Below are positions 1-64,000 of a DNA stretch of 64,000 bases, piece after piece (the first letter of the stretch is position 1; every line of letters begins with the position of its first letter). The translations under genes and the position numbers were made by a program. The stretch is taken from the NCBI GenBank assembly GCA_964485575.1, contig CAZAJO010000004.1, forward strand, positions 25,307 to 89,306, given 5' to 3'. The notes below the pieces were generated by a model, which saw nothing but the letters and a program-made list of their open reading frames with translations, was not told where the DNA came from and ran no database searches. Source of the DNA: an uncultured Gammaproteobacteria bacterium. GTDB lineage: Bacteria; Patescibacteriota; Microgenomatia; Levybacterales; GWA1-39-11.

Positions 1-366
1 CTCTAAAATACTCTTTACTTTCTTGAGCAAATCTTCGTGTGATATCTGATACTTCAAAATATAATCAATTGCCCCTCTATTGAGTGCTTCTTTTACTAAT
101 TCGTCATGTGAAAAATTAGTAAGCATAGCAACTGGTATACCTTTTACAGCCTCGTCTTCCTTTAAAGCCCTTAGAACGTCATTACCACTCATATCAGGCA
201 TCATCTGGTCTAAAAGTATGAGATCAAATGGTTCAGTCTTGACTGATGCGAGTGCCCCTTGACCATTATTGGCTATAGTTACCTCATACCCTCCCTGCTT
301 CAGAACAGTCTCAAAAACTGTAGCAGTATCCAATTCATCATCCACGAGAAGTATTTTTAGAGACAT
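1..366 (-). CDS. Response-regulator receiver (CheY-like REC) domain protein; ATG at 366, C-terminus runs off the window edge
   Basis: Reverse-strand translation from 366 gives MSLKILLVDDELDTATVFETVLKQGGYEVTIANNGQGALASVKTEPFDLILLDQMMPDMSGNDVLRALKEDEAVKGIPVAMLTNFSHDELVKEALNRGAIDYILK. The DD...D...K receiver pattern is present. Absent from the ORF track because it reaches the window edge. Confidence 0.6.
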   Translation of the reverse strand, partial: MSLKILLVDDELDTATVFETVLKQGGYEVTIANNGQGALASVKTEPFDLILLDQMMPDMSGNDVLRALKEDEAVKGIPVAMLTNFSHDELVKEALNRGAIDYILKYQISHEDLLKKVKSILE

Positions 367-431
367 ATACCTAATTCCAGGCTATCAACTATCCGTGAAA
401 AATGCAAGGGGCGGTACAGGTCCACAATCAA

Positions 432-1946
432 TTAGGCAGCCTGGGAAAAACCAAGAAGCTCCAGTTCTCCATTGAGCGTTACCGGCTTATATGTACCATC
501 AGGCTGTTTTTCCATGATTTGTTTATCAGAAAGTACGGCTGGATCAAATCCTTTTGTGTTTATACTTTCTCTTTTTGCTTCAGCTTTATTCTGATCAATT
601 GCAGCGGGTACATCAATATAGTACTGCTCCACCATCGCATCAACCTTCTTCCAAAGCTCGTCACTACCTTTTTGAACACGTTGCTTCCATAAATCTGCTT
701 TTCTTTTAGACTCTGGCCCACCACCATTTGAAGTAGCAATTTTTTCATACGTCGCTGCAATAAGAGGCATATAATGAGTCGGTGGCATAAGGCTTCTGCA
801 TTGTGTTATGAATTTTTCAACTGCTTCAGGAGTTGCAGGTAGATAAAATATACCCTCTGAGAAATTTTTCTCATGGTCACTTTTTGCCATATTTGCATGT
901 ATTTTAATTATTTCAGAGAGGGATTTTGATGATACCGCTGAAAGACCAACTTCTTGGTGGGGAGAGACAAGATCCCGGCCAAAACAAACAACCTTCATTC
1001 GATCAATATCAGTCCTAACCTGCCCCGCCTCTTCTTTCATCTTCCCCGCTGCAAAGTCTTTGATGTCATCAGTTGTAATTCTTTCTAAAGATCCATCTTT
1101 TGTTTTAGTAGAAAATCCGGCTTCTTCTTGTAGCTCTTTTTCACCTTGGTTATAAATTGTTTGATTTCTAAAATTTTGAGGGTGACCAGGAACGGTCAGA
1201 CGTGAAAAAGTTGAATCCATTATACCTGCGCCTAAAGCCCCAGGCTGTCCTCCTGACTCTTTTGACGCACGGTATTGGTTGTTTTCTGCAAACCGTCTGC
1301 CTAAAACAAAATAATTGTGAGGACTTCCCTCAGACTCAGTCGTTTCCAATATATTACAAACTCCTGTCGGATACGCAAATTCAATAAGCCCACGAGTAAC
1401 GTCTTCTGGCTTTCTGATGTGTTTGTAAGCAATAAAGGGAACTTTATTAACATCGGCTAGAATTGTATTTCCATCTTTTGAAACGGTGATATTACTGAGC
1501 CGAAATTTATTGTTGTTCTCCATTTTCCGTGCAAATATTGCCCTGTCTCTTGCTGAAAGAAGATCATAATCTTGAGCCTTTTTCTGTGGAAGTGCTGATA
1601 CATATGCAGACTTTTGCTTATCTGTTATAGTAACCCCTAGCTCACGCCATAAAGCAATTTCAGCTTCAATTTCTGATATATTAGCCCCTTCTTTTATGGC
1701 GTCAGCTAAAGTAAATGGGACTTCTTTTTCTTTCAAGTCTTTCTTTATCGCATTTAAGATATTTGCACCATATTCGCCTTGAGCGAGCAATTTCTCCTTC
1801 ATGTGTGGTGGGCGTGGCAAAGTTTGGCCGGTTATAAATTCCAGTCCTTCTGGCCGCGTTGATAAGGCCAAAATTTCATATGCTCGCGTACTAAATAATG
1901 GTTGCGGCTCTTTATATTCGGCTGAACGAGGTTGAAGTTCTTGCAT
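432..1946 (-). CDS. Hypothetical protein, 504 aa, function not recognised
   Basis: Long uninterrupted ORF with native low-GC codon usage, packed tightly between neighbouring genes. No motif I can assign with confidence. Confidence 0.5.
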   Translation of the reverse strand: MQELQPRSAEYKEPQPLFSTRAYEILALSTRPEGLEFITGQTLPRPPHMKEKLLAQGEYGANILNAIKKDLKEKEVPFTLADAIKEGANISEIEAEIALWRELGVTITDKQKSAYVSALPQKKAQDYDLLSARDRAIFARKMENNNKFRLSNITVSKDGNTILADVNKVPFIAYKHIRKPEDVTRGLIEFAYPTGVCNILETTESEGSPHNYFVLGRRFAENNQYRASKESGGQPGALGAGIMDSTFSRLTVPGHPQNFRNQTIYNQGEKELQEEAGFSTKTKDGSLERITTDDIKDFAAGKMKEEAGQVRTDIDRMKVVCFGRDLVSPHQEVGLSAVSSKSLSEIIKIHANMAKSDHEKNFSEGIFYLPATPEAVEKFITQCRSLMPPTHYMPLIAATYEKIATSNGGGPESKRKADLWKQRVQKGSDELWKKVDAMVEQYYIDVPAAIDQNKAEAKRESINTKGFDPAVLSDKQIMEKQPDGTYKPVTLNGELELLGFSQAA

Positions 1947-1984
1947 TCCTCTATTTTATAGTATTTATTGCATCTTGGGCAACC

Positions 1985-2827
1985 TTAGTTCAATTTCCAT
2001 GATTCTCCATCTGAAGTGATTTCTATATCCCCCTTCAAAGTATCTTTATAGGCAATACTGTATTGCCTGAGAATATCTATCACTTGAGGTGAGGGGTGAT
2101 GATACCGGTTACGATATCCGTATGACAGAACAGCATATTTAGGCACGATATGTTGGAATGTGAACTCATCTATCCCTGTTTTTGAGCCGTGGTGGGGAGG
2201 CTTAAATACATTTATATAATCTAACTGAGGTATAATTGAATTGAGAAATGTTGATGGGATATCCCCAGTCAACAAAGATTGAAACTTCCCATACTTAACC
2301 ATCTGCACCAATGAATAGTCGTTTGTCTCCTCACTCTTAAGATCCAAAAAACCACTGGTAGGCCAGTATGTGGAAATGGCAACACCATCTTTTGTTTTTA
2401 ATCCATCTCCCAAAAGTATGGAGTGTTTTGTGATTTTTTTCTCATCTAAAAGACCCATCAGTTCTTTATAAACTTCCGTTCCTTTTGGCGCTTCTGGAGT
2501 TCCAAAATATCCCACATTATAGGACTTTACAACACCGATGAGTCCCGTCAGATGGTCAGCATCAGGATGAGTCAGATATATTACTTCTATTGCCCTGTCC
2601 CAGAAAGGCAAATGCCTTGAGAGACAATCTGTCATGGAATTTTCATGCGGTCCACCATCAATTATTATGTCTAGACCCCTTGGAGTTCGGATTAAAATTC
2701 CATCTCCCTGCCCTACGTTGCAAAAAATCAGATGAAATTTGTTGTCAGAGAACTGTGTTAAGTGATAGGCCACCAAAATGCATAGAAAAGACATTGATAA
2801 CAAGCCAAATAGCAAAATCCGCCTCAT
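1985..2827 (-). CDS. comEC: ComEC/Rec2 C-terminal metallo-beta-lactamase-fold domain; probably the 3' part of a comEC interrupted at an A7 tract
   Basis: CNVGQGDGILIRTP...IIIDGG...HPDADH is the ComEC lactamase-domain pattern. The start overlaps the upstream ORF's stop by 4 nt (ATGA) inside a homopolymer. Confidence 0.7.
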   Translation of the reverse strand: MRRILLFGLLSMSFLCILVAYHLTQFSDNKFHLIFCNVGQGDGILIRTPRGLDIIIDGGPHENSMTDCLSRHLPFWDRAIEVIYLTHPDADHLTGLIGVVKSYNVGYFGTPEAPKGTEVYKELMGLLDEKKITKHSILLGDGLKTKDGVAISTYWPTSGFLDLKSEETNDYSLVQMVKYGKFQSLLTGDIPSTFLNSIIPQLDYINVFKPPHHGSKTGIDEFTFQHIVPKYAVLSYGYRNRYHHPSPQVIDILRQYSIAYKDTLKGDIEITSDGESWKLN

Positions 2828-4041
2828 TTTTTTACAGTTTTCCTTTCTTTTAGTCTAATAACTACTACTAAAAGTATCAAATAGTACCCAAAAATGCATG
2901 CAATTGGTACTGTATCTATACTTATCTGTAAGTTTATTTTGGAGAATAACACTACTATAGTCGTAAAATAAGACAGAAATGGATAGCAAAGAAGTATCAA
3001 AGGTTTGGCTATAATTGGTAAAAACAAGGAAATCAAACCCGCTAGCCCTCCAAAAATCATTATGATGGGAATAGTCCAAAGAACTAATATATTTACTGGA
3101 AATGAGAGTAACGAGTAAGTTCCAAAGACTGTTATTATGAGTGGAAAGGTTGCGATTTGAGCTGAAAGGGTCGTAGTAATGTCATCTTTTATAAAACTCA
3201 GAAACTTAAAACGTAACATGGAATCAAGAATTGGTTTAACCGTCAATATTCCAAATGTCGATAAAAAAGACAATTGAAATGAAACGTCTATGATCTCCTC
3301 CGGCTGTACAAATAGCATCGCCCACCCAGTCAGAAAAAGTACATAAATGCTACCTATTTGTCTACCGCTAAATAGTGCAGTGTATGCCAAAATTGCCATA
3401 ATACTTGCCCTAACAATTGGTGGGTCAAATCCTGTCAGAACTGCGTAGACCAGCACACCAAGTGCCGTGAAAAGTAATGCAAGTCTTCTTTTCACGAAGG
3501 TGCTAAATATTACCAAAAGAAGCATTGCAGCTATGCTGACGTTCTGTCCTGAGGCTGCTATGACATGCAGAACTCCTGCATTTTTCAACTGTTGGTAATA
3601 CTCACTATCTATCTTGTCTCTGACTCCTAAAATTATGCCAAGCAGTAGCCCTCCTTCTCTAGATGGCAAAGTTGTCATGACAGCTTTCTCCACTTTTAGT
3701 CTTACTGATTTCGAAAAAGCCAACAGAAAGTTGTGACTTTTTATCTTTGTGATCTTTGGATTTTCGACAACCAACAATTGCCCTTTTTTAGAATCTTTCT
3801 TTATGATCTTTCCTTCGATCATTACATTGTCTCCATAATGGTAAGACGGATATAACGGTACAGTTATGAGAATCCCATCGGTAAAGAAGTATTGAGAAAG
3901 AGAATTTTTCTTTGGCTCATGAATAAAGCTATAGGATTTTTTGTATGTTTCGTTTTCTTGATAGATATGACGCTCTTCTATCCAAAAAAACTCTCGTGTT
4001 AGTAGCGCTAAAAGTAGTATGCCGATAAATAAGTGCTTCAT
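2824..4041 (-). CDS. comEC: ComEC/Rec2 membrane (competence channel) domain, N-terminal part
   Basis: Polytopic membrane protein with the competence-domain motif GVLHVIAASGQNVSIAA. Sits immediately upstream of the MBL-domain ORF. Confidence 0.7.
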   Translation of the reverse strand: MKHLFIGILLLALLTREFFWIEERHIYQENETYKKSYSFIHEPKKNSLSQYFFTDGILITVPLYPSYHYGDNVMIEGKIIKKDSKKGQLLVVENPKITKIKSHNFLLAFSKSVRLKVEKAVMTTLPSREGGLLLGIILGVRDKIDSEYYQQLKNAGVLHVIAASGQNVSIAAMLLLVIFSTFVKRRLALLFTALGVLVYAVLTGFDPPIVRASIMAILAYTALFSGRQIGSIYVLFLTGWAMLFVQPEEIIDVSFQLSFLSTFGILTVKPILDSMLRFKFLSFIKDDITTTLSAQIATFPLIITVFGTYSLLSFPVNILVLWTIPIIMIFGGLAGLISLFLPIIAKPLILLCYPFLSYFTTIVVLFSKINLQISIDTVPIACIFGYYLILLVVVIRLKERKTVKK

Positions 4042-4047
4042 TGATAC

Positions 4048-4710
4048 CTACTCTGCCACTATCTTATCCTTTATCCCTTCGAATGTTTTTTGACCTAAGA
4101 TTTTCTTACTTACTAACTCGTTTATATTTGAATATGGACGACCAGCGATTATTTTTCTTGCTGTCACCGGTCCAACTTTCTGAAGTGTGTCTAATTCTGA
4201 TTCACTCGCTGAATTTATATTGATCAGTCCACTACTTTCAACAGTTGAGGCTGAGGAATTATCTAAGGTAGCATCGTTTGTATCTACAGATATATTTATA
4301 GTCTTAACCTCACCTATTGCTGGAATATAGATTTTGCCCCCATCCACCACTTTTTGAGCTTGATTCAGATGCTTGCTAACAAATACTCTGTCAGCAGATG
4401 ATGACAAACCCCCGGCTGCTATAAGGGCATCTTGGATCCTGGATCCATCTGCAAGCACATATACACCAGGATGCAGCACTTTTCCTTCAACATCAACAGA
4501 AATCTTGTTGGTAGTAGATGCACCTTTTATATCAGTAGCTTTACTCTCACTTGAGGTGAATACGATATCTGAAGTGTCACTTTTTGAGGCTATGTATTGA
4601 AATACTCCTAGAATCATGAGTAAAACTCCAAGAGAAATAAGTCCTACGAAAAGGAGATTTTTCTTAATAAATTCTAAAATAAATTCTTGGCGGGATTGTG
4701 TTTCCTCCAC
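4048..4710 (-). CDS. comEA: ComEA-like DNA receptor (N-terminal TM, SLBB-like region, C-terminal helix-hairpin-helix)
   Basis: C-terminal ININSASESELDTLQKVGPVTARKIIAGRPY is an HhH motif. Position is directly upstream of comEC. Confidence 0.75.
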   Translation of the reverse strand: MEETQSRQEFILEFIKKNLLFVGLISLGVLLMILGVFQYIASKSDTSDIVFTSSESKATDIKGASTTNKISVDVEGKVLHPGVYVLADGSRIQDALIAAGGLSSSADRVFVSKHLNQAQKVVDGGKIYIPAIGEVKTINISVDTNDATLDNSSASTVESSGLININSASESELDTLQKVGPVTARKIIAGRPYSNINELVSKKILGQKTFEGIKDKIVAE

Positions 4711-4766
4711 TCCTTATCTTATGGCTGATTTAAGCAGTATTTCAAGTAGAAAAATGCGTAGCTCAA

Positions 4767-7760
4767 TTAAACAACGAAATTCACGATCTTACCTGATACA
4801 TAAATGACTTTCTTAATATCTTGACCCTCTAATTGTTTCAAAACCGCAACTTTAGCTTTATTTTCAATCAGATTTCTATCTTCAAGATCTTGGCTACTAA
4901 TTTCTATTTCTCCCCTTCTTTTTCCGTTGATTTGCACAGGAATTACTGTTGATGATGAAATAAGATGCTTTTGGTCAAATTCAGGCCAATTACTCAAATG
5001 TATTGATCCCTCCCCAATTCCACTCCAAATCTCCTCTGTCATATGGGGAGCAAAAGGAGCAAGAAGCCTGAGATAAACCCTAACTTCTTCCTTGCTTAAT
5101 TCTTGATTGTTAACTCTTACCTCCTGGTTGAGGTAGTTGTACCACTCCATGAGCTTTGCGATTGCAGTGTTGTAGCCAAATTCGGATATATCTTTAGTGA
5201 CCCCCTGGATGGTTTTATGCATCATCATCGTCCTTTCATTACTCAGTTGTACTTCATCCTTTGATGATTGGGAAAGAAGTTTCCAGACTTTTCGTAAAAA
5301 TCTGTTCATACCCTCTATCCCACTATCCCTAAAGTCTCCACCGTCAGAGTATGGGCCTATGAACATGAGGTAAGTACGAAGAGTATCAGCCCCATATTTA
5401 CCGATGTACTCGTCAGGTACAACGACATTTCCTTTGCTTTTACTCATCTTTGCTCCATCCTTTATGATGAGACCATGAGCAAAGAAAGTAGAAAATGGTT
5501 CCTCGAAGTTCAAATACCCCAAATCGGACAGCACCATCGTGACAAAACGTGAATATAAAAGGTGTAGCACACTATGTTCTGCTCCGCCAATGTACATGTT
5601 TACTGGTAGCCATTTTCTAGTTGTTTCTATATCAAAAGGTGCTGTAGATACATCAGTTGAGGGGTATCTGAGGAAATACCAGCTACTATCAAGGAAAGTA
5701 TCTGACACATCGGTCTCTCGAGTTGCATCTCCCCCGCAAGATGGACAGGTAGTCTTGTAAAATTCAGGATGATTGGCAAGTGGAGCTTTTCCTGTTCCCA
5801 TTGGTTTCCAATCGGAAACTGATGGTAAAAGTACAGGAAGTTCAGCTTCAGAAACCGTAAACCATCCTTCCATGCCTGTTACCTCAGCTTTACCATTTTT
5901 TTGACAAGTTGAACAGAAGATCATAGGTATTGGCGGCCCCCAATACCTTTGTCGGGAAATGAGCCAATCCCTGAGGTGGAAATTGGATTTTCTAACCCCA
6001 ATTTCTCTTTTTTCAAGGTTTGAAAGAACTTGATCCATTTGCTCTGGCATTACAAGATCATTCCAGGTATCAGAATTTGTTAAGATCCCTTTTCCCGTAT
6101 AAGGCTCAACTTTGAACTCATCAGAACTATTTGTTGTATCAAACCCAAGCTCAATTGCCCGAGCTACTCCATGCTTTAAAAATCTTTCCCAATGTCTTAT
6201 ACCCTCAAGATCCGGATACGACAGCCAATTTTCAAGAATCTCTTTTGGCGTTCTCCAAACAAGCTCAAAATTCTCGTGCTCTTCATGTTTTGTAGGTAAT
6301 AAATCGTTGTCTTCTAGAATTACAAGATATCCTGAAGCTTTCGCAACCCTATATGACTTTCGCCCTCCACTGAAGAAATGAGGGTAGGCATCTCCAATCT
6401 TTTCAACGTGTTTGAAATTATGAAGCCCACTTTCTTCTGTCACTTCCCGCATTACGCCTTTTTCCTCATCTTCTCCTTCTTCTGTTCCTCCGGCAAATAA
6501 TCCTAGGAAGTTATCCCGCTCCGGCCAGAGCGCGACTGCATATTTTTGAGTCCTTGGATCAAATATCACACCTGCTCCTCCATCGCGTCTTTCTTCACCA
6601 TCATGAGGATTTCCATTTTCAGGCATGATAACCTGTTTTACAGCTAGGTTATATTTCTTGGCAAATTCAAAATCACGGCTGTCATGAGCAGGAACTGCCA
6701 TGATTGCCCCAGTTCCATAGCCTGAAAGTACATAGTCAGCGATCCAAACAGGAATCTCCTCATTATTTACAGGATTTATCGCTGTAAGGCCTGAATCAAC
6801 TCCAGTTTTTTCTTTCCCCTCCCCAGTTCTCTCAATATCAGTCTTATCCTTAACTTTTTCTATGTATTGCCTTACCTCTTTACTATCTAAAGTTGAAACA
6901 AGGCTGTGTTCGGGCGCAATAACCATGAATGTTGCACCATACAACGTATCTGGCCGTGTTGTAAAAACCTTCAAACTTTCCTCTCGATCTTTGATTTTGA
7001 ATTCAACCTCCGCTCCTTCACTTTTACCTATCCAATTTGTTTGGGCAATTTTGACCTTGTTCGACCAATCAAGACCTTCAATATTTTTAAGTAGTCTGTC
7101 TGCATATTTAGTAATCCTAAAGAACCACTGTTCAAGATTTTTCTTCTCCACTTTTGTGCCGCAACGCTCACACGACCCATCTATAACTTGCTCATCAGAC
7201 AAAACCGTTAAGTCTTTTGGACACCAATTAACAAGAGCGGTATCACGATATGCAAGGCCAGCTTTAAAAAGTGTTACAAATAGCCACTGGGTCCATTTAT
7301 AGTAATTTGGATTATATGTTTCGACCGTACGTTGCCAATCAAACGAGTTTCCAATACTTCTCATTTGCCTATAAAAGTTCTTCTCAGCAATCTCTGCCTG
7401 TTCTTTAGGGTGTCTTCCTACTTTTAAGGCATAGTTTTCACTATGAATACCAAATCCGTCTAACCCGATAGGCTCAAGAACATCCTTCCCTTGCATGCGT
7501 TGAAATTTTGCGTATACATCGGCACCAGTAAATGCGTACATATTGCCTACATGAAGCCCCTCTGCTGAAGGGTATGGGAACATCATGAGGTTAAAATATG
7601 GGTTCTTTGCTGCTTTTATATCAGGGCTAAAAGTCCTGTCACTCTCCCATTTCTCTTGCCATTTAGCCTCAATATCTGCTGGTATATATTTATTTTCTGC
7701 TGACTTTTGCTGCTTCATATAGACATCCTCTATTCTATCAAATCCAAGTACAAACTTCAC
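4767..7760 (-). CDS. leuS: Leucyl-tRNA synthetase carrying an internal NUDIX-hydrolase-like insertion; the true start is more likely the Met at 7718
   Basis: Class I HVGN (HIGH) and KMSKS motifs, and the CP1 editing motifs TTRPDT and AVPAHDSRD. A perfect Nudix box GGTEEGEDEEKGVMREVTEESGL lies between the editing region and the RDW/RYWG segment. Confidence 0.93.
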   Translation of the reverse strand: MKFVLGFDRIEDVYMKQQKSAENKYIPADIEAKWQEKWESDRTFSPDIKAAKNPYFNLMMFPYPSAEGLHVGNMYAFTGADVYAKFQRMQGKDVLEPIGLDGFGIHSENYALKVGRHPKEQAEIAEKNFYRQMRSIGNSFDWQRTVETYNPNYYKWTQWLFVTLFKAGLAYRDTALVNWCPKDLTVLSDEQVIDGSCERCGTKVEKKNLEQWFFRITKYADRLLKNIEGLDWSNKVKIAQTNWIGKSEGAEVEFKIKDREESLKVFTTRPDTLYGATFMVIAPEHSLVSTLDSKEVRQYIEKVKDKTDIERTGEGKEKTGVDSGLTAINPVNNEEIPVWIADYVLSGYGTGAIMAVPAHDSRDFEFAKKYNLAVKQVIMPENGNPHDGEERRDGGAGVIFDPRTQKYAVALWPERDNFLGLFAGGTEEGEDEEKGVMREVTEESGLHNFKHVEKIGDAYPHFFSGGRKSYRVAKASGYLVILEDNDLLPTKHEEHENFELVWRTPKEILENWLSYPDLEGIRHWERFLKHGVARAIELGFDTTNSSDEFKVEPYTGKGILTNSDTWNDLVMPEQMDQVLSNLEKREIGVRKSNFHLRDWLISRQRYWGPPIPMIFCSTCQKNGKAEVTGMEGWFTVSEAELPVLLPSVSDWKPMGTGKAPLANHPEFYKTTCPSCGGDATRETDVSDTFLDSSWYFLRYPSTDVSTAPFDIETTRKWLPVNMYIGGAEHSVLHLLYSRFVTMVLSDLGYLNFEEPFSTFFAHGLIIKDGAKMSKSKGNVVVPDEYIGKYGADTLRTYLMFIGPYSDGGDFRDSGIEGMNRFLRKVWKLLSQSSKDEVQLSNERTMMMHKTIQGVTKDISEFGYNTAIAKLMEWYNYLNQEVRVNNQELSKEEVRVYLRLLAPFAPHMTEEIWSGIGEGSIHLSNWPEFDQKHLISSSTVIPVQINGKRRGEIEISSQDLEDRNLIENKAKVAVLKQLEGQDIKKVIYVSGKIVNFVV

Positions 7761-7784
7761 TACAACGAAGTAAGTGGATTAATC

Positions 7785-7878
7785 GCGGGTGGCTAGCGGG
7801 GGGAGACCCTCACTGAGCATCCGCAGTGAAGCAACGCGAAACGAGGATTGTCGAGTGAGGAGCGACGACAGAACCCGC
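7785..7878. ncRNA. GC-rich structured RNA-like repeat, family 1 copy A (orientation undetermined)
   Basis: About 95 nt, near-identical to 9623..9718. Closing stem GCGGGU/ACCCGC and internal stem CCUCACU/AGUGAGG. Both stems show compensatory substitutions in copy B. Confidence 0.4.
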
Positions 7879-7889
7879 ACTTCTTGGCA

Positions 7890-7920
7890 GGAACCCAAAA
7901 ATTCTGATTTGTGCTACAAT
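7890..7920 (+). promoter_or_regulatory. Putative extended -10 promoter (TGcTACAAT) ahead of the Clp_N gene
   Basis: tttgtgctacaat at 7908..7920; the -35 is weak. The Clp_N ATG at 8043 is preceded by an aggag RBS. Confidence 0.3.
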
Positions 7921-8042
7921 CCCCCTATCGCTTTGCGGTTAAATAACGCTCGGCCTTTTGGCCTTAGCTTGCGTTGTGTTGGCCGTGAGGCTCGCACATT
8001 AAAAACGCAGGAATTATTCGTAACTACAGCAGGAGTACGTCA

Positions 8043-8498
8043 ATGAATCTGGAAGAACTCTATTTATCCGACCCTCTCCGAAGGACACTCATCCTTGCAG
8101 GTGACGAGGCCAAACGCCTCCGTCGTAAGGAAGTGTCCACCCTAGACATTGTCGCAGGGATGCTCCTTGAAGGAGAAGGAACTGCGGCAGTAGCCCTAGC
8201 ACGATTCGATGTGGACATCCATGCATATCGCCGTGCAGTCGGCAGAATTTTTGGAGAAGGGAAATCACCTCCAAATCCACAGATTGTCTTTACGCACAAG
8301 GCAGAAAAAGCGCTGATCGCCGGACGGGAAGTTGCTGACTGCCTCAACCACGTGACCACCGGAACCGGTCATGTCTTAATCGCTGTCACACGCGACGTGA
8401 GATCTGATGCCGCCGGAGTTCTGCAATCACTCAGGGTGAACCTTGATAATCTGAGGGCAATAGTCCTCACGATCATCTACGATTACCCTGGTCGGTGA
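8043..8498 (+). CDS. Clp N-terminal domain (double Clp_N repeat) protein, GC-rich
   Basis: STLDIVAGMLLEGEGTAAVALARFDVD and a second repeat match the ClpA/ClpC N-domain pattern. Codon third positions are strongly G/C, unlike the flanking genes. Confidence 0.7.
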   Translation: MNLEELYLSDPLRRTLILAGDEAKRLRRKEVSTLDIVAGMLLEGEGTAAVALARFDVDIHAYRRAVGRIFGEGKSPPNPQIVFTHKAEKALIAGREVADCLNHVTTGTGHVLIAVTRDVRSDAAGVLQSLRVNLDNLRAIVLTIIYDYPGR

Positions 8499-8564
8499 TG
8501 GTGCAACACATCCTACGGTGAGCTACTCGCTCACCCCGAACCCCTAGTTTTTGGAGGTGCCCAC

Positions 8565-8897
8565 GTGGGCGAGCAACTATCGGAATCCAGCCAAGATCAA
8601 GAGGCTGGCGAAAAGCCAAGGGCAGGCAGGGCGTCAGACCCTAAGCCCAAGCACCCAGGCACAGTCCTTGAGCGGCTTACGGCCATCCTCGTCGAACAAC
8701 TCGGCGTTGAAGAGGAGGACGTTACCCTAAGTGCCAACTTCGTTGACGACCTCAACGCGGACTCCCTCGACCTCGTCGAGCTCATCATGTCCCTGGAGGA
8801 GGAGTTCGACTCCGAAATCCCTGACGAGGACGCGAAAGCCATCACGGACGTCCAGGCGGCACTGGACTACCTCCGCGACCACGGCGTCGTCGACTAA
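8565..8897 (+). CDS. acpP: Acyl carrier protein (AcpP-like) with about 30-aa N-terminal extension; GTG start with GGAGG RBS
   Basis: [58 protein letters not shown] is near-canonical AcpP, including the DSL phosphopantetheine attachment site. GC-rich codons. Confidence 0.75.
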
Positions 8898-8922
8898 CGC
8901 CCTACCTGCGTTTTCAACCAAG

Positions 8923-8955
8923 AGGCGCCCTTCGGGGCGCCTTACCTTTCTTTGA
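8923..8955 (+). terminator. Intrinsic terminator after acpP-like gene
   Basis: aggcgccc-ttcg-gggcgcct hairpin with UUCG tetraloop, followed by tacctttctttg. Confidence 0.6.
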
Positions 8956-8989
8956 CTCTTTTTCAAATTTGAGATACCATTAACCTTAT

Positions 8990-9613
8990 ATGAGAAGCAA
9001 GCAGATTCTTGAAGGTTCCTCTATAGTCCTTGCAGTATTTTTCGTGTTTTTAGTACAAAATACCGTTCTTATCACTTATAATTCCTATTTGCTAGCCATA
9101 CTTATCATTTTTTCCGCCATATACATCAGCCTCAAAAGAAGATCAAAGTCTCCATCTTCCCTTTTCTCCGGTAGCCCTGTTGAACTCTTCGGACTCATAT
9201 CAATAATAGTACTCATGGTCAGCCTCACAAATGGACTTTCTTCTCCCCTATTCTTCTTTCTTTACTTCATCTTGTTCTTACTTGCATTCATGTGTGAAAG
9301 TATAACCATATGGATATTTTTGACCTCAATTCTACTTTTCTTCCTACCGATAGTTCTGCAGAGTGTGTCCTCTGATTCGCTTATCAAAATGGGATCACTA
9401 GTGCTAATTTCCCCTATAGCCTATTTCATCGGTAGGGAATTTGAGCGTAGACAACTCCTAAACCGTAAGATAGAAAGCAAAACTGATGAAATCATTCAAG
9501 AAGCAAGACTGCTAAAAGAGGATGGAACCCCTAAGGGTCAAGATGAATCTGAGGCTATTGATGAAATAATTGAAGAAGCCTCATCACTTAAAGAAGATGC
9601 ACAAACTGATTAA
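8990..9613 (+). CDS. Polytopic membrane protein with acidic C-terminal tail (hypothetical)
   Basis: Five or more hydrophobic segments, C-terminal E/D-rich region, native low-GC codon usage. Confidence 0.55.
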   Translation: MRSKQILEGSSIVLAVFFVFLVQNTVLITYNSYLLAILIIFSAIYISLKRRSKSPSSLFSGSPVELFGLISIIVLMVSLTNGLSSPLFFFLYFILFLLAFMCESITIWIFLTSILLFFLPIVLQSVSSDSLIKMGSLVLISPIAYFIGREFERRQLLNRKIESKTDEIIQEARLLKEDGTPKGQDESEAIDEIIEEASSLKEDAQTD

Positions 9614-9622
9614 CAATGATTT

Positions 9623-9718
9623 GGGGTGGCTAGCGGGGGGAGGCCCTCATCGAGCACCCGCAGTGAAGCAACGCGAAACGAGGATTGTCGGATGAGGGAG
9701 GAGCGACGACAGGACCCC
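9623..9718. ncRNA. GC-rich structured RNA-like repeat, family 1 copy B
   Basis: Same element as 7785..7878. Closing stem UGGGGU/ACCCCA and internal stem CCCUCAUC/GAUGAGGG are the compensated versions of copy A. Ends 8 nt before the ATG at 9727. Confidence 0.4.
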
Positions 9719-9726
9719 ATTTAAGC

Positions 9727-10500
9727 ATGAATAAAAAAAGTATCACAACTATTCTTTTCTCACCAAAAGGAACTGCAGTATTCCTTACGCTCAACTTTGC
9801 CCTTTTTTGCCTATTTTTAGGTAAGAGTATTAGTGCGGAAACGATGTCTAATTCATCGTATAAAATCAGGTTTGGCAACCTCAATTCATTTGCTGGCAAA
9901 CCTTCAAATGCCTCATATAGCCTTGGAATAACAGGAGGACAAATAGCCCCTGGTCTTTATTCGGGTACAAATTTTAAAGTTAGAGCAGGATTTCAGTATA
10001 TAAAATCAATAATCCCCTTCACCTTCAAGATAAGCAGCGTATTTATCGACTTTGGACCCATAACACCAGGAACACCTATTACACGCACAAATACACTCAC
10101 CATTTCAAACGGTTCTGCTTATGGATACACAGTTCTTGCAAGTGAAAATCACCCTCTTCTTATCAATAGCACGGGTATTTCCATACCTGATACCACATGC
10201 GACAGTGGTACATGCACAGAATCAGTAGCAGCCGCCTGGACAAATCTTACTACATTCGGTTTTGGATACCGCTGCGACAATATAACAGGAACAGACTGCC
10301 AATCTGGATTTAGCACAGCCACAAACTATCGACAGTTTTCGGCTAGTAACTCCGGTGAATTAGCCTATCCTGTGATGCGTGGGGTCAATGTTGGACGTAA
10401 TATCCAAAGTCAGATCACATATAAAGTCAATGTTAGTTCCACCCAAGCAACTGGGGAATACCAAAATGTCATATCTTTCGTTGCTGTTCCTTCTATCTAA
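9727..10500 (+). CDS. Secreted protein with N-terminal signal peptide (hypothetical); the ORF-track start at 9685 is a TTG inside the RNA element, so ATG 9727 is preferred
   Basis: MNKKSITTILFSPKGTAVFLTLNFALFCLFLG is a signal-peptide-like N-terminus; the rest is a Ser/Thr/Asn/Gly-rich body. Confidence 0.6.
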   Translation: MNKKSITTILFSPKGTAVFLTLNFALFCLFLGKSISAETMSNSSYKIRFGNLNSFAGKPSNASYSLGITGGQIAPGLYSGTNFKVRAGFQYIKSIIPFTFKISSVFIDFGPITPGTPITRTNTLTISNGSAYGYTVLASENHPLLINSTGISIPDTTCDSGTCTESVAAAWTNLTTFGFGYRCDNITGTDCQSGFSTATNYRQFSASNSGELAYPVMRGVNVGRNIQSQITYKVNVSSTQATGEYQNVISFVAVPSI

Positions 10501-10910
10501 TCAACTTTTCACAGAGACATTTCCAATTTGCACATATAACAGCGCTTCCAAGGACTCACAAGCATTTTCAGTTATATAAGAATTTATACTTATCGTGTAC
10601 TGATGGATTCTCAAAATTAGGTTTTTAAGCCAATTCATCGATTATCCCATGTACATAGTCCAAAACCCCTCTTTTTTAGTCTATCACTCAGAACCTTAAA
10701 ATGCTGATATGCGAATCATTCGTGCCTTTTTTGAACCGATATAGTTTGATATACTCTATAGTTTTAATGGCTAAAATAACTATTTCCAAATGTATCAGAA
10801 ATGACGAATTACCGCGTATTAGAAATATTCTAGAAATTTGAGGTAAAATATTTTCTCCGCAAAGTAAATACCATTGTGAAATAAATAGGATTCTTTCCTT
10901 TTAAAATGAT

Positions 10911-11903
10911 TTGGGATACTATAAATGTATGAAAAGAAAAGCCATTTTTACCTTACTTATCTTGCCTCTGTTTCTTTCTATAGCAAAGGGCAACATTGAC
11001 GCCCAGGAACAAGCCTTAAGTATTTATCCACCTGTTATTGAAGTCCAGACAACTCCACCCTCCTCACCTCTGGTTCCAATCATAATTCAAAACAGTGCGG
11101 AGAATGATCTGCTTTTGAAAATTGAGCTTGTTCCTTTCAAAACGAATAATATTACAGGTGAGGTAAGATTAGTTCCTAACGATATCTCAAAAGGATTTTC
11201 CCCTTATTATCGGGATCGTATTCAATTTTTGGTTGATGGAAAAAAATCAAATACAGTTACACTCGCTCCTTTAGAATCAAAAGAGGTTCAACTTAATATA
11301 AATCTTAGTAAAGGTGACCCTCCAGGCGACTTCTACTATTCGATAGTATTTATCAATCAACAAGATGGACTCCCTGGCTCTAGCGTATCCCAAATGCCAG
11401 CCGGAATAGCCACAAACCTTCTGCTTTCGGTAGGTCCAAAGGATGAGTCTTCCGGTTCCATCTCCCAGTTCAAGACCTCTTCTTTTAAAACAAATGGCCC
11501 GGTTGAATTTGAGCTTAAAGTACATAATTCAAGCAAGCATCTTATTAACCCTACAGGTTCAATTCAAGTAAAAAATCTCTTTGGTCAGAACGTGGGTTCA
11601 GTCAAAATCTTGCCTCAATATGTTCTTGCTGGATCGGATAGATTTATGCTTGATGATAATCAAAGCTCACCTGAAGCAAGCCTTGCCTATCAACAACTAA
11701 ATACTACACCTAAGGTCATCTGGCCAGAAACGTTTCTCCTCGGTTGGTATGAAGCCAAAGCAACCGTATTACTTGAAGAAGATGGTAGAAGATATACTCA
11801 ATCACTCTACTTCTTCGCTTTTCCGCTGTATCTATTCTTCCCTTTAGTAGCTATAATCTTTATTATTCTTAGTGTGTATCTCAAAGTGAAGAAAAAAATC
11901 TAA
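10911..11903 (+). CDS. Cell-surface protein with signal peptide and C-terminal transmembrane anchor (hypothetical)
   Basis: N-terminal hydrophobic signal (alternative start MKRKAIFTLL at 10929). C-terminal FFAFPLYLFFPLVAIIFIILSVYLKVKKKI anchor followed by a basic tail. Confidence 0.6.
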   Translation: MGYYKCMKRKAIFTLLILPLFLSIAKGNIDAQEQALSIYPPVIEVQTTPPSSPLVPIIIQNSAENDLLLKIELVPFKTNNITGEVRLVPNDISKGFSPYYRDRIQFLVDGKKSNTVTLAPLESKEVQLNINLSKGDPPGDFYYSIVFINQQDGLPGSSVSQMPAGIATNLLLSVGPKDESSGSISQFKTSSFKTNGPVEFELKVHNSSKHLINPTGSIQVKNLFGQNVGSVKILPQYVLAGSDRFMLDDNQSSPEASLAYQQLNTTPKVIWPETFLLGWYEAKATVLLEEDGRRYTQSLYFFAFPLYLFFPLVAIIFIILSVYLKVKKKI

Positions 11904-12463
11904 CTTTTCATTTCTTCGCTTCAAGCTAGCGTTAAAAATATTCCCAGGCTTAAACGAAGTTAAGAAACTTATAGTGAAGAAAAAGGTCTGATTAAGCGGT
12001 TTTTAACAGAGTATTACAAAACATCCCTTTAATAATCCTATTGTGTCTACCAAGATGTATAACCATAGTATAAAAAATTCTATTTACATTATTAATAAAG
12101 GATAAATTAAATTTTAAATCCTTATCACTTCATCCACTAAATTGATTTTTACCGTCCGATAATTATCTTGCTAATTCGTATCTACCAGTTTTAACAAATA
12201 AAAACACCTATCCTAATAGTAATTACTTTTCACAAGATAGTAATTCATTAACCATTGATAAATCGTGTTTAAATGACCAAAAAAGCAACTCACATTATAT
12301 CCTAAAGTATTTTTTGAGGCTAAAATACCAGTTTGATCCACTATTCTAAATTGAATTTTGTGAAAATGTAAAAATCGTTTTTTGTCCTAAAATTACCTCA
12401 AGCAATTAGCGATATTTAATATATCTAAATATAACATAATACATCATAGCCTCAGAGCTACTC

Positions 12464-12491
12464 TTGACAGCGTAGTGTATGATTCTTTAAT
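12464..12491 (+). promoter_or_regulatory. Sigma-70-like promoter for the giant gene (TTGACA-16-TTTAAT)
   Basis: ttgaca at 12464..12469 and tttaat at 12486..12491, inside a 750-bp AT-rich leader. Confidence 0.4.
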
Positions 12492-12653
12492 CTGTTTATA
12501 CCCATGAAAAATCTGGCGTGTAAACAATATAATCAGTATAATTTTGAGGCTAAATACTCCCCTTGCGGTAATAATATTTTTGGACAAAGTGCGGCAATAA
12601 ATTCCAATGAAAATATATCCTCTAGCTTTTCACGATAAATACCAAATCTGCCT

Positions 12654-15600
12654 ATGGAATTATTAGAACTATTCAAAAGACAATTAGCATCAAAATCAGG
12701 ATCATCTTCGAAGAATACAATCAAGAATTATGTTTCAGATGTACGTCATTTTATAGCTTGGTTTGAGGCTATAACAGGATCAAAATTCGACCCTTCGTCG
12801 GTCACTACAGATGTTATTCTTTTATATCAAAATGGCTTGGGAGGGCTCGTTTTGAATGGCCAGTTACAGAGTGGCACCCAATTGTCAGCATCATCCATGA
12901 AAAGACACTTATCCTCAATAAGGAAATTTTTCACAGTCCTTGAGGCAGAAAATGTAGTCCGTGAAAACCCTTTCACAAAAATTATCACGGAAGAGTCTGT
13001 AGAACCGACGGATTATTGGCACTTAAAATCTTTTAAAGATTATTTGATGCTGGGAAATGCTTCAAAGATCACCGTCAAAAATTACCTTTCGGATATTTCC
13101 GGTTTTGCTAGATGGTATGAAGAAGCAATTCTTCCTACTATCGAGAGTCCGTTGAGCTCAAATCAAGGTTTTTATTTAATAACTCAGTCTGTGGTTGAAG
13201 ACTATCGAAAAAGGCTTGTCGAGATTCAAAATGCAGCTCCACGAACCATAAATAGAAAGCTTTCTGCGCTGCGCCGTTATCTGGAATTTGCAACAAGAAA
13301 GGGATTTATTACTAACCAAGAGATAAGTGTAAGCTCGGTTGAAGCAGACATTGCTGACGATGTTGCCGACCTTCCAAAAGTTGCATTATCTGAAATGTCT
13401 GAGAAGCTTTCTCCTCAAAAAAGATCTTACTCAAATATCCCTCCTGTCCGTCTGATTCAAAAACTCCTAATCAACCCATATCTTCTGCTTGAAGAAGGTG
13501 CAGCAAATGCAATAACAGGGTTTTTGATAGGTAAAAAAGTAACTGGTATTGCCAATTTGCCTCAGAAATTATCTGCTCAGATTGCTACTAAAAATGCGCT
13601 CAGAATACAAAATCAAGGAATAAGTACTCTTCTAGGTGTCCGAAATATTGAAAAAGAATTTTATGCTCCAGACAAAGTTTCTCTCTCAGGGTTGCCTGTT
13701 CATCAGAAATTAATCCATCATGTCAGGTTTACTAGACCTAATTGGTATAAAAGATATCATAACTATGCATTTGTTCATTACGTGCATTTTGCCCTACTCG
13801 TCATTTTCGCCGCCGGTGTTGGTGTTGCTTTGTATCAGAATTTAGTAGTGCAAAAACAGACACCAACCTTTGCCGCAGCTACTGCCCCACCTAGAATTCT
13901 TTCATTTCAAGGAAGACTTACTGATGCACTAGACAATCCTATTACTTCTCCTCAACCTGTCAGATTTATGATTTACAATAGCCTTGCTGCTACAGGTGCT
14001 GCTGAACTGTGGGAAGAGACAAGGACAATCAGTCCAGATCAGGATGGTATATTCTCAGTACTTTTAGGTAGCGATTCGACCGGCGCCAATGCTTCTTCTT
14101 GCGGATCTTTCCCTCCGGGAAGTCCATACAACACCGCTTGTCTTATTCCCTCAACAGTCTTCTCTGACAATAGTCAAATTTGGCTTGGTGTAACTATTGC
14201 TAACAGCACTGAGCTAGCACCGCGTCAAAAAATAGCTACCGTCGGATATGCAACAAATTCTGAATTTCTCCAAGGACTTCCTCCAACATCAGCTGTCAGT
14301 AGTTTTGTGAATGCAGTTCTCGCCCTTGATAGTACCGGAAGTTTTAATCTCAATGACGGTATCGAACACACATTTCAGGTCAGTAACGGCACCCTTACTC
14401 TTAAAGCACAAACCCTCAATCTAACCACGAGTCTTGGAACAAATGGAAATATCATCCTAAATCCAGAAGGGCTCGGTAAGGTTGATATACAAAAACCCAT
14501 CATCAATAACTCTAATACAGGCAATCTAGTGAGAGGTGGGGTTGAGATAAATGATAGATTTGGAGTTCTAGCTACCGAATCAGCAGTAGCTGCATTTATC
14601 GTTAACAATAATACGACTGGTGGAGATATTTTTGCTGCCTCTTCTTCTGGTACAACTAAATTTAAGATCGCCAACGATGGTTCTATCACTTCTGGATTTT
14701 ATACTGGTCAGAATGCAGTATTATATGGCACCCAGACTACTGGATTGATAGCTCAAGCAACCACAGCCTCAACTGGTCTTTGTCTTCAATCAGGTGCTTC
14801 AACACCAACGTGGGGCACGTGTGGGTCAAGCTACTGGAACCTTACGACTGACAATGGTGCATTAACCCCATTCAGTAGCACTCTTGACTTACTTATTGGC
14901 GGTCAGTCTACTGCATCTGCTAAATTCGCTTTTATTAATAATGCTTCAGGTGCACCAACCGCCTCTATCTCTGGCAATCTAGCAATCGCTGTGCCAACAG
15001 GAGCAAGTGGGGCAAATCTTTTTAATATTTTTAACGGGGGAAGCCTCAACTTTCAAACTTCAGGAGGAGGTAACGCTGGCCTTACTTCTCGTCTATTTAT
15101 AGCAAATGACGGAAGAATCGGTATAGCAACAACAAGTCCTATTGCTAAAAATGCATTAGATGTTAGGGGGATAAGCGGAACTGGCTCAACTGCAACAATA
15201 TCTGCTCGCTCTTCCTTTGCTGCCCTTGTTGTTAACAATGATGGTCTAGGGGATATTTTTGCTGCAAGTGCATCTGGAGTGCAGAATTTTGTCGTTAAAA
15301 ATAATGGTGATATCATTGTCGGACCCGATGGCGGTGGGAAAATAACAGCAGCAATAATTGATCCTTATCTCGTACAAAACCAAAAAACGACTGGAATTAC
15401 GAGTCTTACCTTACAGACAATGGGGGGGGCCGGGGCTGATATCATATTTTCTAATCAAAGTAGCGATCTTGTACATATCCTTCAAAATGGAAATGTAGGA
15501 ATAGGTGTAACCAATCCTACTACCGCAAAACTTGTGGTTGGTGGGGATATAGGCGCCGATGTAGTAGGACGAAATATAGGCTCACTCTCTATACCATTTA

Positions 15601-18600
15601 ACAATCTCTACGCAAATAATATCATCGCAACCGGTCCGGTAAGCGGATTTTGGGGACAGACACTTGGTTCACTCTACCCTGCAAACCCTACTGTTGATCT
15701 TCTAATCGGAAGCTCTGCGACTTCAACCGCTAAATTTGCAGTACTCAATATCAACACAGGTACCCCTACTGCATCAGTATCAGCTCAAAATGCTGGAGGA
15801 CAGGCATTAGTTCTTGCAAGCGATGGATCGATACAGACAACAAGAAGAAACAGTCTGGCAATTGGAGGCTCTTCCACAGGGTCTATTCAGTTCTTACCAA
15901 ACAATAATTCTGTGAATCTATTCCTTACTGGTTCAAATGCAGCAATCGGCAATCAAACACCTCAAGCGGCACTAGATGTCAGCTCTTCTTCACTAATCTC
16001 ATCTGTCGTCAATAAGATCGTTTTTGGAAGCATTGGTACGGCAATGGGATCATTGGGTTATGATGGATCGTCTTTCAATGAAATCAGGATTGGTGCCACC
16101 TCAAATGTAGGGCTTGAGCTTATAACAAATGACACCGTTAGAGGATATTTCACGGCTACTGGACTTTTTGGCCTGGGTACTGTAAGTCCTGTAGCTCAAT
16201 TACAGGTTAATGGAACCAATGGATCAAATGCTACAGTCATAATAAATCAGGGTAATAATGGTGATATACTCGCGGCATCTGCCTCAGGAACAACAAAATT
16301 TGTCATCAAAAATAATGGAATTGCCTCTTCATCAGCTGGGTTCACAATTGACGGACTGGGCGCTTTACAAAGTACAAATTTTCAGACTCTAACTATTGGT
16401 GGAAATTCTACCGGTAACGTTGTAGTCTCACCAAATAACGGAAGTGGCCAGATTCAATTTACAAATTTCACATCTGCAGGTGGACTACTTTATACTGGGG
16501 CAACTGGTATATTAGCACAGACTAACGTAGGTTCTGGTACACAGTGCTTGCTTGGAGGAACAACTCCTACCTTCGGGACTTGTGGAGGACCATTTAGAGA
16601 ATTGACAGCTTTCGGAACGATTGTTGAGAGCAACACAACTGAAGACTTCTTGCTTGGAGGTGTGGCAACCTCTAGTGCAAAATTTGCTGTACTTAACATT
16701 GCCGGAGGTACTCCTACTGCTTCTGTTTCTGCTCAAAATGCAGGCGGCCAGGCTCTTGTTCTTGGAGGAGATGGCACTATTCAGGCTGTCAGAAACAATA
16801 ACCTCACACTTGGTGGAAATACAACAGGAAGCCTCGTACTGGCAGGAACTTCAATTCAATTAAGCGCTACCAATCCTATCATTGACTTGACGACAGCCTC
16901 GACTCTTTCAATAAACACAACTACCAATAGGCCAATAACTACGGGTACCGGACTTACGACTTTGGGAGGAAATCTTACCGTCAATGGTGCTACCACGTCA
17001 CTTGCCTCAACAGCTATTACCCTGACAGGGTCATCTCCAATAATTGATCTAACTTCAGGCACAACTCTTTCGATAAATACAACTACAAACCGTCCTATTA
17101 CAACTGGGACTGGACTAACAACTCTGGGTGGAAATCTCACTGTAGCTGGTGCCACGACTACATTTAGCAACGCAACTCCAGTTCTAACCTCAAACACCGA
17201 TACTTCACTGACTATAACCCCAAATGGAACAGGAAATCTGATCCTGACCTCTGATCTGGATACAGGAGTAAAAATTGGTGCTTCAACAAATACTCTTGCC
17301 CCACTCTCTGTTTCGGGTGGAATTGGTGGGAATGCTCTCTCAATATTCAATCAGATAAATGGTACAGATATATTAGCGGCTTCGGCTTCGGGTGTTAGTA
17401 AATTCGTCATCAAAAATGACGGTACTGCTTCCTCATCAGCTGGTTTTACCGTTGATGGAATAGGCACAATTCAAAGCACACGAAATCAAACTCTTACTGT
17501 TGGCGGTGGATCGACTGGCAATCTTGTACTTGGAAAAGCCTCACAAACCCTCACACTTCCTGGCTTTACAACAAATGGAGGGTTACTTTATACAAATGCT
17601 TCAGGAGTTTTGGCACAAACAGGTACTGGTGGGGCTACTCAGTGTCTTTTGGGAGGAGCAGGTACTCCAACATTTGGATCATGTGGAACTGGGGTTAACT
17701 CCAGTCCATTCTATGAAATTCCTGCACCAATTGGCGTTATTGCCCAGGCCAACCTCACTGAAGACTTTTTACTTGGAGGACTTGCAACATCAAGCGCAAA
17801 ATTTGCCGTTCTTAACATTGCTGGAGGTACTCCTACTGCTTCTGTTTCTGCTCAAAATGCTGCTGGTCAGGCTCTTGTTCTTTCAGGAGATGGAACAATC
17901 CAATCTACGAGAAATAACAGTCTCACGCTTGGAGGAAATACAACAGGTAGCTTGGTACTAGCAGGAACATCAGTACAGCTCTCAGCTACCAATCCTATCA
18001 TTGACCTAACAAGTTCAAGCACTCTATTCATTAATACAACTACTAACCGTCCTATTACAACAGGTACTGGACTTACGACGCACAACGGAAATCTCACAGT
18101 TGCAGGGGCTACAATTACTTTCAGTAATGCCTCCCCTATCATCACATCAAACACAAATACAGACCTGACAATAACCCCAAATGGAACTGGGAATTTGATA
18201 TTAACCTCAGATCTAGATACAGGAGTAAAAATTGGAAGTTCAACCAATACTATTGCCCCTTTGTCAGTTTCTGGGGGCATTGGATCGAATGCTCTTGCTA
18301 TATTTAATCAAATTAATGGTACAGATATATTAACAGCTTCGGCTTCGGGCGTTAGTAAGTTCGTCATCAAAAACGACGGAACTGCTTCTTCATCAGCAGG
18401 TTTCACCATTGATGGGATAGGCGCTATTCAATCAACTCGCAATCAAACTTTAACAGTAGGTGGTGGAGCTACCGGTAATCTTGTGATTGGTCGTACTGCA
18501 CAAACTGTTACCCTTCCTGGATTTACTACAAATGGAGGATTACTTTATACAAATGCTTCAGGAGTTTTGGCCCAAACAGGTACTGGTGGGGCTACTCAGT

Positions 18601-21600
18601 GTCTTTTGGGAGGAGCTGGTACGCCAACATTTGGATCGTGTGGAACTGGGGTTAATTCCAGTCCATTCTATGAAATTGCCGCTCAGGGAATTATCGTCCA
18701 GGGAAATACCTCTGAGGACTTCCTCTTGGGAGCAACTGCAACATCTAGCGCAAAATTTGCCGTTCTTAACATCGCTGGTGGAACACCTACCGCATCGGTC
18801 TCAGCGCAAAATGCTGCCGGGCAGGCACTAGTTCTTGGATCAGATGGTTCAATCCAGTCAACAAGAAATAACAATCTTACAATTGGTGGTAATACAACAG
18901 GAAGCCTTGTACTTCCTGGAACATCCATCCAACTGACAGGAAACAATCCTGTAATTGACCTTACTACAGCCTCAACTCTTTCGCTAAATACTACAAACAA
19001 CCGTCCTATCACAACTGGTACCGGTACTTTTACTGTTGGTTCAGGAGGAACAGGAACGATTGCTATGAATGGAAGTGCTATAACAACGACCACAACATCA
19101 GTGAGTCTATTTGATGCCAATGCGACCACTATAAATTTTGGGAGAGCAGGAACAAATAATATTAACTTAGGAGGTACGTCAGGAGCACTTAATGTAGGAA
19201 ATGGTGGTAGCTATACTATTCAAACTACATCAAATGGACAACTTAATGTATCAGCTGGGTCAGGCCTTTTAACCCTAAATACTCTTTCAAACGGAGCTGT
19301 AACAACCGGAAATGGACTTACAACATTGGGTGGCAACTTGACTGTGAGTGGAACGACTATTTCTCTTGCTGGTACATCTCCTACAATTTCCACGACAGGA
19401 AGCAACAGCCTTACACTAACAGCAGCAGGAGCAGGCAGTCTAACCCTCTCCTCTGATTCAGATAGCTCAATATTTGTAGGCAACGCTACTACTCCAGCTC
19501 CTCTATCGATATCTGGAGGTATTGGCAATAATGCAGCTTTAGTTCTCAATCAACTTAATTCTACAGGTAATATCTTTTCGGCCTCGGCATCTGGAGTTAG
19601 TAAATTCGTTATCAAAAACGATGGCACAGCCTCTTCATCAGCAGGTTTTACGGTTGATGGGATCGGCAATATCCAATCTACCCTCAATCAAACACTTACG
19701 ATCGGTGGGGGCTCAACAGGAAATCTGATATTAGGTAAAGCAGCCCAGACTCTTACCCTTCCAGGGTTTACCACCAATGGTGGACTATTCTATACAAATG
19801 CGTCAGGGGTACTTGCCCAAACAGGTACTGGTGGGGCAACACAATGTCTACTTGGAGGAGCTGGTACTCCAACATTTGGTTCATGTACAGGAGGATCTAA
19901 TACAAGTCCATTCTATGAGTTCCAAGGAGCAATAGTCCCGGGCAACACCACCGAGGACTTTATCTTGGGTGGAACCGCATCAAGCAGCGCTCGATTTATC
20001 GTAAATGGCCTTGCGACCGGAATCTCCCCTACTGCTTCTATATCTGCTACAAACGGTAACGGAATATATCTTTCTGCACAAAACGGGACCATCCAGTCTC
20101 TAAGAAACAACACTCTTTCAATCGGAGGAAACACTACTGGAATAGTTGCAATAAACCCACTGGCTGCAAATTTCACAGGTATTGGGACTTCTAATCCTAT
20201 AGCTTCTCTTGATGTTAGAGGGTCACTTGGAATTATTGGTGGTGGAACTCTTGCTGTTGCTTCAATATCTGGAAGAACTTCATATGCAGCTCTTGCCGTA
20301 GACAATTTAAGTACCGTAGGAGATCTATTTACAGCTTCATCATCCTCAAATATGCAATTTGTCATCAAAAATAATGGATTTGTTGGCCTTGCAACTGCGG
20401 CTCCGACTGCCCGGCTTGATGTCAATGGTTCAGCCTCGATTTCAAGTGCATTAACATTTAGGACGGGGTCCGGAAGTATTCAAACAACTGCCTTAAATTC
20501 TCTTAATATCGGAGGGAGTACAACAGGAAATCTGATATTTAACCCTAACGGAAATAATCTCATCGGTGCTGGTACCTCAAGTCCGCGTGCCTCTTTTGAT
20601 ATCAGAAACGCTTTGGGGGTTGTTGGCGGGGGAACATTTGCTATAGCTTCAGTCTCGGGTAGAACTTCTTTTGCAGCTCTAACAGTAGACAATAGTTTAG
20701 GAGACTTATTCACAGCTTCATCATCAGGCTTAACAAGATTTGCTATTTCGCAAAATGGAAATGTAGGAATTGGAACAGGTACTCCACTTTACGCATTTGA
20801 TGTTAACAAAAAAACAGCAGCCTTCAATTCAGGCCAGGATGGCACGATTTCAAGCTGGACTAACACAACCGATACTGGATTGAGTGGGCAGCTGGAACAA
20901 TTTGGCCTCGTGTTCATAAATGGATACGTCTACCACGTAGGCGGATATGATGCACCCTCAGTACTTGATACAGTAAGATATGCAAGAGTAAAAAATGACG
21001 GAACACTAGATAATTGGGTAACAAGTCCAAATGTTCTTCCAGAGGCAAGACTTTGGCATGGAACTGTGACAGTTAATGGATATATTTACTCAATTGGTGG
21101 TCACTCAAGTGTTGCTTCACCTACAAATCCTGCTGTTTACTACACTAAAGTCAATTCAGATGGAACAATTAGCAGCTGGGGGTCAACAACTCCACTTCCA
21201 TCTCCCAGGATAAGAATTACACATTCTGTTGCAACAGCAAATGGATATATTTATGTTGTTGGAGGAGAAAATAGCTCAGCTCAAACTACTGTATGGTATA
21301 CAAAAGTAAATGCTGACGGCACGTTGGGACCTTGGCTTACAGGTTCCTCATTGCCAGTTGCTACCTCAGACAATGCAGTGGTTGTAGATAATGGATACAT
21401 ATATTCTATGGGAGGGCTAGCACCTGCAGCAACAAATGCAATCTATTATGCAAAAATTAACTATGATGGATCGATAGGACCATGGATTGGAAATCCCAAC
21501 AATCTTGCGTCAGCTGATTCGATGCATAGTGGAATTGTGGTGAATGGTTTTGTATACATTCTTGGGGGGATAAATAATTCTACAACCGTTTATTATGCAA

Positions 21601-24600
21601 AATTCAACGCTAATGGAACTATACCTGCTTTTTCGACAAATCCTGCCTCTCTTCCTGATGGTCATCAAGGAAGCGGTATAACGTATGGTAATGGCTATAT
21701 CTATATTTCCGGAGGATTTGCTACTGACAATGTAGCTTATGGATCAATTGCAAGAGTGTCTCTAGCTGCTAACTTAGACCTGTTAGGGTTGACCTCAACA
21801 AGTATAGCGAGTTCATCTGGGCTTGCTGGTGGAGGTAGTATCTTTGCAGGTAATATATTTGCCAAAAATCTTGAGGTAGGTGGAAGCGGAACCGTTTGGG
21901 GAAATCTTGCAGTATCAGATACCCTTTCGGCCAAAACTCTATCAATTTCTGGTCGGATTACTGGTAAAGCCCTCACTATTATTAACGAAACAGGTAATCA
22001 GGCTATATTTTCTGCATCTGCTTCCGGAGTTACTAAATTTACCATCGGCAATGATGGACAAGTCATGATAGGCAACATTGCTGCTGACCCTTCAACTGCC
22101 TTGGGAGCAGGATCTATATATTACAACACAGTAAGCCAGGCTCTAAAATTCTATAATGGTTCGGCATGGGCCACAATAGGTACGGGGAGCTCATCGTCAG
22201 GTCCATTTGGAGTACTTCAAGGAGCAATCGTTCCGACAAATACGACGTATGACTTTCTCCTTGGAGGAACAGCAACATCCTCTGCTAAATTCGCCGTACT
22301 CAATCTTTCAGGAACAGCAACTACTGTTGCATCGGTATCTGGCAACTTGGTTGTTATGCCTACAAATGGTACAGGAGGACTCTTGTCGATTGGTACGACA
22401 AATCCTTCTTCCAAATTACACATATTTGAATCTGTTAGCGATGTTGCAGTAACTATCGAGACGCAAGGATCAAACAAAAGTGCTAACCTAAATCTGCTTA
22501 GCACCAGTAATACTGCAGGACAAATATCCCATTTTGCTTCAGGAGTACGACAATGGATGATTGGTAACAATGGGGACATCACAGCTGGTGGAATTGGCAT
22601 ATATACTACTTCAAGTAACGCTAACCGGCTTGCCATATCTTCTACAGGCAACGTAGGGATTGGAACGGCGCTCTCTCCAACAGGAGTAAATCCTACGTCC
22701 CCCCTTCAGGTATATGGACTGAGTACTCAACCTATCGCTTCAATATCAGGTAAAACTTCGGGACCAACCCTTCTTCTAACAAATGATGGAAGCGGTGACA
22801 TACTAGCCGCTTCAGTATCCGGAGTTCAGAAGTTCAGGATCAACGCTACTGGCGATCTTATTATTGGAGACGGATCAGGGAAAATATACGGAGGAGGATT
22901 TGACCCTCTCTATACAATCGATGGCAAGAAATTTTCTACATACGCTTCAAGCATCAATGGTATGAAAGAAGAATATATCGGTACTGCAAATCTTGCCTAT
23001 GATCCTGCCGCTGGAGGATATGCTTATACCCTTGATTTCAACAATTTTGAGTATGGTACTGAGTTATGGACTTTCTCTCGGGTAATCGATCCGGATCTTA
23101 CTAAGGTCAATGTACTTCTCACACCCACTTCTCAAGCAAGGACCTGGTTCAGGCGTGACCCGGTCAACAGAAAACTCATACTCTATTCAGACAGACCTAC
23201 GTCAGTCACATACAGGTTCACTGCACCTCGTTTTGATTATGCTTTGTATCCTTCTTCGGATCATTCCCATGATATTACTGGTTTACAAGCACCAGCGGCT
23301 CCAAACACTACCGGGACAGGTGAGGCTGATCCTATGGATTCTTTCTTTGCATCTCTTTCCATACAATTTAACAATGGGATGTTCACGATACTTGATGGAT
23401 TTGGCAACTTAGTTCATAGGGTCGATGGGTTCTCAAACCTCATAGCAGCAAATCTTGAGGCTGGTTTTATCCACGCAAGGAATTTGGCTGCAGATACTTT
23501 TTCAGCAGGAAGTGCATCATTGGGTAATGCAACAGCAAATACTTTTGCAGTAGCTGCGAATACAATCACTATTGGTGGACAAGATATCAGGCAATTTATC
23601 ATAGATACTGTTACTGCAGCAGGATTTGGCCAAAATACAATCATTTCCCCTCTTGCTGAGGTAGAAACAATAAAAACAAATACTATCAGGTCTCTTACTG
23701 AAGGTGGAGATATAAATGTGAAAGGAAAACTCATCACAGAGTCAGACAGATCGGCTACTGATAGTTCAGTAGTCTCACTTGACGTGAGAGGATCAGCAAC
23801 TATTTCAGGCTCACTAGCAACAAATTCTATCCAAACTAACGATGCGACTATAGCTGGAACCCTTCGCGCAGGAAACCTTATTGCTGACAATATCCAAGGG
23901 CTTGAGGATAAGATTTCCTCAGTAGCCTCACAATTCGTCAACAATCATGCAGCAACTCTAGCAGTAGGTACTGTACGGGCTGATTTTGGCATATTTGAAC
24001 AAGGAATAACCTCAATGGGACCAGTGACTGCCAATATCCTTACTGCAACAGATCAATTGGCCGTAGGAAATAACTTTACAATCTCAAACAATGCAATAAA
24101 TACAGTAGGATCTGATCTTGCCATACAGTCTTTGAGACAAGGTGCTATAGCATTTCAGGGTGGGCTTATCCGCATGGATACAGATGGCAATATGACGGTC
24201 AACGGTAATTTCAACCTTCTCGGCGAAATTGATGCGGTATACGGAGTATTTAGTGGTACTCTCACTACCCCAGCCCTTACTACAGATCTCATTTCACCTG
24301 TAGCTGATTCGAATATCTCTCTTTCATTCAAAGATTCTAAATTTAATATTCAGAATTCCAAAACTGCTTCCGGAAGTGCTGTGCTATCCATAGACAATAA
24401 AGGGAACATACAGTCGTCAGGATCTGCAACATTTGCAAAACTCAATTTCAATCTAGTTGGAAAGGCTGAAGCAACAAGTCTTTCAGAAGCGGTAGCTACT
24501 GGAAGCGCAGGTTTTGCTTCACTCAGAGCCGGACAACCAGAACTAACCATAAAGAACAATATCATTACATCAAAATCATTGATCTATATCACACCATTTG

Positions 24601-24737
24601 GAAATACTGACAACAAAGTCCTTTATCTTCTCCGCCAAATACCCGAATCAGAAACCGAGGATGGCTCTTTCACTGTCGGAGTTTCAGGTCCGGTCCCAAC
24701 ACATGATATGCAATTCAACTGGCTGATCGTGAACTAG
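12654..24737 (+). CDS. Giant 4027-aa surface protein: two N-terminal integrase-type SAM-like domains, one TM helix (about 13767..13835), long tandem beta-strand repeat region, Kelch-type beta-propeller, C-terminal region
   Basis: Single uninterrupted ORF. N-terminal KNTIKNYVSDVRHFIAWF and ITVKNYLSDISGFARWY match the phage-integrase N-terminal SAM-like pattern. Hydrophobic helix YAFVHYVHFALLVIFAAGVGVALY. The motif ILAASASGVSKFVIKNDG recurs about a dozen times. Confidence 0.85.
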   Translation: MELLELFKRQLASKSGSSSKNTIKNYVSDVRHFIAWFEAITGSKFDPSSVTTDVILLYQNGLGGLVLNGQLQSGTQLSASSMKRHLSSIRKFFTVLEAENVVRENPFTKIITEESVEPTDYWHLKSFKDYLMLGNASKITVKNYLSDISGFARWYEEAILPTIESPLSSNQGFYLITQSVVEDYRKRLVEIQNAAPRTINRKLSALRRYLEFATRKGFITNQEISVSSVEADIADDVADLPKVALSEMSEKLSPQKRSYSNIPPVRLIQKLLINPYLLLEEGAANAITGFLIGKKVTGIANLPQKLSAQIATKNALRIQNQGISTLLGVRNIEKEFYAPDKVSLSGLPVHQKLIHHVRFTRPNWYKRYHNYAFVHYVHFALLVIFAAGVGVALYQNLVVQKQTPTFAAATAPPRILSFQGRLTDALDNPITSPQPVRFMIYNSLAATGAAELWEETRTISPDQDGIFSVLLGSDSTGANASSCGSFPPGSPYNTACLIPSTVFSDNSQIWLGVTIANSTELAPRQKIATVGYATNSEFLQGLPPTSAVSSFVNAVLALDSTGSFNLNDGIEHTFQVSNGTLTLKAQTLNLTTSLGTNGNIILNPEGLGKVDIQKPIINNSNTGNLVRGGVEINDRFGVLATESAVAAFIVNNNTTGGDIFAASSSGTTKFKIANDGSITSGFYTGQNAVLYGTQTTGLIAQATTASTGLCLQSGASTPTWGTCGSSYWNLTTDNGALTPFSSTLDLLIGGQSTASAKFAFINNASGAPTASISGNLAIAVPTGASGANLFNIFNGGSLNFQTSGGGNAGLTSRLFIANDGRIGIATTSPIAKNALDVRGISGTGSTATISARSSFAALVVNNDGLGDIFAASASGVQNFVVKNNGDIIVGPDGGGKITAAIIDPYLVQNQKTTGITSLTLQTMGGAGADIIFSNQSSDLVHILQNGNVGIGVTNPTTAKLVVGGDIGADVVGRNIGSLSIPFNNLYANNIIATGPVSGFWGQTLGSLYPANPTVDLLIGSSATSTAKFAVLNINTGTPTASVSAQNAGGQALVLASDGSIQTTRRNSLAIGGSSTGSIQFLPNNNSVNLFLTGSNAAIGNQTPQAALDVSSSSLISSVVNKIVFGSIGTAMGSLGYDGSSFNEIRIGATSNVGLELITNDTVRGYFTATGLFGLGTVSPVAQLQVNGTNGSNATVIINQGNNGDILAASASGTTKFVIKNNGIASSSAGFTIDGLGALQSTNFQTLTIGGNSTGNVVVSPNNGSGQIQFTNFTSAGGLLYTGATGILAQTNVGSGTQCLLGGTTPTFGTCGGPFRELTAFGTIVESNTTEDFLLGGVATSSAKFAVLNIAGGTPTASVSAQNAGGQALVLGGDGTIQAVRNNNLTLGGNTTGSLVLAGTSIQLSATNPIIDLTTASTLSINTTTNRPITTGTGLTTLGGNLTVNGATTSLASTAITLTGSSPIIDLTSGTTLSINTTTNRPITTGTGLTTLGGNLTVAGATTTFSNATPVLTSNTDTSLTITPNGTGNLILTSDLDTGVKIGASTNTLAPLSVSGGIGGNALSIFNQINGTDILAASASGVSKFVIKNDGTASSSAGFTVDGIGTIQSTRNQTLTVGGGSTGNLVLGKASQTLTLPGFTTNGGLLYTNASGVLAQTGTGGATQCLLGGAGTPTFGSCGTGVNSSPFYEIPAPIGVIAQANLTEDFLLGGLATSSAKFAVLNIAGGTPTASVSAQNAAGQALVLSGDGTIQSTRNNSLTLGGNTTGSLVLAGTSVQLSATNPIIDLTSSSTLFINTTTNRPITTGTGLTTHNGNLTVAGATITFSNASPIITSNTNTDLTITPNGTGNLILTSDLDTGVKIGSSTNTIAPLSVSGGIGSNALAIFNQINGTDILTASASGVSKFVIKNDGTASSSAGFTIDGIGAIQSTRNQTLTVGGGATGNLVIGRTAQTVTLPGFTTNGGLLYTNASGVLAQTGTGGATQCLLGGAGTPTFGSCGTGVNSSPFYEIAAQGIIVQGNTSEDFLLGATATSSAKFAVLNIAGGTPTASVSAQNAAGQALVLGSDGSIQSTRNNNLTIGGNTTGSLVLPGTSIQLTGNNPVIDLTTASTLSLNTTNNRPITTGTGTFTVGSGGTGTIAMNGSAITTTTTSVSLFDANATTINFGRAGTNNINLGGTSGALNVGNGGSYTIQTTSNGQLNVSAGSGLLTLNTLSNGAVTTGNGLTTLGGNLTVSGTTISLAGTSPTISTTGSNSLTLTAAGAGSLTLSSDSDSSIFVGNATTPAPLSISGGIGNNAALVLNQLNSTGNIFSASASGVSKFVIKNDGTASSSAGFTVDGIGNIQSTLNQTLTIGGGSTGNLILGKAAQTLTLPGFTTNGGLFYTNASGVLAQTGTGGATQCLLGGAGTPTFGSCTGGSNTSPFYEFQGAIVPGNTTEDFILGGTASSSARFIVNGLATGISPTASISATNGNGIYLSAQNGTIQSLRNNTLSIGGNTTGIVAINPLAANFTGIGTSNPIASLDVRGSLGIIGGGTLAVASISGRTSYAALAVDNLSTVGDLFTASSSSNMQFVIKNNGFVGLATAAPTARLDVNGSASISSALTFRTGSGSIQTTALNSLNIGGSTTGNLIFNPNGNNLIGAGTSSPRASFDIRNALGVVGGGTFAIASVSGRTSFAALTVDNSLGDLFTASSSGLTRFAISQNGNVGIGTGTPLYAFDVNKKTAAFNSGQDGTISSWTNTTDTGLSGQLEQFGLVFINGYVYHVGGYDAPSVLDTVRYARVKNDGTLDNWVTSPNVLPEARLWHGTVTVNGYIYSIGGHSSVASPTNPAVYYTKVNSDGTISSWGSTTPLPSPRIRITHSVATANGYIYVVGGENSSAQTTVWYTKVNADGTLGPWLTGSSLPVATSDNAVVVDNGYIYSMGGLAPAATNAIYYAKINYDGSIGPWIGNPNNLASADSMHSGIVVNGFVYILGGINNSTTVYYAKFNANGTIPAFSTNPASLPDGHQGSGITYGNGYIYISGGFATDNVAYGSIARVSLAANLDLLGLTSTSIASSSGLAGGGSIFAGNIFAKNLEVGGSGTVWGNLAVSDTLSAKTLSISGRITGKALTIINETGNQAIFSASASGVTKFTIGNDGQVMIGNIAADPSTALGAGSIYYNTVSQALKFYNGSAWATIGTGSSSSGPFGVLQGAIVPTNTTYDFLLGGTATSSAKFAVLNLSGTATTVASVSGNLVVMPTNGTGGLLSIGTTNPSSKLHIFESVSDVAVTIETQGSNKSANLNLLSTSNTAGQISHFASGVRQWMIGNNGDITAGGIGIYTTSSNANRLAISSTGNVGIGTALSPTGVNPTSPLQVYGLSTQPIASISGKTSGPTLLLTNDGSGDILAASVSGVQKFRINATGDLIIGDGSGKIYGGGFDPLYTIDGKKFSTYASSINGMKEEYIGTANLAYDPAAGGYAYTLDFNNFEYGTELWTFSRVIDPDLTKVNVLLTPTSQARTWFRRDPVNRKLILYSDRPTSVTYRFTAPRFDYALYPSSDHSHDITGLQAPAAPNTTGTGEADPMDSFFASLSIQFNNGMFTILDGFGNLVHRVDGFSNLIAANLEAGFIHARNLAADTFSAGSASLGNATANTFAVAANTITIGGQDIRQFIIDTVTAAGFGQNTIISPLAEVETIKTNTIRSLTEGGDINVKGKLITESDRSATDSSVVSLDVRGSATISGSLATNSIQTNDATIAGTLRAGNLIADNIQGLEDKISSVASQFVNNHAATLAVGTVRADFGIFEQGITSMGPVTANILTATDQLAVGNNFTISNNAINTVGSDLAIQSLRQGAIAFQGGLIRMDTDGNMTVNGNFNLLGEIDAVYGVFSGTLTTPALTTDLISPVADSNISLSFKDSKFNIQNSKTASGSAVLSIDNKGNIQSSGSATFAKLNFNLVGKAEATSLSEAVATGSAGFASLRAGQPELTIKNNIITSKSLIYITPFGNTDNKVLYLLRQIPESETEDGSFTVGVSGPVPTHDMQFNWLIVN
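16600..19950 (+). repeat. Tandem near-identical coding repeats (about 0.96 kb unit, 3-4 copies) inside the giant gene
   Basis: Stretches of over 300 nt recur almost verbatim, e.g. around 17400..17720, 18360..18680 and 19600..19920. The antisense ORFs in the track (16856..17350, 17867..18280, 18683..19129) are their mirror artefacts. Confidence 0.65.
20900..21750 (+). other. Six-bladed Kelch-type beta-propeller domain within the giant protein
   Basis: NGYVYHVGG, NGYIYSIGG, NGYIYVVGG, NGYIYSMGG, NGFVYILGG and NGYIYISGG spaced about 52 aa apart. Confidence 0.6.
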
Positions 24738-24766
24738 TATATGGTATGTAGTATTTTGTATATAGT

Positions 24767-25132
24767 ATGGGAAAAATAAGTACATTTACTGATCTTGAAA
24801 CCTGGAAAGAAGGTCATAAGCTAGTAATCGCTGTTTATAAAATTCTTCCAACCATTCCTCGCTCTTCATATTCGCTTATAGATCAATTATCTAGATGTGT
24901 AGTGTCTATTACTTCAAATATTGCTGAAGGCTTCTCGAGGCAAAGCAAAAAAGAAAAGATTCAGTTTTATCACATAGCAAAAGGCTCCCTTACTGAGCTT
25001 CAAAATCAATTGTTAATATGTCGAGATGTCCGATTTATAACACAAAAAGAATTCCTTCCGTTAGCTGAACAGACTATAGTTGTGGGAAAATTACTTACAG
25101 GACTTATTCGATCAGCGCAATCATATCAATGA
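24767..25132 (+). CDS. Four-helix-bundle protein (23S rRNA intervening-sequence protein family; DGR Avd-like fold)
   Basis: AEGFSRQSKKEKIQFYHIAKGSLTELQNQL matches the TIGR02436-type four-helix-bundle family pattern. Confidence 0.7.
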   Translation: MGKISTFTDLETWKEGHKLVIAVYKILPTIPRSSYSLIDQLSRCVVSITSNIAEGFSRQSKKEKIQFYHIAKGSLTELQNQLLICRDVRFITQKEFLPLAEQTIVVGKLLTGLIRSAQSYQ

Positions 25133-25182
25133 TTTTTGAATATACTATATACGATATTCAATATACCAACTTTGCTTCGCAA

Positions 25183-25221
25183 AGGCTTGACAAGGGTAAA
25201 AAAATGAGCGTAATATAAAGA
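25183..25221 (+). promoter_or_regulatory. Promoter (TTGACA-18-TAATAT) embedded in the shared motif AAGGCTTGACAAGGGTAAAAAAA
   Basis: Seen directly. The same 22-mer recurs in inverted orientation at 33078..33100. Confidence 0.45.
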
Positions 25222-25224
25222 TAT

Positions 25225-25920
25225 ATGGATCCAAATCAACCTGCCCAATCCAGTGAGAATTTACCTCCTAGAAAAGAACCCCATCTGCCTATATCTATGG
25301 CCGAAACCCACCCTGAAATATACAATGAAAACTCAACGACAAATTCAAAAAACACCCTCCTCACCCTCGCCTCACTATTGGTACTTGCCGGCATCGTCGG
25401 CATAACACTATTTTTATACATTCAGAATAAATCAGGAAAAATTGCGCTTAACAATTATGATAAAAATCCAAAAATAACTCCTCAACAACCTCAACCTACT
25501 CTTAGTATAGAGCAAAAAAAGACAAAATACGGAGTTATTTGTAGGAGATTTACGAGCATTGAACAAGCCCTGGCTCAACCAGAGGTTACCTGTACACTTG
25601 ATCTTTCAAATCAAGGATTAACGGAAATTCCAAAAGATATTGCTAAGCTTTCTTATTTACAAACACTTAATTTATCAAATAACAATATAACAAAATTCTC
25701 TGATGTTCTTGTTGATATGGACAATCTTCTCAGCGTTGATCTTAGTAACAATAATATCTCCTCAGCAGGGACTATCAAAAAACCTACTTCAAAAATTCTT
25801 CCTGATGGCCTTACATCTATGCATATTTTTCAAGTAGTTACTCTTACAGGAAACCCAATTTCTGAGGTTGAGAAATCAAAATTTAGATCTTCTATAGCGT
25901 CAAATAAAATTGTCTTCTAG
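25225..25920 (+). CDS. Membrane-anchored leucine-rich-repeat protein
   Basis: TM helix LLTLASLLVLAGIVGITLFLYI, then LxxLxLSNNNIT-type LRRs (LDLSNQGLTEIP, LNLSNNNITKF, VDLSNNNIS). Confidence 0.65.
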   Translation: MDPNQPAQSSENLPPRKEPHLPISMAETHPEIYNENSTTNSKNTLLTLASLLVLAGIVGITLFLYIQNKSGKIALNNYDKNPKITPQQPQPTLSIEQKKTKYGVICRRFTSIEQALAQPEVTCTLDLSNQGLTEIPKDIAKLSYLQTLNLSNNNITKFSDVLVDMDNLLSVDLSNNNISSAGTIKKPTSKILPDGLTSMHIFQVVTLTGNPISEVEKSKFRSSIASNKIVF

Positions 25921-26001
25921 GTTTATAACTTTTATAAATATTTGTCCCAATTTTTAAAATTCATTTAATTTAGAACAAACAATTATTTTACTTTCCTGAA
26001 G

Positions 26002-29000
26002 TTAATGACATGCTACGTTATATGAATGACTTGGGGAGACCTGTGATGTACACCCACTATTAGTAAAGTACCAATTAAAGTCGGTAAGACTGTAAGTACC
26101 TTGGTTAGAAGGCGCACTAGCCCCACAGGCCGATGGATGTTGACCAACAGTATGACCCGTACAATAGAGAATTGATCCAACTGAAGTACAAACACCAGTT
26201 CCATTATTATCTTTTATCCAGCCTGAACCAGTGGTAGTTCCAGTACAGTAGTCTACAGACTCTTTAACCGATGAGTTGTTACAATCATAGTCATAATCTC
26301 CATTCAACCCACTTCCTGTTGGGGTTGAGAAGTATAAGGTCTGTCCCGGAAATACATTTGCGTTAAGATCATAACAGTCAGCAGTTCCTGAAGCTGAAGC
26401 TCTGTATCCATATGCTAAGGATGAACCAGAGCAAACGGACTGAGAGCCACCGGTAGTGTAAGTGTCATTGTCTGCATCTGAGTATCCAGTTATATTTTGC
26501 CATTTCCCTCCATCGTCATAATTATTATTGTCACCATTGTTACCAGATTGTGCGCAATCTGTACCGGAAGACACACTTACACCAGGCCTTAAAGATGCAC
26601 CAGAACATATCTGTGATTGGAACGAAGGATTAACGCCGTCGCTATCGTTATCTGGATACCCTGTTGAAAGCATTTGATAGTAAGAGCTAGTAGTATCGTC
26701 ACAATCCGTATTATCGGTAGACCACCCTGAAGCAGGAGCTCCAGTTAAACACTGTACCTGCGATGTCTGAGCCAATGGTTTTATAGACATATTGATACCT
26801 AATATAGTTGTACCTCCAGGAGAACTCTGGTTAAACTGAGCCCAATAGGTAGCTTTATTTCCATTATATTTACGATATACTCCAACTAAAGAGTCATTTG
26901 AAGCATACTGAATAAAATAATCACTATACAATTCGTCCCCAAACCCAGGGGCTGAATAAAATACTTTTGAAGAACTCCCTGAATTAGACCCGCCAACTTG
27001 TAAATATAAATCGCCTGCAGTGTAGGCTATTGATGCATCTGAGACAGAATTATATGAACCAGCTGCTCTAATAGGAGCACTTGTTGCTACGTTACTAAAT
27101 GATGTAATAAATCCCTGAGAAGCACCGGTTGATGAGCTTAATGTGAACGCATATGAAGCCCCTTCACCGCTTGCATATTTGTACCAGACATCTAATCCGG
27201 TATTTGTTCCATTATAGGAACTTCTAACTAAATTCCATGTACCGCCACCCGCTGGAGCGCTGACTGTTCTATTACTCCCTCCTTCGTGCTCCACAACAGC
27301 TATCATAAACATACCATCGACTATATCAGCTGGTTTATTAATGGTTAGTGTCGTACCACTGGAAATCGATGCTTTAGTAGTAATCCCATTAGTAAAACTT
27401 GGTCCATTATTACCGTGTCCGTCCAAGTCATTATCAGAGTATACTGTTGTATTGGTACAGCTTGCCGGAGTTGTTAGATTAACTACATTTGATATTGCTC
27501 CTGCTCCTGCGGCATTTTTTGCCCTAACTGCATAACTATAATTTGTAGTTTGTGATACGGTTGAATCACTTAATGAGGTTGAAGCTGTGCTATTAAGCGT
27601 AGCTGAAGGGGTACAATTACCATTACATCTTAATAAGTCATATCCATTAGTAATAGCAGGTACCGCTCCACCTACTTGTGTTCCGCTCCACGATGCATCA
27701 ACCCTGTTGTAGACAGGTGCAGTTGCGCTAAACGATGAAGGTGCGCAAGGCGCACCGCTGGGATTGTCCTGACAGTCAGTCGTTGCTGAAAGTTTTTGCC
27801 CATCAGGAAGCCAGGTGTTCGCATTTGAGGTGTCTTTGTAATATGTTCTTCCACTCACCTGCGTTGGTGTTCCAACGCATTGCGCGGCTGCGGCTGCAGA
27901 GGTTTTATAACCATCATTATCTGCATCTGTTACTAATCCGTCAATAGTCCTAAAAGTGTAGGCGTTGTTAGGATTACAATCTACTGAAGCTGAAGCGCTT
28001 GCCATCTTCCAAGCATAATTATAATTTGTAGATAGGGTATTTCTTCTAACAAATTCAGATGCAGCTGATGGTGTTGAGCCTACATATTGGGTCTTGTCAT
28101 CCAGTATCCCATCACCGTCTTTATCATGGACAAATACTCCACCCTTCTTCAATGATCCTCCGCGGGCAATAACGAGTGATGAATTAGGCTTTTGGAGTTG
28201 GAAGCTTCCAAATGCAACTTGTTGTGAAGGACCAATTGTCATTTGCGCAGTTGTACTAAGAATTAGTGACCCTGTGTTAGTGGTTCCTGAACCTGTGTCT
28301 ACTCCATTGAAATTACCATTTAGGTTACAGGTTGCAGAGGCAGGAATTGTAAGATTTCCTGAAGCTGGTGGGTCGCAAGGACTTGCCGGACCGTCCCCTG
28401 TTGTAAATGTCGCAACTGTTGCTCCACCAGTCGTACCATTAGTATTTATAGCAAATGAGCAATACCAGTATTGTGTATTAGGCTCAAGAAATGTGTTGGC
28501 ATTTGGTGGTATGGTATAAGTAAATGTGTGTGGGCTACTATCTGCACCTATCACTACGTCATTTCCTGATGACTGAGGATACCGGATTCCAAGGCTGTCA
28601 CTATTACAATTTCCAGGAGTTGTAGTATACACCCTAAAGTGACCAGTTGAGGCTGAGGAATTAGGGTTGGCTACTCCAGACAGAGTTACGTAATACGAAT
28701 TGATACCTGTCGGTGAATTTGTGTCTACTCCAGTTGGATTTACATTCAAAGTAGTAAATGTTCCGACATTTGAATACCCATAACCCACCGAATTATGAGC
28801 ATACGCAACGAAAGAATAACCAGTATTTTGTGTAAGACCGCTTATTGTCTGTGTGAAGCCAGTTGTCGCTGTACCACCTTCAGGAGTACAAGTAACTCCT
28901 GTCCCACCAGATTGTGGATTTGAATTAGTTGTTGTTACTGAATAACAAATACCACGCGCGTCAATAGCTTGAGTTCCAGCTGATGTAACCGTGCCACCTA

Positions 29001-31137
29001 GAAGAGCGCTTGTTCCGGTTATTGATGCTGAAGTTGGTGTCGTCACAGTGGGTGGAGCAGCTGTACATACTGAGAGTGCATAAACTTCTACTTCGTTAGG
29101 TGTAAAGGTACTTGTTCCGCTTAAGTAAGTGAATGCACCCTGACTGGATGGTTGCTGCCAATAACTTGAGTTATTATTATTTCCCCAGGATGTATTCAAG
29201 TTTGCACTATTAGGTGCGGCCAAATTGCCTCCACCACCCATGTAGGGTCCATAAGAACTTGCACCCAACAACATATAATCAGAGTAGTTAACCTGCGCAA
29301 GCTTATAATTGTCTGAGATACTAAAAAGCAGTGCTCCGGCACCGGCGATCCAAGAACCTGCTGAATTCCATGATTTTGGAGCATATGCTCCAAATACTTT
29401 ACTATTTGCAGAGTTTCTAATCAAAATCAATGTCGGCCCCTGATTATCAACTGCTGTATGGAAATTTGCTAGTGTCCAACCATTTACAGTTCCTTTATAA
29501 AGCAATGTTCCTTGCATTTTTGATGTACCCAAAAATCCTTTTACTGTTGTTGAGTCTGCAGAATTCGCTATACCTGATCCTGGGAAAAGACTACACGCAG
29601 TAGATGAAGTTGCAGACAATGTAAATGAAACAACAGATGAATAACCCGGACTACCTATGGAAGTTGATTGAAAACAATACACATAAGTAGCACCTGCTGT
29701 AAGCCCAGTTATTTGAGCTGACCGAGGAAAATAATTTCCATTGTTATTACCGGACGATGAATTTGATGTTGTATTTGGCAGACTGCTACATGCAGATCCT
29801 GTCGTATAAGTTGGGGATATTCCATACCGGAAGTAACCATTTGAAGAAGCTCCATAACTGTTAATACCAGCAGTCAGAACTGCTGTTGTATCGTCTACCA
29901 AAATTGCCCCATAGTTACTAACGGCAGGCACAGGAAATGTCTGCTCTCCCCCAACAGTATTGATGAATTTACCTGCACCACTACCCTGATTTTGAACTGT
30001 GTAATATTCAGTATTAAGCCACCCGGCAGTTCTTGCTACATTGGAAATTCTAACCTCATCTATGCTACCCAAAAATGCTTGCGATGTATTCCCATCATAT
30101 CTTCCACCAATACCTAATCCGTTAGTACCATCATAATTTCCCAAAGTCACACCGGGAGATGTTGAATATGCAGCCAAATTAAAATATATGTTAAATGCAG
30201 ATCCATTATAAGTAGATGCTAAATACGTCCAGGTGACATCAGATAAGCTGCTTGTAGTAGCGTACAGTGGATAAGAGGTCGTATCACTAGCAATTTGACC
30301 TCCAATTTCAGTATCGCTACCATTATTAAACTGAAGACCATAAGGGCCATAAGGACTTGCACTGTTTTGTCCGAACCAAACCGGTTTTCCCCAGGTATCT
30401 TGAGCTCCATTTCTATATACCCAAGCACTTAGTGTCACATTTGAAGGCTTAAGACTAGCATGGTTAGCTACTGTAACTCTACCGCTTGAACCGTTGGACG
30501 AGATTCCATTTCCGACTTTTCCTGCTACGCCCGTTGTTGCTCCGACATTTGTACCATTATTGGCATTTGAAGTAGAATCATTTAAATTGGCTCCCAAATG
30601 CCAAACTCCAGCATAGTTACTGCTCCAAACATCGGTCTTATTTTCTTGGGTAGAACTGATACTAGAATTTCCATAGTATACATACAAAACAGTATTTGAA
30701 CCTGAATAAAGATTTAATACTTTAACCCACATTTTAATGGTTCCTGTTGTTCCATCATAACTTTCTATCTCGTGCGATAATTTTGTACCCTCAGCATCAT
30801 CTGTAAAGATGATATCGAATCCACTTGCATTATTGACCCTTCCCCCATTAGCAGTTGTTCTTAGTTGCGAATCTGTTATAGCAACAAGAACCGGGAAATT
30901 ATTGAGAGTCGACCCACCAGGAACCTGCGACCCATCGATAGTCAACTGCTTTTTATATATATATCCTGTGTCATACCAGGCTTCGGATTTATGTACACCT
31001 AGAGGAGATGATTCATTAATGCCATCAGGTGTTAATATATTTGTGTATTGAGCAATAAAACCAATACTTAAAAAGACAAATAAAAGAAATACCTTTGATT
31101 TTTTCATACTGAATTTTTTAAATATATTTCTCTTCAT
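26002..31137 (-). CDS. Giant 1711-aa secreted protein with LamG/ConA-like lectin domain and Cys-rich C-terminal region
   Basis: N-terminal signal peptide. GVWHLGANLNDSTSNANNG...GSIDEVRISNVARTAGW fits the laminin-G-like jelly-roll pattern. Thr/Ser/Gly-rich throughout. Confidence 0.8.
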   Translation of the reverse strand: MKRNIFKKFSMKKSKVFLLFVFLSIGFIAQYTNILTPDGINESSPLGVHKSEAWYDTGYIYKKQLTIDGSQVPGGSTLNNFPVLVAITDSQLRTTANGGRVNNASGFDIIFTDDAEGTKLSHEIESYDGTTGTIKMWVKVLNLYSGSNTVLYVYYGNSSISSTQENKTDVWSSNYAGVWHLGANLNDSTSNANNGTNVGATTGVAGKVGNGISSNGSSGRVTVANHASLKPSNVTLSAWVYRNGAQDTWGKPVWFGQNSASPYGPYGLQFNNGSDTEIGGQIASDTTSYPLYATTSSLSDVTWTYLASTYNGSAFNIYFNLAAYSTSPGVTLGNYDGTNGLGIGGRYDGNTSQAFLGSIDEVRISNVARTAGWLNTEYYTVQNQGSGAGKFINTVGGEQTFPVPAVSNYGAILVDDTTAVLTAGINSYGASSNGYFRYGISPTYTTGSACSSLPNTTSNSSSGNNNGNYFPRSAQITGLTAGATYVYCFQSTSIGSPGYSSVVSFTLSATSSTACSLFPGSGIANSADSTTVKGFLGTSKMQGTLLYKGTVNGWTLANFHTAVDNQGPTLILIRNSANSKVFGAYAPKSWNSAGSWIAGAGALLFSISDNYKLAQVNYSDYMLLGASSYGPYMGGGGNLAAPNSANLNTSWGNNNNSSYWQQPSSQGAFTYLSGTSTFTPNEVEVYALSVCTAAPPTVTTPTSASITGTSALLGGTVTSAGTQAIDARGICYSVTTTNSNPQSGGTGVTCTPEGGTATTGFTQTISGLTQNTGYSFVAYAHNSVGYGYSNVGTFTTLNVNPTGVDTNSPTGINSYYVTLSGVANPNSSASTGHFRVYTTTPGNCNSDSLGIRYPQSSGNDVVIGADSSPHTFTYTIPPNANTFLEPNTQYWYCSFAINTNGTTGGATVATFTTGDGPASPCDPPASGNLTIPASATCNLNGNFNGVDTGSGTTNTGSLILSTTAQMTIGPSQQVAFGSFQLQKPNSSLVIARGGSLKKGGVFVHDKDGDGILDDKTQYVGSTPSAASEFVRRNTLSTNYNYAWKMASASASVDCNPNNAYTFRTIDGLVTDADNDGYKTSAAAAAQCVGTPTQVSGRTYYKDTSNANTWLPDGQKLSATTDCQDNPSGAPCAPSSFSATAPVYNRVDASWSGTQVGGAVPAITNGYDLLRCNGNCTPSATLNSTASTSLSDSTVSQTTNYSYAVRAKNAAGAGAISNVVNLTTPASCTNTTVYSDNDLDGHGNNGPSFTNGITTKASISSGTTLTINKPADIVDGMFMIAVVEHEGGSNRTVSAPAGGGTWNLVRSSYNGTNTGLDVWYKYASGEGASYAFTLSSSTGASQGFITSFSNVATSAPIRAAGSYNSVSDASIAYTAGDLYLQVGGSNSGSSSKVFYSAPGFGDELYSDYFIQYASNDSLVGVYRKYNGNKATYWAQFNQSSPGGTTILGINMSIKPLAQTSQVQCLTGAPASGWSTDNTDCDDTTSSYYQMLSTGYPDNDSDGVNPSFQSQICSGASLRPGVSVSSGTDCAQSGNNGDNNNYDDGGKWQNITGYSDADNDTYTTGGSQSVCSGSSLAYGYRASASGTADCYDLNANVFPGQTLYFSTPTGSGLNGDYDYDCNNSSVKESVDYCTGTTTGSGWIKDNNGTGVCTSVGSILYCTGHTVGQHPSACGASAPSNQGTYSLTDFNWYFTNSGCTSQVSPSHSYNVACH

Positions 31138-31138
31138 A

Positions 31139-31546
31139 TTAATTTATTGTTATAGTTCCAATTTTTTTGTTATTTTTGAGATTTACAACTGACAACTCCC
31201 CAACCTTACCAAAAACAGGACCTCCTACTGACTTACCAGCAGGAATGATAATTTTGTCAATATTTATTACACCCTGAAGTGAAATGGTCATTTCCTCAGT
31301 TGTACTATTTGTAAAAATAATTGTTTTATCTTTTAGTACATCTACAATTACTGGTAGCATCCCAGCTTCATTAATTATTACTGAAGCCTTGTATTCCTTT
31401 GGGATATTTGTTTTAACTACATCCGATGTTTTTACTACATCTGTATTAACTATTTTTCCATCATCTTTTTTAAGGTACCAAAATATACCTCCGGTCAGAA
31501 TTATTATTCCTCCCAAAAATATTATTGCTAATGTTCTTGTATTCAT
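31139..31546 (-). CDS. Small N-terminally anchored hypothetical protein, in an operon with the pilin and the giant gene
   Basis: N-terminal TM LAIIFLGGIIILTGGIFWYL. Overlaps neighbours by 1-8 nt. Confidence 0.5.
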   Translation of the reverse strand: MNTRTLAIIFLGGIIILTGGIFWYLKKDDGKIVNTDVVKTSDVVKTNIPKEYKASVIINEAGMLPVIVDVLKDKTIIFTNSTTEEMTISLQGVINIDKIIIPAGKSVGGPVFGKVGELSVVNLKNNKKIGTITIN

Positions 31547-31551
31547 AGTAT

Positions 31552-32496
31552 TTATTGATTCGCTCTTATTGACCCTGTTTGGGTATTCCCACGATCATCT
31601 GTTCCTATAATGTCATATCCATAGTGAGTATATGTGTCAGTTACCTGCCAGGTCCCCGTCCAAGTTCCACTCTGAGCGGTTCCACCTGTCCTTGATAGTG
31701 TGAATTCACGTGCATCTCCATCTGAATAAAGGATTGCCTTCATTGATGTAATGTTACCAACTGTGTCGTCAGCAAGAACCTGTATTGATTGTGCCATACC
31801 AATAGTCTGATATAACGGCATGACGGTGACTTGATAGATATCGGGGTTGACTCCTGCTTGATTTCCTAAGTTGTAAGTGACCGATCCTACTGGTGGTGTT
31901 GGGGTTGGGGTTGGAGTTGCTGATGGCAATGGTGTTGGTGTTGGAGTTGGACTGATAGACTCAATTCCACCTGCAATCGAAGCAGCTGAGGCAAGAGCAC
32001 TACAATTTACTGCTCCTGACAGGGTACATGCCCATACACCACTGGTATATCCGCTAGGTGTACAGTTGGATAATGATGAAAGTGGACAGACATTTGTCAG
32101 AGCCGAAGATTTACTAACCTGAGCAAATATTACATTCCATTGTGGACAAGAAGCAGCTGACTCAGTCCTATATTTATAACACTCACCATTCCCACCATTA
32201 CATTTAGGATCCTGTGGGACCTTCTTCATATAAGTAGTTGCATTGACTTTCCACTCCTGACCGAAAGGAAGTTGAGATGGATAACACTTTGTATCGTTGT
32301 AGTAAAGGTCTACTGCTGTCTTTATAGCTTGAATGTCAGCGAGTCTTTGAGAGTCCTGACCTTTATTTATTTGAGCGATAGGATTTAGGGTCAAAAGTAC
32401 TCCTCCAATGAGTGTTGCTAGTATAGTTCCTGCAACTAATACCTCAACGAGGGTAAATCCGAATTTTTTTTGTGATTGGGCAGTTTTTATATTCAT
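31552..32496 (-). CDS. Type IV pilin-like / pseudopilin protein (class III prepilin signal) with TP-repeat linker
   Basis: KKFGFTLVEVLVAGTILATLIGG is a prepilin cleavage/methylation motif (G|FTLVE). Also a TPTPTPLPSATPTPTPTPP linker. Confidence 0.7.
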   Translation of the reverse strand: MNIKTAQSQKKFGFTLVEVLVAGTILATLIGGVLLTLNPIAQINKGQDSQRLADIQAIKTAVDLYYNDTKCYPSQLPFGQEWKVNATTYMKKVPQDPKCNGGNGECYKYRTESAASCPQWNVIFAQVSKSSALTNVCPLSSLSNCTPSGYTSGVWACTLSGAVNCSALASAASIAGGIESISPTPTPTPLPSATPTPTPTPPVGSVTYNLGNQAGVNPDIYQVTVMPLYQTIGMAQSIQVLADDTVGNITSMKAILYSDGDAREFTLSRTGGTAQSGTWTGTWQVTDTYTHYGYDIIGTDDRGNTQTGSIRANQ

Positions 32497-33017
32497 TTTA
32501 TAATGATTATTCCAGTCATTTCTGGATTTGCTTTGTTGCGATATGTATATGTACCAGGAGTGTTGAACCTAACCTCTTTCAAATCACTTGGCTCAAGCGT
32601 TCCTATGTTAAGGATCTTACTATTCTCATCATTTGCCTCAATCGTGATTGCGTCTGCGTCAATATTAAGAAATGATATAAATCCCTCTTTTGGAATTGTA
32701 GCAACATTTGGATTGAACCTTCTTGAACTTACCATGACAGTTGTATTGACGATTGGTGGGATGGTTGGATAAGGAGTATTTGTAGTTGTATTCATTGGTA
32801 CGGAAGGAGTATTTTCGACTGAAACGTTATTCTGTTTTCCTTTACCAAATAGTACGATGATCGAAAGGAGAAGAAAAACAATAATACCTGCAACAAGTAT
32901 TCCCATGATGATCTTCTCGTTCTTGTTCATAGATTTCTTGACTTCACTACCGATAAACCCCTCTTGAGAATGGTTTGATTGAGGATGTGCTTTATGTTCA
33001 TGTCTTCTTCTTAACAT
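32493..33017 (-). CDS. Membrane-anchored hypothetical protein (degenerate cupredoxin-like C-terminus?), first gene of the pilin-giant operon
   Basis: TM IIMGILVAGIIVFLLLSIIVLF. C-terminal PGTYTYRNKANPEMTGIIIIK resembles a metal-less cupredoxin strand pattern; this is weak. Confidence 0.5.
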   Translation of the reverse strand: MLRRRHEHKAHPQSNHSQEGFIGSEVKKSMNKNEKIIMGILVAGIIVFLLLSIIVLFGKGKQNNVSVENTPSVPMNTTTNTPYPTIPPIVNTTVMVSSRRFNPNVATIPKEGFISFLNIDADAITIEANDENSKILNIGTLEPSDLKEVRFNTPGTYTYRNKANPEMTGIIIIK

Positions 33018-33060
33018 AAATAAATTCTATACAGCAAAAAACCCTTTTCAGGCTTATATA

Positions 33061-33100
33061 CCTATTTAGTATATGTACGTTTTTTTTCCCTTGTCAAGCC
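33061..33100 (-). promoter_or_regulatory. Minus-strand promoter (TTGACA-18-TATACT) within the inverted copy of the AAGGGCTTGACAAGGGAAAAAAAA motif
   Basis: Reverse complement of 33061..33100 reads aagggcttgacaagggaaaaaaaacgtacatatact. It sits upstream of the gene starting at 33017. Confidence 0.45.
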
Positions 33101-33304
33101 CTTCAAATTAGGGCGCAGTGCCGGCATCTTTTGATGGGCGGTGCAAGCACATATTTTGCTCAAAAATGATTAATTTTACCTATTACAAAGAGTGTATAAA
33201 TACTCATAAATATATAAGACTATATCTTTTAGTACTACAATCTAACACTTTTAATCGCATCTACTCTTCCTATATATGTAATGTTATTGAGTTAGTTTGA
33301 ATTA

Positions 33305-33334
33305 TTGACATCCATTCAGCTACTTTGCTAATGT
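33305..33334 (+). promoter_or_regulatory. Putative promoter TTGACA-18-TAATGT for the gene at 33396
   Basis: ttgaca at 33305..33310 and taatgt at 33329..33334. Confidence 0.3.
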
Positions 33335-33395
33335 GGAATATACCCTTATTTTCTTGTTCAGCTTTTTTTCAGGAAAAGCATAGTAATCTAAATAT

Positions 33396-35564
33396 ATGAG
33401 TAAATCGGTTTTATCATTTTTATCATCAGTTGCCACCATTATCACGGCAACTCTCTTTCTTTTGTTTCCGCTATTCTTCTTGACGATAACTACAGATTTC
33501 TTCACATTTCCAAAACAAATATTGATCGTTATTGGATCGTTACTTCTGTTAGTTCTTTGGGGTATAAAAGTTGTAGTTGAAAAAAGAATCACCTTTCTTC
33601 TCAATCCTCTCAATTTACCTATCCTTCTTTTTGGGCTCGTTCTTATTCTTTCAACCTTCTTCTCCTTGTCGTCTCAGGACGCTGTACTCCAATCTGTACC
33701 GGTCATTCTCCTTTGCGTACTTTTTGTAACAACCGTCAATTTCATCACTGAGAAGTCATCATTTACGATAGTAGTAACCTCCCTTATTATTGGAAGTGCT
33801 CTTTCTACTCTTTTAAGTATCTTTTCCTACTTCAATATATATCTACTTCCTTTTGAGGCTATAAAAAATCCAGGGTTTAACACTCACGGCTCTCCAGTCC
33901 AATACGCTGCTTTTTTGATCCCATTACTAATCCTTTGCGTTGCCTCACTCCTTGATATTGTCAAGAAAGGTAAGTTGAAGTCAATTACCAAAGATTACTC
34001 ATATATTCTTCAGCTTGTATCGGCTGTAATTTTTGCAGTCGGCCTTGGAATAGTTATCTTCCAGATCGTATCTGCACCTCAAAAACCGATTCTTCTACCT
34101 TTCAATCACGGTTTTCAGGTAGCATTTGCGACAATTAGTCAGGATGTTCCTCAAAGACTTGCCCAATCATTACTTCTGGGGAGTGGATATGGGACGTTCT
34201 CGACTGATTTTACACGATATGTATCTCCAGCTTTTAACACACTTTCCTTTTGGAATCTAACATTTGCTTTCTCATCCTCTTATGTTTTGGAGATATTGGC
34301 AACTACTGGTATATTGGGGCTTTTTACTTTTGCCTTCATTTTCCTGAATTTCTTGAGAAGCAAAGCCGCACCATCAAATCCGCTGTTCCTTTCGACACTT
34401 GCCGTCTTTATCATGACTCTTCTTATTCCATTCTCTTATTCTTTGGTTTTTCTTCTATTCGCACTATTGAGTCTATTTGTGTGCTACAGAGCGATAGCCA
34501 GGGCTAAAGGATTTGATAGTATCGCACTCAATCTAGTGGCATTGCGTCAAGGCCTTATCTCAGTTACTGAGGAGGGAGCAAAGAAAAATAAAGAGAACTT
34601 AGTACTACCAGCAATCGTTTTGGCAGTAACCGTCTTGATTGCTGCATTTGTGCTTTTCTACCTGACTGGGACGGGTGCAACACCAAGAAAAGGCTATTTA
34701 TCCCTTATCAGCTCTGATATCAAATTTGCAAAGTCCTTCTCCCAAGAAGCATTAAGATCCGGAACTCAAACATATAACCTGGAGACGCAAGCAATTTCTG
34801 AATATCCATACAGAAGCGACTATTACAGACTGTTCTCTCAAATCAATCTTGCACTTGCCGCAAACATAGTAACAGCACAACAAGGCAGAAAGCCATCAGA
34901 AGACGTGCAAAATAATATCATTGCCCTTCTTCAACAAAGCATTAACAGTGCAAGACAAGCAGTAACCTTGTCTCCTCTTTCATCAGTCAATTGGCAAAAT
35001 CTAGGCCAAATCTATAGAAATCTCATCGGAGTTGGCCAGAATGCTGAACAATTCGCGGTCGCCTCGTACAATCAGGCATCAACGCTCAATCCCTCAAATC
35101 CAAGCCTTAGAATAGAGCTTGGTGGAATATATTACCAACTAAAACAATGGGATCTAGCACAAAATCAATTCAATATCGCTCAACAACTAAAAGCAGATTA
35201 TCCAAATGCATACTACAACCTTGGTCATGTTTATGAGGAAAAAGGAGACCTTCAGAATGCTTTGATCCAATATAGAACGGTTGCTCAGCTCGTAGCCAAT
35301 GACAAGCCAAATCTTGACAAAATCAATGGTGAGATCAAAGCGTTAGAGGATAAAATCGGCCAAGCAGAGGCTCAAAACGCAGAAACAAAGCAACCCGCAA
35401 CAGATACTACACCACTTGGAGTAGATAAGCCTCAAACTGAATTCCCACCAAAAAATCCTAAGGAAACCATTCCAGCTCCTCCAAAAGGTGTTGTGACTCC
35501 AAAACCAACAGCTACTGTTACACCAGCTCCTACAGTTGAGGTTTCTCCAACACCAGTTAACTAA
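33396..35564 (+). CDS. O-antigen-ligase-like polytopic membrane protein with C-terminal TPR repeats and Pro/Thr-rich tail
   Basis: At least 10 TM helices in the N-terminal half. C-terminal TPR-like repeats (ADYPNAYYNLGHVYEEKGDLQNALIQY). Confidence 0.65.
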   Translation: MSKSVLSFLSSVATIITATLFLLFPLFFLTITTDFFTFPKQILIVIGSLLLLVLWGIKVVVEKRITFLLNPLNLPILLFGLVLILSTFFSLSSQDAVLQSVPVILLCVLFVTTVNFITEKSSFTIVVTSLIIGSALSTLLSIFSYFNIYLLPFEAIKNPGFNTHGSPVQYAAFLIPLLILCVASLLDIVKKGKLKSITKDYSYILQLVSAVIFAVGLGIVIFQIVSAPQKPILLPFNHGFQVAFATISQDVPQRLAQSLLLGSGYGTFSTDFTRYVSPAFNTLSFWNLTFAFSSSYVLEILATTGILGLFTFAFIFLNFLRSKAAPSNPLFLSTLAVFIMTLLIPFSYSLVFLLFALLSLFVCYRAIARAKGFDSIALNLVALRQGLISVTEEGAKKNKENLVLPAIVLAVTVLIAAFVLFYLTGTGATPRKGYLSLISSDIKFAKSFSQEALRSGTQTYNLETQAISEYPYRSDYYRLFSQINLALAANIVTAQQGRKPSEDVQNNIIALLQQSINSARQAVTLSPLSSVNWQNLGQIYRNLIGVGQNAEQFAVASYNQASTLNPSNPSLRIELGGIYYQLKQWDLAQNQFNIAQQLKADYPNAYYNLGHVYEEKGDLQNALIQYRTVAQLVANDKPNLDKINGEIKALEDKIGQAEAQNAETKQPATDTTPLGVDKPQTEFPPKNPKETIPAPPKGVVTPKPTATVTPAPTVEVSPTPVN

Positions 35565-35585
35565 AGTTAATAGTAAAAATTCCTT

Positions 35586-35760
35586 GATCGTCGATTGCAG
35601 TTCTGAACTTGAGATTTAGATTGAGCGAACGTCTCGACAGCCGAAAAGGCGGAGTGTATTCACGAAGTCCGGGCTGTAGTGAAAGAATGAGAAATCGAAC
35701 GTTCTAGACTGCTCCTCGACGAGAGCTTTTTGTTCTTTTCTCGGAAGAAAAGAACAAAAG
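35586..35760. repeat. Structured non-coding repeat, family 2 copy 1 (about 175 nt), ending in a perfect palindromic hairpin
   Basis: About 85% identical to 47555..47735. Hairpin gttcttttc-tcggaa-gaaaagaac at 35732..35755. Compensatory GUG-UAUU-CAC versus GCG-UACC-CGC between copies. Lies between convergent genes, so it is non-coding. Confidence 0.5.
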
Positions 35761-35807
35761 ATAGAATTAATGTAGGAAGCTCAGCGGGTCGTTTCGCAAC
35801 CCATTGT

Positions 35808-36983
35808 CTAATGTAAAAATGACAAAGGGTTGTAGAAAGTACCGCCACTTCTGACTTCGAAATGAAGATGGGCACCTGTTGTTCTACCTGTCAAACCCAC
35901 CCAACCTACCACGGTCTGCCCTGCAACCACGCTTTGTCCAGAACTTACATTTAATCCACTCATGTGTGCATAGAGTGTCTGATACCCATTGCTTCCACTT
36001 ACAATAACATGCGTTCCATATCCATAATTCCATCCTCCAGCGACTGCATAACTGACTGTTCCGCTTGAAGCTGCGACAACTGGGGTTCCAACAGGTGCTC
36101 CAATATCAATTCCTTGGTGGTACCAACTATAGTATTGGTTCATGGTTCCCTGTACTGGCCACGCAAACCCGGATCCTGAGACAGAAACTGATCCTGAAGG
36201 TATAAATGTGCGCCGCGCTATGTAAGTTGGAGCCGACCTCGGCGGAACTCCTTCAGGCACAATAAGGGTTTGACCTATGACAAGTGAAAAGGTCTGTGGA
36301 TCTGCAAAATCATTGAATGGAAAATCAACTATTCCCTGTGCATTCGTGCTGTATTTCTTAGCAATTGTGTAAATTGTATCTCCTGAAGTCACTTTATGAG
36401 CTACTCCGCTTACTGGAAGTATCTGCAAAGTGTCTCCTACTGTTATATCATCGTCAGTCAAATCATTCTGCCAACGTACAGTATCTTCAGATACTGCAAA
36501 TTTCTTGGCAATTCCAGACAATGTGTCTCCCTTCTGGACAGTATAGGTAATGATCTCTGATCTAGGTTTGTCTGAAAGCTGGGTATGAAATACGTCTTGA
36601 GGTGCAAGACTTTGCTTTTGCTCTGAGATATCTTGGGCAAAAGAAAGAAGGTTTTTATCTTTTGAAAAAGGGTTTTGGTCTGTGATGAACGGGGAAATAA
36701 GCACACCAAAAGAAAGAACAGCCATGGCTGCAACATGAAGGAAAAACCGATTGCGCTTGCCGCGCTTTATCAAAATAGATTTAACGACGGTATTTTTGTT
36801 CTTCTCAAAGATGTTGGAGAAGAACATTACCTTGTCTTTTGTGTATGTCGAAAGGAACAAAAGAAAGCTCCCAAACTCACTTTTGAGGTAAGAAAGCGAT
36901 TTTAAAGCATTTTTGAAAAACGAGGGTTTTTTTGCTCCTGTATGAACTTTGCCCAATGAGGGGGCCATCTTGTGACGATTCAT
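35808..36983 (-). CDS. LysM-domain M23 family peptidase
   Basis: Two LysM motifs (YTVQKGDTLSGIAKKF, HKVTSGDTIYTIAKKY). C-terminal M23 signature GLTGRTTGAHLHFEV. Confidence 0.85.
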   Translation of the reverse strand: MNRHKMAPSLGKVHTGAKKPSFFKNALKSLSYLKSEFGSFLLFLSTYTKDKVMFFSNIFEKNKNTVVKSILIKRGKRNRFFLHVAAMAVLSFGVLISPFITDQNPFSKDKNLLSFAQDISEQKQSLAPQDVFHTQLSDKPRSEIITYTVQKGDTLSGIAKKFAVSEDTVRWQNDLTDDDITVGDTLQILPVSGVAHKVTSGDTIYTIAKKYSTNAQGIVDFPFNDFADPQTFSLVIGQTLIVPEGVPPRSAPTYIARRTFIPSGSVSVSGSGFAWPVQGTMNQYYSWYHQGIDIGAPVGTPVVAASSGTVSYAVAGGWNYGYGTHVIVSGSNGYQTLYAHMSGLNVSSGQSVVAGQTVVGWVGLTGRTTGAHLHFEVRSGGTFYNPLSFLH

Positions 36984-37030
36984 GGAAGTCTAAGTGTACC
37001 AAATGAGGTATGTGGAAGCAAGTTTTGTAC

Positions 37031-38569
37031 TCACTCTAGGTACGTTTCAAGTTGTTTGAATGCTTTGTTAGCACTCAATTTGCGAAGTGCCCTTGCTTCT
37101 ATTTGCCGGATCCTTTCACGGCTTACACCAAATTTCTTTCCTATTTCTTCTAAAGTGTGTTCATGACCATCTATAAATCCGAATCGTAGATCTAATATAA
37201 CTCGTTCTCTCTTACTGCACACTCTTACAGCAATCTCAGACATCTTTTCTCTTAGTTCTTTTCTTTGAGCTTCATTTATAAACGAATTTGACTGAGGATC
37301 TGCAACAAAATCACCAAGCGTACCCTCTGAATCGGAAAACAATCTTCTATCTAGAGAGCCTATACCTAACGCTGCGAATCCACTTTTGACTGTTTCACTA
37401 GCTTCCTCTAATTTGCCGTCTTTTAATGCTTTCATCATAGCTTCATAAGTTTGGGAAGGAATACGTATGTCGCGTGATTTATCTGTCAATGCTCTTATCA
37501 TTGATTGTCGGATCCACGCTGTTGCATATGTAGAGAACCTAAATCCCTTTCTATAATCAAAATAGGCAGCCGCAACACTAAGACCAATCATTCCTTCCGA
37601 AGTTAAATCCTCAACACCAAAACTAGTTCTCCTATATCTGGTTGCATTAGATAGAACCAAACGGTAATTTCTCATAACTAATTCATCAAATGCTATTTCC
37701 CCCTCAGAGAGATCATTTTTGTATTGTTCAAATAGTTTTTGAAGCTCCTGTTCCCTATCTTCTTTGATCTCTATATCAAGTATTTCTTGAATTTTCTTAT
37801 TGATCTGATCAGTTAAGGCTAAACCTACTTCAGGTAAAGGAGTGTGTTCATCTCTTTCTTCTCCTTCATCCTTCTGATTTCCTGATTTCTCTCTAGCGGA
37901 AAAATGACTTAATAAAAATTTTGCCCTATTACTTCCTAACGCTTTTTCTATGATATCAAGACTTTCTTCGTTCAATCCCTGTCTATCAATTCTTTTGAAA
38001 GCAAATAATATTAACTTAGACCACTGTATTTTTGAACCCAAGATCATCTGCTCTTGCAGCTCTGGAAATTCAACTTGACCAAAAAATGATGCGAGTTTTG
38101 TTATCTCACTATCAGACTCAAACATAGCCAAATCAAGCGATTCCTCTCGAGTTAAAACAACAGATTTTTCAATTATAGGAACCTCACCTGTAGGTCTTTT
38201 AACTTTTGGGCGATAAGGTGCATTCCTTGGACTTGAATTAACTCTTCTTGAAGGTACCTCGTTCTGAGACCTAATAAATTGCTTCACTTCATCTAATACT
38301 GAGGGTTGGTAAATTTCATCTCCAAAAAATTCTGTGGAGCTTTGTTTTCTAAATCGTCTTAGTGCATCACTCAACTGACTTAAATCAGCAATGCCCAAGT
38401 AATCCATAGCCTGTTGCTTCACTTCAGATAATGGCACTTTACCACCTGTAGTATATGGCAATACTTGCTCAGAAGGATTCAAACCTAAATTAATTTCAGG
38501 AACTTGATTTGCTTGGTTTTCAGGAATTTTGTCTGGCGGAATATCTTGGATGGCTTGTTCTGGATTCAT
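37031..38569 (-). CDS. rpoD: RNA polymerase sigma-70 family primary-like sigma factor with long N-terminal extension
   Basis: Region 2 (YRLVLSNATRYRR...EGMIGLSVAAAYFDYRKGFRFSTYATAWIRQ) and region 4 (TLEEIGKKFGVSRERIRQIEARALRKL). Confidence 0.85.
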   Translation of the reverse strand: MNPEQAIQDIPPDKIPENQANQVPEINLGLNPSEQVLPYTTGGKVPLSEVKQQAMDYLGIADLSQLSDALRRFRKQSSTEFFGDEIYQPSVLDEVKQFIRSQNEVPSRRVNSSPRNAPYRPKVKRPTGEVPIIEKSVVLTREESLDLAMFESDSEITKLASFFGQVEFPELQEQMILGSKIQWSKLILFAFKRIDRQGLNEESLDIIEKALGSNRAKFLLSHFSAREKSGNQKDEGEERDEHTPLPEVGLALTDQINKKIQEILDIEIKEDREQELQKLFEQYKNDLSEGEIAFDELVMRNYRLVLSNATRYRRTSFGVEDLTSEGMIGLSVAAAYFDYRKGFRFSTYATAWIRQSMIRALTDKSRDIRIPSQTYEAMMKALKDGKLEEASETVKSGFAALGIGSLDRRLFSDSEGTLGDFVADPQSNSFINEAQRKELREKMSEIAVRVCSKRERVILDLRFGFIDGHEHTLEEIGKKFGVSRERIRQIEARALRKLSANKAFKQLETYLE

Positions 38570-38607
38570 TGAGCCAATTATAGCAACGATTTACTGCTAA
38601 AACAGGG

Positions 38608-39825
38608 CTATTCCTTGCCTAAGCCGTTGAGGAATTCTTCGTTTGTTTCAGTCTGTTGGAGTCTTTCTATAAGAATTTGAGTACGCTCATCAGGTCCTAA
38701 TACATCCATCATTCTTCTCATGGTGGCAATCTTTTTGTAATCCTTCTCAGATAACAATAGCTCTTCTTTTCTGGTGCCTGAACGCTCAATATTAATTGAA
38801 GGGAATATGCGTCGTTCTGCAAGTCTACGGTCAAGATGAAGTTCCATATTTCCAGTTCCCTTAAACTCTTCATAGATAAGATCATCCATTCTGCTTCCGG
38901 TATCAACTAATGCAGTTCCGATAACAGTTAGAGATCCACCCTCTTCACATTTTCTGGCTGCTCCAAAAAATCTTTTTGCAGGCCAAAGTGCAGCAGGATC
39001 AAATCCTCCCGTTAATGTTCTTCCTGACGGTTCAATTGAAAGATTGTATGCGCGTGCAAGTCGCGTTATTGAATCAAGCAGAATAACCACATCTGCTCCA
39101 CCTTCAACGAGTCTTTTCGCTCGATCAAGAGCAATTTCAGCTGCATTGGTTTGTGCTTCCGGTGGTTCATCAAAATTTGAGGCTACAACCTCGCCCTTAA
39201 CTGATCGTGATATATCTGTTACTTCCTCAGGGCGTTCTCCAATAAGACATGCCATCAGATGAACTTTGGGGAAATTTTCAGCAATTCCTGCTGCTAGATC
39301 CTTTAGAATAGTAGTCTTTCCTGCTTTAGGAGGGGATACTATCATTCCTCTTTGACCAAAACCAATTGGACTTACGATGTCGATGATGCGTGATGACAGT
39401 GGTGTTTTACCGGTAGAAAGAACAAGCTGCTTTATAGGATATATAGGAGTCAGGTCTTCAAAATAAACTCTTTTGACACCCTCGGCAGCTATTTTGCCGT
39501 TAATTTTTTCGATCTTCAAAAGTCCATAATATCTCTCGTTGTCTTTTGGAGGACGACCTAGACCTTCAACAAAATCCCCATTTCGTAGCCAAAAACGTCT
39601 GATTTGGGAAGAAGATATATAAATATCTTTTTCTGAAGGTCTGAATTTTGGGCGTAAAAACCCGTGTCCTTCAGGCTTTATGTCTAAAATTCCTGCAACT
39701 ACTTCAGTTGCTTGGTCACCGCGTGGACGTCCATACTCTCCCCTATCTTCAACCATAGGAGTTGCCTCCACAGGCTGTGCTTGGGATTCATCAATGTCTT
39801 CTTGAGATTTCTTTACTGGACTCAT
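38608..39825 (-). CDS. rho: Transcription termination factor Rho
   Basis: Walker A GQRGMIVSPPKAGKTT, plus the RNA-binding and ATPase cores (LIGERPEEVTD). Confidence 0.9.
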   Translation of the reverse strand: MSPVKKSQEDIDESQAQPVEATPMVEDRGEYGRPRGDQATEVVAGILDIKPEGHGFLRPKFRPSEKDIYISSSQIRRFWLRNGDFVEGLGRPPKDNERYYGLLKIEKINGKIAAEGVKRVYFEDLTPIYPIKQLVLSTGKTPLSSRIIDIVSPIGFGQRGMIVSPPKAGKTTILKDLAAGIAENFPKVHLMACLIGERPEEVTDISRSVKGEVVASNFDEPPEAQTNAAEIALDRAKRLVEGGADVVILLDSITRLARAYNLSIEPSGRTLTGGFDPAALWPAKRFFGAARKCEEGGSLTVIGTALVDTGSRMDDLIYEEFKGTGNMELHLDRRLAERRIFPSINIERSGTRKEELLLSEKDYKKIATMRRMMDVLGPDERTQILIERLQQTETNEEFLNGLGKE

Positions 39826-40047
39826 ACGTAATTTCGAGGCTTAATTTGTCTGGAAAATTAACGAAGCGGAAAAATTAAAATTTTACCGAACGTTACAATT
39901 ATTAAACCACGCACCCTCAGGAAAGTCAATGGGTTATTAAAAGGCCAAACTGTAACAACCCATAATAATTAGAGTGATGTAAAACTATAAGCTACCCTAT
40001 TCCCTAAATCCTACAACCTATCACCTCACCTAAGCATCCTATAACAC

Positions 40048-40076
40048 TTGACAAACAACTCTTTCTCTGTTACAAT
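40048..40076 (+). promoter_or_regulatory. Canonical sigma-70 promoter TTGACA-17-TACAAT
   Basis: Seen directly, 12 nt upstream of the ATG at 40089. Confidence 0.5.
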
Positions 40077-40088
40077 CCCAAAATCAAT

Positions 40089-40787
40089 ATGAATTTTAAA
40101 AGATTTGTCGCAACATTTTTTGCTACAGCAGCTTTTCTTGCAACCGCAGGAAGCGCTATAGCTTCTGGTACCGGATATGGTACAAGTAACTGCCAAGTAA
40201 TCTACGGCGGAGGACAAGTTTGTCCAACAACCCTACAATTCTCTATAGATAAGAAAGTTCTTGCACCTACTAAAGGTGGGTCATTTGTTGATAATCTTGG
40301 ATTTAATGATGCAAAATTCCAACCAGGAGATCAGGTTTCATTTAAAATAACTCTAAAAAATACCGGAGACAAGACAATTGACCAAATAACTGTTGTTGAT
40401 ACTCTTCCAGCTTATCTTACATTTACATCTGGACCTGGAACTTATGATGCAACTTCAAGAACCGTTACCTATATCATAAAGAATATTGCTGCTAACCAAT
40501 CAAATGATCAGACAATAGTTGCTACTATCGCAAATGTTGATGCACTTCCAAAAGATCAAGGAGTTATGTGTCTTACAAACAATGTAAAAGGTAATGACAA
40601 TCAAAGTGACGTAGCAAACGATAGCTCTTCTTTTTGTATCCAAAAAGAAGCTATGACTCCAAAAGTATTCACAACAGTTCCACCTAAATCTATCCCAAAT
40701 ACCGGACCTGAAATGCTTCCTTTGCTTGGGCTTATCCCAGCTGGAATCGCAGGATTTACACTTCGAAGAAAATCAAAACTCGGATAA
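40089..40787 (+). CDS. Secreted surface protein with C-terminal sortase-type sorting signal (IPNTG + hydrophobic segment + basic tail)
   Basis: Signal peptide. C-terminus IPNTGPEMLPLLGLIPAGIAGFTLRRKSKLG. Confidence 0.6.
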   Translation: MNFKRFVATFFATAAFLATAGSAIASGTGYGTSNCQVIYGGGQVCPTTLQFSIDKKVLAPTKGGSFVDNLGFNDAKFQPGDQVSFKITLKNTGDKTIDQITVVDTLPAYLTFTSGPGTYDATSRTVTYIIKNIAANQSNDQTIVATIANVDALPKDQGVMCLTNNVKGNDNQSDVANDSSSFCIQKEAMTPKVFTTVPPKSIPNTGPEMLPLLGLIPAGIAGFTLRRKSKLG

Positions 40788-41244
40788 CGCCCGAGTCTAC
40801 GAGGGCGCAAGCTTTGCTTACGCCCACTCGTTAGGCTTGAGGTTAGAGAAGGCAGCTTTCACCAAATCACCCCAACAAATTCCCAAAAAGCTTTCTTCCC
40901 TGACTTTTAAGTTAGGAAAGTAGTATGCAGCAGACTATCCATTAGCTGGATAACTTTGCACCATATACCACTTTGTTCTTTGAAAATTGGTATACAGAAA
41001 TTATTTTTGGAAGACACTTCGGTGTCGGATTGAGCGTTCCGTTGGCATGAAAGCTGCACAATGGGCCGCTCAACCCGGCACTGTAAGTTACAACCGGGAA
41101 ACTTCACTTACAAGGAGAACATATTGGAGGCTCGATCTCCGCCCACCATTCCCCAACCGCAAGGTTAGGATCAAAGAATGTGAGCGGTATCGTCCGCCTA
41201 CATTCTTCCTTTAAGTCAGAGTTCAGTTCCGGAGGAACAACACC

Positions 41245-42177
41245 TTGTCTAGGTCATCCCAAGTTTGGGTCGTGTTCAGTATCATCGTCACCGCTATCGC
41301 GGTTGGCTGGGGTATGCACACGCTCGACAACACGGATTCTGCCATCGCGGACGAACCGTCCACGACGGCAACCGCCACAGTGGCGGCCACCCAGACGCCC
41401 AACCCGGGCGACAAGAAGGACCAGCCGCCGGCGCCTAGCGCCGTCTGCCGTCTTTCGGTCATCGGGCCTTGGTCCGAGATCAATGGCACCGCCCCCTACC
41501 GCATCGAAGTCGGTGGAGGCGATGTTCAGCACATGGACTTCTACCCCACGATTGGGGTCCAGTCCATCAGCTACATCGTCGACTCCCTTCCACGCGGCGG
41601 CGTCGCCGCCAAGTGGTACGGGTACGGCCAGATGTGGCAGGGCAACAAGCACGAGTGCGCTAACTTCGACTACGTCAAGGACGCCGTCGAGTACGCGAAG
41701 GGTAACGCCAGCGGCCAGCCCGGCCGCCTCCAGCAGGGCCACAGCGGGATCGTCATTGATCTCCGCGGTGGCAACTTCAAGATCATCGAGAAGCCGAAAG
41801 GCTGGACCGAAGATCAGATCGATGCCCTCATCGCCCTCCACAAGGCGGCGATGAACCCTGCCAATCCGCCTACTGCTGGTGCTGTTCAGGCTCCCAGCGG
41901 CAAGTGCGAAGCCGTCCGCGTTATGCAAGACGAAACCAAGCGCCCCAACGGCGCCAACAGTATCGTTAAGCTTGGCGGCGACGGCCACGCCTACGTCTTC
42001 GAACTCTGGAATCCAGAAGTTCAGGGCGGCAAGGAGATGAAGGTCCTGATTCCTGCAGGCGAAAGCCGTACGTTCACTGGTTTTGGTGGCGCCGCATGGC
42101 AATACCCAACCACGTGCACGGCTCAGCAGATCAAGGACGACTTCAACAACAACCCGAAGCCTGCCTATACCGGTTAA
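41245..42177 (+). CDS. GC-rich, N-terminally membrane-anchored hypothetical protein (310 aa); TTG start with GGAGG RBS
   Basis: ggagg at 41231..41235 and ttg at 41245. TM VWVVFSIIVTAIAVGWG. G/C-dominated third codon positions, unlike the flanks. The antisense ORFs in the track (41254..42102, 41180..41854) are GC-composition artefacts. Confidence 0.6.
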   Translation: MSRSSQVWVVFSIIVTAIAVGWGMHTLDNTDSAIADEPSTTATATVAATQTPNPGDKKDQPPAPSAVCRLSVIGPWSEINGTAPYRIEVGGGDVQHMDFYPTIGVQSISYIVDSLPRGGVAAKWYGYGQMWQGNKHECANFDYVKDAVEYAKGNASGQPGRLQQGHSGIVIDLRGGNFKIIEKPKGWTEDQIDALIALHKAAMNPANPPTAGAVQAPSGKCEAVRVMQDETKRPNGANSIVKLGGDGHAYVFELWNPEVQGGKEMKVLIPAGESRTFTGFGGAAWQYPTTCTAQQIKDDFNNNPKPAYTG

Positions 42178-42208
42178 TCCGGTGGCCGACTTCTCTGTAT
42201 ACCAAGCT

Positions 42209-42239
42209 CGGGATGGTCCCCTTCGGGGGGCCGTCCCGG
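42209..42239 (+). terminator. GC-rich UUCG-tetraloop hairpin immediately after the island-2 gene (terminator-like; weak U tract)
   Basis: cgggatggtcccc-ttcg-gggggccgtcccgg. Confidence 0.4.
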
Positions 42240-42347
42240 CAAGAGAGGGGAGGCGCTAACACCGCTTCCAAAGAACAAACCGGGCATGCCCGGCAGAACG
42301 CTTTGGAGTCGATTGCCTCCCCCCTTTCCCCCTGTACATAAAAACTT

Positions 42348-42578
42348 TTGTGTACAGAGCCGAAAGGTATGAAAATTTTACAAATAATAGTAATGGGAGT
42401 CATAGGAATAGGCCTTATTGGGGTCGTATATTTTCTTGGCATGAAGCATATCCAAAATGAAGCAATAGACAAATGTCTAGCCGTTGGAAAAGCACAATTT
42501 GTGAGAGATGGCCAGACTCTTACTGGTCCTGATGGATATTGGTATCAGTACTGTATGAAAGAAAAAGGGCTCAAATAA
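42348..42578 (+). CDS. Small single-TM protein (hypothetical)
   Basis: ILQIIVMGVIGIGLIGVVYFLG helix; native AT-rich codons. Short ORF, could be spurious. Confidence 0.4.
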   Translation: MCTEPKGMKILQIIVMGVIGIGLIGVVYFLGMKHIQNEAIDKCLAVGKAQFVRDGQTLTGPDGYWYQYCMKEKGLK

Positions 42579-42589
42579 AAAATATTAAT

Positions 42590-43477
42590 ATGAAAAAACC
42601 ATTAGTATCAGTCATCATGCCAGTCTATAATGCAGGAAAATTCCTAAAACCTGCAATCGATAGTATTTTGAATCAATCATTTCAGGATTTTGAACTTATT
42701 ATTATTGATGATGCCTCTTCAGATGGATCACTTGAGACATTGGAACAATACAAAAGACATTATCCTTTTAAGATAAAGGTTATCGAAATGAAGAAGAACC
42801 TCAATTGTGGTGGAGATAGATGTGCGAATGAAGGATTAAAAATTGCAAAGGGAACATATATTGCCAGAATGGATGCTGACGATGTTGCTCATAAGAGTAG
42901 GCTTCAAAAGCAAATAGACTTTCTTGAGTCTAATGAAGATGTATTTCTCGTCGGTTCAAACGCCTATGTGATTGATAAACAGGGAAAAATAATCGGTGAA
43001 AAAAATGAACCATCAACTCATAAAGAGATTTATAATTCCTATTTCTCTTTTCACCCTCTTATCCACCCTACGTGCATGATGAGAAGAACATTCAAAAACA
43101 AAAAGTTTAGCTACAAACTTTCATATAATGCCAATAATGACTATCTTACCTTCTTCACTCTTATTTGTAGTGGAGCAAAATTTGCCAATCTCAACGATAA
43201 ACTTTTGTACTATAGAATTCATGGAAAGAATGATACTTTCGTACATATGAAGCAAAAATTCATAAATACCATGAAGATCAGACTCAAGATGATCTCAAAA
43301 TATGGTTACAGACCAAGCAAACGGGCTGTAATACTTAGCATTATTCAAGCAACTGCATTTTTGATACTTCCCGAAAAGGTACTTTTTAATATGTACCTTA
43401 CGAGCCGCGGCATCATAAAAAGACCTGTATTTAATTTTTCATACAAAAATTTTATATCTGTGAGATTGAGTGCCTAA
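42590..43477 (+). CDS. Family 2 glycosyltransferase (start taken at MKKPLVSV rather than 42539)
   Basis: KPLVSVIMPVYNAGKFLKPAIDSILNQSFQDFELIIIDDASSDGS is the GT2 N-terminal signature including a DxD motif. Confidence 0.75.
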   Translation: MKKPLVSVIMPVYNAGKFLKPAIDSILNQSFQDFELIIIDDASSDGSLETLEQYKRHYPFKIKVIEMKKNLNCGGDRCANEGLKIAKGTYIARMDADDVAHKSRLQKQIDFLESNEDVFLVGSNAYVIDKQGKIIGEKNEPSTHKEIYNSYFSFHPLIHPTCMMRRTFKNKKFSYKLSYNANNDYLTFFTLICSGAKFANLNDKLLYYRIHGKNDTFVHMKQKFINTMKIRLKMISKYGYRPSKRAVILSIIQATAFLILPEKVLFNMYLTSRGIIKRPVFNFSYKNFISVRLSA

Positions 43478-46400
43478 TATGAATTTAGTCAAAAAAATAT
43501 GGAAAAACTTCTCTTACTACGCAGTAGCAAGCTTCGCTTACCCTCTGCTTCTCATAGTAATTGAAGCAGTAGTTTTTGCTGCAAATTTCACTCCAAAAAC
43601 ATACCTCATTGGCTGGGACAATGTCATGCCTGAGTTCAATTTGAAGTTAAATTACCTGAGAGCTTTAAGTGCTGTGTGGCAGGACTATAGAGGACTTGGA
43701 ACGCTGGATGGGATGGCACACGGTGCAAATCTCTTTCATGTTATGTATATCAATTTACTGAGCTTTTTCTTGCCTCAAAATATGCTCCGTTATTCATTTA
43801 TAGGACTTACTCATCTTATCGGAGGAATCGCTTTCTATTATTTGGCTGTGAAGCTATTCAAGAACAAACACGGGGCATTTTTGGGCGCCCTCTTTTATCT
43901 TTTTAACCTTGGGGTTATCCAAATGTACTTTGCCCCTCTTGAAGTATTTGCGATGCATTTTGCTGCTCTTCCTATTATGGGGCTTGCCATACTACATGCT
44001 ATAAAGAAAAAGACTAGAACCTCCTTATTTGTTCTAGGAGCTGCAAGTCTTATGACAACTCCACAAGCTTTTGTTCCAACAGTATTTATCTCCTACTCAC
44101 TTTTTGTAGCCCTACTTATGGTTTTTTCATTCAAAAAAACCTTGATCAAAAGATTTATTCTAATATTAGGAATTCTTTTTATTACCAATGCATTTTGGTT
44201 GCTTCCTTTTTCATATACTGCTCTTTTTAAGTCTGCCGTTGTCCAAAATACAAGGATCAATGAATTCTCATCTGAAGAGATCTATTACCGCAATAAGGCA
44301 AAAGGGAACATAACTGATGTCATGACTCTTAAGGGATTTATGATAGATACTATCGAATATGACTCATTTAAGAAAGAGAATTTTAACTTCATGCAAAAAT
44401 GGCTGGATCAGACAAAAACAGTATCATTTAAAATAATTTCTTCAGCAATCGCAGGACTTATGATCCTCGGGTCATTTCTTGTCATTCGTTTCAGGCTTAA
44501 ATCACTCTACCCATTTTTGGCTACAAATTTGATAACTCTCGTTCTTCTTGCCAATAATACTCCTGGCCTGACAATGGTTAATGATGGTGTTAGGACCATC
44601 TTCCCTCTTTTTGGTGAGGCTTTCCGCTTCCCCTTCACAAAGTTCATTACGGTTTTTGCTTTTACCTACGCGATGCTTTTTGGTCTTGGGGTGAGTTTTG
44701 CCATCAAATTTATCCTCAACGGCTTTTCTTCAGCCCTAAATCATATAGAGTTTTTAAAACATAGACTCAAAACTCTGTCTTTTTCCCTATACCTTTTGGC
44801 TATTCTTATATTATCCGCCTCTATCCTGTGGTACGCAAAGCCGATATTTACTGGTAATTTTACCTCACCATTTCTAAGACTTTCTGTACCTTCCGACTAT
44901 CAGGCAACGATGACTTATTTTAACGGTCAAAACCCCGATGGAAGAATACTTACTTTTCCGCTCAATAGTTTTTGGAACTGGGAGTATCGAAATTGGGGAC
45001 ACAGAGGTTCAGGCTTTTTATGGTATGGCATTTCCCAGCCTCTACTTATCAGAGCTTTCGACCCATGGAGTAACCAAAACGAACAACTCTATAACGAATT
45101 TGCCACATCTTATTCAAATAAGGATATAGCTTCATTTGATACACTTTTGAAGAAATATGATGTTTCATTTATATTAATTGATAAGACTGTTTTAAATACT
45201 ATATCTCCAAAACCAGTCGATTATGGTGAGGTTGAAGAATTCTTAAGTAAAAGCACATTGGTCAAAAAAGACGCATCTTTCGGAACTCAGCTTATATATA
45301 AGTCTAGAAAATTACCTTCAAAAGTAGCCCAACTACCACTTCTTAACACTATTAATTCTTACCCTGCAACATTACAACAATCAAAAGATACTTTAATTTC
45401 ATCATCAGGCAACTACTATGTATCAGCAAAAAATCCAGACATCATAACTCCCTTGCCGTCAATTTCAACATTGAAGTTACAGAAAGAAAACCAATTTAAC
45501 TGGCTCTACAAAAATAACGTCTTAACCTTTAGCTCGAAAAATGTACCATTCGAATCTAAAGGAAGAAAGATCCTACTTCCTTCCCTATTTAAGGATGAGT
45601 TCTTGATACCGGTCAGTAGTTCAACTGGAGAAAATACGGTCACAATAACACCGATATATCCAAATGTAGTCATTAATGGTAAAAGCTTAACAGTGCCGGT
45701 AACCCCTATTGTTATCCGTACAACAAACGTCACTTATCCAACAAAAATTAGTTTTGTAGATACAAATAATACGGTTGAAATTGGGGGTGATATCAACAGC
45801 TTTCTTCTAAATGACTTTACGAATACCATCAAAATCAGTGATGGTGTTAATGAAGAATACGCGACTATCGATACTACAACTGTTGAAAAATCTCCTATCG
45901 TCCTTGATATTCCATACGACAAAATAAGCTCATTTGAGATATCAGTGCCAACCTTTGATACCGAGCTTGGTAAAGCAAATTATGTAAAGAACAAGCAATA
46001 TATCATCACAAAAGCATCTGACCAATCAAAGATCAAAAACAAGACATCAAACTCAAAAACCACCATTACAAAAAATGGCGTAGGTCTTGAGACAATAAGT
46101 GATACTACTTCTCTTGATATATATCTTGACACTTTGTACCACGCTGCATCATACGCTGTTGTAGGCTCTATCAACCACAAAAAGGGTCTTCCTGTAAATT
46201 TTTATGTAGACAATCCAAAAGAATCAAAGCCAATCCTAGAGACAAAAATGGGTAATGGCCAAAATATTGCTATAGTTACTGGCACAGATACCTATTCAAA
46301 GGGGTATGGATTTCATTTCGGCGTAAAGTCAGTCGGCACTGAAATCGCAAACACGCAGATAAATGAGGTGAGCATATTTCCTATACCTCAAAAAACTATA

Positions 46401-46898
46401 GAATCAGTGCGTATCTTTAGTCCAAACTCCTATATATTATCGGGTCAAAATCCGGAAAAAGAAGCGCTTTCTTATACAAAAACCGGAGATTTTGTATTTG
46501 AAACTAATGGAAAAGACAACTCCATAATCACGTTGTCAGAATCATACGACAAGGGCTGGAAGGCATATGAGATGAAGAACAAGGGAATACTTGCTTCAAT
46601 ATTTCCATTTATCTTTGGGAAAGAGGTAAAATCACACGTCTTAGTCAACAACTGGGCAAATGGCTGGATACTGGATAGCAAACAACAAACTTCAAACACT
46701 AAGCTAGCTTTAGTCTACCTACCTCAATATCTTGAGATTTTGGGGCTTTCACTTCTTGGGATTCCTTTACTTTTTATTCTCATTTCTTTGTATGAAAGAT
46801 TCATGCTGCCTATTACAACTAATGTGGATGCATTCTTTGATGTAAGAGCCAACATGCTTCGCCGGAAAATAAATAAAAGTCTTCATCCTAATTCCTAG
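43470..46898 (+). CDS. Large (1142 aa) polytopic membrane protein, possibly a YfhO/ArnT-like membrane glycosyltransferase
   Basis: About 12 N-terminal TM helices, then a large hydrophilic domain and a final TM helix. Overlaps the GT2 gene by 8 nt. Confidence 0.65.
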   Translation: MPNMNLVKKIWKNFSYYAVASFAYPLLLIVIEAVVFAANFTPKTYLIGWDNVMPEFNLKLNYLRALSAVWQDYRGLGTLDGMAHGANLFHVMYINLLSFFLPQNMLRYSFIGLTHLIGGIAFYYLAVKLFKNKHGAFLGALFYLFNLGVIQMYFAPLEVFAMHFAALPIMGLAILHAIKKKTRTSLFVLGAASLMTTPQAFVPTVFISYSLFVALLMVFSFKKTLIKRFILILGILFITNAFWLLPFSYTALFKSAVVQNTRINEFSSEEIYYRNKAKGNITDVMTLKGFMIDTIEYDSFKKENFNFMQKWLDQTKTVSFKIISSAIAGLMILGSFLVIRFRLKSLYPFLATNLITLVLLANNTPGLTMVNDGVRTIFPLFGEAFRFPFTKFITVFAFTYAMLFGLGVSFAIKFILNGFSSALNHIEFLKHRLKTLSFSLYLLAILILSASILWYAKPIFTGNFTSPFLRLSVPSDYQATMTYFNGQNPDGRILTFPLNSFWNWEYRNWGHRGSGFLWYGISQPLLIRAFDPWSNQNEQLYNEFATSYSNKDIASFDTLLKKYDVSFILIDKTVLNTISPKPVDYGEVEEFLSKSTLVKKDASFGTQLIYKSRKLPSKVAQLPLLNTINSYPATLQQSKDTLISSSGNYYVSAKNPDIITPLPSISTLKLQKENQFNWLYKNNVLTFSSKNVPFESKGRKILLPSLFKDEFLIPVSSSTGENTVTITPIYPNVVINGKSLTVPVTPIVIRTTNVTYPTKISFVDTNNTVEIGGDINSFLLNDFTNTIKISDGVNEEYATIDTTTVEKSPIVLDIPYDKISSFEISVPTFDTELGKANYVKNKQYIITKASDQSKIKNKTSNSKTTITKNGVGLETISDTTSLDIYLDTLYHAASYAVVGSINHKKGLPVNFYVDNPKESKPILETKMGNGQNIAIVTGTDTYSKGYGFHFGVKSVGTEIANTQINEVSIFPIPQKTIESVRIFSPNSYILSGQNPEKEALSYTKTGDFVFETNGKDNSIITLSESYDKGWKAYEMKNKGILASIFPFIFGKEVKSHVLVNNWANGWILDSKQQTSNTKLALVYLPQYLEILGLSLLGIPLLFILISLYERFMLPITTNVDAFFDVRANMLRRKINKSLHPNS

Positions 46899-47554
46899 AT
46901 TCTCCCCAAGTTATCCACATTTAATTTGTGTGTCAAAATATATTGATTTGATAGGCTAAAATGAATACATACTAACTCTAGGTCTACATCATAATATATC
47001 ACTTTTGTTATAGGTTGAAGAGGTTGACAAGATGTGTTATACTTTTGACAATTATGAAACTTTTTTCATTCACCACCAAAAAACGTTCCAAGAACAATAG
47101 AAGTAAAAGGATATTTGCGGACTATCAACAGGAGTCTGTAAATAACTACGGAAAACAACAATTAAAATCACTCATCAGTCGGGGCATTAGTGTCCAATGG
47201 TAGAGAACTGGTGAGGCAGGATCTTTTAAAATAACGGGTTTTAGTTAACAGTTAACTTTCTTTCTTTGACGAGGAGAAAGAAAAAGAGCATCGCTTTCGC
47301 TACTCATAAATAAATTCAAGTACGAAAAGCAATGCTCTTTTAACTGTTAGCTATTAGTCTTTAGGCAGGGTAAGACTATGCTAAGAATCAAATTAGCAAA
47401 TTCTACTCTTCCTTGTCAAGAAAACATGATGAAGCGGATTGTGATCATTTAGATTGTTAAATGAACACTTTTCACGAAGGGTATTTGGTCGGGAGTGAGT
47501 GAGTTGGGCAGGCTTTCTCACTTCCGATTAAGTACCCTTTTTTAGTACCCAAAA

Positions 47555-47735
47555 ATCATCGATTGCAGTTCTGAACTTGAGATTTAGATTGAACGAACGT
47601 CTCGACAGCCGAAAAGGCGGAGCGTACCCGCGAAGTCCGGGCTGTAGTGAGTGAATGAAAAATCGAGCGTTCAAGGCTGCATCTCGATGAGAGCTTTTGG
47701 TTCTTTTCTCGGAAGAAAAGAACAGAGTTATTTTG
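47555..47735. repeat. Structured non-coding repeat, family 2 copy 2, abutting the pyk stop codon
   Basis: Hairpin gttcttttc-tcggaa-gaaaagaac at 47700..47723, 4 nt from the pyk stop (47728..47730). The rest is collinear with copy 1. Confidence 0.5.
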
Positions 47736-49212
47736 AGGGGGAAATTACTTTAATTGTACTGACTCTACCTTCAACCATCCAGTTATCTCCGTAGAGAAGG
47801 ATATAATATTTACTTTCATCGAACACATCAATCTTTTTGAGATAACTTATTGCATTTTTCATATCATCCAGCTTCACTGGCTGCCCTTTTTTGAAAATCG
47901 TAGGTTGAACGAATGGGAATACACCATAATTTGCAGTTAGACTGTCACGTACTTTCTCATTTGGTGCAAAAACAAAAATCGGAGCCTCTGCTCTATATCT
48001 TGAAAGCTTGCGGGCTGTCCTACCACCTTCTGTGAAGACCACAAAGCCACCAAAATTGAAGTTTTTCTTACGGAACTGTAGATAGAGGTTATATGCGGTA
48101 TCACAAAGCATTTCTTCGGCATCTACGGTTATGAAATCGAAAGTGTTTCGTGTATCTTTGACAAGAACGTTCTTTTCATTAAAAACAATTGTTTTTTTCA
48201 TCATGGCAACTGCCTCCAAAGGATACTGTCCTGCAGCTGATTCTTCTGAAAGCATGACCATATCGGTCAAATCAAAAGCAGCGTTTGCTATGTCTGAGAT
48301 CTCAGCCCGTGTTGGGTAAGGTTTTTCTATCATGGAATGAATCATTTGAGTTGCAGTGATCACTGGAAAGCCTCTTTCCATACATTTTTTGATCATAATT
48401 TTCTGGTAATAAGGCACTTGTTCTATCGGTAATTCTACTCCCAAATCTCCTCGAGCAACCATAATTCCTTCAGATGCATCTATGACCTCATCTAGTGCAT
48501 CTATTGCTAGTTTTGTTTCTATTTTTGAGATGACACGACCGTGAAATCCAGTCTTTGCCATGAATTTCTTGAGATCAAAAACATCTTGAGCTGTTCTGAC
48601 GAATGAAAGAGCTACAAAATCAACAGGAGAACTGGCAAATCCTTTTATAGCTTCTTTGTCGCGTTCTGTAATAGCAGCCAAAGGAAAATAGACACCAGGT
48701 ACGCTTAGGGTCTTTCTTGTCTTGAGTGATCCATTGGAATGCGATAAAAGCGTAACAGCGTCTTTCCCTGCTTTTATAACTTCGAATTGGAATTTTCCGT
48801 CGTCTACAACTACTTTCTGGCCTTTCTCAAGGTAAGAAAGTACTATATCATCAGTCAAAGAAAAACTGTCGTTGTCTTTTTGCTGTTTTGTGATTGTTAT
48901 TTCACTACCTTTAACGATTGCAACCTCTGAACTTTGAGGTGTAACAAGTCTGATCTCTGGTCCTTGAAGATCAATAAGAACACCAATTGCACGATCCATT
49001 TTTTTTGCGATTGATTTGACTAAGCTAATTTTCTCTTTATGCCAGGAAAGTTCGTTGTGTTTGAGGTTGAATCGGAATATGTCTACACCCTCTTCGATGA
49101 GCTTTTTGATCATTTCTTCACTCTCTGAGGCTGGACCAATGGTTGCTATTATTTTTGTATATTCGTGTACGTTTAGTTTTTGCATGTTAAAGACGAAAAA
49201 AGCGGCATCCAC
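47728..49212 (-). CDS. pyk: Pyruvate kinase
   Basis: IIATIGPASESEEMIKKLIEEGVDIFRFNLKHN and MVARGDLGVELP motifs. Confidence 0.85.
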   Translation of the reverse strand: MDAAFFVFNMQKLNVHEYTKIIATIGPASESEEMIKKLIEEGVDIFRFNLKHNELSWHKEKISLVKSIAKKMDRAIGVLIDLQGPEIRLVTPQSSEVAIVKGSEITITKQQKDNDSFSLTDDIVLSYLEKGQKVVVDDGKFQFEVIKAGKDAVTLLSHSNGSLKTRKTLSVPGVYFPLAAITERDKEAIKGFASSPVDFVALSFVRTAQDVFDLKKFMAKTGFHGRVISKIETKLAIDALDEVIDASEGIMVARGDLGVELPIEQVPYYQKIMIKKCMERGFPVITATQMIHSMIEKPYPTRAEISDIANAAFDLTDMVMLSEESAAGQYPLEAVAMMKKTIVFNEKNVLVKDTRNTFDFITVDAEEMLCDTAYNLYLQFRKKNFNFGGFVVFTEGGRTARKLSRYRAEAPIFVFAPNEKVRDSLTANYGVFPFVQPTIFKKGQPVKLDDMKNAISYLKKIDVFDESKYYILLYGDNWMVEGRVSTIKVISPSK

Positions 49213-49273
49213 TTGATACCGCCACGGTCAATATTGTACTATATTTTTTCTAATCAATCAAGCACTTTGCCTT

Positions 49274-50074
49274 CTAATTCACTATCTTTCCGAAAAATAT
49301 CCTTCCAACGTCTGTTTGGATTACCCGCGAGATGATAACTTTTACAGTTTCGTCTATCATACTTTCTCCTTCTTCAACTACCACCATCGTTCCATCGGGT
49401 AAATACCCTACTCCTTGCCTGTCACCTTTTCCTTTTTGGATAACTTTGATGAAGAAGGCTTCTCCGGGAAGGGCTGTAGTCTTTAGTACATTTGCCATTT
49501 CGTACATATCAATTGCAGTCACTCCTGAAATCTGGGCTTTCTTCGATAGGTTGAAATCGCAGGTGATGATTTTACCTTTCGTTTTCTTAGAGGCTTCAAT
49601 AATACGCTCATCTACTGGTTTTTTTATCGATGCATCGTCGTATGTTTCAAAAAGAACCCCTTTGCTCTTTCTCAAGATCTCAAGAAGAGTCAATCCTTTT
49701 CTCCCCCGCTCTTTTTTTAATTCATCTTTTGAATCAGCAATATGCTTTAGTTCATCCAACACTCCGTCTAAAACAACAAAGGTTCCTGTAAAAACGCCTA
49801 AGCGTATGAGTTCAAAAACTCTGGCGTCTATGATTGCTGATGTATCAAGGAATAATGGGTTATCGAGTTTTTTTTGTGAATCAGGTGTTGAAGGTGCTCT
49901 TTTGAGCCTATTTGAGACCCTCATAGCTACCTCTTCCGCAATCTGACTAACAACGCGCTGAGGAAGCAGTATTCCTTCAAGAATTCTATTGGCTTCGTGG
50001 ACGTGTGGAACGACTGCCGCTTTTGTAGATTTTTTAACAACTTTCTTTGATGATTGTGTTTTTTCTTTGGCCAT
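49274..50074 (-). CDS. PIN + TRAM domain protein (YacL-like)
   Basis: PIN acidic core LFLDTSAIIDARVFE...VVLDGVLDELK. C-terminal TRAM-like beta-barrel VGYLPDGTMVVVEEG. Confidence 0.7.
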   Translation of the reverse strand: MAKEKTQSSKKVVKKSTKAAVVPHVHEANRILEGILLPQRVVSQIAEEVAMRVSNRLKRAPSTPDSQKKLDNPLFLDTSAIIDARVFELIRLGVFTGTFVVLDGVLDELKHIADSKDELKKERGRKGLTLLEILRKSKGVLFETYDDASIKKPVDERIIEASKKTKGKIITCDFNLSKKAQISGVTAIDMYEMANVLKTTALPGEAFFIKVIQKGKGDRQGVGYLPDGTMVVVEEGESMIDETVKVIISRVIQTDVGRIFFGKIVN

Positions 50075-50117
50075 ACAATAATGATTTTACTTATTCCTAA
50101 CTGAAATCCAGCTGAAT

Positions 50118-51470
50118 CTAGCTTTTTGCTGATGCTAGATTGAGTGCTTTTTTCAAGAATGGAGCTGATTTGAATGTAATGATATTCTTATACCCAAACT
50201 TAACAGCTTCTTTTTCCCGTTTCTCCAAGTTTATCACGCCTTTCGTCTCACCTAAAAGTCCCACTTCGGCGATCGCCACCGTTGAATTTAAAGTAAACCC
50301 TTTGATGCTTGAAGCAATCGCTAGACAAATTGCAAGGTCAGATGCAGTCTCGGAAATCTTGAGTCCCCCGACAACATTAACGAAAACATCGTATTTATCA
50401 GTACTTATTGTACCATGACGTTGTAATACGGCGAGTAAGAGTTCAAGTCTTCTATCGGCAATTCCTTGAGCAACCCGTCTTGGAAATGCCAACTGTGAAG
50501 GAACGGTCAATGCCTGCACCTCAACGAGTAATGGCCGTGACCCTTCCATAACTACTGTTATACAAGAACCGGGGACTGTTTTTTCATTTGTTCCAAGAAA
50601 AAAATCCTTTACATTTGCTATTTCTGAAAGCCCTTTTTCCTCCATGATAAATATTCCGACCTCACTTGTATCACCAAATCTATTTTTAAGAGCCCTTAAA
50701 ATTCTTGTCCCAGTCAATGATTCACCCTCAAGATAGAGTACGCAGTCAACCATATGAGCCAAAAGCTGCGGACCTGCAATCGTACCCTCTTTTGTGACGT
50801 GTCCTATAAAAAAGACAGGAATCTGGCTGCTCTTTGCAAAATTAACCAACTTCATTGTTGAATATCGTAGCTGTGGCAATGAGCCTGGAAATCCGGTAGC
50901 ATCATCCGATGAAACAGTCTGGATGGAATCTATGATCAGAAGGTCTACTTTTTTGTCGGTAGCCGTTGCTACTGCCTGATCAATATCTGTACTTGAAAGT
51001 ATAAAAAGGTCTTGATTTGAAAGTATCTTTTCACTCGCTATTCTTTCTGCTCTAATGCGGATTTGTGACTCACTTTCCTCTCCACTAACGTAAAGCACCT
51101 TCTTACCACTTCCGGCAATATTTAATGCAATCTGAAGCATTATGGTAGATTTCCCTATCCCAGGATCTCCAGATAATAGAATAACCTCTCCTGGAACAAT
51201 TCCTTGAAATTTTTCTTTACCTCCCAAAACGCGATCGAATTCCGAAATTGTTGTTGTGATGCGGGACAATTGTGTACTTTTGATTTGTCCGATTTTCTGT
51301 ACATTTTGAGGCATGACAGGACTTTTTCGACTGGTGACTCCACCCTTTGGTTTTTCTGGAAGGACCATTTCTTGGAATGTATTCCAACTCTGACAATCGG
51401 GACAAAGACCTAACCATTTAGAGGATTCATTACCGCAGTTGTTGCATACGAATATTCTTTTAGCAGCCAT
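50118..51470 (-). CDS. radA: DNA repair protein RadA/Sms
   Basis: N-terminal C4 zinc finger CNNCGNESSKWLGLCPDCQSWNTF, Walker A GDPGIGKST, KNRFG motif, Lon-like C-terminal domain. Confidence 0.9.
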   Translation of the reverse strand: MAAKRIFVCNNCGNESSKWLGLCPDCQSWNTFQEMVLPEKPKGGVTSRKSPVMPQNVQKIGQIKSTQLSRITTTISEFDRVLGGKEKFQGIVPGEVILLSGDPGIGKSTIMLQIALNIAGSGKKVLYVSGEESESQIRIRAERIASEKILSNQDLFILSSTDIDQAVATATDKKVDLLIIDSIQTVSSDDATGFPGSLPQLRYSTMKLVNFAKSSQIPVFFIGHVTKEGTIAGPQLLAHMVDCVLYLEGESLTGTRILRALKNRFGDTSEVGIFIMEEKGLSEIANVKDFFLGTNEKTVPGSCITVVMEGSRPLLVEVQALTVPSQLAFPRRVAQGIADRRLELLLAVLQRHGTISTDKYDVFVNVVGGLKISETASDLAICLAIASSIKGFTLNSTVAIAEVGLLGETKGVINLEKREKEAVKFGYKNIITFKSAPFLKKALNLASAKS

Positions 51471-52561
51471 TATCTATATCCTATCACTTTAGTCTTCAAG
51501 ACTGGGGAAACAAGTATGAGTCTCTTTTTGTCGTCAAAATCAGTCACTTCAACTTCAACCTTATCATCTTTCTTGTATTCTTTGTCTGTAGGGATCTTTG
51601 AAGACGAAATAAATGCAGTGACGTTTTCCTCAACTTGAAGAGTAATTCCTTTTGATTTAACATCAACTACAGTTGCGGTTAATGTGTCCTCCTTTTTATA
51701 TTTCTTTTTAACGTCTTCAAAATTATCTTTCTCCAAGCGCTTCAATGAAAGATTGACTCGTTTGTTTTCGACATCAACTCCAATTATTTGAGTCTCAAGA
51801 GTCTGTCCGATCTTAAATTTACCCTCAAGTCCCTCTACTCTTTGGTGGCTTACTTCTGAAATATGGATAAACCCTTCTATCAAAATGCCTTCACGGGGGG
51901 ATACTTCAAGATAGATTCCATAAGGTGTGACAAGGGTTACAAGTGCTTTTACAACAGTATCTCTCTTTACTTCTTTCTCAATCTCTGAAATATTCATGAG
52001 GTAGTGAGTTGCCTTTTGAGAAACGATTACTCTTTTCTTCTCACGGTCAAATTCAATTACTTTAACATCAACTGAATCCCCTTGCATAAGTCTTGCATCC
52101 AAAAGTTGGGAATTAGGAAGAAAACCCTTGATCCCCTCTTTTGTTTCGATGAAGTATCCGCCACGAGTTACCTCAAGTACATAAGCTTTGAGCGTCGTAT
52201 CGGCTTTAAACACTCCTTCAAGCGCTCCGTATACTTTCTCTTCCAACATCCGTCTCAAAGAAAGGACAGGAAATCCTTCCTCAGACTCGGGTGAAATGAC
52301 GCTTGCAGTGACTGTATCTCCGACTTTAAGAAGACCCAAAAGGTTCTCCATATTCTGCTTGTCGTATTCGATAACCAAAGCATCTGACTTATAACCGATA
52401 TCAAGAAGTATTTCTTTTGGAGTTAGTTTTTTAACTACCCCCTTAACATTATCTCCTCTTTTAAGAGACTGAAATTGTGAAGACTGGCGAGACATTAACT
52501 CGGCCATTGATGTGGCTTTACCCGAATGGGCGTTACCCTTTGAAGATGATACGTCGGACAT
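51470..52561 (-). CDS. rpsA: Ribosomal protein S1 homologue (four S1 domains)
   Basis: Four repeated S1 OB-fold units (GxV.G.V..I...G.FV). Directly upstream of radA. Confidence 0.75.
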   Translation of the reverse strand: MSDVSSSKGNAHSGKATSMAELMSRQSSQFQSLKRGDNVKGVVKKLTPKEILLDIGYKSDALVIEYDKQNMENLLGLLKVGDTVTASVISPESEEGFPVLSLRRMLEEKVYGALEGVFKADTTLKAYVLEVTRGGYFIETKEGIKGFLPNSQLLDARLMQGDSVDVKVIEFDREKKRVIVSQKATHYLMNISEIEKEVKRDTVVKALVTLVTPYGIYLEVSPREGILIEGFIHISEVSHQRVEGLEGKFKIGQTLETQIIGVDVENKRVNLSLKRLEKDNFEDVKKKYKKEDTLTATVVDVKSKGITLQVEENVTAFISSSKIPTDKEYKKDDKVEVEVTDFDDKKRLILVSPVLKTKVIGYR

Positions 52562-52664
52562 ATATATAATTTCCTTTCATGTTAGATGAGGTTATTTTAC
52601 CACACACTACCCTATGTTGCAAAAGAAAAAGAAGTGATATACTCTTTCAATTCTGCCCATATCT

Positions 52665-54089
52665 ATGAGCGCGGAAAAACCATCAAGATTTGAAGTTATA
52701 CAATCAGCCCTAGCACATTCTAGGGAAATAGTAGCAGCTGGACCAACTGAGGAAATTCCAATATTCACAATAGAAGGATTGGCCGACACATCAATACCCC
52801 TACTTGAACAATTGGAAATCCATGAGGAGCATGTAATCAATCCGGATGGTGAATCTGCTCCACATATCGACAAAATAAATACTCCATTCAGACGGGAGTT
52901 ATATCATCAACTCTATTCTTCTGCACAACGAGGCATATTACCCACAAGAGATGCTCTTGTTTTTGCTCTCTTTATTGATGAGCTTAACAATGGGATGGAT
53001 AGACGTGAAGCTGTTGCATTAACTAACGATAATATTAAAAGCCTAACGGGCACACTAGGCAAAAACGGAGTTGAAGTGGTTTCAAAAGCTGGACATAAAG
53101 GGGTATATTACAATCTGCCAAAGTTTTATAAAGAACCGGCTGAAATAACCACAGAAGCTGAAAAACCACAGATGTCAGAATTATTTCCTGAGATTCCAAA
53201 TGAGGAGATTTCTTCATATATCTCACTTTTTCAGGAAGGGACAGCAACTCGAGCATATATTCAATATGCTGCTGACCTAATAGCTAAGGGTATTTATCCT
53301 AACGCCGATACAACGAGAAAGCACTTTTTTGAAAATGGGTACACCCTAAAAAATCATGAAAATTCAGTAGCATACTTGAGATTTAGATTTAGACAAATAG
53401 CCTTAGATAGAAGACAGAAAGAACCTTCAGTAGACGAAACAAATCAGACTAGCAAGTCTACATCTCCGGGGATAGAAGGTTTTTTTAAAGGAATTCCAAA
53501 TGCAGATCTCCCAGATCCGGATGATGTCTTTAGACCAAACACGCTCTCCCATAAATACTTTACCTTCGTGAGAAATCAAATCAAAGACGGTGTTCTTCCA
53601 ACTCTACATGACGTCAAAAGTTACCTATCTGAATCTGGAGCTTCGATTGAGCATTTTGAGCAGATAAGAACTTCTGTGGAAAAGAAGGTTCGTGAATCAC
53701 TCGGACCTTCATTTGATGCTTGGAAATCGAAAAGAGAAATCGTGAACGGTTTCCCAGTTATTATTGCTCCTGAAAGGCCTCATTCTGAAGAACAAGTTCA
53801 AAAACAAAGCGCTGATGATGAAATGCAAAGGGTAAGCATTCAGTTCATGCGTCCGGATCTGAAAGTAGTCGCTTCTACTGTGTTTGATAGAACGGCCGGT
53901 AAATCAATCAGCCAAAGCGATTGGATAGCTGAAATACGAAAAGAAAATCCAAATATATTTATCGGCCCAACAGATCTTCCAAGACTTATTCAGGAAATGA
54001 GAGAAGAGGGAAATATCAAAGTTATATCTTTTGTTAGTGATGGGGTTACTTATTATTACCGTAGGTCGGACAATATAAAAAGAATCTGA
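52665..54089 (+). CDS. Hypothetical cytoplasmic protein (474 aa); paralogous N-terminal module shared with 54776..56713
   Basis: Long ORF with native codon usage. ALVFALFIDELNN...NDNIKSLTGTLGKNGVEV parallels SVALIALANEIAAGLSISDAEFKVSNNIYAQRKSFFKNHGIEI in the downstream gene. Confidence 0.5.
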   Translation: MSAEKPSRFEVIQSALAHSREIVAAGPTEEIPIFTIEGLADTSIPLLEQLEIHEEHVINPDGESAPHIDKINTPFRRELYHQLYSSAQRGILPTRDALVFALFIDELNNGMDRREAVALTNDNIKSLTGTLGKNGVEVVSKAGHKGVYYNLPKFYKEPAEITTEAEKPQMSELFPEIPNEEISSYISLFQEGTATRAYIQYAADLIAKGIYPNADTTRKHFFENGYTLKNHENSVAYLRFRFRQIALDRRQKEPSVDETNQTSKSTSPGIEGFFKGIPNADLPDPDDVFRPNTLSHKYFTFVRNQIKDGVLPTLHDVKSYLSESGASIEHFEQIRTSVEKKVRESLGPSFDAWKSKREIVNGFPVIIAPERPHSEEQVQKQSADDEMQRVSIQFMRPDLKVVASTVFDRTAGKSISQSDWIAEIRKENPNIFIGPTDLPRLIQEMREEGNIKVISFVSDGVTYYYRRSDNIKRI

Positions 54090-54101
54090 TATTATAAAAA
54101 G

Positions 54102-54707
54102 ATGGAAGGTTTTCTTGTTGGTATTATTATTTTAGTGTTCTCAGCGATCCTTCATGAGGTTGCTCATGGGTTTGTCGCTGATAGGCTTGGTGATCCAACG
54201 GCTCGGCTCGCTGGACGTCTGACTCTAAATCCACTACCCCACATAGATCCTATTATGAGTATTGCTGTCCCACTTCTTCTTATCCTCTCCCATTCGCCTC
54301 TTATTTTTGGTGCAGCACGGCCAGTGCCAGTCAATCCTCTCATGCTTCGGGAAGGAAGAAAGGACGTTGCCCTTGTTGCCCTTGCCGGGCCACTGACTAA
54401 CCTTCTTCTTGCATTGACTGGAGCACTACTACTCAAGCTTTTGGGCGGATTTATTCCTCAGATAGTACCAGTACTTACAATTGTAGTTTTTTATAACCTT
54501 GCACTCGGATTTCTGAACCTTATTCCAATTCCACCTTTAGACGGATCAAAATTTTTCTCTATCATCCTACCGGAAAGGGCTGCACAACAGTATTTTGCCT
54601 TGGCTCCTTTCGGAATATTTTTACTATTTCTACTTCTTTTAGCTACTCCGTTAGGTGATATTCTAAACGTATTGATCTTTAACTCTCTTCACGTTCTGGG
54701 GATTTAA
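54102..54707 (+). CDS. Site-2-protease-like zinc metalloprotease (peptidase M50 family), membrane-embedded
   Basis: HEVAHG (HExxH) in the first TM helix and the LNLIPIPPLDGSK motif. Confidence 0.7.
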   Translation: MEGFLVGIIILVFSAILHEVAHGFVADRLGDPTARLAGRLTLNPLPHIDPIMSIAVPLLLILSHSPLIFGAARPVPVNPLMLREGRKDVALVALAGPLTNLLLALTGALLLKLLGGFIPQIVPVLTIVVFYNLALGFLNLIPIPPLDGSKFFSIILPERAAQQYFALAPFGIFLLFLLLLATPLGDILNVLIFNSLHVLGI

Positions 54708-54775
54708 TAACAAATCTTAAAAAGCCTTGTGCAACAACGTTTTTACTGATATATTCATCCCAACCAAATTTAATT

Positions 54776-56713
54776 ATGATAGAAGATCCATTATCCTCTG
54801 CTCAGCTCGGAATTGCACCTGAAGAATTTATTGATCAAGAGCCACTAAGTGTAACTCCAAACGTTGTCCCCCCTTTAGAGATTAATACTCCACCGTTAGA
54901 GCCTGGAGACGAAATACCTCTACCAACCTCTGCAGAATTAAATTTAGTACCAAATAGTATTTTTTCAAGATCATATGATGCAATGAATCAATTAGCACAA
55001 ACTGGACAGCCGATAACTCCTAGAAGTGTTGCCTTAATTGCCCTTGCAAACGAAATAGCTGCAGGACTTTCGATTTCAGATGCAGAATTTAAGGTTTCCA
55101 ATAATATATACGCACAAAGAAAATCATTCTTTAAAAACCATGGAATAGAAATAGAAACTTATAAAAGTGAAGAACACGGGCTAGCATTTAAACCACAAAA
55201 AACAACTGAACCAAAGACATTTCGAACACCAAAATCCGAAGCTGATAAGAATACAGAACCAACTCCAGACTTACAAAAGGAACCAATAAAACCACGTTTA
55301 AGCGCATTTGAAATAGATATATACTCCCATCCTGAAAGATTTGGAGAAGAAGGAAGTGATGTGAGACGCACTGCTGAAATCTTGTTCTCTCGAGCGCTTG
55401 CAAATAGAGGCTCAAGTCGAGAACTTATTCTTGAAGACTTTGCTCCTGGATACCTCTTAGACCATCCTGGTGCTTCCCAAAAAACCATATCAAACGCATT
55501 TGGACGAAGCATTGTATTGCTTGAGCAAGCGTTAAAGGAACGCGATAGTTCTTTTAGAATACCGAGATCAACAGGTAACAGTAAAAATTCAATCTTAAAA
55601 ATTGATCACGACTCTATCCCACTGCCAATAACCACGCAAGAAGAAGCAAAACAAATTTCCGTAGACAAAGAGACAGAAACAGAAGGGGAAGAGCAGGAAA
55701 CAATTGATACCTCAGTATTTGGGGTATCAAAAACAACACTAATTCAATATCTTTTAAGTTCAAATAAGGCACGAACACTAACAGATATATCAGTAATAAG
55801 ACGTAAGGACGGCAAAACTGGCCCCGTTCTAACAGCAGAAATGAATACAACCAGAATGGTTGTTTCGACTCTTCAATTAGAACTCCCGAAAGGAGTTGAG
55901 CTAAGAAATTCTTTAGACCAAAACAATAAACCCCTTCCCGACCAATTCGAAGTTTATCCTAAAGACATTACTATTCAACAAATTATTGAACTTAAAAAAC
56001 AAGAAATTGAAGCATCAAGAATTGCAAAGGAGTCAGAACAAAAGAAACAAGAGGCAGAAAGGATCTCTCTTGAAGAAAGAAGAGTCGCATTAGAAGCAGA
56101 ACGATTGGCACAAAGGGAAAGAATGAGAATTGAAGCTGAAAAAGCACAAAAAGAAAGAATAGAGGCAGAAAGGATTGTTGCTGAAGAACGAGCATTAGAA
56201 GAATCCTTAGCTAAGGCATTAGAGCTAGAGGTAGATGCAGCCCTAAGAGTACTGGAGGTTACTAAGCCTGAGGCCCCAGTTCCACAACCCGCAGAAAGAC
56301 CAGATCCAATACAAAAAGCTCCCCAAGTTCGAAGATTTGAAATGAGACCTGGAGTACAGGAAGAAGTAACAGCTAAAAGAATTGAGCCGCAGAAAGAAGC
56401 AGGGATTGAAATACTCGATGGGAAAGTTATAATGTCTGATGATCAATTAAAGGTTTTTGATGCTCTCAAGGGCATGGGTCAAAATGGAGCAAAACCCCGT
56501 GACATTGCCCAAATTATTACCCAAGGAAAAGCAAAGGGTACAATTATTCCTGATACAGAACGCCGTCTCAAAGAACTAATGGATGCTTTCTCCCAAACTC
56601 CTATTCGCATCATCCACCCCACTGATGAAAATGGCATAGTCGACGACAGAAGATTTATTCTTGATATACCAGAAGGAGTAAATCCACTCAATTTCATATC
56701 ATTTAGGGCTTGA
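54776..56713 (+). CDS. Hypothetical protein (645 aa) with central charged coiled-coil (EAERI repeats) and C-terminal winged-helix-like segment
   Basis: ERRVALEAERLAQRERMRIEAEKAQKERIEAERIVAEERALEE. C-terminal DQLKVFDALKGMGQNGAKPRDIAQIITQ is HTH-like. Confidence 0.5.
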   Translation: MIEDPLSSAQLGIAPEEFIDQEPLSVTPNVVPPLEINTPPLEPGDEIPLPTSAELNLVPNSIFSRSYDAMNQLAQTGQPITPRSVALIALANEIAAGLSISDAEFKVSNNIYAQRKSFFKNHGIEIETYKSEEHGLAFKPQKTTEPKTFRTPKSEADKNTEPTPDLQKEPIKPRLSAFEIDIYSHPERFGEEGSDVRRTAEILFSRALANRGSSRELILEDFAPGYLLDHPGASQKTISNAFGRSIVLLEQALKERDSSFRIPRSTGNSKNSILKIDHDSIPLPITTQEEAKQISVDKETETEGEEQETIDTSVFGVSKTTLIQYLLSSNKARTLTDISVIRRKDGKTGPVLTAEMNTTRMVVSTLQLELPKGVELRNSLDQNNKPLPDQFEVYPKDITIQQIIELKKQEIEASRIAKESEQKKQEAERISLEERRVALEAERLAQRERMRIEAEKAQKERIEAERIVAEERALEESLAKALELEVDAALRVLEVTKPEAPVPQPAERPDPIQKAPQVRRFEMRPGVQEEVTAKRIEPQKEAGIEILDGKVIMSDDQLKVFDALKGMGQNGAKPRDIAQIITQGKAKGTIIPDTERRLKELMDAFSQTPIRIIHPTDENGIVDDRRFILDIPEGVNPLNFISFRA

Positions 56714-56748
56714 GTTTTTAGGCCAAATCCCTTATCATAACTACTCAC

Positions 56749-57990
56749 ATGAAAATTACAAATCTTGCCGCTCTTGAGATTTTGGACTCTCGAGGTAACC
56801 CAACAGTCCGCACAATTGTCACTCTAGAAGATGGAACAACCCACGCATCAAGTGTGCCTTCTGGCGCTTCAACAGGGTCTCATGAGGCAGTAGAGCTTCG
56901 TGATGAGGACAATACCCGTTATATGGGCAAAGGTGTACTTAATGCCGTAGAAAATGTAAATACTACTATAAAAGAAGCGATCGTTGGCATGAAGGCAGAT
57001 CCAAATACGATTGATGAGTTGATGCTTCAACTCGACGGAACCCCAAATAAGGCAAAATTAGGTGCAAACGCTATCCTTTCTGTGTCACAAGCAGTAGTTA
57101 AAGCCGCCGCTCACGCAAAAGGACAACCTCTTTGGAAATTTATGAATGAATACTACTTTAATAGTAGTCCGGTTGGTTTTCCTCAGTTGCTTGTAAACAT
57201 TGTAAACGGAGGCAAACACGCTTCATGGAATTTTGATATCCAGGAATTTATGGTCGTTCCAAATACTAAGGTCCCATCAGAATCAGTCAGAATCGCAGCT
57301 GAGATATTTCATAACCTGGGAAAAATCCTGAAAGAAAAAAAACTCTCTACTCTGTTGGGAGATGAGGGCGGCTATTCTCCTCTTCTTTCTTCAAATGAAG
57401 AGGTATTGGAAACTATTATCGCCGCGGCAAAGAACGCAGGATATGAAAATGTAAAAGATTATCGACTCTCACTTGATGTTGCCTCAACAGAATTTTTCAA
57501 AGACGGAAAGTACGAGTTTAAAAAGCAGAATAAGTGGCTCACTCCTGAAGAATTGACAGCATACTACCAAGAAATTGGGCAAAAATACTTAATTCTTTCA
57601 TTTGAAGATGCATTTTCTGAAGACGATTGGAAAGCTTGGACTAACTTTACCGATATGGCTGAAAAATTTAAGTTCATCACCATTGGAGACGACCTTCTCG
57701 TCACAAATCCTGAAAGAATTAAAAGAGCAATTGATGAAAAGGCTGCTAATGCAGTACTTGTGAAGGTAAATCAGATTGGATCTATTAAAGAAACTGTTGA
57801 AGCAATTAATATGAGCCACGCGGCTGGCTGGAAAACTGCAATTTCTCATAGATCAGGTGAAACTGAAGACTCATTTATCGCAGATTTGGCCTATGCATGC
57901 GCTAGTGAATTTATCAAAACAGGTTCTATGGCCAGATCTGAGCGCCTCGCAAAATATAACCGCCTCCTAGAGATAGAAAAGGGATTATAA
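56749..57990 (+). CDS. eno: Enolase
   Basis: ILDSRGNPTVRTIVTLEDGTTHASSVPSGASTGSHEAVELRD and the SHRSGETED motif. Confidence 0.9.
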   Translation: MKITNLAALEILDSRGNPTVRTIVTLEDGTTHASSVPSGASTGSHEAVELRDEDNTRYMGKGVLNAVENVNTTIKEAIVGMKADPNTIDELMLQLDGTPNKAKLGANAILSVSQAVVKAAAHAKGQPLWKFMNEYYFNSSPVGFPQLLVNIVNGGKHASWNFDIQEFMVVPNTKVPSESVRIAAEIFHNLGKILKEKKLSTLLGDEGGYSPLLSSNEEVLETIIAAAKNAGYENVKDYRLSLDVASTEFFKDGKYEFKKQNKWLTPEELTAYYQEIGQKYLILSFEDAFSEDDWKAWTNFTDMAEKFKFITIGDDLLVTNPERIKRAIDEKAANAVLVKVNQIGSIKETVEAINMSHAAGWKTAISHRSGETEDSFIADLAYACASEFIKTGSMARSERLAKYNRLLEIEKGL

Positions 57991-57996
57991 TTATTT

Positions 57997-58626
57997 ATGG
58001 CAAAGTTAGTACTTGTACGTCATGGAAAATCTGAGTGGAATGAAAAAGGTCTTTGGACTGGGTGGCGTGATATCCCTCTTGCTCCAACAGGCATTGAAGA
58101 AGCCCAAACAACTGGAGAACAGTTAAATGATATCCACTTTGACTATGCCTATACATCCGCACTTATGCGCGCGCAACAAACTTTAGCTGAAATTTTAAAA
58201 GTCATCAATCAACAGCCACCAATCACCAATGACCAATCACTAAATGAGCGTGATTATGGGGATTACACTGAAAAAAACAAATGGGATATCCAAAAAGAAC
58301 TTGGAGAAGAAGAGTTTCAAAAAATTAGACGGTCATGGGACTACCCTCCTCCAAATGGCGAAAGCCTCAAGATGGTATACGAGCGAGTGCTTCCTTACTT
58401 CGTGTCTGAGATTCTCCCCCATCTGAAAGAAGGCAAGAACGTTATTATTGCAGCACACGGCAATTCTTTGAGGGCTCTTGTTAAATTCCTTGAAAACATC
58501 TCGGAAGAAGATATAGCTACACTCGAAATTGGAACAGGAGAAGCATATATTTATGATCTAGATTCTGAAGGAAAGGTGACTAATAAAGAAATCCGCGGCA
58601 TTAACGAGAATAAAGGCACAGTGTAA
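57997..58626 (+). CDS. gpmA: 2,3-bisphosphoglycerate-dependent phosphoglycerate mutase
   Basis: LVLVRHGKSEWNEKGLWTGWRD (catalytic RHG motif) and the AAHGNSLRAL motif. Confidence 0.85.
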   Translation: MAKLVLVRHGKSEWNEKGLWTGWRDIPLAPTGIEEAQTTGEQLNDIHFDYAYTSALMRAQQTLAEILKVINQQPPITNDQSLNERDYGDYTEKNKWDIQKELGEEEFQKIRRSWDYPPPNGESLKMVYERVLPYFVSEILPHLKEGKNVIIAAHGNSLRALVKFLENISEEDIATLEIGTGEAYIYDLDSEGKVTNKEIRGINENKGTV

Positions 58627-58720
58627 AATAGGTAAGAGTACTAGAAGTTAGGTAGTAGAATCTCCAAAATATAACTTGATATTGACTATTTCCTATTACC
58701 TAGTTACTATTACCTAAACT

Positions 58721-59329
58721 ATGAAGATTATTGTTGGACTCGGCAACCCTGGGGATAAATATACAGGTACCCGCCACAATATTGGGTTTGCTACACTTGA
58801 TCATCTCCTAAAAAAATACGAACCAGTCGACCAATCGGTCTGGGAGGACAATAAAAAAACTAAATCTCAGATCAAAAAACTGTCTATTGGGCAATACCAG
58901 GTACTTCTTGCAAAGCCTCAAACTTTTATGAATAACTCTGGCATGGCACTTTCCTTACTCACCCAATACTTCAAGATAAAACCTGAAGAAGTAATTGTTA
59001 TTCATGACGATCTTGATCTTCCTCTCGGAAAAATCCAAATTAGGTTTGGTGGAGGAAGTGCTGGGCACAATGGTATCGAATCAGTGATAGAAGCTTTAAA
59101 AACGGATAAATTTAGCCGAATCCGCATGGGTATTGGACATCCAAGAGGAAGAAACCCGATTGATGAGATTAGAAGCCACGACTCGGTCAGTAATTACGTT
59201 GTTTCACATTTTGTTGAGGGTGAGCATAAAGACGTCAGGAATATGATAAAGCATGTTCAGAAGAACTTAGAGTTACTACTTGAGCATGGAATTGATACCT
59301 TCATGAGCAAATTTAACTCGAAGAGTTAG
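58721..59329 (+). CDS. pth: Peptidyl-tRNA hydrolase
   Basis: IIVGLGNPGDKYTGTRHNIGF and HDDLDLPLGKIQIRFGGGSAGHNG. Confidence 0.85.
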   Translation: MKIIVGLGNPGDKYTGTRHNIGFATLDHLLKKYEPVDQSVWEDNKKTKSQIKKLSIGQYQVLLAKPQTFMNNSGMALSLLTQYFKIKPEEVIVIHDDLDLPLGKIQIRFGGGSAGHNGIESVIEALKTDKFSRIRMGIGHPRGRNPIDEIRSHDSVSNYVVSHFVEGEHKDVRNMIKHVQKNLELLLEHGIDTFMSKFNSKS

Positions 59330-62100
59330 GGACTGACTTCTTGCCACTTCGTGTACGTGGTCTTGTAGAAATCAGTAAGCTGGGTTATAAAATCAGGTCG
59401 TGCACTAATATAGAGTGATGGATACAGTAGGTTATTGAAACAAAGACTTCTTCTATTTTGTAGTGTTCCAGTTCCAGACGTTGAGAAAGGTTTAAGGCTA
59501 TTTGCAACGAGGGCACCACCAACATTAAGCCGTAAATCTGAAGTTACAGTATCAGGACATGAATCACCATCCAATATTATGCTTCCCTGGGCAGTATAAT
59601 ATCCGTCAATATTACTTGTCGTTGAGGAGAGTGTTGCAGTTCCAATTGTTTTTGCTATCGTTATATTTCCTTTTGCAGCAACTATAAATATCCCTTGATT
59701 TTGAGCAATAGAAATAGTACTCGCGTTGATAGTCACGTTTCCATTTACAAGAATAACTACTCTTCTCCCAATAACATGTGTGTAGAGATTTATGGTGAGG
59801 TCCGCGGGGGATTCGTATACACCACTTGCAGTTATCTGTGTCTGATCAAATGTTCCTGCGGAAATAGGAGTAACTGTCACTCCATCTTGCTTTGTCTTTG
59901 ACTTATAGAAGTCGTAGCTCATACCACCATTTCTGTTCTCTGTATCTGCATTGTAAGAATATTCGTTATTGATGACCCAATTTTTAACAGAAGCAGCCCC
60001 AAAACCAAGATTTGCAGTGCTGTCTGAAGAATAAAATATCCCTGGATAATTCGCGTCAGTTGAGGCATAAAGTCCTGCGGGCACTGGATTACTGAGATTT
60101 AAGAATCGCACATCTCCCACGCTGGTCTGAAACCAAGGGTTAAGAGGTGCGATACAAAATGTAGCTACTTGATTATTGCTTCCTGTCGCAAATGATACTC
60201 CATTGCTTCCCAATGGTGACTCGACAGCTGGTGTCACATCTGTACCTATTACGGTGTATCCTGATGGAACCTGAAGACTTAACTGATAATTACCCTGTGG
60301 AAGACATGCAAATGCAGTGTCCCCTGTACCTGAATTGGTAGTCTGGTTAGTATTCACACTTCCACCATTTGTGATATTTAATGTCGCACCTACCCCACCA
60401 CTACTGTATGCAACTCCTGAAGATGAGTTACAAGTGCCAACGGCAGCAACTCTTCGAACATTAGCAGTAACAGTCACCGTTGTTGGTACCGTAATTGAGG
60501 CTGTATAATTTGTTGATCCCCCTGGACCTCCAACTGTCACACGTGGCGTGTAGGTTGTCTGGGATGCTGGACAAGCTGGAGCTGTCCATGTTGTTGTTGA
60601 GCTTGTAGATGTATCTGTCTGTCCACTAACGGTTGGGGGTGGGTTGTTGCCACCAGTATCTGGGTTCCAAGTGAATGGTGGTGGAGGAAGACTATCATCT
60701 GGATTTTCGACATTTGTACATGATGTAACCGATAGTGTGACAGTTCCTCCAGGATTTGCACTTCCACCTGGTGGATTAAGCGTGATTGAACCTGGAGTAC
60801 ACGCAGGTACTGATTGACGAATTCCGAAATTGACCCCTGATGCATCAGGGCCCAAAGAAACAGCCCTTGGATTGGTATTACCACCAGCCGTTCCCATTGA
60901 ATAGCCTGCAGGCAGTGTAAGCGTGATATTATAGCTTCCAGCACTGTTGCTCAAAAAGCTATACGTACCGTTTGCAGCTGTTGTCGTAGATGGATCTGCC
61001 CCTGGTCCTACCCTTTGGACTGATGCGTTTGCCACATTTAACTCATCACCAGCACCATTGTTGCATGCTCCTGAGCAATTCTGAACCCCACTATTATTGG
61101 TGTCAACATAGACCTTCCCAGTCACATCATATGTACAGTCAGCTACACAATTAGCAGCTGTCTCACCGGCATCACAAACTCCATTCCCACAGGTACAATC
61201 AAAATCAGTACTGCAATTTCCGAAAAATCCGCACCCTTGGGGCTGACAAGAATTACCGACGCATGAGCTCACCTCTACTTGTCCAAAACCGCACCCTCCA
61301 CCACCCCCGCTTGGCGGAAGGCAAGTCCCTCCAGCTCCCGGAGCAACGCACGTGTCTCCTGCAGAACAACAAACAGTGCCACACAAAAACCCAGACCCAC
61401 AAGCTCCACCACCTGGAGGTGATGTTGGCGCAGGGGTACCTCCTGTTCCTCCCCCACCACAAGGTGGTGAGGATGAACACCAGGCTCCACAAGAATTACA
61501 GATAGGTTGCGAGTATGTGCTGGATGGAACAGTACAATTACAACTTCCATCGTAAACATAAATTTGAGAAGAACCACAGCTTACACAAAAATCATTACAA
61601 TAAGTACCTGGAGTACAACCTAAAGCTGGGGTTGGCGTTGCTTGGGGAGCTGGACAGCTTGGATCCACTTTTCCTCCCTGTACACATGATCCACCAGAAC
61701 ATACTCCATAACGCTCACAACCTTGTCCATCAAAACTATTAAAACAATTTGAGGGTCCACACGTAGATCCACCTCCCCAGTTACATTCATTAACTATATT
61801 AGCGGAAGCTCCATAACAAGCTTGAGATAAGTAGCATGCAAATTCATCGCTCGCAAAACAACCTCGCCATTCTATATCAGACCCATTAATGACACACGCA
61901 CAATGTCCACCCAGTCCACCACATACCGAACCCTGAGTTGTACAGACACCACTAATCCCATCGTCACAATTACAATCGTAATGGGGCGTCGAACAACTAT
62001 AGCTTCCTGTACAACTCTGGGCAAACGAAGTATTTACAACAAATGAAAAGCAAAAAAGAAGAAATATAACAATAAATACCTTTAGGATTCGAGATTGCAT
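59326..62100 (-). CDS. Secreted 924-aa surface protein with N-terminal Cys/Gly-rich (EGF-like or disulfide-knot-like) region and Thr/Ser-rich beta-rich body
   Basis: Signal peptide MQSRILKVFIVIFLLFCFSFVVNTSFA. More than 60 Cys in the first 330 aa. Overlaps the pth stop by 4 nt. Confidence 0.65.
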   Translation of the reverse strand: MQSRILKVFIVIFLLFCFSFVVNTSFAQSCTGSYSCSTPHYDCNCDDGISGVCTTQGSVCGGLGGHCACVINGSDIEWRGCFASDEFACYLSQACYGASANIVNECNWGGGSTCGPSNCFNSFDGQGCERYGVCSGGSCVQGGKVDPSCPAPQATPTPALGCTPGTYCNDFCVSCGSSQIYVYDGSCNCTVPSSTYSQPICNSCGAWCSSSPPCGGGGTGGTPAPTSPPGGGACGSGFLCGTVCCSAGDTCVAPGAGGTCLPPSGGGGGCGFGQVEVSSCVGNSCQPQGCGFFGNCSTDFDCTCGNGVCDAGETAANCVADCTYDVTGKVYVDTNNSGVQNCSGACNNGAGDELNVANASVQRVGPGADPSTTTAANGTYSFLSNSAGSYNITLTLPAGYSMGTAGGNTNPRAVSLGPDASGVNFGIRQSVPACTPGSITLNPPGGSANPGGTVTLSVTSCTNVENPDDSLPPPPFTWNPDTGGNNPPPTVSGQTDTSTSSTTTWTAPACPASQTTYTPRVTVGGPGGSTNYTASITVPTTVTVTANVRRVAAVGTCNSSSGVAYSSGGVGATLNITNGGSVNTNQTTNSGTGDTAFACLPQGNYQLSLQVPSGYTVIGTDVTPAVESPLGSNGVSFATGSNNQVATFCIAPLNPWFQTSVGDVRFLNLSNPVPAGLYASTDANYPGIFYSSDSTANLGFGAASVKNWVINNEYSYNADTENRNGGMSYDFYKSKTKQDGVTVTPISAGTFDQTQITASGVYESPADLTINLYTHVIGRRVVILVNGNVTINASTISIAQNQGIFIVAAKGNITIAKTIGTATLSSTTSNIDGYYTAQGSIILDGDSCPDTVTSDLRLNVGGALVANSLKPFSTSGTGTLQNRRSLCFNNLLYPSLYISARPDFITQLTDFYKTTYTKWQEVSP

Positions 62101-62148
62101 TATACATCTAGTATAAGCACCTTATGCTGGAATACGCAATAATATGGA

Positions 62149-63288
62149 TTAATTTTCGAATGAGAGGATACTTACCGCCCCAATGTTTTCGTTTGGATAA
62201 GGAACTAGTTGATATTGGAAAGGTTCAGCTCTAGCTATTGTCTGAGTACTATCAGGTAAACCACCAGCACCATAGATAGCCGCCGTATCTGGATAAGTCA
62301 ATGGAACCATCATGTTGGCAACATTTCGCGCAAAAGTAACCGTCCACTCATGACCTACATTGATTGCCTTATCTCCAAGTTCTCTAGTTACCTTACCATT
62401 AGCAACAAGACCATTTACGCGTTCTATAAATTTTTCCTTACCATTATTTTCTTGCATCCATAGTCTTAAAACTTCACTACCTTCATACTCTCCTTCGTGC
62501 ATTGTAGTTCTACCATACCCAAATCCACCTGTCATTACTCCACCAGGATTGTCATTTTCCATTTTTATAAATCTGTCTTTTGTAGGATCTTTATAAAATC
62601 CATCCACCATTTCACCTTTCAATTTATTTGTACGAATAAGATCCTTAATTTTTGCAAGAGCTTGAAGGTCGTGCGGATCTGTTTCAGGATCAAATGACTC
62701 AAATAATTCTTTATGATCGTTTGATGCTCGATAATCATTTACAACTGTCAAAAGAAATACGTTCTCCATGCGCTTAATCATTTCCTCCGCAGACATTTCT
62801 TCACCCTGATATTGCTTAACATATTCCGTTGTAAGTTTAAAGTCAGACAATGGCAAAGTCCCAGCTGTACTATGCTTTGCGCCTTTAAAATCAGTTGTTG
62901 CAGCTGTCCTCTGAGGAAGTCTATTATCAATCAGAAAACCGAATTTTAAATATTCTCCTTGATAGTAATGTAGTACTTCTGTATTGGTGTCTACTTCTTT
63001 CTTCAACTGATCCTTCAATTTTTGAGGAGCTTCAATTATAGCTGGCACCATTAATTCACGGTCATGCTCAATTGCTGGAGGGGCTACTGTTGGGTTTTCT
63101 TGGACATTTGTTGAATTTACTCCATTTTCTGCTTCACTGGTTGCATCTCCATCTAGTATTCCACTTAATTTTGCGCCTACAGCACCTGCACCGACAGCAA
63201 CCCCAGCTACTGCTAAGGCTTGTAAAAATCTCCTTCTCGAATGTCTATTTCCGGGCACATGGTGTGCTCCGGGAGCTTCTATTGCCAT
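62149..63288 (-). CDS. Secreted protein with twin-arginine (Tat-type) signal peptide (hypothetical)
   Basis: N-terminus HSRRRFLQALAVAGVAVGAGAVGA: RRxFL plus a hydrophobic h-region. The first 120 nt are more GC-rich than the rest. Confidence 0.55.
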   Translation of the reverse strand: MAIEAPGAHHVPGNRHSRRRFLQALAVAGVAVGAGAVGAKLSGILDGDATSEAENGVNSTNVQENPTVAPPAIEHDRELMVPAIIEAPQKLKDQLKKEVDTNTEVLHYYQGEYLKFGFLIDNRLPQRTAATTDFKGAKHSTAGTLPLSDFKLTTEYVKQYQGEEMSAEEMIKRMENVFLLTVVNDYRASNDHKELFESFDPETDPHDLQALAKIKDLIRTNKLKGEMVDGFYKDPTKDRFIKMENDNPGGVMTGGFGYGRTTMHEGEYEGSEVLRLWMQENNGKEKFIERVNGLVANGKVTRELGDKAINVGHEWTVTFARNVANMMVPLTYPDTAAIYGAGGLPDSTQTIARAEPFQYQLVPYPNENIGAVSILSFEN

Positions 63289-63334
63289 ACTATGAGATGT
63301 ATAACATATTGGGTATATTTTGTCAAGTTAGCCT

Positions 63335-63991
63335 CTATTTTTTCACGACATCGAAATATTTAGTGCGTGAAGCTTGCTCAATTTGAGTGTTTTGTGACTT
63401 TAGCTCTTCGGCTGATGGTTGATAATTAGTTACATGAGTCAAATTAAATAACGTAAGTATAAGCTGACTGTTAAAATAAAAACCAGGCTCAGGTGCGGCA
63501 AGACCATCAGGCGAAACATTGATTAGAACCAAAAGGGAACTATCATCCATCTTTATACTTGATGATGAGGAAATATTAGAACCTGGTGTCGTAGTAAGCA
63601 ATTTAGGCTGTTTTTCAGCTGTAAGCCTGATGGTTACTTCTTTTATATCTGAATTTGAACCTAATTGAGGAAAGGAACGACCAGTCACCCACCACTTTTT
63701 TAAAAGATCTGAAAATGCTTTTTTATCTAACAATTCTAATTGATATCCAGAGACATCTGAGGAATAAGACAGTACTGCATCTACCTGGGAATCATTTTTG
63801 GATTCTATTTTTAACTTTTTTTCTGCTGGTTTTACTGTATCTATTTGGGGCGAAGACTTAAACAATGTACTGTTTTTAAATACGCCCAAATAATATAACA
63901 ATCCTAGGATCCCGACAATCGCAAAGATTAATACGATTACCTCTAAAACAAAAAGTCTTGCAGCATTTTTCTTCTGTTTTTCTGGGGACAC
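63335..63991 (-). CDS. N-terminally anchored hypothetical protein
   Basis: TM LFVLEVIVLIFAIVGILGLLYYLGVF; native codon usage. Start is close to the window end. Confidence 0.45.
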   Translation of the reverse strand: MSPEKQKKNAARLFVLEVIVLIFAIVGILGLLYYLGVFKNSTLFKSSPQIDTVKPAEKKLKIESKNDSQVDAVLSYSSDVSGYQLELLDKKAFSDLLKKWWVTGRSFPQLGSNSDIKEVTIRLTAEKQPKLLTTTPGSNISSSSSIKMDDSSLLVLINVSPDGLAAPEPGFYFNSQLILTLFNLTHVTNYQPSAEELKSQNTQIEQASRTKYFDVVKK

Positions 63992-64000
63992 ATATGAAAA

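What the first reader, a model, noticed from the sequence alone, without database searches (positions are those of the whole stretch)
40925..42345. GC-rich island 2: structured 5' leader, GC-rich membrane-anchored protein with TTG start, and a structured 3' element
The 310-aa ORF at 41245..42177 has GC-dominated third codon positions, a GGAGG RBS and a TTG start. It is preceded by about 300 nt of unusually structured sequence: a GACAC-UUCG-GUGUC hairpin, GAUUGAGCG...CGCUCAACC, and the imperfect stem AAGAAUGUGAGCGG...CCGCCUACAUUCUU at 41176..41209. It is followed by a UUCG-tetraloop hairpin at 42209..42239. After that comes a nested stem set (GGGGAGGC...GCCUCCCC enclosing CUUCCAAAG...CUUUGGAG and the palindrome CCGGGCAUGCCCGG) at about 42258..42325. 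It lies between a native LPXTG-like gene and a native glycosyltransferase cluster. This is a second foreign-looking unit of the same character as island 1, and its product is predicted to be cell-surface exposed.
Basis: partly seen in the sequence, partly recalled or inferred. Interest (0 to 1): 0.7.

Follow-up and report, generated by a model that had tools for sequence, protein, structure and literature searches.

The report
Conserved GC-rich surface-protein module with new hairpin
The GC-rich patch is not freshly imported DNA but an old, single-copy module kept at one spot throughout a family of ultra-small (CPR, Microgenomatia) bacteria; it consists of a newly recognised conserved hairpin, a pair of co-evolving inverted repeats that bracket it, and a fast-changing secreted protein gene.

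Summary
In detail: 41000-42340 is 57-62% GC in a 39% GC, 1.2 Mb Microgenomatia (CPR) genome. It holds a TTG-start, GGAGG-preceded 310-aa ORF (GC3 0.77) flanked by strongly folded sequence. The 'foreign island' reading does not hold as recent transfer. The same GC-rich island sits at the same place (Rho / DUF11 sortase substrate / island / GT2) in every relative examined, across at least 6 genera and about 44 loci, always in the same orientation. Three features emerged. (1) A 64-nt leader hairpin (41020-41083) occurs once per genome in 33 of 48 family genomes, exactly at the low-GC to high-GC step. It has strong covariation (12 of 18 pairs, 0 of 500 shuffles) and no Rfam match. (2) A 10-16 nt inverted repeat brackets the island (40987-40998 / 42194-42205); its two arms change together between lineages. 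(3) The ORF belongs to a small unannotated family of secreted two-domain, Cys-paired proteins with high dN/dS and mosaic alleles. Some species carry unrelated GC-rich ORFs between the same hairpin and repeat. My best reading is a structure-protected or processed mRNA unit for a variable envelope protein. DNA-level inversion or cassette exchange is the main rival. Why the module stays GC-rich is unresolved.

The parts
40089..40787 (+). Context gene: DUF11/CLIPPER-domain surface protein with a C-terminal PNTG sortase-type sorting signal, native low GC (GC3 0.19). It lies 200-450 nt upstream of, and co-oriented with, the module in all 20 species genomes checked.
   Evidence: Pfam PF01345, E 2e-14; sequence; synteny.
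40976..40986 (+). Conserved TTCTTTGAAAA block (CTTTGAC / CTTTAAC in other lineages), -35-like, directly 5' of the left inverted repeat. It is a possible promoter element; a TTGAAA-16-TATTTT consensus match lies at 40980-41007.
   Evidence: Upstream contexts of 20 genomes; promoter scan. Function is inferred; the transcription start is not mapped.
40987..40998 (+). IR-L, left arm of the bracketing inverted repeat (TTGGTATACAGA).
   Evidence: Exact 12-nt complement of 42194-42205; 1 of 500 shuffles gives as long a pair. The arms change together in other lineages.
41020..41083 (+). P1, the conserved leader hairpin. The covariance-model match spans 41004-41100. It has an outer stem CGGUGUCGG / CCGGCACUG, an internal loop, an inner stem around GCGU...CGC, and a variable loop. 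It is a new structured motif, single copy per genome.
   Evidence: Models R1 and R2. Found in 33 of 48 family genomes, one place each, and weakly in 4 of 100 of the sister family. In 25 sequences, 94.4% of cells are paired, 12 of 18 pairs have double changes, and 0 of 500 shuffles reach this. G.U pairs lie on the + strand. No Rfam hit.
41101..41244 (+). Rest of the GC-rich leader: hairpin 41134-41148, hairpin 41174-41207 (two compensatory pairs), a small hairpin overlapping the Shine-Dalgarno sequence, and GGAGG at 41231-41235. It is conserved only among X-bearing close relatives.
   Evidence: Alignments and consensus fold.
41245..42177 (+). Gene X: 310 aa, TTG start. N-terminal hydrophobic helix (aa 3-26) followed by an A-x-A motif; a Thr/Pro/Ala linker (aa 27-66); alpha/beta domain 1 (aa 67-207, conserved C68/C138, E88, H96, D98, Y100, R161, H166-S167-G168); beta-sandwich domain 2 (aa 220-302, conserved C221/C291, W255, G282).
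   Evidence: alignments; AF2 pLDDT 84.4; 107 clusters in 1.84e9 representatives; dN/dS 0.28-0.71 against 0.02-0.07 in the flanks; contigs in two metatranscriptomes.
42194..42205 (+). IR-R, right arm of the bracketing inverted repeat (TCTGTATACCAA), 17 nt after the stop codon.
42206..42240 (+). T1: a 13-bp GC hairpin with a UUCG loop and no U-tract. It is conserved in X-bearing loci, with compensatory stem changes.
   Evidence: not called as an intrinsic terminator.
42244..42325 (+). T2: nested stem (GGGGAGGC...GCCUCCCC enclosing CUUCCAAAG...CUUUGGAG and CCGGGCAUGCCCGG), followed by a C-rich tract. Its interior is deleted in L002.
42332..42358 (+). T3: hairpin CUGUACA...UGUACAG just before the RBS and ATG (42369) of the next, native small membrane-protein ORF. 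Its stem resembles the IR-R core.
42369..42578 (+). Context: native low-GC small ORF (69 aa, TM helix plus a Cys-containing tail), conserved in close relatives, followed by GT2 (42590-43477) and a 1142-aa membrane protein.

Best explanation
SHOWN. This is a vertically inherited, single-copy module of one family of Microgenomatia (Patescibacteria/CPR). It sits in a cell-envelope gene neighbourhood, between a sortase-anchored DUF11 protein and a GT2/large membrane-protein cluster. Its fixed frame has three parts: a short left inverted repeat; about 20 nt later, a covariation-supported 64-nt hairpin (P1) at the exact point where GC content jumps; and a right inverted repeat at or near the point where GC content falls. 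Between them lies a GC-rich gene for an extracytoplasmic protein. In this genome that gene is X, a two-domain protein with two conserved Cys pairs. X evolves 5-20 times faster at non-synonymous sites than its neighbours, relative to synonymous change, and exists as mosaic alleles. In several sister species the frame holds unrelated GC-rich ORFs. INFERRED MECHANISM. The module is expressed as a discrete, heavily structured mRNA. P1 at the 5' side and the GC hairpins T1-T3 at the 3' side, possibly closed by pairing of the two repeat arms, protect the message or mark it for excision from a longer transcript (the genome encodes RNase III). In this way a variable surface protein would be made at a level independent of its low-GC neighbours. 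The protein's fast change and allele shuffling would reflect diversifying selection at the cell surface of an episymbiont, from host attachment or phage pressure. GC-RICHNESS. It is an old property of the module. It most likely reflects an ancient origin outside the lineage, because domain 1 has a relative fused to a Ser/Thr kinase in a 68% GC bacterium. Something then retained it, either selection on RNA structure or exchange of alleles among relatives. Which of these applies is not settled.
For: Taxon: Rho scores 60% or more of the best possible only in c__Microgenomatia; the genome is 1.2 Mb, 39.1% GC and 99% complete. Synteny with GC-richness was seen in L002-L006, L055, L056, L067, L069, L072-L084, G034, G036 and G015 for X, and in all genus genomes with long enough contigs for the slot. 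P1; it always lies at the GC step, with upstream GC 0.35-0.44 and downstream 0.46-0.65. Many pairs are G.U on the + strand, so the ORF-sense strand is the one that folds. Inverted repeats: nine different arm sequences in 14 or more lineages, each with an exact complement at the 3' GC drop. X is protein-coding and extracytoplasmic: dN/dS is below 1, Cys pairs and motifs are conserved, AF2 pLDDT is 84, and there is an N-terminal helix plus an A-x-A motif. Mosaic allele: L004 is identical to the window protein up to about aa 216 and then carries the C-terminal domain type of G034/L002. The other slot ORFs are unrelated to X. Expression hint: contigs of two metatranscriptome studies cover 41091-41870 with 0-3 differences, while the flanks are covered only by diverged pieces. 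RNase III is present. The leader is far more conserved than neutral sites: P1 is nearly identical among genomes whose flanking genes have dS of 0.3-1.4. The high-GC relative of domain 1 is P0074 (38% identity, E 1e-14, Pkinase fusion, contig 68% GC).
Against: No transcription start or 3' end is mapped. The RNA-run evidence is from contigs only and could include DNA. The repeat cores are perfect Watson-Crick in 18 loci, with no internal G.U and no G.U excess next to them. That fits a DNA-level repeat at least as well as an RNA helix. The -35-like block directly 5' of IR-L could mean IR-L is not transcribed at all. Five lineages with P1 lack a detectable repeat (G035, G008, G015, G009, G041). 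T1 has no U-tract, so termination there is not shown. Excess folding of the ORF against synonymous shuffles (z = -6.9) is not specific: PPDK gives -9.7 and an ordinary high-GC ABC gene gives -4.5. The closest allele pair shows 21 GC-to-AT against 1 AT-to-GC synonymous changes. So no force that pushes GC up is evident on short time scales. X has no recognisable fold or family, so its surface role rests on sequence features and neighbourhood only.
Confidence: 0.5

Rival explanations
1. DNA-level element. The two repeat arms are sites for a site-specific recombinase, so the segment (P1 plus gene) can be inverted as an on/off phase switch, or swapped for another cassette carrying the same sites. 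That would explain why different species hold unrelated GC-rich genes in the same frame.
For: The repeats are exact and sharply bounded at 10-16 nt, and their two arms change in concert between lineages without any G.U intermediate. The gene content of the frame differs between sister species. X alleles are mosaic. The genome encodes two tyrosine recombinases and one large serine recombinase. In X-type loci a degenerate second copy of the right-arm core sits in T3.
Against: None of about 44 loci (20 species genomes and 24 X-bearing contigs) has the segment in the opposite orientation. No recombinase gene lies near the locus in any relative. Contigs of a DNA run pass through both arms in the forward arrangement without branching. 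No spare cassettes or paralogues exist elsewhere in the genome. X was not found in viral contigs.
Confidence: 0.2
2. P1 is a ligand- or protein-sensing regulatory leader, riboswitch-like or the operator of an RNA-binding protein. It would switch expression of whatever envelope gene follows, and the inverted repeat would be incidental.
For: Covariation is strong, and the invariant nucleotides cluster around the internal loop and stem bases (CCGG, GCGU, CGC). It is single-copy and lies upstream of the gene on the same strand in 33 of 48 family genomes. In about half of the lineages a short upstream segment can pair with the 5' arm of the outer stem (GACAC/GUGUC, GGUAC/GUACC, GGCA/UGCC). That is a possible alternative conformer (my reading of the alignments).
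Against: A simple, nearly fully paired hairpin with a variable loop has little room for a ligand pocket. No expression platform is conserved across lineages between P1 and the start codon. The alternative hairpin is missing in about half of the sequences, and part of the complementarity comes from a self-complementary GGTACC. This view does not explain the repeat arms or the GC-richness.
Confidence: 0.15
3. Recent horizontal acquisition from a high-GC donor: a foreign gene with its own expression signals, dropped between native genes.
For: GC is 0.61 against 0.39 and GC3 is 0.77. The TTG start, GGAGG and GC-rich hairpins are typical of high-GC bacteria. The same genome has about 25 other GC-rich patches. 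Several of them hold patchily distributed genes: PPDK in 7 of 49 family genomes, and the Clp_N-like gene of island 1 in 2 of 49. Transfer is frequent in Patescibacteria (PMC12455944). Domain 1 has a relative in a 68% GC genome.
Against: Orthologous GC-rich modules occupy the same site in at least 6 genera whose DUF11 proteins are only 40-50% identical. There are no mobility genes, tRNA or direct repeats. Every one of the 9 X homologues whose context could be read in a low-GC genome lies in this synteny. The census gives Microgenomatia as the only real carriers. An ancient transfer before the family radiated remains possible and is part of the best explanation.
Confidence: 0.04
4. Assembly chimera or contamination: a high-GC fragment wrongly joined into a low-GC contig.
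For: The genome is a MAG with 2.1% estimated contamination. Logan contigs of one DNA run break inside the island, at 41182/41190, 41663-41673 and 42034-42036.
Against: Both composition junctions lie inside single contigs of that run. The same junction sequences recur in more than 20 independent assemblies from different samples and studies.
Confidence: 0.01

Closest known systems
Genes for abundant or variable surface proteins with long structured 5' untranslated leaders (for example S-layer genes such as Lactobacillus slpA; from my own knowledge, not tested here)
   Same: An envelope-protein gene in a cell-wall neighbourhood, a long leader with a stable 5' hairpin, strong strain-to-strain variation and allele replacement, and a hint of high transcript representation.
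   Different: X is small (310 aa) and has no S-layer or cell-wall-binding domain. Its leader hairpin is conserved across genera while the gene behind it can be replaced. The whole unit is compositionally distinct from the genome and is bracketed by a co-evolving inverted repeat.
Ribosomal RNA precursor processing stalks (5' and 3' flanking sequences pair and are cut by RNase III), and more generally GC-rich structured-RNA genes in AT-rich genomes (textbook knowledge)
   Same: A GC-rich, strongly folding transcription unit in an AT-rich genome, flanked by short complementary sequences whose two sides co-vary. RNase III is encoded.
   Different: The enclosed sequence is a protein-coding gene (dN/dS below 1, confident fold). 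The complementary arms are only 10-16 nt and show no G.U pairs. Cleavage has not been shown.
Invertible DNA switches (fim, hin/gin, Bacteroides invertons, shufflons)
   Same: Exact short inverted repeats flank a 1.2-3.2 kb segment that encodes a variable surface component, and the two arms evolve in concert.
   Different: No inverted state was seen in about 44 loci, there is no adjacent invertase, and the promoter-like block lies outside the segment while the conserved hairpin lies inside it.
Borrelia vlsE / Neisseria pilE type antigenic-variation loci (from my own knowledge)
   Same: A surface-protein locus whose base composition departs from an AT-rich genome and whose alleles are mosaic.
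   Different: There are no silent cassettes or paralogues in the genome. Variation is seen between strains and species, not shown within a clone.
Genomic islands of Patescibacteria (PMC12455944)
   Same: A compositionally deviant patch in a streamlined CPR genome. Other patches in this genome (PPDK, island 1) fit that description.
   Different: This one is family-wide, syntenic, lacks mobility genes and has its own conserved non-coding frame.
hok mRNA fold-back (5' and 3' end pairing that locks an mRNA; from my own knowledge)
   Same: Complementarity between a 5' leader segment and a segment just after the stop codon.
   Different: There is no toxin or antisense RNA here, the distance is 1.2-3.2 kb, and the pairing has not been demonstrated.

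Membership tests
Recently acquired genomic island | Base composition and codon usage deviate from the host genome | tested here: met
   GC 0.61 and GC3 0.77, against genome GC 0.39 and neighbour GC3 0.19-0.34.
Recently acquired genomic island | Present in some close relatives and absent, with an empty site, in others | tested here: not met
   Every genus genome with a long enough contig has a GC-rich island at the site. The module frame occurs in 33 of 48 family genomes.
Recently acquired genomic island | Mobility signatures at the borders (integrase, tRNA, direct repeats) | tested here: not met
   No tRNA in the window. The neighbours are Rho, DUF11, a small ORF and GT2. The borders carry inverted repeats, not direct ones.
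Recently acquired genomic island | Closest homologues lie in a donor lineage rather than in relatives of the host | tested here: not met
   The best hits all lie in the same synteny in low-GC genomes. The census gives Microgenomatia as the only carriers above noise. One distant domain-1 relative lies in a 68% GC contig.
Any Rfam 15 RNA family | Covariance-model match at or near the gathering score | tested here: not met
   No hit in the window at gathering. Nothing credible at E up to 10 on 40700-42500. No hits at E up to 0.01 in 20 other loci that carry the hairpin.
Structured cis-acting leader RNA (generic class) | Conserved secondary structure supported by compensatory changes | tested here: met
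   In 25 sequences, 94.4% of cells are paired, 12 of 18 pairs have double changes, 0 of 500 shuffles reach this, and slid controls give 30-50% paired.
Structured cis-acting leader RNA (generic class) | Lies within the 5' untranslated region of the downstream gene's transcript | tested here: inconclusive
   It lies on the same strand, 162 nt before the TTG. G.U pairs favour the sense strand. A metatranscriptome contig starts at 41091, just 3' of the hairpin. The transcription start is not mapped.
Invertible DNA switch (inverton / shufflon) | Inverted repeats flanking the segment | tested here: met
   12-nt exact arms at 40987-40998 and 42194-42205; 10-16 nt arms in 14 or more other lineages.
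Invertible DNA switch (inverton / shufflon) | Both orientations occur | tested here: not met
   None of 20 species genomes and none of 24 X-bearing loci is inverted. Population-level raw reads could not be examined.
Invertible DNA switch (inverton / shufflon) | A dedicated recombinase, usually adjacent | tested here: not met
   The Phage_integrase hits are on C18 and C10 and the Resolvase hit on C3; none is on this part of C4.
Antigenic variation by gene conversion (vls / pilE type) | Silent donor cassettes elsewhere in the genome | tested here: not met
   There is a single DNA and protein match in the genome. No paralogue of any slot ORF was found.
Diversity-generating retroelement target | Template repeat near-identical to part of the gene, plus a reverse transcriptase | tested here: not met
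   No second copy of any part of 40925-42345 exists in the genome. Reverse transcriptase was not searched for.
Intrinsic (Rho-independent) terminator, for hairpin T1 | GC-rich stem-loop followed directly by a U-tract | tested here: not met
   The stem is present, but CAAGAGAGG follows it. It was not called on the + strand by the terminator scan.
Sec-exported protein | N-terminal positively charged segment, hydrophobic helix and an A-x-A type cleavage motif | tested here: inconclusive
   AF2 predicts a helix at aa 3-26. SAIA|DE is present here, and SANA|D in alleles. No signal-peptide predictor was available.
Any Pfam / PDB protein family, for X | Significant sequence or fold match | tested here: inconclusive
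   Pfam gives none at E up to 0.1. The PDB profile search gives only rotavirus VP8* at E 0.008 on aa 229-306. Foldseek against PDB and BFVD gives nothing usable. VIA-align gives a best Z of 5.0, with cupin-like hits on domain 2 and gelsolin-like hits on domain 1.

The most novel reading that the evidence does not exclude
The module may be a previously undescribed kind of genetic unit: a fixed, family-wide 'expression slot' for envelope proteins. Its frame (left repeat, P1 hairpin, right repeat) would be maintained by selection, while the cargo gene is free to diverge or be replaced. The unit's deviant GC content would be actively kept, either because the whole transcript must be a stable, closed (5'-3' paired) and processed RNA, or because the repeats mediate exchange of GC-rich cassettes drawn from a pool shared among these episymbionts. 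Similar short repeats with one arm right after the stop codon flank several other GC-rich genes in the same genome. This hints that the principle may be genome-wide.
Probability: 0.25. Interest if true: 0.85.

Novelty: new variant of a known kind. Interest (0 to 1): 0.68.

Why it matters
CPR bacteria are uncultured episymbionts, and how they build and vary their cell surface is largely unknown. This locus offers three concrete handles. The first is a covariation-supported RNA (or single-strand DNA) motif that is not in Rfam and is diagnostic for one Microgenomatia family. The second is a long-range pair of co-evolving complementary sequences around a protein-coding gene, which is rare in bacteria and directly testable by RNA end mapping or by inversion-aware read mapping. 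The third is a new, fast-evolving secreted protein family that is a candidate host- or phage-interaction factor. The locus is also a cautionary case for island detection: a sharp GC island that looks like a textbook recent transfer is in fact older than the genera that carry it. That raises the question of what keeps a gene at GC3 0.6-0.8 in genomes whose other genes sit at 0.2-0.3.

Tried and rejected
(1) Rfam at gathering and at relaxed E-values, on the window and on 20 other loci, gave nothing. There are no tRNA or tmRNA genes.

(2) Searches for a family or fold for X gave no usable match. These were Pfam, a PDB profile (only a weak VP8* hit), the ESM Atlas, Foldseek against PDB, VIA-align wide (best Z 5.0) and BFVD.

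(3) I first read X as 'hypervariable between near-identical strains', because Rho and DUF11 are 97-100% identical at the protein level. I withdrew this after dS showed the flanks are well diverged (0.1-1.4) and X's dS is not elevated. What is elevated is dN/dS.

(4) I tested for a local force driving GC upward with polarised substitutions. The parsimony artefact runs both ways: flanks appear to gain GC and X appears to lose it. Only the closest pair is informative (21 GC-to-AT against 1 AT-to-GC), and that pattern can be read either as amelioration or as unpurged mutation bias. No conclusion.

(5) I tested for selection on mRNA structure by shuffling synonymous codons. X gave z = -6.9, its homologues -4.2 to -5.2, and the other slot ORFs -1.9 to -7.7. 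But PPDK gave -9.7, FA desaturase -5.9, an ordinary high-GC ABC gene -4.5 and native genes -0.9 to -2.5. The signal is suggestive but not specific (a first run timed out).

(6) I searched for silent cassettes or paralogues of slot ORFs in the genome and found none.

(7) Viral contigs: no X relative was found. The 70 exact hits to the 16-mer around IR-L are about the number I would expect by chance, by my own estimate, and were not pursued.

(8) A second inverted repeat (40972-40985 / 42266-42279) is not conserved in L002 or L055, so I treated it as lineage-specific or chance.

(9) I looked for G.U pairs next to the repeat cores to tell RNA from DNA. There was no excess (27 G.U against 43 A.C), so the test was uninformative.

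(10) The full 57-sequence alignment was too diverse for the genome-contig scan. The single-protein scan returned one locus, whose NCBI title reads 'uncultured Gammaproteobacteria bacterium'. I take that to be a mislabel, given.

(11) RNA-run contigs do not cover 40742-41090, so nothing can be said about transcription of IR-L or P1.
Full report
WHAT IS THERE. The window is part of contig 4 of a 1.20 Mb, 23-contig, 99% complete genome with 39.1% GC. Its Rho protein scores 60% or more of the best possible only in class Microgenomatia of the Patescibacteria. The organism is therefore a CPR bacterium, and sequencing runs that hold the locus come from wastewater and activated sludge. Between 41000 and 42340 the GC content rises to 0.57-0.62. 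The ORF 41245-42177 (310 aa, here called X) starts with TTG, 9 nt after GGAGG, and has GC3 of 0.77. The flanking genes have GC3 of 0.19-0.34. These flanking genes are Rho (minus strand), a DUF11 protein with a PNTG sortase signal, a small membrane ORF, a GT2 glycosyltransferase and a 1142-aa membrane protein. The 5' leader and the 3' region fold far better than shuffled sequence, at z = -5.7 and -3.6. No Rfam family and no tRNA is present.

NOT A RECENT IMPORT AND NOT A CHIMERA. Homologues of X are few: 18 clusters by word search and 107 clusters at E up to 1e-3 among 1.84 billion representatives. Every homologue whose context could be read in a low-GC genome lies in the same place, between the DUF11 gene and GT2, and is GC-rich there (gene GC 0.50-0.66, GC3 up to 0.86, against 0.33-0.45 for the surroundings). 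This holds in contigs from many independent samples. In the seven genus genomes with long enough contigs, the slot after DUF11 holds a 1-2.7 kb GC-rich island. Both composition junctions lie inside single contigs of an independent DNA run. There is no integrase, tRNA or direct repeat at the borders. A census of one genome for each of 36,145 genera finds real carriers only in Microgenomatia.

THE PROTEIN. X has an N-terminal hydrophobic helix (aa 3-26) followed by an A-x-A motif, then a Thr/Pro/Ala-rich disordered linker, and then two compact domains, each with a conserved cysteine pair (C68/C138 and C221/C291). Domain 1 carries an invariant E88, H96-x-D98-x-Y100 and H166-S167-G168. The AlphaFold model is confident (pLDDT 84.4). 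Neither domain has a convincing relative among solved or viral structures. The best Z is 5.0, with cupin-like hits on domain 2 and gelsolin-like hits on domain 1, and a PDB profile search gives only rotavirus VP8* at E 0.008. X is protein-coding and under constraint, but it evolves fast: dN/dS is 0.28-0.71 against 0.02-0.07 for Rho, DUF11 and GT2, while its dS is not raised. Alleles are mosaic. The L004 allele is identical to the window protein through about residue 216 and then carries the C-terminal domain type of G034 and L002. One distant relative of domain 1 (38% identity, E 1e-14) forms the extracellular part of a Ser/Thr kinase on a 68% GC contig, next to an FHA-ABC transporter and RT-Cas1/Cas2. 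That is the only pointer to a high-GC origin.

THE LEADER HAIRPIN, P1. Alignment of the intergenic regions showed that the GC-rich leader, the first codons and the 3' hairpin are conserved while the body of the gene diverges. A covariance model of the first leader hairpin (window 41004-41100) also found the element in sister species whose slot holds ORFs unrelated to X (unrelatedness). Across the family it occurs at one place per genome. It was found in 11 of 12 genomes of the genus, and only weakly in 4 of 100 genomes of the sister family. In all 20 genomes inspected it lies 200-450 nt downstream of the DUF11 gene and is co-oriented with it. It also sits exactly where GC rises, from 0.35-0.44 upstream to 0.46-0.65 downstream. 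In the 25-sequence alignment, 94.4% of cells are paired. Twelve of 18 pairs show compensatory double changes. None of 500 column shuffles reaches these values, and sliding the partners by 1-3 columns drops pairing to 30-50%. Several positions are predominantly G.U on the plus strand, so the ORF-sense strand is the one that folds. None of 20 further loci carrying the motif matches any Rfam 15 family. P1 is therefore a new, well-supported structured element.

THE BRACKETING INVERTED REPEAT. Seventeen nucleotides upstream of the P1 match lies TTGGTATACAGA (40987-40998). Its exact complement lies 17 nt after the stop codon (42194-42205). Only 1 of 500 shuffles gives a pair this long. The same arrangement recurs in other lineages with different sequences, and in each the 3' arm sits at the drop in GC content. 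The variants are:
- GACAAGGTATACAG in G030, G031 and G040
- GACAAGGTAACAGGAA in G032
- AACAGGTAGTAGAA in G039
- AAGGTATACAGG in genus g7
- AAAGGTATATAGGGA in g10
- AAGGTAACAGG in g6
- AAGGTATGTAGG and AGGCATCATCAA in g9
Two sites 1.1-3.2 kb apart thus change in concert, which requires an interaction between them. Five lineages with P1 show no such repeat. The cores are perfect Watson-Crick, and the neighbouring positions show no excess of G.U. The data therefore do not say whether the interaction is RNA pairing or a DNA-level process. Against inversion, none of about 44 loci is in the opposite orientation and no recombinase is nearby. For RNA processing, RNase III is encoded. Directly 5' of the left arm is a conserved CTTTGAC / CTTTAAC block that looks like a -35 element. 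If it is one, the left arm may not be transcribed, which would weaken the RNA model.

THE 3' SIDE. In X-bearing loci the right arm is followed by three hairpins. T1 (42206-42240) has a UUCG loop, its stem is conserved through compensatory changes, and it lacks a U-tract. T2 (42244-42325) is the nested stem, with its interior deleted in L002. T3 (42332-42358) has a stem that resembles the repeat core. After T3 come the RBS and ATG of the native small ORF. In the species with other cargo genes, GC-rich hairpins precede the right arm instead.

WHY GC-RICH? Three ideas were tested and none was settled.

(a) Un-ameliorated transfer. The module predates genera whose DUF11 proteins are only 40-50% identical and whose synonymous sites are saturated. 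By my rough calculation, simple decay should by now have erased most of the signal. Yet the closest allele pair shows 21 GC-to-AT against 1 AT-to-GC synonymous changes, so recent change does run towards AT. Deeper comparisons are confounded by parsimony bias in both directions.

(b) Selection for RNA structure. X folds 18% more stably than versions with shuffled synonymous codons (z = -6.9). Its homologues and most of the other slot ORFs behave likewise (z = -4.2 to -7.7). However, other GC-rich genes of this genome and one ordinary high-GC gene do so too.

(c) Exchange among relatives. X's dS between the window and G036 (0.38) is lower than that of the flanks (0.64 to saturated), and alleles are mosaic.

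The genome holds about 25 other GC-rich patches, carrying PPDK, NDK, an acyl-carrier-like protein, a Clp_N-like protein, a fatty-acid desaturase, NUDIX and others. PPDK is patchy in the family, found in 7 of 49 genomes, and is GC-rich in some lineages but not in G015. The Clp_N-like gene of island 1 is nearly unique to this genome. Those patches fit ordinary horizontal acquisition, which is common in Patescibacteria (PMC12455944). Four of them (island 1, the desaturase, a 385-aa protein and NDK) also have a 10-11 nt inverted repeat with one arm 1-12 nt after the stop codon. Four native control genes have none of that length. Each case is only marginally significant (p about 0.02-0.06), and their conservation was not tested.

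EXPRESSION. Contigs assembled from two metatranscriptome studies cover 41091-41870 with 0-3 differences. The flanking genes are represented only by diverged pieces from other strains. This is a hint of transcription, not proof, because contigs carry no strand or end information and RNA libraries can contain DNA.

VERDICT. The island is a real and ancient feature of this bacterial family. It is a single-copy module made of a conserved non-coding frame (left repeat, P1 hairpin, right repeat, GC hairpins) and a fast-evolving, sometimes replaced, gene for a secreted or anchored envelope protein. I consider a structure-protected or processed mRNA unit for a variable surface protein the most likely mechanism (about 0.5). 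A DNA-level role of the repeats in inversion or cassette exchange comes next (about 0.2), followed by a sensing leader (about 0.15). Recent horizontal transfer and assembly error are effectively excluded. The hairpin is a new RNA-motif candidate. The co-evolving bracket around a coding gene and the persistent compositional island are unusual enough to merit experimental follow-up.

Noticed in passing
window 7780-8960: 'Island 1': GC-rich ORFs for a Clp_N-like protein (8043-8498) and an acyl-carrier-like PP-binding protein (8565-8897), with a GC-rich non-coding stretch upstream. A 13-nt inverted repeat (7999-8011 / 8905-8917) has its 3' arm 8 nt after the stop, followed by a UUCG hairpin. The Clp_N-like gene is found in only one other family genome, and only weakly.
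   Followed up: partly
window 60500-61500: A third GC-rich stretch (0.49-0.52) lies inside a long minus-strand ORF (59326-62100, 924 aa). It is not an island of the same kind on first look.
   Followed up: no
G000 contig C4:1-24000 (loci L007-L010): There is a dense run of GC-rich patches just upstream of the window, including an NDK gene (L007 1568-2074, minus strand) and many short GC-rich ORFs without Pfam matches. None is rRNA by Rfam. L015, on contig C7, contains withheld Ns.
   Followed up: partly
L014 1386-4049 (G000 C7:41385-44045): A GC-rich (0.59) pyruvate phosphate dikinase gene is present in only 7 of 49 family genomes. It is GC-rich in G000, G034 and G018, intermediate in G005 (about 0.47-0.55) and of native composition (about 0.40) in G015.
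   Followed up: partly
L068 3303-5384 (Logan contig, 68% GC): A Ser/Thr protein kinase whose extracellular C-terminal part is homologous to X domain 1. It is followed by an FHA-ABC transporter, a reverse transcriptase-Cas1 fusion neighbour, Cas2 and a WYL protein.
   Followed up: no
window 41014-41027 and the equivalent positions in L095, L096, L105, L103, L052: In about half of the lineages a short segment just upstream can pair with the 5' arm of the P1 outer stem (GACAC/GUGUC, GGUAC/GUACC, GGCA/UGCC). This gives a mutually exclusive small hairpin and so a possible conformational switch.
   Followed up: no
L057 (contig CAZEGF010000013.1, same as G036 C13): The public record of a close relative is titled 'uncultured Gammaproteobacteria bacterium'. 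Rho similarity places this group in Patescibacteria class Microgenomatia, so the title is probably a mislabel.
   Followed up: partly
G039 contigs C57:5396-5485 and C47:5166-5252: One genome of the genus carries two copies of the P1 motif on two contigs, each with a DUF11 gene upstream and a GC-rich stretch downstream. This may mean two strains binned together or a true duplication.
   Followed up: no
L047 4323-5279 (G035): The second GC-rich ORF in this species' slot (318 aa) contains three tandem repeats of about 60-70 aa, each with the pattern PDTVNG...GYE...Y.QCY, behind a lipoprotein-like N-terminus.
   Followed up: no
window 40972-40985 and 42266-42279: A second inverted repeat (14 nt, 93%) links the promoter-like block to the 5' arm of the inner stem of T2. 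It is not conserved in L002 or L055.
   Followed up: partly
L002 3181-3477 and 4940-5236: Two 98-aa GIY-YIG ORFs flank a LysM/Peptidase_M23 gene a few kb upstream of Rho in a close relative.
   Followed up: no

What the first reader, a model, noticed from the sequence alone, without database searches (positions are those of the whole stretch)
40925..42345. GC-rich island 2: structured 5' leader, GC-rich membrane-anchored protein with TTG start, and a structured 3' element
The 310-aa ORF at 41245..42177 has GC-dominated third codon positions, a GGAGG RBS and a TTG start. It is preceded by about 300 nt of unusually structured sequence: a GACAC-UUCG-GUGUC hairpin, GAUUGAGCG...CGCUCAACC, and the imperfect stem AAGAAUGUGAGCGG...CCGCCUACAUUCUU at 41176..41209. 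It is followed by a UUCG-tetraloop hairpin at 42209..42239. After that comes a nested stem set (GGGGAGGC...GCCUCCCC enclosing CUUCCAAAG...CUUUGGAG and the palindrome CCGGGCAUGCCCGG) at about 42258..42325. It lies between a native LPXTG-like gene and a native glycosyltransferase cluster. This is a second foreign-looking unit of the same character as island 1, and its product is predicted to be cell-surface exposed.
Basis: partly seen in the sequence, partly recalled or inferred. Interest (0 to 1): 0.7.

Follow-up and report, generated by a model that had tools for sequence, protein, structure and literature searches.

The report
GC-rich surface-protein cassette in conserved slot
The GC-rich island is real, but it is not a one-off insertion: it fills a fixed slot that holds a different GC-rich gene for a surface protein in every related ultra-small bacterium I examined. 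The slot is bracketed by co-varying inverted repeats and, in many relatives, closed by a hammerhead ribozyme of which this genome keeps at most a remnant.

Summary
Window 41010-42330 is 57-62% GC in a 39% GC, 1.2 Mb genome. It holds a TTG-started ORF of 310 aa (GC3 0.77; neighbours 0.19-0.34), a strongly folding 5' leader and 3' hairpins. The 'foreign island' reading is only partly right.

- **Same slot in relatives.** Homologues sit at the same place (DUF11 surface-protein gene, then X, then GT2 and a large GT-C-like gene) in about 20 contigs of other strains, genera and families, and nearly all are GC-rich.
- **Always filled.** All 24 family genomes fetched have a GC-rich cassette there, usually with non-homologous genes for membrane-anchored proteins or lipoproteins.
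- **Hypervariable gene.** X is 47-77% identical between strains whose flanking proteins are 97-100% identical. Whole domains are swapped.
- **GC is decaying.** Polarised substitutions run 72 GC-to-AT against 32 AT-to-GC. The N-domain also occurs in a kinase on a 68% GC contig.
- **Inverted repeats.** Perfect 10-16 nt repeats bracket the cassette and co-vary between species.
- **Hammerhead.** In 37 of 151 genomes of the order, a type III hammerhead follows the right repeat. The window lacks its catalytic core.

Best reading: a horizontally supplied, recombining surface-protein cassette in a dedicated expression slot. The protein's function and the role of the repeats remain inferred.

The parts
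40089..40787 (+). Upstream anchor gene of the slot: a 232-aa DUF11 surface protein (PF01345, named CLIPPER in the precomputed tables) with a C-terminal IPNTG sortase-type signal.
   Evidence: Pfam PF01345. It is 97-99.6% identical in sister strains and lies next to the slot in every locus examined.
40980..41007 (+). AT-rich promoter-like site: TTGAAA, 16 nt, TATTTT. The motif (G)TTCTTTGACA / TTAACA is conserved across genera.
   Evidence: Consensus scan and conservation in the family. The transcription start was not mapped.
40987..40998 (.). Left arm of the flanking inverted repeat, TTGGTATACAGA. The adjacent 40972-40985 (TTTGTTCTTTGAAA) has a second, weaker partner at 42266-42279.
   Evidence: Homologous arms co-vary with their right arms in at least 20 of 34 loci.
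41008..41244 (+). GC-rich structured 5' leader. It includes the hairpins at about 41013-41026 and 41174-41207, and GUUCC-GGA-GGAAC, which encloses the ribosome-binding site GGAGG (41231-41235).
   Evidence: z = -5.9. About 85% nt identity in 5 loci, much higher than in the coding sequence. 2 compensatory pairs. One contig from an RNA library spans 41091-41422.
41245..42177 (+). Gene X, TTG start, 310 aa. Membrane anchor at about residues 5-24, Thr/Ala/Pro linker, conserved alpha/beta N-domain (about residues 65-205) and variable beta-sandwich C-domain (about residues 220-310). A recombination breakpoint against L004 lies near 41880.
   Evidence: The third codon position changes most (83 changes, against 38 and 22 at positions 1 and 2). 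No Pfam, PHROG or PDB match.
42194..42205 (.). Right arm of the flanking inverted repeat, TCTGTATACCAA, 16 nt after the stop codon.
42209..42238 (+). GC-rich hairpin with a UUCG loop and no U tract. Probably a terminator or a block to 3' exonucleases.
   Evidence: G-U and compensatory changes in L007 and L008.
42247..42323 (+). Nested stem element: GGGGAGGCG / UGCCUCCCC enclosing CUUCCAAAG / CUUUGGAG and CCGGGC-AU-GCCCGG. Its interior is deleted in L002.
   Evidence: 2 compensatory pairs. No Rfam family matches it.
42326..42373 (+). AT-rich hairpin CUGUACA...UGUACAG followed by AGCC-GAAAGG-UAUG. It stands where relatives have the type III hammerhead, but CUGAUGA and stem II are missing. It overlaps the ribosome-binding site and start of the small ORF.
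   Evidence: Comparison with L045 and L046. The hammerhead model R1 scores only 2.1 bits here.
42369..42578 (+). Conserved small ORF of 69 aa with an N-terminal membrane segment. In G368 its homologue directly follows an intact hammerhead.
   Evidence: 88-93% identical between sister loci. Found after the hammerhead in L133.
42590..46898 (+). Downstream anchor genes of the slot: a GT2 glycosyltransferase (42590-43477) and a large 1142-aa protein (43470-46898) whose orthologues carry weak GT-C_AftD hits.
   Evidence: The window's own 1142-aa protein has no Pfam hit.

Best explanation
Window 40980-42373 is one filling of a conserved expression slot for foreign-derived, GC-rich surface-protein cassettes.

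Shown:
- The slot lies between a DUF11 sortase-anchored protein gene and a glycosyltransferase cluster.
- In every relative examined it holds GC-rich DNA, often encoding unrelated membrane-anchored proteins or lipoproteins.
- In this strain the cargo is a 310-aa two-domain protein of an undescribed family.
- Its alleles differ drastically between near-identical strains and are mosaics of swapped N- and C-domains, while the 5' leader and 3' UTR stay conserved.
- The gene is losing GC.
- Its N-domain has a relative in a kinase on a high-GC contig.

Inferred:
- The cassettes originate from high-GC bacteria. They then circulate among these small-genome bacteria by recombination in the conserved UTRs and flanks, faster than the GC excess can decay.
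- The driver is diversifying selection on a cell-surface protein, for example one involved in attachment to a partner cell or in evasion of phage.
- Expression runs from the native AT-rich promoter. Translation starts at TTG behind a ribosome-binding site that is partly paired.
- The transcript's 3' end is set by the GC-rich hairpins.
- The co-varying inverted repeat pairs the 5' and 3' ends of the cassette RNA.
- In relatives a type III hammerhead just beyond the right arm cuts the cassette RNA from the downstream glycosyltransferase message. In this lineage the ribozyme core has been lost, and local hairpins do the job.
For: - **Composition:**
- **Same slot, same orientation, GC-rich homologues in about 20 loci:**
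- **Slot filled with GC-rich DNA of 0.85-4 kb in 24 of 24 family genomes:**. The ORFs inspected in five genus members are non-homologous.
- **Hypervariability:** Rho 98.5-100% and DUF11 97-99.6% identical, against 47-77% for X.
- **Sharp domain-swap boundaries with identical leader and 3' UTR:**
- **GC decay:** 72 GC-to-AT against 32 AT-to-GC changes; 29 against 2 at third positions on two of the three branches.
- **High-GC relative:** the N-domain is 34% identical (E 3e-22) to part of a Ser/Thr kinase on a 68% GC contig.
- **Other islands behave alike:** the GC-rich PPDK is present only in G000 and G034. G036 has a different GC-rich enzyme between the same promoter and 3' hairpin.
- **Inverted repeats:** perfect arms of 10-16 nt. 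17 of 34 loci reach 11 nt or more, against 4 and 1 in the reversed and direct controls. At least 8 arm variants are each matched by their partner.
- **RNA-level hints for the repeats:** two G-U-compatible changes in the PPDK slot of G036. In G368 the left arm lies directly after an upstream hammerhead.
- **Hammerhead:** complete CUGAUGA / GAAA / UH core. 14 of 17 pairs show compensatory changes, and 0 of 500 shuffles match the score. It occurs in 17 of 49 family genomes and 37 of 151 order genomes, usually as one copy; at least 13 of the family's 18 copies lie within a few kb of the DUF11 gene.
- **Transcription:** contigs from RNA libraries cover the leader and coding sequence.
Against: - No donor lineage was identified. 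Almost all family members seen lie in low-GC small genomes, so 'foreign' rests on composition, the decay signal and one high-GC relative.
- On the window's own branch the third-position changes are balanced (14 against 13). Recombination could explain this, but so could some force that maintains GC.
- All X-slot repeat arms are strictly Watson-Crick with no G-U pair. The left arm lies just after a -35-like hexamer, which fits a DNA-level role better than an RNA helix.
- The transcription start, the 3' end and any cleavage were not observed. The RNA evidence consists of contigs only, and DNA carry-over cannot be excluded.
- No function could be assigned to the protein. The best fold match has Z = 4.4.
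- The 'hammerhead relic' in the window is positional only (2.1 bits).
- The phylum of the organism was not established.
Confidence: 0.62

Rival explanations
1. A recent, strain-specific horizontal insertion: one foreign transcription unit dropped between native genes.
For: Sharp GC boundaries and GC3 of 0.77. Hairpins without a U tract and a TTG start, as is common in high-GC bacteria (the comparison rests on general knowledge). An excess of GC-to-AT changes.
Against: The same family lies at the same slot in other strains, genera and families. The leader and 3' UTR are conserved and shared between alleles with different coding sequences. The slot is filled in all 24 family genomes fetched. There is no integrase, tRNA or direct repeat at the borders.
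Confidence: 0.08
2. The high GC is not foreign. It is kept up in place, either by selection for a highly structured, stable mRNA or by GC-biased repair at a recombination hotspot. The cassettes would then be old residents.
For: GC-richness of the slot persists across the whole family and beyond. The X family is almost confined to this slot. The window's branch shows balanced third-position changes. Recombination at the locus is evidently intense.
Against: Two of three terminal branches show 29 GC-to-AT against 2 AT-to-GC third-position changes, the pattern expected for unopposed decay. Slot contents are non-homologous between species of one genus. The parallel PPDK slot holds xenologues only 30-40% identical in strains that are otherwise about 97% identical. 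An X N-domain relative lies on a truly high-GC contig.
Confidence: 0.15
3. The inverted repeats are recombinase sites. The whole cassette would be an invertible segment (an ON/OFF phase switch that splits the promoter), or a unit swapped by site-specific cassette exchange.
For: The arms are perfect, strictly Watson-Crick and end abruptly. They bracket exactly the variable DNA. The left arm sits between a -35-like hexamer and the leader, so inversion would disconnect the promoter.
Against: More than 30 independent assemblies all show the same orientation, and no strand-changing joints were seen (contigs only). The arm sequence differs between species and between islands, which a single site-specific enzyme would not tolerate. 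No recombinase gene lies in or beside the slot. The changes in the PPDK slot are compatible with G-U pairing on the sense strand only.
Confidence: 0.1
4. The GC-rich stretch is a large structured non-coding RNA, and the ORF is an accident of GC-rich sequence.
For: GC-rich segments in AT-rich genomes are often structural RNAs (general knowledge). Several frames are open. The flanks fold strongly.
Against: A protein family of 242 representative clusters with invariant Cys, His, Asp and Gly positions. The third codon position changes most. Indels are in multiples of three. The AF2 domains reach pLDDT 80-90. No Rfam hit.
Confidence: 0.02

Closest known systems
Variable surface-antigen or allele-replacement loci of atypical composition (for example O-antigen, capsule, pilin or flagellin loci)
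   Same: Conserved flanks, highly divergent and mosaic alleles in near-identical strains, atypical base composition, a cell-envelope context and a surface-exposed product.
   Different: The deviation here is towards much higher GC, not lower. The unit is a single gene with its own conserved leader and 3' UTR. Unrelated genes fill the same slot in sister species. Inverted repeats and a ribozyme bracket it.
Integron gene cassettes or genomic-island integration hotspots
   Same: A fixed chromosomal position that collects foreign genes expressed from a resident promoter. In the sister family the units form arrays, each ending in a structured element.
   Different: No integrase, attI or attC was found. 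The flanking repeats are inverted and species-specific. Each unit is punctuated by a hammerhead and a GC hairpin. The capture mechanism is unknown.
Type III hammerhead self-cleaving ribozyme (Rfam RF00008, clan CL00010)
   Same: Relatives carry the full core (CUGAUGA, GAAA, UH cleavage site) with closed stems I and II and an open stem III. All three stems co-vary.
   Different: The Rfam model gives only a partial hit of 18.8 bits because of a long stem II and a short stem III. The window itself lacks CUGAUGA and stem II, so it is not a hammerhead. A fixed single-copy position behind a cassette slot was not found described in the literature searched.
Extracytoplasmic sensor domains of bacterial Ser/Thr kinases
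   Same: The X N-domain aligns with the C-terminal domain of a Pkinase-domain protein from a 68% GC contig (34% identity, E 3e-22), which suggests a ligand-binding module outside the cell.
   Different: X has no kinase domain. It is a membrane-anchored stand-alone ectodomain with an extra beta-sandwich domain. The ligand and the fold class are unknown.

Membership tests
Hammerhead ribozyme, type III | Conserved core CUGANGA ... GAAA and a UH cleavage site joining three helices | tested here: not met
   Window 42326-42373 keeps a hairpin, GAAA and the flanking CCUUU, but has no CUGANGA and no stem II. Model R1 scores 2.1 bits. There is no Rfam hit. In relatives (L045, L046, L048, L074-L077, L079, L082, L083) the full core is present.
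Hammerhead ribozyme, type III | Stems I, II and III supported by covariation (relatives only) | tested here: met
   On A6, 91% of cells are paired, 14 of 17 pairs show changes on both sides, and 0 of 500 shuffles reach the score. The slid controls give 32-52% paired. Self-cleavage itself cannot be tested with these tools.
Horizontally acquired genomic island | Composition and codon usage deviate from the genome | tested here: met
   GC 0.61 and GC3 0.77, against 0.39 and about 0.2-0.3.
Horizontally acquired genomic island | Presence/absence polymorphism among close relatives, with mobility genes or att-type direct repeats at the borders | tested here: not met
   The slot is filled in 24 of 24 family genomes fetched. 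The X family is present in all three closest genomes. There is no tRNA, no integrase beside the slot, and the border repeats are inverted, not direct.
Integron cassette | IntI integrase with attI, and an attC site at the cassette's 3' end | tested here: inconclusive
   No integrase gene lies among the called neighbours, and no Rfam family matched at gathering score. I did not run a dedicated attC or IntI search of the whole genome.
Invertible DNA switch (inverton) | Inverted repeats flanking the segment | tested here: met
   12-nt perfect arms at 40987-40998 and 42194-42205. The homologous arms in relatives are 10-16 nt.
Invertible DNA switch (inverton) | Both orientations present in populations, and a cognate recombinase | tested here: inconclusive
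   Only one orientation appears in more than 30 assemblies and in the contigs of 4 runs. Contigs hide minority forms, and no raw reads were available. No recombinase gene lies at the locus.
Diversity-generating retroelement target | A variable region differing from a nearby template repeat at adenines only, with a reverse transcriptase | tested here: not met
   Alleles differ by indels and by changes at all four bases over whole domains. Only three inverted-repeat pairs were reported in 40780-42600 (direct repeats were not searched). No reverse transcriptase lies among the neighbours.
Sortase-anchored (LPXTG) surface protein, for X itself | A C-terminal LPXTG-type motif followed by a hydrophobic segment and a basic tail | tested here: not met
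   X ends ...NPKPAYTG with nothing after it. Anchoring is by the N-terminal helix. More distant homologues have lipoprotein-type LAGC or ITGC signals.

The most novel reading that the evidence does not exclude
An order-wide, dedicated system in these ultra-small bacteria that keeps genes captured from high-GC organisms in fixed expression slots and arrays. The transcripts are cut into units by type III hammerheads. The ends of each unit are clamped by 5'-3' pairing. In arrays whose ribozymes share one stem III, the ends may even re-form a hammerhead and circularise. This would give long-lived messages for rapidly exchangeable surface proteins.
Probability: 0.25. Interest if true: 0.9.

Novelty: new variant of a known kind. 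Interest (0 to 1): 0.74.

Why it matters
Ultra-small bacteria with reduced genomes are thought to live attached to other microbes, yet how they recognise partners and renew their surface is largely unknown.

- **A candidate recognition locus.** One conserved locus always carries compositionally foreign, fast-swapping genes for anchored surface proteins. That makes it a concrete candidate for partner recognition or phage evasion, and a natural record of which organisms donate DNA to these bacteria.
- **A testable role for a bacterial hammerhead.** The fixed association with a hammerhead ribozyme gives a bacterial hammerhead a defined genomic job: separating a cassette message from the downstream operon. 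The biological role of bacterial hammerheads is still poorly understood.
- **A point for annotation.** GC-rich blocks in such assemblies are easily dismissed as contamination or chimeras. Here they are reproducible and organised.

Tried and rejected
- **Sequence and family searches for X.** Pfam, PHROGs, a PDB profile search and the protein atlas gave nothing usable.
- **Fold search.** The AF2 model (pLDDT 72.5) gave no Foldseek hit at E <= 0.001 and a best VIA Z of 4.4 (cupin-, CBM- or gelsolin-like arrangements). No fold assignment was made.
- **Rfam.** Nothing in the window at gathering score. The low-scoring hits (FsrA, isrB, L31 leader and others) are taken as chance. My recollection that GCGCUAACACCGC resembles a twister ribozyme was not backed by any Rfam twister hit, and I dropped it.
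- **Viral origin.** No relative of X in viral contigs.
- **Taxonomy.** Record titles of related assemblies read 'uncultured Gammaproteobacteria bacterium', which does not fit 0.7-1.7 Mb genomes with sortase signals. The atlas hit for Rho (commonest taxon Candidatus Woeseibacteriota) is weak. Contig C4:1-6000 holds no rRNA. The phylum is left open; the genome looks like a candidate-phyla-radiation (CPR) bacterium.
- **Genome-wide test for 5'/3' flanking inverted repeats.** No excess over shuffled gene pairs. The repeat is therefore a property of this slot and perhaps of a few islands, not of genes in general. The 10-nt repeat around island 1 is not significant on its own.
- **Promoter consensus.** Sites starting with TTGAMA gave no clear -10 signal, so the transcription start remains unknown.
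- **Inverted repeats around array units.** Mostly absent in the sister family; only one unit has them.
- **RNA libraries.** Only short contigs were available. Parts without cover, and the absence of strand-changing joints, carry no weight.
- **Literature.** Four full-text searches found general reports of gene transfer in Patescibacteria (PMC12455944), but nothing on GC-rich slots, these repeats or hammerheads in these bacteria.
Full report
**1. What is at the coordinates**

The window lies on contig C4 of a 1.2 Mb genome in 23 contigs, 99% complete, 39.1% GC. Positions 41001-42500 reach 57-62% GC.

The ORF at 41245-42177 starts with TTG, 9 nt after GGAGG, and encodes 310 aa. Its GC3 is 0.765, against 0.19-0.34 in the five neighbouring genes, so the bias is at synonymous sites and not only in amino-acid content.

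The leader and the 3' region fold far better than shuffled sequence, with z = -5.9 and -6.9. No Rfam family and no tRNA matches.

Independent contigs of another sequencing run bridge both GC junctions. Contigs from two RNA libraries cover 41091-41422, 41279-41702 and 41679-41870, which joins leader and coding sequence. The runs that hold the sequence come from wastewater and activated sludge.

**2. It codes for a protein of an undescribed family**

- A word-based search found 18 relatives. A full profile search found 242 representative clusters.
- The alignment shows invariant Cys68, Cys138, Glu88, Gly90, Gly91, Gln95, His96, Asp98, Arg161 and the motif GHSG.
- Among three close alleles the changes fall 38, 22 and 83 at codon positions 1, 2 and 3.
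- AlphaFold2 (pLDDT 72.5) gives an N-terminal helix (residues 5-19), a disordered Thr/Ala/Pro linker, an alpha/beta domain (about 65-205) and a beta-sandwich (about 220-310), both at pLDDT 80-90.
- Pfam, PHROGs, PDB sequence search, Foldseek and VIA-align gave nothing convincing; the best Z was 4.4.
- More distant homologues start with lipoprotein-type signals. The C-domain also occurs alone and in tandem copies.
- The N-domain is 34% identical (E 3e-22) to the C-terminal part of a Pkinase-domain protein on a contig that is 68% GC throughout.

I infer that X is an anchored, extracytoplasmic binding protein. This inference has not been tested.

**3. Not a one-off island: a conserved slot**

Homologues lie in the same order and orientation (Rho on the opposite strand, then DUF11 gene, X, GT2, large GT-C-like gene) in about 20 loci from other strains, genera and families. 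With one exception group (GC 0.50 against 0.46), X is 54-66% GC with GC3 0.56-0.86, on contigs of 33-46% GC.

The family is patchy: 4 of 49 genomes in the family and 4 of 401 sampled in the class. The slot itself is never empty. In five other species of the genus, and in all 24 family genomes fetched, the DNA just after the DUF11 gene is a block of 0.85-4 kb at 52-62% GC.

In the five genus members whose ORFs I inspected, the genes are non-homologous. They mostly begin with a membrane anchor or lipobox and a Thr/Ala/Pro linker. One relative has PIN/MazE toxin-antitoxin genes there as well.

**4. Hypervariable and mosaic**

Between the window and two sister loci, Rho is 98.5-100% identical and DUF11 97-99.6%, but X only 47-77%.

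Against L004 the sequence is identical through the leader and the N-domain up to about 41880. It is then unrelated through the C-domain, and identical again from 42195. At least two N-domain types and two C-domain types occur in different combinations.

The leader is about 85% identical in five loci whose X proteins are 37-82% identical. The untranslated regions therefore behave as constant arms, and the coding modules as exchangeable parts.

**5. Is the GC foreign or maintained?**

Polarising changes among the window, L007 and L018 gives 72 GC-to-AT against 32 AT-to-GC. At third positions the count is 43 against 15. On two of the three branches it is 29 against 2, which is the genome's own AT pressure acting unopposed. 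The window's branch is balanced at 14 against 13, which recombination with GC-richer alleles could explain.

A second island gives the same picture. The GC-rich PPDK on contig C7 is present only in G000 and G034. The close relative G036 has, between the same promoter and 3' hairpin, a different GC-rich PEP-utilising enzyme only 30-40% identical.

The genome has about 15 GC-rich blocks in all. Gene transfer is known to be frequent in Patescibacteria (PMC12455944).

I conclude, as an inference, that GC-rich coding modules are supplied from outside and replaced faster than they decay. The donors were not identified. In-place maintenance remains a rival at about 0.15.

**6. Flanking inverted repeats**

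TTGGTATACAGA (40987-40998) is matched perfectly by TCTGTATACCAA (42194-42205).

At the homologous place in other species the arms read GACAAGGTAACAGGAA, GACAAGGTATACAAA, AAGGTACACAAAA, AAGCATACAGG, AAGGTATGTAGG, AAAGGCATGTAG, CAGGCATCATCAA and CGGTGTACAG, among others. Each has a perfect partner at the far end of the GC-rich block. Of 34 loci, 17 reach 11 nt or more, against 4 and 1 in the reversed and direct controls. Genome-wide there is no such excess.

The left arm follows a conserved -35-like TTGACA / TTAACA / TTGAAA. The right arm lies just before a GC hairpin or the hammerhead. The PPDK island and a third island on contig C10 show the same layout.

Two lines favour an RNA helix:
- In G036 the PPDK right arm differs by two A-to-G changes, both giving G-U pairs on the sense strand only.
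- In G368 the left arm lies immediately after an upstream hammerhead and must therefore be transcribed.

Two lines favour a DNA-level role:
- No G-U pair occurs in any X-slot arm.
- The arm's position next to the -35-like hexamer suits a DNA site.

All assemblies show one orientation. I favour 5'-3' pairing of the cassette RNA, with low confidence.

**7. A hammerhead at the slot's 3' border**

In L045, L046, L048, L074-L077, L079, L082 and L083 the right arm is followed within 0-12 nt by, in order: the stem III 5' strand, the UH cleavage site, the stem I hairpin, CUGAUGA, stem II, GAAA and the stem III 3' strand. The start codon of the next gene comes directly after.

Rfam's type III model gives only a partial hit of 18.8 bits. 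A model built here scores 54-75 bits on the ten loci it was trained on. On the model-fitted alignment, 91% of cells pair and 14 of 17 pairs show compensatory changes, which no shuffle out of 500 reached.

The model finds one copy in 17 of 49 family genomes. At least 13 of the 18 copies lie within a few kb of that genome's DUF11 gene. It is found in 37 of 151 genomes of the order.

The window and its sister strains have none. At 42326-42373 they keep CCUUU, a hairpin and GAAAGGUAUG, but not the core (2.1 bits). In G368 the homologue of the small ORF directly follows an intact hammerhead, which supports positional homology. In this lineage the UUCG hairpin and the nested stem, both with covariation, probably define the 3' end instead.

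**8. Verdict**

- The 'foreign unit' reading is partly right as to composition and likely origin.
- The real finding is a conserved, always-filled, repeat-bracketed and (in relatives) ribozyme-closed slot for exchangeable surface-protein genes.
- Not shown: the function of X, the donors, and the roles of the repeats and the leader.

Noticed in passing
window 7760-8950: GC-rich 'island 1' encodes a 151-aa Clp_N-domain protein (8043-8498) and a 110-aa acyl-carrier-type protein (8565-8897). A 10-nt inverted repeat (AAAACGCAGG at 8002-8011, CCTGCGTTTT at 8905-8914) is followed by a UUCG hairpin. The layout matches that of X, but a 10-mer alone is within chance.
   Followed up: partly
G000 contig C7 40817-44120 (L056, L059); G036 C22 (L116): The GC-rich 887-aa pyruvate phosphate dikinase is flanked by a 15-nt inverted repeat. 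The left arm lies between TTGAAA and TAGATA, and the right arm just before a GC hairpin. The gene is present only in G000 and G034. G036 has a different GC-rich 772-aa PEP-utilising enzyme in the same frame of flanks.
   Followed up: partly
G000 contig C10 43080-44900 (L057): A third island holds a 495-aa membrane-anchored protein (GC3 0.81, no Pfam hit) behind TTGAAAATTG. A 10-of-11 inverted repeat (GATTTACATGA / TCATGCAAATC) is followed by a GC hairpin.
   Followed up: partly
L132 (G491:C5:14000-29000) and L133 (G368:C1:143000-158000), reverse strand: The sister family has arrays of GC-rich small ORFs, each followed by a GC hairpin and a type III hammerhead (five and four copies within 8-10 kb, on both sides of the DUF11 gene). 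Four copies in G491 share the same stem III (CUGU-C ... GAAACAG), so an excised unit could re-form a hammerhead across its own ends.
   Followed up: partly
window 60500-61500: A moderately GC-rich stretch (0.49-0.52) on the minus strand appears to be part of a very long Cys/Gly/Pro/Thr-rich ORF. It looks like amino-acid bias rather than a foreign island.
   Followed up: no
L055 2324-6068: In one relative the same slot also carries PIN-domain and MazE-type toxin-antitoxin genes between the DUF11 gene and the GT2 gene.
   Followed up: no
L012, L013, L014 (record titles): The public records of the related assemblies are titled 'uncultured Gammaproteobacteria bacterium'. This does not fit genomes of 0.7-1.7 Mb with sortase-anchored proteins, so the label is probably a placeholder.
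   Followed up: no
L045 3940-4075 and L047 3640-3700: Species lacking X share a different conserved leader element: a long imperfect hairpin GCCGGGCACAGCGUACCAU ... AUGGUGCGCGCUGUCCGG with conserved internal loops. It has no Rfam match and may be a regulatory RNA.
   Followed up: no
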